Origin: an uncultured Eubacteriales bacterium
GTDB lineage: Bacteria > Bacillota > Clostridia > TANB77 > RGIG9151
Assembly: GCA_964640345.1 (NCBI GenBank)
Contig: CAZXFU010000037.1
Span: 1 to 12,814, forward strand
Direction of reading: 5' to 3'
Length of the DNA stretch: 12,814 nt
Positions 1-12,814 of this stretch are shown piece by piece; positions within the stretch are counted from its first letter, which is position 1, and the number at the start of each line of letters is the position of its first letter. Under the pieces are notes generated by a model that was not told the origin of the DNA, did not search any database, and saw only the letters and a list, made by a program, of their open reading frames with translations. The position numbers were made by a program, and so were the translations under genes.

Positions 1-617
1 CTTTTTTCTTTTTCGTCCCTTGAACGAACTGCTGGTGGTTTATCAGTATTATTTTCCCTCATCCATTCAGCTATTTCTCGTGCGTTTTTTAAATACCTAC
101 TTCTTCCTATAGTTTCGCTTATCTCTTCAAACAAATCAAGAAGTTCCTTCATTTCTCCTTTTACTTCAAACTCATATCCAACATTTCTTTTTACTCTTTC
201 AGTTACCATTTCTCCTTCTGTTAGCGGTCTTTCCTGCGTTTCTTTTAATCTTCGTTCCATATTATAAGTAACAAAATTATTTACTATATCTATTGAAATT
301 GGCTGGGGTCTTGTTTTGTCTGAAGAAAGAATTCTTCCTAATTGTTGTAAATATCTGATTAACGATTCGGTTCTTGCTAACATTATTACTCCACTCACAT
401 CACTTACATGTAACCCTTCTTCTAACATCTTCATGGAGAATAAGAGTTTTAAATGGTCTGAAGTAGAATTTTCAAACTCATTTATAACAACATCTGCATC
501 TCTTTTTTTCTCCCCATTTACTGTATTATCTTCTTTATTTGATGAGACTGAGTAAACTTCCGGAGCTTTATCTATTTTTCCAAACCATTCGCTTGCCTTT
601 TCCATCATCGCTTTCAT
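1..617 (-). CDS. SF2 helicase C-terminal-domain protein lacking the N-terminal ATPase half (possible gene remnant/pseudogene); 3' end lies beyond the left window edge
   Basis: Absent from the supplied track because no stop codon lies inside the window. My own minus-strand translation, open from base 662 to base 1: FCKGKFIVFCQDTEHMKAMMEKASEWFGKIDKAPEVYSVSSNKEDNTVNGEKKRDADVVINEFENSTSDHLKLLFSMKMLEEGLHVSDVSGVIMLARTESLIRYLQQLGRILSSDKTRPQPISIDIVNNFVTYNMERRLKETQERPLTEGEMVTERVKRNVGYEFEVKGEMKELLDLFEEISETIGRSRYLKNAREIAEWMRENNTDKPPAVRSRDEKEK... Helicase motifs seen: KGKFIVFC (motif IV-like), LLFSxxMLxEGxHVxxVxxVIMLxxTES (motif V) and QQLGRIL (motif VI). An in-frame TAA lies at 663-665. The first in-frame ATG is at 617-615 and has no convincing SD. 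No Walker A/DEAD half can fit between here and the rho stop at 693. Confidence 0.6.
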   Translation of the reverse strand, partial: MKAMMEKASEWFGKIDKAPEVYSVSSNKEDNTVNGEKKRDADVVINEFENSTSDHLKLLFSMKMLEEGLHVSDVSGVIMLARTESLIRYLQQLGRILSSDKTRPQPISIDIVNNFVTYNMERRLKETQERPLTEGEMVTERVKRNVGYEFEVKGEMKELLDLFEEISETIGRSRYLKNAREIAEWMRENNTDKPPAVRSRDEKEK

Positions 618-692
618 ATGCTCTGTATCTTGACAAAATACGATAAACTTTCCTTTACAAAATTACACTGTTTAGTGACTCTTTCTAATTTT

Positions 693-1967
693 TTACATTT
701 TTCTAACCTTCTCAACAAACTCCTTATTATCTTTTGTCGCAACCAATAAATTAAGCAAGCTTTCCGCAATATCCTGGTTCCCTTGATTGAAAAGCTTTCT
801 TCGTATATTTACCACTGCTTCCCATTCATCTTTTGTAAATAATAAATCGTCTCTTCTAGTCCCGGATTTATTCATGTCAATCGCTGGAAATATACGTTTT
901 TCAGACAACTTTCTATCTAAATGTAATTCCATATTTCCGGTTCCTTTAAATTCTTCAAAAATAACATCATCCATACGACTTCCCGTTTCAATAAGTGCAG
1001 TAGCTAAAATAGTAAGACTTCCGCCATTTTCTATATTTCTTGCTGCACCAAAAAATTTCTTTGGCTTATGAAGTGCCGCCGGATCCAATCCACCGGATAG
1101 TGTTCTGCCTGATGATGGAATAGTCAAATTATATGCACGAGCCAGCCTTGTGATGCTGTCAAGTAATATAACAACATCTTTTTTATGTTCAACAAGCCTC
1201 TGAGCACGTTCTAACACCATTTCAGCCACTCTTATATGATGTTCCGGTAATTCATCAAAAGTAGAATAAATAACTTCACCATTTATTGAACGCTGCATAT
1301 CGGTAACTTCTTCAGGTCTTTCGTCGATTAGCAAAACAATAAGTTCTATGTCAGGATAATTAGTCGAAATTGCATTTGCAATCTTTTTTAATAAAGTTGT
1401 TTTTCCGGCTTTAGGCGGTGCAACTATCATGCCTCTTTGCCCCTTACCGATAGGAGCGATAATATCAATCAGTCTTGTTGCTGTTTCTGCCCTTGTCATC
1501 TCTAATCTAAGCCTGTAATCAGGATATACGGGAATTAACTGTTCAAAAGGTTTACGACGAAGTGCAACACTCACATCATCTCCATTAACAGAATTCACAT
1601 AGATAAGTGCACGGAATCGTTCTCCCTCCCTACATGGCCTAACTTTGCAATTAATTTTATCTCCTGTTTTCAAATTAAACCTTCTTATTTGAATTGGCGA
1701 AACATAAATATCTTGTGTTCCACTCAAATAATTTTCAGAACGTAAAAAGCCAAAACCATCCGCTAAAACTTCAAGTATTCCTTCAGCATCCTCAGGTTCT
1801 TCTTTCTGCTGCTCCTTTTCGGTCGTTCCTTTTTCATCTACTCTAATTACCTCTTTTTCGTTTTTAGATAAAGCCTCAATCAACTCACTTTTCTTTAACT
1901 TTGAATAGTTTTCAACTCCGGCTTCCTTTGCAAGTTCTCTTAACTCAGTAACAGTCTTGTTTGTCAT
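693..1967 (-). CDS. rho: Transcription termination factor Rho
   Basis: The protein shows an N-terminal Rho_N motif ([29 protein letters not shown]), a cold-shock-like RNA-binding region ([14 protein letters not shown]...[16 protein letters not shown]), Walker A ([11 protein letters not shown]) and a RecA-type ATPase core. I place the start at ATG 1967 because AAGGAGG sits 6 nt upstream. The track's TTG at 2045 would add a hydrophobic 26-aa leader that is not part of Rho. Confidence 0.95.
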
Positions 1968-2034
1968 AAAAGGCCTCCTTATTAATTTGTATGCTATTGG
2001 GATTTTTTGTAAGAAAATAAAATATCTATTTAGA

Positions 2035-2057
2035 AAGGACGGCAAAATACCGTCCTT
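2035..2057 (-). terminator. Hairpin downstream of yabR and upstream of rho (weak or partial intrinsic terminator)
   Basis: An 8-bp stem AAGGACGG/CCGTCCTT (2035-2042 pairing with 2050-2057) encloses a 7-nt loop. On the minus strand it is followed by TTCTAAATAGATATTTTATTTTC, an interrupted U-tract. It lies 29 nt after the yabR stop. Confidence 0.6.
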
Positions 2058-2085
2058 AAATTAAATTATATATTCATAGGAAAGC

Positions 2086-2466
2086 TTATCTTCTGCTTCC
2101 TCTACTTCTCTTAGACTCAAAACTACGTTTTACTTCACTCTGTCTTTCCTCACTGTCCTTCAAAAACTTACTTAATCTATCTTCAAAAGACACTTCGTTA
2201 TTTCTTTTATGTTCATTATTAGGTCTGGTTTCGTTTGCTTTCTTTATCGACAAAGTTATCTTTTTATTAGCTGTATCTACATTCAAAACTTTAACCTTTA
2301 CTTTTTGATCCGGAGATAAAAACTCAGAAACATCTTTAACATATCCGTCCGCTATTTCCGAAATATGAACTAAGCCTGTCTGCCCTTCTCCTAAATCTAC
2401 AAATGCTCCAAAATTAGTAATCGATTTTACTGTTCCTTCTACTATTTCTCCTACTTTTAATGGCAT
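2086..2466 (-). CDS. yabR: S1 RNA-binding domain protein (YabR-like)
   Basis: MPLKVGEIVEGTVKSITNFGAFVDLGEGQTGLVHISEIADGYVKDVSEFL...KVKVLNVD is a canonical S1 OB-fold, followed by a basic tail. Its position after yabP-yabQ-divIC matches the Bacillus/Clostridium synteny. Confidence 0.85.
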   Translation of the reverse strand: MPLKVGEIVEGTVKSITNFGAFVDLGEGQTGLVHISEIADGYVKDVSEFLSPDQKVKVKVLNVDTANKKITLSIKKANETRPNNEHKRNNEVSFEDRLSKFLKDSEERQSEVKRSFESKRSRGSRR

Positions 2467-2504
2467 ATAAAAACCACGTCATCCTTTCTCCTTATTCTTA
2501 TTCC

Positions 2505-2533
2505 ATTTTACCTTAAAATCCTTATTACGTCAA
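2505..2533 (-). promoter_or_regulatory. Candidate sigma-A-type promoter for yabR (and possibly rho)
   Basis: Read on the minus strand: TTGACG (2533-2528), a 17-nt spacer, then TAAAAT (2510-2505). This lies in the 85-nt divIC-yabR spacer. Sequence match only. Confidence 0.5.
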
Positions 2534-2551
2534 CATATTTTCCTCAATTTG

Positions 2552-2821
2552 CTAAATTTCAATATATATTCTTTCTTCTGGCAAAAGCATACCCAGTTTC
2601 TCCCTTGCAATCTTTTCTATATATTCATCTGAATTTACATATTCTGAATAATGCTTGTACTCTTCTTGTTTTTGCTTAGCCAAATTAATTTGTTCCATAT
2701 ACATTGCTTTTTCTTTTTCATACTTTCTCATTTCTACTTCTTGCTTGAATAATGTATATGTTGCATATATAGCTAAAAAGAAAAGCACACATATTTTAAA
2801 CCAATTTACTTTTCTTTTCAT
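2552..2821 (-). CDS. divIC: Septum formation initiator, FtsB/DivIC family
   Basis: This 89-aa protein has a short basic N-terminus, one TM helix (FKICVLFFLAIYATYTLF), a coiled coil (QEVEMRKYEKEKAMYMEQINLAKQKQEEY) and the C-terminal IEKIAREKLGMLLPEE motif typical of DivIC/FtsB. An AAGGGGG SD sits 6 nt upstream. The gene overlaps the yabQ 3' end by 26 nt. Confidence 0.82.
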   Translation of the reverse strand: MKRKVNWFKICVLFFLAIYATYTLFKQEVEMRKYEKEKAMYMEQINLAKQKQEEYKHYSEYVNSDEYIEKIAREKLGMLLPEERIYIEI

Positions 2822-3173
2822 TATTTGCCCCCTTGAAAACTTTAATTAGCCATCCTATCAACCCTACTAAATATCGGCATATAAAATCCAAAACTTTATA
2901 TGTAAAATTAGTTAAAGTAAGAAAATATATAAGCATTCCTAAAAAGACTGCTAAAATCATATATATTCTAATTGTGCCGGCGTTTAAAATATATGAAAGC
3001 CAGATAACTCCACATCCTAAAACAATCCAATAAAGGACATCTTCAAGGCAAACTACTACATCACTAACATTTCTGTTATGTCTAAATGCTCTTAAAATAT
3101 CCAAAAAAATTCCGGCAACCATTCCTTCTAAAATGAAATAAAGAAAAATTATCAGCTCTCTAGTTACTGTCAT
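2796..3173 (-). CDS. yabQ: Spore cortex biosynthesis membrane protein YabQ
   Basis: This 125-aa polytopic membrane protein carries the YabQ-like signature LEGMVAGIFLDILRAFR. It follows yabP directly, and an AGGAGG SD sits 8 nt before the ATG. Confidence 0.8.
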   Translation of the reverse strand: MTVTRELIIFLYFILEGMVAGIFLDILRAFRHNRNVSDVVVCLEDVLYWIVLGCGVIWLSYILNAGTIRIYMILAVFLGMLIYFLTLTNFTYKVLDFICRYLVGLIGWLIKVFKGANNEKKSKLV

Positions 3174-3190
3174 GCAGATTTACCTCCTGA

Positions 3191-3484
3191 TTACTTAAAT
3201 ATTTTACCGAAAAAACTTCCGTTTGTAACTGCCTTATCAGAATATGTGCAACTGCCAATTTCACCTTCTACACATAATTCTGAAGATTCCAAGTTTAACT
3301 TGTTTATATGTAAATCTATTCCCTTAATTGTAAGCATTCCCATTTCGGTTTGAACAACTACCATATCCGGGTTAAAAATATCTACATCAAGTACACCGGA
3401 TATGCTCATTTTTTCTCGGTTTTCCAGCAAAAAATTATGTTGCTTTTTGTTGTTTACAGTTTGCTTTCTTTCCTCAATTGGCAT
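3191..3484 (-). CDS. yabP: Sporulation protein YabP
   Basis: The 97-aa product contains HNFLLENREKMSISGVLDVDIFNPDMVVVQTEMGMLTIKGIDLHINKLNLESSELCVEGEI, which matches the YabP family pattern (l.nRe.l.itGV..V.sFd...i.l.T..G.L.IkGe.Lhi..l.le.g.l.i.G.I). A GGAGGG SD sits 6 nt upstream. Confidence 0.9.
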   Translation of the reverse strand: MPIEERKQTVNNKKQHNFLLENREKMSISGVLDVDIFNPDMVVVQTEMGMLTIKGIDLHINKLNLESSELCVEGEIGSCTYSDKAVTNGSFFGKIFK

Positions 3485-3576
3485 ATTGATCCCTCCGTTC
3501 TTTTGTATTAAATAATATTCATTGCTTGCCTTTATTATTACAAAATGTTAGAATAAATTTTGAGGTGAAACTGCCA

Positions 3577-3936
3577 ATGGATATAAACAGTGTTAATCAA
3601 ATATTTAGCCAAAAATTGCAAGATATAAATTCACGTTTACCCGATAAGATAAGCATAAACGGAAAATTTCAGTCTATACTGGAGCAAACACAACAAGAAA
3701 ACACAAATTCACTTCAAGAAAATAAAACAACATCCACAAGTGATGACGATATATCTTCTTTGTTAAAAAACATGATATCAACCCAATCGCTAATAAATAC
3801 TAACTCTGCTTTTTCAGGGGATTCATCGTCAGGAATTTTCCCTACCTCTTCTTTCAACAATACAATAAACTCAATTCAACAAGCTCAGCTCCTAAAAGCT
3901 CTTGGTAATTCAAATAAATCTTCAAATGACAATTAA
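3577..3936 (+). CDS. Hypothetical S/N/Q/T-rich low-complexity protein (119 aa)
   Basis: I chose ATG 3577 because a GAGGTGA SD (3562-3568) sits 8 nt upstream. The track's TTG 3526 has no SD. The product has no Cys, Trp or Tyr, no signal peptide or TM helix, and no family I recognise. The frame stays open for 360 nt in AT-rich DNA, and a possible extended -10 (TGTTAGAAT, 3546-3554) lies upstream. Confidence 0.5.
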   Translation: MDINSVNQIFSQKLQDINSRLPDKISINGKFQSILEQTQQENTNSLQENKTTSTSDDDISSLLKNMISTQSLINTNSAFSGDSSSGIFPTSSFNNTINSIQQAQLLKALGNSNKSSNDN

Positions 3937-3992
3937 ATGCTTTGGCACTGCTATTTGTCAACTTTCGCTATGGTTTTTGGGTATAAATTGTA

Positions 3993-4021
3993 TTGACTTG
4001 TTTTCCAATATATGTTATTAT
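3993..4021 (+). promoter_or_regulatory. Candidate sigma-A promoter of abrB
   Basis: TTGACT (3993-3998), a 17-nt spacer, then TATTAT (4016-4021), preceded by TGT to give an extended -10 (TGnTATTAT). It lies 30 nt upstream of the abrB ATG. The SD AGGGAGG is at 4035-4041. Confidence 0.6.
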
Positions 4022-4050
4022 TATACCGTTAAAAAGGGAGGCGTGAAGTT

Positions 4051-4305
4051 ATGAAATCAACAGGAATTGTTAGAAAAGTAGATGAATTGGGACGTGTTGT
4101 TCTTCCTATAGAACTTCGTCGTAGTTTAGATATTGAAGAAAAAGATGCTTTAGAAATTTATGTGGAAGATAATACAATTATCTTAAAAAAATATGAGCCG
4201 GATTGTATATTCTGTGGCAATGCAAGAGATGTTATAAACTTCAAAGGCAAGAACATCTGCACTGCTTGCTTAAAAGAAATGAAGAAGACGGCTAAAAATG
4301 TTTAA
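4051..4305 (+). CDS. abrB: Transition-state regulator AbrB (SpoVT/AbrB swapped-hairpin DNA-binding domain), clostridial type with a Cys4 C-terminus
   Basis: MKSTGIVRKVDELGRVVLPIELRRSLDIEEKDALEIYVEDNTIILKKY is nearly identical to the B. subtilis AbrB N-domain as I remember it. The C-terminal 35 aa carry CIFC...CTAC. Confidence 0.93.
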   Translation: MKSTGIVRKVDELGRVVLPIELRRSLDIEEKDALEIYVEDNTIILKKYEPDCIFCGNARDVINFKGKNICTACLKEMKKTAKNV

Positions 4306-4336
4306 TTTTATTAAAAAATAAATATAGTATTGGTTT

Positions 4337-4386
4337 AAAATGCAAAGAAAAAGCGAGGGTGAGTCCCCGCTTTTTCTTTGCATTTT
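4337..4386. terminator. Bidirectional intrinsic terminator shared by abrB (+) and the hydrogenase operon (-)
   Basis: A perfect 14-bp stem GCAAAGAAAAAGCG (4342-4355) pairs with CGCTTTTTCTTTGC (4368-4381). It extends by GGG/CCC across one bulged A and closes on a 5-nt loop TGAGT. The stem is flanked by AAAA (4337-4340) and TTTT (4383-4386), so each strand reads hairpin plus U-tract. Confidence 0.88.
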
Positions 4387-4419
4387 GTAATTTTTTTGTT
4401 GAGTTTTCACTCCGCTTTT

Positions 4420-5892
4420 TTATTCTACACCATTTTGTTCCCCGTTGTCAACATCTTTGTTTTGATTTTCACTTTGACTCATCTTATATAATCTAACAGA
4501 ATTATCTATACTCTTTTCTTTAGCATCCTCACCATATTTGTCAACATCAGCTGCATTCTTGGGACCGTGGCTTAAGCACAATGCTCCGTTTAAGCATCCA
4601 CCGTCACATGCCATACCTTCAAAGAAATTCTCAACAGCCTTATTAGCTTTTAATTTAAGTAGATTCAGTCTGCATTCATCTATGCCGCTCATAGCAACAG
4701 GTTTAACCTCAACGCCCATCTCAGTGCCAAGTTCTTTTACGCCCTTTGCTATACCACCGGATTTAGCAAAAATTCTTCCATAGTAAGATGCATTATCTAA
4801 AGATGACTCCTCTAACGAAGCAATATCAATCTCTCTAGCATCAAAGAATGCTTGCAATTCTTCAAATGATAAAACGCTGTCAATAGCTCCTCCAGTCTTT
4901 TCCAGCTTATACTCAAGCTTTTTACTGGTACATGGACCGATAAAAACAACCTTTGCAGTAGGATCTGAACTCTTAATAAGCCTTGCCGTTTCAATCATAG
5001 GAGAAACAGAACTTGAAATATATTTAGCAAGCTCAGGGAAATTCTTCTCAATAAACATAACAAATGAAGGGCAACATGATGTAGTCATAATTCCCTTTTC
5101 CTTAAACTCATTAAGCTCATGATATAATGTAATATCCGCACCAAGTGCCGCTTCAACAACATGATGAAAACCTAATTTTTTAATACCTGTAATAATCTGC
5201 TCAATTTTAGCATACTTAAACTGGCTAACAATAGACGGGGCAATAACCGCATAAACGTTGTAATTTTTATTATTATCCGACTCCTTTAAGAGCTTTAGCA
5301 CATCCATAATTAAAGACTTGTCTACAATTGCACCAAACGGGCATTGGTAAACACAAGCACCGCAAGAAATACATTTATCGTTATCAATAACAGCCTTCTT
5401 ATCCTCACCCATACTAATAGCCTTAACTTTACAACTGTTAACACAAGGTCTCTTCTGTGCAATAATTGCAGAATAAGGACAAGCTTTTGTACACATTCCG
5501 CACTCTATACATTTATCTTTATCAATAACAGCCTTTTTATTAACGATACTAATGGCACCCTTTGGGCAAACTTCCGTACATCTGTTAATAATGCATCCAC
5601 GGCAAGCTTGCGTAACAAGCATTCCCTCAATCGGGCATTCGTCACAAGCAATATCTATCACTTCAACAACATTGGGGTTGTCCTTATTTCCACCAAGAGC
5701 CATTTTTATTCTCTCCTGAACAATAGCTCTTTCCTTATATATGCAACATCTCATACTTGCCTTAGGACCTGGTACAACAACATTTGGAACATCACGGTAA
5801 ACATTTTGCATATCGTCTTGATCCGCCTTTTTTATCACTTCTCTTAGTACCTTATATTTAAGATGTTGTACCTTGGTATCAAATTTTTTCAT
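4420..5892 (-). CDS. hfsD: [FeFe]-hydrogenase, catalytic-type H-domain with multiple N-terminal Fe-S cluster motifs (HfsD-like, group B-like)
   Basis: All three H-cluster motifs are present: TTSCCPSF (5068-5082 encodes TSCCP), IGPCTSKKLE and FEGMACDGGCLNGA. The N-terminal half has ferredoxin-type motifs CIECGMCTKACP and CISCGACVYQCP plus CDECP...CRGCIINRCTEVCP. I place the start at ATG 5892 because a GAGGAG SD sits 7 nt upstream, 1 nt after the yfcE stop. The track's TTG 5913 would overlap yfcE and has no SD. Confidence 0.87.
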   Translation of the reverse strand: MKKFDTKVQHLKYKVLREVIKKADQDDMQNVYRDVPNVVVPGPKASMRCCIYKERAIVQERIKMALGGNKDNPNVVEVIDIACDECPIEGMLVTQACRGCIINRCTEVCPKGAISIVNKKAVIDKDKCIECGMCTKACPYSAIIAQKRPCVNSCKVKAISMGEDKKAVIDNDKCISCGACVYQCPFGAIVDKSLIMDVLKLLKESDNNKNYNVYAVIAPSIVSQFKYAKIEQIITGIKKLGFHHVVEAALGADITLYHELNEFKEKGIMTTSCCPSFVMFIEKNFPELAKYISSSVSPMIETARLIKSSDPTAKVVFIGPCTSKKLEYKLEKTGGAIDSVLSFEELQAFFDAREIDIASLEESSLDNASYYGRIFAKSGGIAKGVKELGTEMGVEVKPVAMSGIDECRLNLLKLKANKAVENFFEGMACDGGCLNGALCLSHGPKNAADVDKYGEDAKEKSIDNSVRLYKMSQSENQNKDVDNGEQNGVE

Positions 5893-5893
5893 T

Positions 5894-6427
5894 TTAGAAC
5901 TCCTCACTTTCAATCAAATTCCCTGCTAAATCTTTTAATTCAATCTTATTATCATCAAGAATTATACAACTGTTAGGCGTGTTATTCTTAGGTAACGACA
6001 CTGAACCGCTATTCGCAAAAACTGTTTTTGTGCCCTTTCTTATAAAACCGGTATGTAAATGTCCATAAATAACAGCATCATAAATGCCGTCTAACTCCGC
6101 CTCATCAATCTTGTGACCATGGGTCAAAAACAGCTTCTTATCATTAATACATAGCTGAATACTCTCTGTAAAGTGAAACTTAGAAATCATTTCATCAACT
6201 TCACTGTCGCAATTACCCTTTATACATAAAATTTTATCTGAAATATCATTAAGAATCTTTGCAACCTCACTAGGTGCATATCCATCCGGCAAAGGATTTC
6301 TGGGCCCATGATAATACAAATCTCCAAGTAAAATAAGCTGTTTTACATTTTCGGCGTTAAAACGTTCCATAAGCCTTTTCATGTAAGTCTTTGAACCATG
6401 AATATCAGATGCAATCATCAATCTCAT
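5894..6427 (-). CDS. yfcE: YfcE/MJ0936-family metallophosphoesterase (phosphodiesterase)
   Basis: Calcineurin-like phosphoesterase motifs are present in order: SDIHG, LGDLYYHGPRNPLPDGYAP, KGNCDSEVD, THGH, YGHLH and NSGSVSLPK. Length (177 aa) and motif order match E. coli YfcE as I recall it. A GGGGG SD sits 8 nt upstream. Confidence 0.85.
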   Translation of the reverse strand: MRLMIASDIHGSKTYMKRLMERFNAENVKQLILLGDLYYHGPRNPLPDGYAPSEVAKILNDISDKILCIKGNCDSEVDEMISKFHFTESIQLCINDKKLFLTHGHKIDEAELDGIYDAVIYGHLHTGFIRKGTKTVFANSGSVSLPKNNTPNSCIILDDNKIELKDLAGNLIESEEF

Positions 6428-6440
6428 AAAAATACCCCCA

Positions 6441-7601
6441 CTAAAAATATCTAACAGTAACTTTCTTTCCCATTTTTTTCAAATTTTCGGATAACGACTC
6501 CACCAGTTTTAGTTTCATCGTAGTATCAATCGGTAACCCCTGATGTGCAACATTTACACTTTGACCAACAAAAAAATTAACCTCGGTCGCATCTTCAAAC
6601 AACGCCTCTGCCAATAATGATGCACCATCATTTTTTACATAATACTTAGGTGAAACATCCTTAATATCTAAATATTTTTCTGACATACTAAGAAGCTTTC
6701 TTATTGTAATAACACCTTCAGTAACTAAATCGATCCCCTTAATATACGCAATTGGTGGAATCTCTTTATCTAAAAAATCCAAACTTGTGTGAAGTTCTTC
6801 TCCTAAATGCCTTGCAACAATCTGAGAACTTGTGCCGCCGCAAACAATATGCTTTCCACTCATATCCATAAAACCTTTTATATACTCGTTATCTCTTGAC
6901 TTATCTACAGGCGGTCCAACCATGATATTAATAACTGAATTTTCTCTAATCCTTATAGCCGCAACTGTAGTATCGTCACCCGGTTTATCTAAATATAAAT
7001 CATTGCAAGCAGAAGCAAGTAAACAAGCGATACATCTAGCCGACATTTTAGTTGTAACTGTTTTTTCAAGATACTCCATAATTTCATTTCTTTGCCAACC
7101 TAAATTAAGAAGCATGCCGATTCCGGCGTGTATTGTTCCGTCTGACATAACAATAACCACATCAGACGGTTCTAAATTGATATCTGTTTTATACACAACT
7201 TTTCCTAAAATGTCCAATTTCTCGCGACTAAAGTCTAAAGCTTTTCCATTATGCAAATATACCGCCTGAGGGTTATCAAACTCAACTAAATATCCTTTTC
7301 CTTTATTGTCTATATGAACAACAGAAAAAGTGGAATACGCCAGTCCTCTAACTTTGCAAACAGGAAGTGACTTAATTATAGTCTCTATGCACTCTTCAAT
7401 ATCCACATCATTAGCAATCATAGTACATAAAATCTTAGATGTAAGAGTAGATAAAATATTCGCTTTTACACCACTTCCCAGTCCATCTGCCAAAACCAAA
7501 GTAGTATACTCGTCATTAACGGAGATATCTACATTATCTCCGCAAAGTTCTTCTCCCACCTTATTAAGAGATGTATAACCATATTCAAGAAAAAGACTCA
7601 T
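6441..7601 (-). CDS. hfsC: PP2C/SpoIIE-family serine phosphatase with an uncharacterised C-terminal domain of about 165 aa (HfsC-like)
   Basis: The N-terminal half (about 219 aa) carries SpoIIE-type PP2C metal-ligand motifs: CGDNV, LADGLGSGVKA, VMSDGT and PGDDTTVAAIRI. The C-terminal part (residues 220-386, VCGGTSSQIVARHLG...) matches no family I can name. The ATG overlaps the hfsB TGA (ATGA at 7601-7598), and the SD GGAGGAGGAAGA lies within the last hfsB codons. Confidence 0.85.
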   Translation of the reverse strand: MSLFLEYGYTSLNKVGEELCGDNVDISVNDEYTTLVLADGLGSGVKANILSTLTSKILCTMIANDVDIEECIETIIKSLPVCKVRGLAYSTFSVVHIDNKGKGYLVEFDNPQAVYLHNGKALDFSREKLDILGKVVYKTDINLEPSDVVIVMSDGTIHAGIGMLLNLGWQRNEIMEYLEKTVTTKMSARCIACLLASACNDLYLDKPGDDTTVAAIRIRENSVINIMVGPPVDKSRDNEYIKGFMDMSGKHIVCGGTSSQIVARHLGEELHTSLDFLDKEIPPIAYIKGIDLVTEGVITIRKLLSMSEKYLDIKDVSPKYYVKNDGASLLAEALFEDATEVNFFVGQSVNVAHQGLPIDTTMKLKLVESLSENLKKMGKKVTVRYF

Positions 7602-9310
7602 TCTTCCTCCTCCTCTTGTAAAGTCTTTTTAAGCTTTAATAACGCCACCTTAGACTCAGCAGTAGTCTCGCCAAGAAGTGATGCTATCTCTTGCACAACT
7701 CTCATCTGCTTATTTATAACTTCATCAGTAGTTTTAAACGTTTCTTGTTTAACTTTGTTTAGCTTATCATTATAATTAACCCCGCTAGTTATATCTTTCA
7801 TAATTGCAAACATCGTCTTATGTTCTTTTAGATAGGTAATTGACAATTCAACATACGAATTAGTCTTAGGAATATACTTTTTCTTACGAATAATATTCTT
7901 TTCATCATTTAACGCAAACACAAAATCTGTCGGTTCAAAATAGTCAACAACGTATTTGCCTTTAACGTCATATCCTGTCATGCCGCCGAGTTCCAATGCC
8001 TTTGCGTTTATATCCACAATCTTCAACTCACTATCTACAACAATAATACCATTTGGACTGTTTTGAATAATCTCGTAAGACATTGACTCAGCTTTCTTCC
8101 TCATATACGGTAAGCACATATCAATATCTGCATAACCGTTCAATACAGCCCAAGCCTTTGCTCTGCAGGTAGAATACCCACAAACTCCGCAATTTAGCTC
8201 GTCCTCAGGCTTAAGTTTGCCTGTCTTTGCAAGTATCGCCTCAATTTGCTTATCCGTACCGGGAATATCTCCTGTTCTTATTCTATTATATTCGGCTGAT
8301 ACATCCAAATCATAAGGAATTTTATCACTTTTATCGCCAAGTCCCATTTCTTTCCTTGCATAACTACGCACAATTGCGTTAGAACTAATGCTGTCTTTTT
8401 CCTTGGTCAAACTGCAAGGCCCGTTTATACAAGCATTTGCACAACTGTTTATCTCCAAAAATATTCCGGATAAATCATTAATACTATTTAGCACTTCAAA
8501 ACAACGTTCCACCCCGTCAATAGCAATATATTCATACCCTTTTGGGAGACTAGTAAAAGACTTAATAATTCCACGACTTATAGGGAAATACTTGGCTCTA
8601 TTTACTACTTCTTTATCTTCACTAACATGAACATTTGAGATCATATTTAAATCAATATTATTTTCGTTAAATAACTCCAAAAGCTCCTCAAAAGTCAATA
8701 CCACGTCTATAACTCCGCTGTCTTTACCTTCTTTTTTCTTTGCAATACATGGACCTATAAAAACGACTTTAGCCTCTTTGTCTGCCTCTTTTATCATTTT
8801 CGCATGAACAACTGCCGGTGCATCCACGGGAGCCAAATACTCTAATGCATTTGGATAATAAATCTGTATCATTCTGTTTATTGCAGGACATGCAGATGTT
8901 ATAAAATTCTTATACTTTCCGCTATTTAAAAGCTTTTCGTATTCTTGAACAACAACATTCGCTCCAATCGAAGTCTCCTCTGCATCAAAAAAGCCTAACT
9001 TACATAAAGCAATTTTCATAACAGAAAAATCTTGAATCTTAAAACTTGAAATAAAGGAAGGAGCAACACTTGCAACAACCTTTTTATTGCTCTTTATAAG
9101 ATTTAAGACCTCATCTTTAGAACTATGAACACGTTTTGCATTTTGTGGGCAAACTCTAGTACATTTGCCACACAAAATACATCTTTCCTTTATAATTTTA
9201 GCCTGATGATCAACAACTTTAATAGCTTTTACAGGACATTCTCTTAAGCATTTATAGCAATCTTTACACTTTGCATTTCTAAACTCTAAATACTCTTCCA
9301 AAATCCTCAC
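7598..9310 (-). CDS. hfsB: Sensory-type [FeFe]-hydrogenase-like protein: 2x[4Fe-4S] ferredoxin + H-domain + Cys4 Fe-S motif + PAS (HfsB/HydS-like, phosphatase-linked group C)
   Basis: Ferredoxin motifs CKDCYKCLRECP and CILCGKCTRVCP are followed by modified H-cluster motifs: ITSACP (Ala140 at 8891-8893 in place of the first Cys of TSCCP), IGPCIAKKKE and EINSCANACINGP. Next come CGVCGYSTC-x16-C (residues 374-399), a PAS-like segment (about 410-510) and an acidic coiled tail ending EEEEE. The start is ambiguous. GTG 9310 has its GGAG abutting the start codon, whereas TTG 9301 has a GGAG 8 nt upstream. Confidence 0.88.
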   Translation of the reverse strand: MRILEEYLEFRNAKCKDCYKCLRECPVKAIKVVDHQAKIIKERCILCGKCTRVCPQNAKRVHSSKDEVLNLIKSNKKVVASVAPSFISSFKIQDFSVMKIALCKLGFFDAEETSIGANVVVQEYEKLLNSGKYKNFITSACPAINRMIQIYYPNALEYLAPVDAPAVVHAKMIKEADKEAKVVFIGPCIAKKKEGKDSGVIDVVLTFEELLELFNENNIDLNMISNVHVSEDKEVVNRAKYFPISRGIIKSFTSLPKGYEYIAIDGVERCFEVLNSINDLSGIFLEINSCANACINGPCSLTKEKDSISSNAIVRSYARKEMGLGDKSDKIPYDLDVSAEYNRIRTGDIPGTDKQIEAILAKTGKLKPEDELNCGVCGYSTCRAKAWAVLNGYADIDMCLPYMRKKAESMSYEIIQNSPNGIIVVDSELKIVDINAKALELGGMTGYDVKGKYVVDYFEPTDFVFALNDEKNIIRKKKYIPKTNSYVELSITYLKEHKTMFAIMKDITSGVNYNDKLNKVKQETFKTTDEVINKQMRVVQEIASLLGETTAESKVALLKLKKTLQEEEEE

Positions 9311-9312
9311 TC

Positions 9313-9561
9313 CTATCTAGTAACCTCAGGCAAAATCTCATTAACAAAAATATCTTCCGTGTTACCGACATTAACGTTTAATAAAATTCTATCGTCGGCC
9401 TTAACAGTAACACCTTCTGAGCAATGACCCAAACAAAAACTTGCCTGTAACTCAATAAGATCCTCAACTTCATATTTTTTTAGCAATTCCTTAAATTTTT
9501 CAATAACATCATAAGAGCCCTTTAAATGACATGAACTACCAACGCAAACTTTTAATACCAT
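9313..9561 (-). CDS. hfsA: Small thioredoxin-like [2Fe-2S] ferredoxin (NuoE/HndA-like; HfsA-like)
   Basis: The 82-aa product MVLKVCVGSSCHLKG...FCLGHC has the Cys spacing C-x4-C-x31-C-x3-C, characteristic of NuoE-type [2Fe-2S] proteins. I chose ATG 9561 because a GAGGAGAGGGG SD lies upstream. The track's longer ORF to 9663 would overlap adhE by 85 nt and adds an implausible basic, Cys-rich leader. Confidence 0.8.
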   Translation of the reverse strand: MVLKVCVGSSCHLKGSYDVIEKFKELLKKYEVEDLIELQASFCLGHCSEGVTVKADDRILLNVNVGNTEDIFVNEILPEVTR

Positions 9562-9578
9562 AGTTACTACCCCTCTCC

Positions 9579-12158
9579 TCATATTTCTTCTCCATAATAT
9601 GCTTTTTTGTAAAGTTCCATGATTTCTTCTACAAGCGGATATCTTGGATTTGCACCTGTACATTGGTCGTCGTGAGCATTCTCAGATAATCTCCTTAATC
9701 CAGCCATAAATGTTTTTTCATCAACACCACATTCCTTTATTGACATAGGCATATTTAAATCTCTCATAAGTTGTCTTATTGCTTTTATCAAATTATCTAC
9801 ACTCTCTTCTGTTGTATTTCCGGCGAAACCAACAAACCTTGCAGCCTTAGCATACTTTTCATCTGCAATAAAGTATTCATATTTAGGGAATGTTGCAAAT
9901 TTGGTAGGTTTTGTTGCATTATACTTTATAACATACGGAAGTAAAACAGCATTAGCTCTTCCATGTGGGATATGATATTCTCCACCTAACTTATGAGCCA
10001 TACTATGATTTAACCCAAGAAATGCATTTGTAAACGCCATACCAGCGATGCAACTTGCATTGTGCATTTTTTCTCTTGCTTTTTCATCTTCCTCCCCATG
10101 ATCATATGCACGTTTTAAATAATCAAAAACCAAATCCATTGCCTGAAGTGCAAGACCGTCAGTATAGTCACTTGCCATATTAGAAACATATGCCTCTAAT
10201 GCATGTGTTAATACGTCCATTCCGGTATCAGCAGTCGCTGACTTAGGAAGGCTCATAACAAATTGTGGATCAATAATTGCAACATCTGGCTTTAGTGCAT
10301 AATCTGCCAAAGGATACTTTATATTTCCATTCTTTCTATCAGTTATAACAGCAAATGCCGTTACTTCACTACCTGTACCACTGGTTGTAGGAACTGCAAC
10401 AAACTTTGCAAGTTGTCCTAAGTTAGGAAATTTTACAACCCTTTTTCTAATATCCATAAACTTCTGTTTAAGTCCATCAAATGTTGCATCAGGATGCTCG
10501 TAGAATAACCACATTCCCTTTGCAGCATCTATTGCCGAACCACCACCAATAGCAATAATAACGTCCGGCTTAAAATCACGCATCTCTGCAACACCACGCA
10601 TAATTGTATCTACGTCAGGATCCGGTTCAACATCTGAATAAATCTTTGAATGACAATACTGTTCTCTCTTTCTTAAATAATATAAAGCCTTATCAACATA
10701 TCCAAGTTTTACCATAGTAGGATCAGTAACAATAAACGCTCTTGAAATACCTTCCATATTTTCTAAATATTGAATAGAATCCTTTTCAAAATAAATCTTT
10801 GGTGGAATTTTAAACCATTGCATATTAACCCTTCTTTCCGCTATTTTCTTTTTATTTATAAGGTTTACAGTAGATACATTCGATGTTGTGCTGTTATGTC
10901 CGTAAGAACCGCATCCTAAAGTAAGTGACGGAGTATTTGTATTATAAATATCGCCAATTGCTCCCTGTGAAGAAGGTGAGTTAACTATAATTCTTCCCAC
11001 TTTCATTGCTTCTCCGAACTCTCTTATAACCTTTTCATCAGAACTATGAATAATTGCAGAATGTCCAAGTCCGCCATAGTCCAAAATCTTTTTGCAAATT
11101 GCAAATCCTTCTTCGTGACCGTCAACAACGTAATATGCTAAAACCGGGGATAATTTTTCATGAGATAATGGATAATCAGGTCCAACCCCATCAAGTTTTG
11201 CAATTAAAATCTTAGTTTTAGGCTCAACCTCTATACCTGCCATTTCTGCAATAACAGCCGCCGGCATACCGACAACTTTAGAATTTAACTTCCCATCAGC
11301 CATCATAAAGTCAGATAATCTCTTAATTTCATTATCATTTAAGAAATAGCAATCATTAGCCTTCATATATTCTTCAAATGGAGTCCTTATAACACTATCA
11401 ACTATAACAGCCTGTTCAGATGCACAAATCATACCATTATCAAAAGTTTTAGAAAGCATTAAATCCGTACAAGCTCTTTTTAGCTTTGCAGTAGTTTCAA
11501 TATAACATGGTGCATTCCCCGGTCCAACGCCAAGTGCGGGTTTACCGCAACTATATGCAGATTTTACCATTCCGGAACCGCCTGTTGCTAAAATAAGTGA
11601 AACATTTGGATGATTCATAAGAGCTGTAGTTGCTTCAATAGAAGGTTCTTCTATCCATTGAATACAATTTTCAGGTGCACCGGCCTTAACAGCAGCTTCT
11701 CTTAAAATTTCAGCAGCTCTTTTTGAACATTGCTGTGCCGATGGGTGGAAACCAAATATAATTGGGTTTCTTGCCTTAGCACATATAAGAGACTTAAACA
11801 TTGTTGTAGAAGTAGGGTTTGTGACAGGAGTAACACCTGCAACAATTCCTACAGGCTCAGCCACTTCAACATATCCCTCCAGCTCATTTTCTTCAATAAT
11901 TCCGACAGTTTTTTCATGCTCTATAGAATGCCAAATATATTCTGTAGCGAAGATATTTTTAATAACCTTATCTTCATAAACGCCTCTTTTAGTTTCATCA
12001 ACAGCCAATCTTGCAAGTTCCATATGATGGTCAAGTCCAGCAAGTGCCATAGCTTTAACAATCTTATCAACTTGCTTTTGGTCAAGGTACATATACTCAC
12101 TTAATGCTTTTTCAGCCTTAACCACAAGTTCATTTACCATTTCGTTAACATCTCTCAT
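9579..12158 (-). CDS. adhE: Bifunctional acetaldehyde-CoA / alcohol dehydrogenase AdhE
   Basis: The 859-aa product has an N-terminal ALDH domain with the catalytic-Cys motif FDNGMICASEQ, the linker NMQWFKIPPKIYF, and a C-terminal Fe-ADH domain with GGGSAIDAAK, PTTSGTGSEVT and the His-rich site HALEAY...LNHSMAHKLGGEYHIPHG. The ATG overlaps the rex TGA. Confidence 0.97.
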   Translation of the reverse strand: MRDVNEMVNELVVKAEKALSEYMYLDQKQVDKIVKAMALAGLDHHMELARLAVDETKRGVYEDKVIKNIFATEYIWHSIEHEKTVGIIEENELEGYVEVAEPVGIVAGVTPVTNPTSTTMFKSLICAKARNPIIFGFHPSAQQCSKRAAEILREAAVKAGAPENCIQWIEEPSIEATTALMNHPNVSLILATGGSGMVKSAYSCGKPALGVGPGNAPCYIETTAKLKRACTDLMLSKTFDNGMICASEQAVIVDSVIRTPFEEYMKANDCYFLNDNEIKRLSDFMMADGKLNSKVVGMPAAVIAEMAGIEVEPKTKILIAKLDGVGPDYPLSHEKLSPVLAYYVVDGHEEGFAICKKILDYGGLGHSAIIHSSDEKVIREFGEAMKVGRIIVNSPSSQGAIGDIYNTNTPSLTLGCGSYGHNSTTSNVSTVNLINKKKIAERRVNMQWFKIPPKIYFEKDSIQYLENMEGISRAFIVTDPTMVKLGYVDKALYYLRKREQYCHSKIYSDVEPDPDVDTIMRGVAEMRDFKPDVIIAIGGGSAIDAAKGMWLFYEHPDATFDGLKQKFMDIRKRVVKFPNLGQLAKFVAVPTTSGTGSEVTAFAVITDRKNGNIKYPLADYALKPDVAIIDPQFVMSLPKSATADTGMDVLTHALEAYVSNMASDYTDGLALQAMDLVFDYLKRAYDHGEEDEKAREKMHNASCIAGMAFTNAFLGLNHSMAHKLGGEYHIPHGRANAVLLPYVIKYNATKPTKFATFPKYEYFIADEKYAKAARFVGFAGNTTEESVDNLIKAIRQLMRDLNMPMSIKECGVDEKTFMAGLRRLSENAHDDQCTGANPRYPLVEEIMELYKKAYYGEEI

Positions 12159-12814
12159 AAAATTTCCTCTCCTTCATACAATTTTTTTAACTTACTCGAT
12201 AATATAGCAAGTGAAGCAGCTATATCCTCATTTTTCACAACTACTCCATCAGGCACTGTAATATGAGTAGGGGCGAAATTCCAAATAGCTTTTATACCCG
12301 CTTCAATTAATCTATCACAAACTTCTTGTGCATCTTGACTTGGGACTGTAATTATTCCAATATGAACATTCAACCTTTTTACAAAATTCTTAAGCTTTTC
12401 CATCGGCATAACTACTTTTCCATTTATCCTTTTTTGGTAAAGCATTTCATCGATGTCAAACCCTGCGACAATATTAATACCATAATTTTGGAATCCGTCA
12501 TAAGAAAGTAATGTTTTTCCCAATTGTCCTACCCCTACAATTATAGCATCTGTAGTATTGTCATATCCAAGAAACGAGGCTATATCTTTAACAAGTTCAT
12601 CTACATCAAAGCCTGTCTTAGGTTTTCCGGCAACACTACTCACACAAGCAAGGTCTTTTCTTACCTGGATAGCACTGAGATTCATACCTAATGACATAGT
12701 TGCGGACGACACATTACTTTTACCGTTTTTTTGAAGGTTAAGCAAATACCTATAATACATCGGCAATCTCGACAAAGTTGCGGTAGATACAGATTTACAT
12801 GAATCGTAGTCCAT
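12155..12814 (-). CDS. rex: Redox-sensing transcriptional repressor Rex
   Basis: The product has an N-terminal winged-helix with LSRLPMYYRYL and SSATMSLGMNLSAIQVRKDL. A Rossmann NAD(H) domain follows (AIIVGVGQLGKTLL, GIITVPSQDAQEVCDRLIEAGIKAIWNFAP). The ATG sits exactly at the window edge (12814-12812), so neither the SD nor any longer N-terminus can be checked. About 15 aa before RLP is typical for Rex. Confidence 0.92.
   Translation of the reverse strand: MDYDSCKSVSTATLSRLPMYYRYLLNLQKNGKSNVSSATMSLGMNLSAIQVRKDLACVSSVAGKPKTGFDVDELVKDIASFLGYDNTTDAIIVGVGQLGKTLLSYDGFQNYGINIVAGFDIDEMLYQKRINGKVVMPMEKLKNFVKRLNVHIGIITVPSQDAQEVCDRLIEAGIKAIWNFAPTHITVPDGVVVKNEDIAASLAILSSKLKKLYEGEEIL

Follow-up and report, generated by a model that had tools for sequence, protein, structure and literature searches.

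A probable rex-adhE-hfs operon with a candidate variant Rex operator in an uncultured gut Clostridia bacterium

Seven co-directional genes lie on the minus strand of the window – the whole 12,814-nt stretch of DNA that we analysed – in the order rex, adhE, hfsA, hfsB, hfsC, yfcE and hfsD (Table 1), and both the ORFs and the identities assigned to them in a preliminary description of this DNA hold for all seven. As read directly from the sequence, the gaps between the genes range from -4 to 17 nt, in full agreement with the junction coordinates given earlier: the TGA of rex and the ATG of adhE overlap in an ATGA (12158-12155), as do the TGA of hfsB and the ATG of hfsC (7601-7598), while 17 nt separate adhE from hfsA, 2 nt separate hfsA from the GTG of hfsB, 13 nt separate hfsC from yfcE and a single nucleotide separates yfcE from hfsD. 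The GTG at 9310, which had been taken as the hfsB start, is less probable than the TTG at 9301: HfsB homologues start with MxEYL, and the gene calls of relatives place the start at the position matching this TTG. Starting there leaves an 11-nt spacer after hfsA, which contains GGAGTGAGGA. There is also an alternative hfsA start at 9582, where the ATG and the stop codon of adhE share an ATGA; it is the gene caller's choice in L092 (labels such as L001, L005, L092 and L214 denote the homologous loci used for comparison); in L005, L008 and L214 the gene calls give the 82-aa form. The earlier proposal that the codons of Glu-rich C-terminal tails provide the Shine-Dalgarno (SD) sequence of the next gene needs correcting for the adhE-hfsA pair, where the SD sequence lies mainly in the spacer.

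Table 1. Genes and hairpins of the seven-gene block and its 3' flank (window coordinates)
Feature	Position	Strand	Supporting match or property
rex	12814-12155	-	NF003994, 280.7 bits vs cut-off 130; PF06971 + PF02629
adhE, bifunctional acetaldehyde-CoA/alcohol dehydrogenase	12158-9579	-	NF010378, 1401.8 bits vs cut-off 951
hfsA, 82-aa thioredoxin-like [2Fe-2S] protein, NuoE/HydC C-terminal type	9561-9313	-	PF01257, E = 2.7e-7
hfsB/hydS, putative sensory group C-type [FeFe]-hydrogenase	9301 (or 9310)-7598	-	PF02906, PF04060, PAS
hfsC, SpoIIE/RsbU-type PP2C phosphatase	7601-6441	-	PF07228
yfcE, YfcE-family Mn-dependent metallophosphoesterase	6427-5894	-	NF006988, 190.3 bits vs cut-off 117
hfsD, monomeric group B-type [FeFe]-hydrogenase	5892-4420	-	TIGR04105, 552 bits vs cut-off 450
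Intrinsic terminator hairpin, 22-bp stem	4335-4384	.	MFE -37.3 kcal/mol, z = -9.7
Second-strongest hairpin, in hfsB ferredoxin-domain coding sequence	9135-9184	-	-23 kcal/mol, without U tract

Rex combines an N-terminal winged helix with a C-terminal Rossmann domain carrying GVGQLG, and matches the solved Rex structure PDB 3WG9 with E = 4e-43. AdhE is a fusion of an acetylating aldehyde dehydrogenase and an iron-dependent alcohol dehydrogenase (Fe-ADH): Pfam recognises Aldedh, Fe-ADH and ADH_Fe_C domains, and the NF010378 match, which exceeds the equivalog cut-off, spans residues 5-858. The YfcE translation contains the metallophosphoesterase motifs DIHG, GD, GNCD and GHLH; yfcE is an accessory gene between hfsC and hfsD, and it occupies the same slot in L029, L030, L058 and the close relatives of the window. 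HfsD shares 58% identity with HydA2 of Ruminococcus albus, which likewise matches TIGR04105. Aligned to the hydrogenase CpI, HfsD displays TSCCPSF, PCTSKKLE and EGMACDGGC (EGMACDGGCLNG), i.e. intact L1, L2 and L3 H-cluster motifs that include the proton-relay cysteine.

HfsB is built differently. It comprises two [4Fe-4S] ferredoxin motifs, an H-domain, a four-cysteine Fe-S domain (PF04060, residues 372-401), a PAS domain (residues 413-508) and an invariant C-terminal helix. Its H-cluster motifs read TSACP, GPCIAKKKE and EINSCANAC, and the cysteines C141, C188, C290 and C294 are invariant. The pocket has Ala, Gly and Asn at the positions of CpI C299, M353 and M497, whereas HfsD keeps the corresponding Cys/Met/Met context motifs. 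The HfsB pocket matches the substitutions that characterise HydS of Thermotoga maritima (TmHydS; Chongdar 2018), A131, G177 and S267 (PMC10055695). In both proteins Ala replaces the proton-relay Cys, Gly stands at M353 and the Met of M497 is exchanged, for Ser in TmHydS and for Asn here; both also have the extra [4Fe-4S] domain and the C-terminal PAS domain. Their genomic partners differ, and the biochemistry is that of TmHydS. By these sequence features HfsB is a group C, HydS-type [FeFe]-hydrogenase, for which low turnover and H2 signalling are putative properties.

The product of the gene directly following hfsB, HfsC, consists of a phosphatase domain (residues ~1-220) and an alpha/beta C-terminal domain of ~160 aa that has no confident relative. 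Its AlphaFold2 model (pLDDT 81.6) is most similar in Foldseek searches to SpoIIE (5MQH/5UCG; E = 3e-12, probability 1.0), the RsbU of Rv1364c and RsbX; no other structures match the N-terminal domain better, and they share its metal-binding aspartates, of which D39, D154, D209 and D210 do not vary among 30 homologues. Unlike in the SpoIIE, RsbU and RsbX systems, the block encodes neither a STAS-domain substrate nor an anti-sigma kinase nor a sigma factor, and the rest of the window likewise has no gene for a partner-switching STAS protein or anti-sigma kinase.

A predicted sigma-70-type promoter, TTGACT-17-TAGAAT, lies just beyond the window edge ahead of rex. Directly after its -10 box, and 18 nt before the rex ATG, follows the palindrome ATCGATAA-GAAA-ATATCGAT, of which there is one copy in the 12.2 kb of L092 and none inside the block. 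In L092 the upstream gene is divergent, and the promoter must therefore lie in the 167-nt gap; in L214 the preceding gene ends in a terminator, behind which comes the same promoter-operator. At the other end of the block, the terminator hairpin is the strongest 50-nt fold on the minus strand, with none of 200 shuffles as stable. Since A and U runs flank this hairpin, it is probably shared with the convergent gene at 4051-4305. It had been described as the only strong hairpin, which goes too far: the hairpin within hfsB has -23 kcal/mol, against a window mean of -5.6 (sd 3.3), although it is not a terminator. This second hairpin is kept, with paired synonymous changes, in L005, L008, L012 and L058 and is absent from many other homologues. 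A scan of the window revealed no terminator-like site on the minus strand within the seven-gene block.

The arrangement recurs in relatives, so that a synteny confined to this genome, which the preliminary description had named as grounds for rejecting its view, is not what we observe. Our synteny survey covered species-representative HydS loci, 63 of which had sufficient upstream sequence; in 16 of these 63, rex and adhE lie upstream of hydS on the same strand. In all 66 surveyed loci hfsC directly follows hfsB, and hfsD is adjacent in 51 of the 66. The exact seven-gene order is found in four genomic contexts (the window/L092, L005, L008 and L214); L092 and L001 are 99.9% and 100% identical to the window, respectively, and the tight packing is kept in relatives whose HfsB is 78-89% identical, so it is no accident of a single genome. 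The plasmid pRUMAL01 of R. albus 7 carries rex, adhE (aad), a kinase gene, two ferredoxin genes, hydS, a PP2C gene and hydA2, published as one H2-regulated cluster (Zheng et al. 2014, J Bacteriol 196:3840; Greening et al. 2019, PMC6776011). The rex-adhE-hydS-PP2C-hydA2 arrangement is, in other words, already published and common in gut anaerobes, contrary to the novelty implied earlier, and the window represents a version that has yfcE but no kinase gene. The R. albus 7 cluster, carried on a 421-kb plasmid, agrees with the window in order and strand of rex, adhE, the small [2Fe-2S] protein, the PAS-hydrogenase, the SpoIIE phosphatase and the group B hydrogenase, with protein identities of 41-58%. 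It differs in having an extra APH/RIO-like kinase gene after adhE, two hfsA-like genes and no yfcE, and in its intergenic gaps, which are 6-17 nt long with no overlaps. An APH-like kinase gene is also found in L002, L030 and L058; there is none anywhere in the window, where just 17 nt lie between adhE and hfsA. The R. albus 7 cluster, a putative eight-gene unit, has been described as co-transcribed and is 111-fold down-regulated in H2-consuming co-culture (PMC6776011; PMC10838669).

With a single promoter-operator at its head and none inside, a single terminator, conservation as a unit in four contexts and the R. albus precedent, reading the block as one operon is plausible, as had been proposed. 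Could rex-adhE and hfsA-D, or still smaller sub-units, instead give separate transcripts that start at promoters hidden in the coding sequence ahead of them, the close spacing merely reflecting genome compaction? Promoter-like hexamer pairs do occur in rex (TGGATA-18-TATAAT, 12569-12540) and in the 3' end of adhE (TTTACT-16-TATAAT, 9945-9918), but such pairs are not enriched in the window (46, versus 51 +/- 7.5 in shuffles). Similarly, about half of the HydS loci have hfsABCD standing alone with its own operator, and in Bacteroidales-type relatives (L013, L034, L146, L166 and L170) the palindrome is also present between rex and adhE, so that sub-units could be separately controlled in other lineages; in the rex+adhE loci, however, the motif precedes rex and not hfsA. 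The two 4-nt start/stop overlaps, the lack of an operator copy or terminator within the block and the regulation of the R. albus cluster as one unit further argue against separate transcripts, which we regard as unlikely.

The preliminary description had predicted a canonical Rex operator upstream of position 12814. None (TTGTGAA/TTGTTAA-N4-TTCACAA/TTAACAA) was found at up to three mismatches upstream of rex or at the junctions; the place expected for it is occupied by the variant 7-4-7 palindrome ATCGATAAGAAAATATCGAT. What the two kinds of site share is the architecture of an 18-bp 7-4-7 palindrome over the promoter and the targets, namely adhE, hydrogenases and nfnAB-type redox genes. They differ in the half-site: canonical operators read TTGTGAA-N4-TTCACAA, or TTGTTAA-N4-TTAACAA in clostridia, while the half-site found here is TCGATAA, which departs from TTGTTAA at two of seven positions (2 and 4). 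We read the palindrome, which is the new element here, as a non-canonical, candidate Rex-type operator just upstream of the operon, i.e. a variant autoregulatory Rex operator. R. albus 7, too, has a TATCGATA-type palindrome pair upstream of rex (TTATATCGATAAAGATAATATCGATAT), with a spacer of 5 nt as compared to 4 nt in the palindrome described here.

The protein itself is consistent with such a shift in recognition. The Rex of the window shares with canonical Rex/ROP the fold, the Rossmann GxGxxG and an Arg-Lys pair, with its recognition helix QVRKDL aligning with the QIRQDL and TIRRDF helices of Rex proteins of solved structure. In the structure of T. maritima Rex on DNA this pair, Arg48 and Lys49, reads the operator major groove, with Arg48 reading the G at half-site position 3 and the wing reading positions 1-2; the glycine-rich wing, FGxxGxxGxGY, has been described as strictly conserved (PMC8836258). 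Wing alignments did not reveal this canonical wing in the window Rex, which instead has ACVSSVAGKPKTGF, and every Rex linked to the variant palindrome has the Arg-Lys pair together with a G-(K/R)-P-(K/R)-x-G-(F/Y) wing. The variant half-site, in turn, keeps the Arg-contacted G at position 3, and the wing-read position 2 has changed from T to C.

Allowing up to two mismatches, the palindrome occurs 50 times in 1.6 Mb of loci, as compared to 4-8 times in shuffles, and it nearly always precedes the first gene of the block, be that rex, adhE or hfsA. Four of the 16 rex+adhE loci lack the motif, and one of the four, L043, has a near-canonical Rex box. Scanning metagenomes by pattern alone yielded 120 matching contigs. 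A rex gene is present on 23 of them: in 15 the site immediately precedes it, and in 6 the site falls between rex and the gene that follows; the other recurring downstream genes are adhE, Fe-ADH, nfnA-like (four times), hydC-like and fumarase/aspartase genes, and many of the palindrome contigs with NADH/redox genes carry no hydS or hfsC.

An alternative that we consider improbable is that ATCGATAA-N4-WTATCGAT is the site of another regulator, e.g. the output factor of the HydS/PP2C pathway, with rex merely one of its targets. The half-site is unlike all published Rex consensus sequences, and the TATCGATA core is itself palindromic with a central CG and often repeated in 14-bp arrays, which is unusual for Rex and means that the binder could be another transcription factor. 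The palindrome is likewise found at the head of hfs clusters lacking a nearby rex (L010, L016-L018 and L021). Against this, rex is the commonest neighbour of the site in the unbiased pattern scan and the remaining neighbours are classic NADH/redox genes, the 7-4-7 geometry is that of Rex operators with the Arg-contacted G retained, the clade-specific change of the wing coincides with the altered operator positions, and no further transcription-factor gene shows a consistent link to the site. Tentatively, then, and with slightly more doubt than confidence, we propose that ATCGATAA-N4-(A/T)TATCGAT represents an undescribed class of Rex operator, often in 14-bp arrays, that would be read by a distinct Rex clade with the G-(K/R)-P-(K/R)-x-G-(F/Y) wing and would mark out the redox regulon in many uncultured Clostridia and Bacteroidales of the gut and rumen, R. 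albus 7 among them.

The hfs part of the block can be compared with the hfs genes of two other organisms. In Clostridium thermocellum, adhE (Clo1313_1798) and rex (Clo1313_1799) presumably lie directly upstream of Clo1313_1796-1793. Deletion of hfsB in this hfs-type cluster, the operon structure of which is 'slightly different', raises ethanol production (PMC5707799). The hfsABCD cluster of Thermoanaerobacterium saccharolyticum (Shaw 2009; Eminoglu 2017) has the same gene order on one strand and the same domain content as the window, save for yfcE, which is inserted between C and D in the window and missing there; deletion of its hfsB increases both ethanol production and adhE expression (PMC5707799), and the shift toward ethanol agrees with the preliminary description. 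A predicted Rex site on the T. saccharolyticum cluster places Rex, adhE and hfs in one regulatory circuit, but this site is canonical (TTGTTAATAAATTAACTA), and rex and adhE are at unlinked loci (Tsac_2615 and Tsac_0416), so that Rex acts in trans (PMC5886521). How Rex and hfs relate is not straightforward: in high-ethanol hfs mutants, rex expression rose rather than fell (PMC5707799).

It is quite improbable, in our view, that HfsA, HfsB and HfsD form one multisubunit catalytic hydrogenase, as in the original 'hfs' reading, with HfsB an electron-transfer or low-activity subunit and HfsC the post-translational regulator of that enzyme. In favour of such a complex, hfsA-B-C-D are nearly always adjacent and HfsB contains several Fe-S clusters; moreover, T. 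saccharolyticum without hfsB did not lose hydrogenase activity but gained it, and the hfsB phenotype required intact hfsC and hfsD, for which the authors proposed that ADH activity is affected post-transcriptionally (PMC5707799). Against it, HfsB is devoid of the proton-relay Cys and of the pocket Met residues, like low-activity TmHydS, and it has a PAS domain and is translationally coupled to a partner-switching-type PP2C, whereas HfsD, of a family named 'monomeric', alone holds every catalytic motif.

Taken together, we consider it likely that the block is one operon, a 'high-H2 / high-NADH' fermentation module of a spore-forming gut Clostridia bacterium, with variant Rex autoregulation and an H2 input through HfsB and HfsC. 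Transcription would most likely start at TTGACT-17-TAGAAT, run through all genes from rex to hfsD and end at the terminator hairpin. The palindrome would serve this Rex clade as its operator: when NADH/NAD+ is low, Rex would bind it and keep its own operon off, while external H2, by blocking NADH-dependent H2 formation, would let NADH rise and take Rex off the DNA. After derepression, AdhE would send NADH to ethanol and the ferredoxin-dependent group B hydrogenase HfsD would send reduced ferredoxin to H2; freshly made Rex would then shut the loop by negative autoregulation. By homology, HfsB may act as a low-turnover, H2-binding sensor, the PAS domain and C-terminal helix of which control HfsC, and HfsC may tune the phosphorylation of some target, adding an H2-specific input atop the NADH input. 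Since the window contains no APH-like kinase gene but encodes the YfcE phosphoesterase instead, either the kinase is encoded elsewhere or this variant signals differently.

In R. albus, high H2 induces AdhE together with the ferredoxin-only hydrogenase; NADH then ends up in ethanol and reduced ferredoxin gives H2, and the alternative arm is the bifurcating HydABC with acetate production (PMC6776011). By analogy, the operon is one arm of a fermentation switch rather than a switch between its own two enzymes, as which – choosing between ethanol and H2 as electron sinks – it had been interpreted in the preliminary description; the gene identities stand, the operon reading is plausible and the synteny recurs, while the novelty, the ethanol/H2 switch and the canonical operator do not stand.

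Compared to canonical Rex, the system in the window is set apart by its wing, the frequent 14-bp arrays and the position of rex as the first gene of its own target operon. If the proposed clade and operator are real, their regulon would comprise rex, adhE, Fe-ADH, the hfs and hydABC hydrogenases, nfnAB-like genes and fumarase/aspartase, and published reconstructions of Rex regulons that use TTGTGAA-type sites would overlook the variant operator.

Profile searches identified seven consecutive ORFs at 4420-12814 of the window, all on the minus strand (see the table), confirming the packed seven-gene block reported in the preliminary description, together with its junctions (ATGA overlaps at two of them and gaps of 17, 2, 13 and 1 nt at the others) and its terminator, which is real and very strong. 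While the 2-nt spacer ahead of the GTG previously taken as the hfsB start does exist, translation of hfsB probably starts at TTG 9301, since homologues begin with MxEYL and gene callers choose the same start in relatives. For hfsA there is a second candidate ATG at 9582, overlapping the adhE stop. The Glu-rich protein tails pointed out earlier are not a special feature: a Shine-Dalgarno sequence within the 3' end of an upstream gene is read as GAG/GGA codons. We detected no terminator-like sites on the minus strand within the block and no enrichment of promoter-like hexamer pairs in the window (46 found as compared to 51 ± 7.5 in shuffles), and an Rfam scan of the entire window matched no family, and hence no riboswitch or leader RNA.

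Features of the window and of the sequence directly upstream of rex (coordinates are those of the window unless a relative locus is named)
Feature	Coordinates	Strand	Remarks
Rex	12814-12155	-	NF003994, 281 bits, cut-off 130
AdhE	12158-9579	-	NF010378, 1402 bits, cut-off 951
HfsA	9561-9313	-	82-aa thioredoxin-like [2Fe-2S] protein
HfsB/HydS	9301-7598	-	567-570-aa [FeFe]-hydrogenase homologue with extra Fe-S domain and PAS domain
HfsC	7601-6441	-	SpoIIE-type PP2C phosphatase
YfcE	6427-5894	-	YfcE-family metallophosphoesterase; NF006988, 190 bits, cut-off 117
HfsD	5892-4420	-	monomeric group B [FeFe]-hydrogenase; TIGR04105, 552 bits, cut-off 450
Terminator	4335-4384		ends the block; -37.3 kcal/mol, z = -9.7
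Variant palindrome	L001 141-158; L092 1927-1946; L214 4751-4770		upstream of rex
AbrB/MazE-type DNA-binding protein, 84 aa	4051-4305	+	C-terminal zinc-ribbon-like tail
136-aa ORF	3526-3936	+	no Pfam match
rho (450 aa), S1-domain protein, divIC, yabQ, yabP	693-3484	-	sporulation and cell-division neighbourhood

The terminator is not the sole strong hairpin, as had been stated: a second one (9135-9184, minus strand, 17 bp, -23 kcal/mol, no U tract) lies within the hfsB coding sequence. Its arms fall on the ferredoxin-domain codons that specify CILCGK and VCPQNA. Paired synonymous changes preserve it in four relative loci (L005, L008, L012 and L058), and many other homologues lack it. It may act in mRNA stability or processing, or may result from antisense-symmetric peptide motifs.

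The window ends precisely at the rex ATG, and we took the upstream sequence from two contigs that are 99.9-100% identical to it, L001 and L092. As the gene upstream of rex is divergent, the 167-nt gap between the two must hold the promoter. The gap contains TTGACT-17 nt-TAGAAT, T, ATATCGATAAGAAAATATCGATAT, AAGGAGAG and then the rex ATG. Directly after the hexamer pair, 18 nt ahead of the ATG, lies a variant palindrome, ATCGATAA-N4-(A/T)TATCGAT (written out, ATTATATCGATAAGAAAATATCGATATAAG), which is likely to sit over the transcription start. At the relative locus L214 the upstream gene is co-directional and has its own terminator hairpin, after which the same promoter and palindrome follow. 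The palindrome occurs as a single copy in the 12.2 kb of L092, with none within the block. The search for a Rex operator in this region, proposed earlier, did yield a palindrome, but not the canonical one: the canonical Rex box TTGTKAANNNNTTMACAA, allowing up to 3 mismatches, is absent upstream of rex and gives 4 matches in the window against 7.2 expected, none of them at a junction, and across 33 loci the best matches upstream of rex have at least 4 mismatches, with the exception of locus L043. These mismatch scans rule out the canonical box as the operator of the block. As seen from sequence and comparison, the block has a single predicted promoter-operator ahead of its first gene, seven genes in tight coupling and a single terminator.

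The palindrome is strongly over-represented in the relative loci that we fetched: allowing up to 2 mismatches, TCGATAANNNNTTATCGA occurs 50 times in 1.6 Mb as compared to 4-8 times in shuffles, and nearly every copy precedes the co-directional block, at 6-130 nt from its first gene. Loci of the rex-adhE-hfs kind begin with rex, hfs-only loci with hfsA, and L046 with adhE; Bacteroidales-type loci have the palindrome between rex and adhE as well. Tandem copies with 14-bp spacing are frequent, and further copies precede genes for Fe-ADH, a hydC/nuoE-like protein and fumarase/aspartase. The Ruminococcus albus 7 site upstream of rex, TTATATCGATAAAGATAATATCGATAT, differs in having a spacer of 5 nt instead of the 4 nt of the window-type palindrome. 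We also scanned metagenomes with the bare pattern ATCGATAANNNNWTATCGAT, using no gene information. A Rex homologue is encoded on 23 of the 120 stretches returned, with the site directly upstream of rex in 15 of these 23; in six it separates rex from the gene behind it (adhE, hydC-like or fumarase). When the downstream ORFs were clustered, rex far outnumbered all other families; next came an nfnA-like gene for a ferredoxin-NADP reductase subunit, present on 4 contigs, and then adhE and hydC-like genes. Since rex makes up roughly one gene per few thousand, its association with the site is not due to chance, and the non-rex genes behind the palindrome are a typical Rex regulon. In some Bacteroidales loci (L022 and L032, ~14330-16600, and L152), rex comes after hfsD and is followed by the palindrome and then a class II fumarase/aspartase gene, a placement suggesting that this regulator acts on fumarate as a further electron sink too.

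Could the Rex proteins of this clade recognise such a site? In the Thermotoga maritima Rex-DNA structure, Arg48 contacts the G at half-site position 3, Lys49 reads positions 5-6, and Arg60 and Gly61 of the wing contact the two T's at positions 1-2 via the minor groove (PMC8836258). The Arg-Lys pair of the recognition helix is kept in every motif-linked Rex, and recognition-helix residues do not split cleanly within this clade between loci with and without the motif. The difference lies in the wing and is clade-wide relative to the solved canonical Rex proteins: G-[KR]-P-[KR]-x-G-[FY] replaces their glycine-rich FGxxGxxGxGY. As compared to the clostridial TTGTTAA, the variant half-site TCGATAA is changed at positions 2 and 4 and retains the G at position 3. 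Given that the wing reads positions 1-2 and the half-site is changed at position 2, we infer that the altered wing fits the altered outer half-site, and the palindrome, specific to this Rex clade, is probably a variant Rex operator. A full-text search found no description of the motif; as most subscription journals and RegPrecise lie outside its coverage, this is weak evidence of novelty.

Judged by their active-site residues, the two hydrogenases of the block are one sensor-type and one catalytic-type enzyme. In an alignment with CpI and T. maritima HydA, HfsD retains TSCCPSF, PCTSKKLE and EGMACDGGC, a complete catalytic pocket including the proton-relay Cys, and HfsB has TSACP, GPCIAKKKE and EINSCANAC, so that Ala, Gly and Asn occupy the positions of CpI C299, M353 and M497. 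In TmHydS, a sensory hydrogenase with studied biochemistry, the residues are A131, G177 and S267 (PMC10055695): the Ala and Gly substitutions are common to both proteins, while the M497 position, non-Met in both, is Ser in TmHydS and Asn in HfsB. The most conserved stretch of HfsB lies outside the H-domain, in the helix following the PAS domain (window 7598-7700): QMRVxQEIASLLGETTAExKVALLKLK is invariant from the window to R. albus despite 41% overall identity. We speculate that this helix might serve as an output element or as a docking site for HfsC, and, equally speculatively, that its two invariant Thr residues could be phospho-sites. The AlphaFold2 model of HfsC (pLDDT 81.6) matches the SpoIIE, RsbU and RsbX phosphatases in Foldseek (E down to 3e-12), and the metal-binding aspartates are invariant across 30 homologues. 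The C-terminal ~160 residues are modelled as an alpha/beta domain, for which Pfam at E <= 10 returned nothing and Foldseek returned only low-probability Rossmann/flavodoxin-like matches.

The architecture had been implied to be novel, but it is already published and widespread. Searching the proteins of plasmid records, we found R. albus 7 pRUMAL01, which is annotated with the following order, all on one strand: rex, adhE, a phosphotransferase (an APH/RIO-like small kinase), two (2Fe-2S) ferredoxin-domain proteins, a PAS-hydrogenase, a SpoIIE phosphatase and a 4Fe-4S hydrogenase. The R. albus 7 cluster has the kinase, whereas the window block lacks it and has yfcE as a second phosphoesterase; the block is thus another case of the published architecture, here kinase-less and with yfcE. 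In Thermoanaerobacterium saccharolyticum, hfsABCD is an operon of its own, unlike the hfs genes of the window, which are joined to rex-adhE. Presumably, rex, adhE and hfs are also adjacent in Clostridium thermocellum. Zheng et al. 2014 reportedly describe the R. albus 7 cluster as one transcription unit. Greening et al. 2019 (PMC6776011) name it 'a putative eight-gene cluster' and label its ferredoxin-only hydrogenase 'group A1'. The last gene of the R. albus cluster, encoding HydA2 (11844-13280 of L002, the R. albus 7 locus), matches TIGR04105 (FeFe_hydrog_B1) as well: both it and window HfsD score above the cut-off of this model and far under that of the group A model. In T. saccharolyticum, hfsABCD has a predicted canonical Rex site (PMC5886521), and deletion of hfsB results in more ethanol and higher adhE expression (PMC5707799).

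To establish how often rex-adhE lies ahead of hydS, a survey proposed in the preliminary description, we used an alignment of HfsB homologues to fetch 80 species-representative genome loci and scored them by tblastn with the seven window proteins. The sequence ahead of hfsB spans 4.5 kb or more in 63 loci; of these, 16 have both rex and adhE upstream and co-directional, 7 adhE only, 7 rex only and 33 neither. hfsB is followed by hfsC in 66 of 66 loci and by hfsD in 51 of 66. The surveyed loci belong to Clostridia and to Bacteroidales MAGs and include two sub-types: in one, an APH-like kinase gene separates adhE from hfsA (as in R. albus, L030 and L058, among others), and in the other adhE abuts hfsA (the window, L013, L034, L036, L087 and L089). 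A yfcE gene between hfsC and hfsD is found in L029, L030, L058 and close relatives of the window. The exact seven-gene block recurs at 78-100% protein identity in four genomic neighbourhoods (window/L092, L005, L008 and L214), which argues that selection maintains the block as a unit; among the species-representative genomes, the best HfsB identity is 60-62%.

Window AdhE is 77-81% identical to that of Bacteroidales/Muribaculaceae MAG clusters (L012, L013, L034, L036, L146, L166 and L170) but only 48-50% identical to that of most Clostridia clusters, whereas HfsB is ~57-62% identical to both groups. This split suggests that two adhE lineages were recruited into the block, or that adhE or the block was transferred between phyla. 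Clusters without AdhE are often adjoined by a stand-alone Fe-ADH, so the link between alcohol dehydrogenase and hydrogenase is wider than adhE: in Borkfalkia-like loci (L010/L011 14562-15728) the Fe-ADH gene is convergent on hfsD, and in Bacteroidales loci (L023/L028 ~8330-9550) it lies between rex and hfsA, with the palindrome ahead of it.

Elsewhere in the window lie genes for Rho, for a protein with an S1 domain, for DivIC, YabQ and YabP, and for an AbrB/MazE-like protein. The presence of yabP, yabQ and divIC points to a spore-forming Firmicute as the host. The AbrB/MazE-type gene converges on the operon, and the hairpin terminator probably serves both.

Expression of homologous clusters is high when H2 accumulates and very low once H2 is removed (PMC6776011). 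At high H2, AdhE moves NADH to ethanol and the ferredoxin-only hydrogenase moves reduced ferredoxin to H2; at low H2, bifurcating HydABC and acetate formation operate instead (PMC6776011). The earlier interpretation is partly supported: the gene identities are right and a single operon is plausible, but neither the novelty nor the wording 'switch between ethanol and H2' stands. Going by the published clusters, the operon makes up one arm of the switch, in which the ethanol route and the route from ferredoxin to H2 are expressed together. With rex as the first gene, regulation would include negative autoregulation: Rex would keep the operon repressed while the NADH/NAD+ ratio is low and release it as NADH rises. 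HfsB would sense H2 and modulate HfsC, which in turn would alter the phosphorylation of a putative target; with no kinase gene in the window, the kinase may act from elsewhere, or this sub-type may signal in another way.

The operon brings together the NADH sensor of the cell, its principal outlet for NADH (ethanol), a putative sensor of H2 and an enzyme that makes H2 from reduced ferredoxin. Such a module is believed to govern how rumen and gut fermenters divide their output among ethanol, acetate and H2, and hence the H2 supply of methanogens, and it is the module that biofuel engineers perturb by deleting hfsB. To this known architecture the window adds two points, namely that the block is widespread and unit-like and that a kinase-less yfcE variant exists, and, as a by-product, a concrete candidate operator for operons of this type, which, paired with the altered Rex wing, is the most novel possibility raised here. 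Should the Rex proteins of the clade bind ATCGATAA-N4-WTATCGAT in an NADH-sensitive manner, redox regulons could be predicted from sequence in many uncultured Clostridia and Bacteroidales, and the shares of NADH (Rex) and H2 (HydS/PP2C) in regulation would be separable in R. albus 7, which has the same site.
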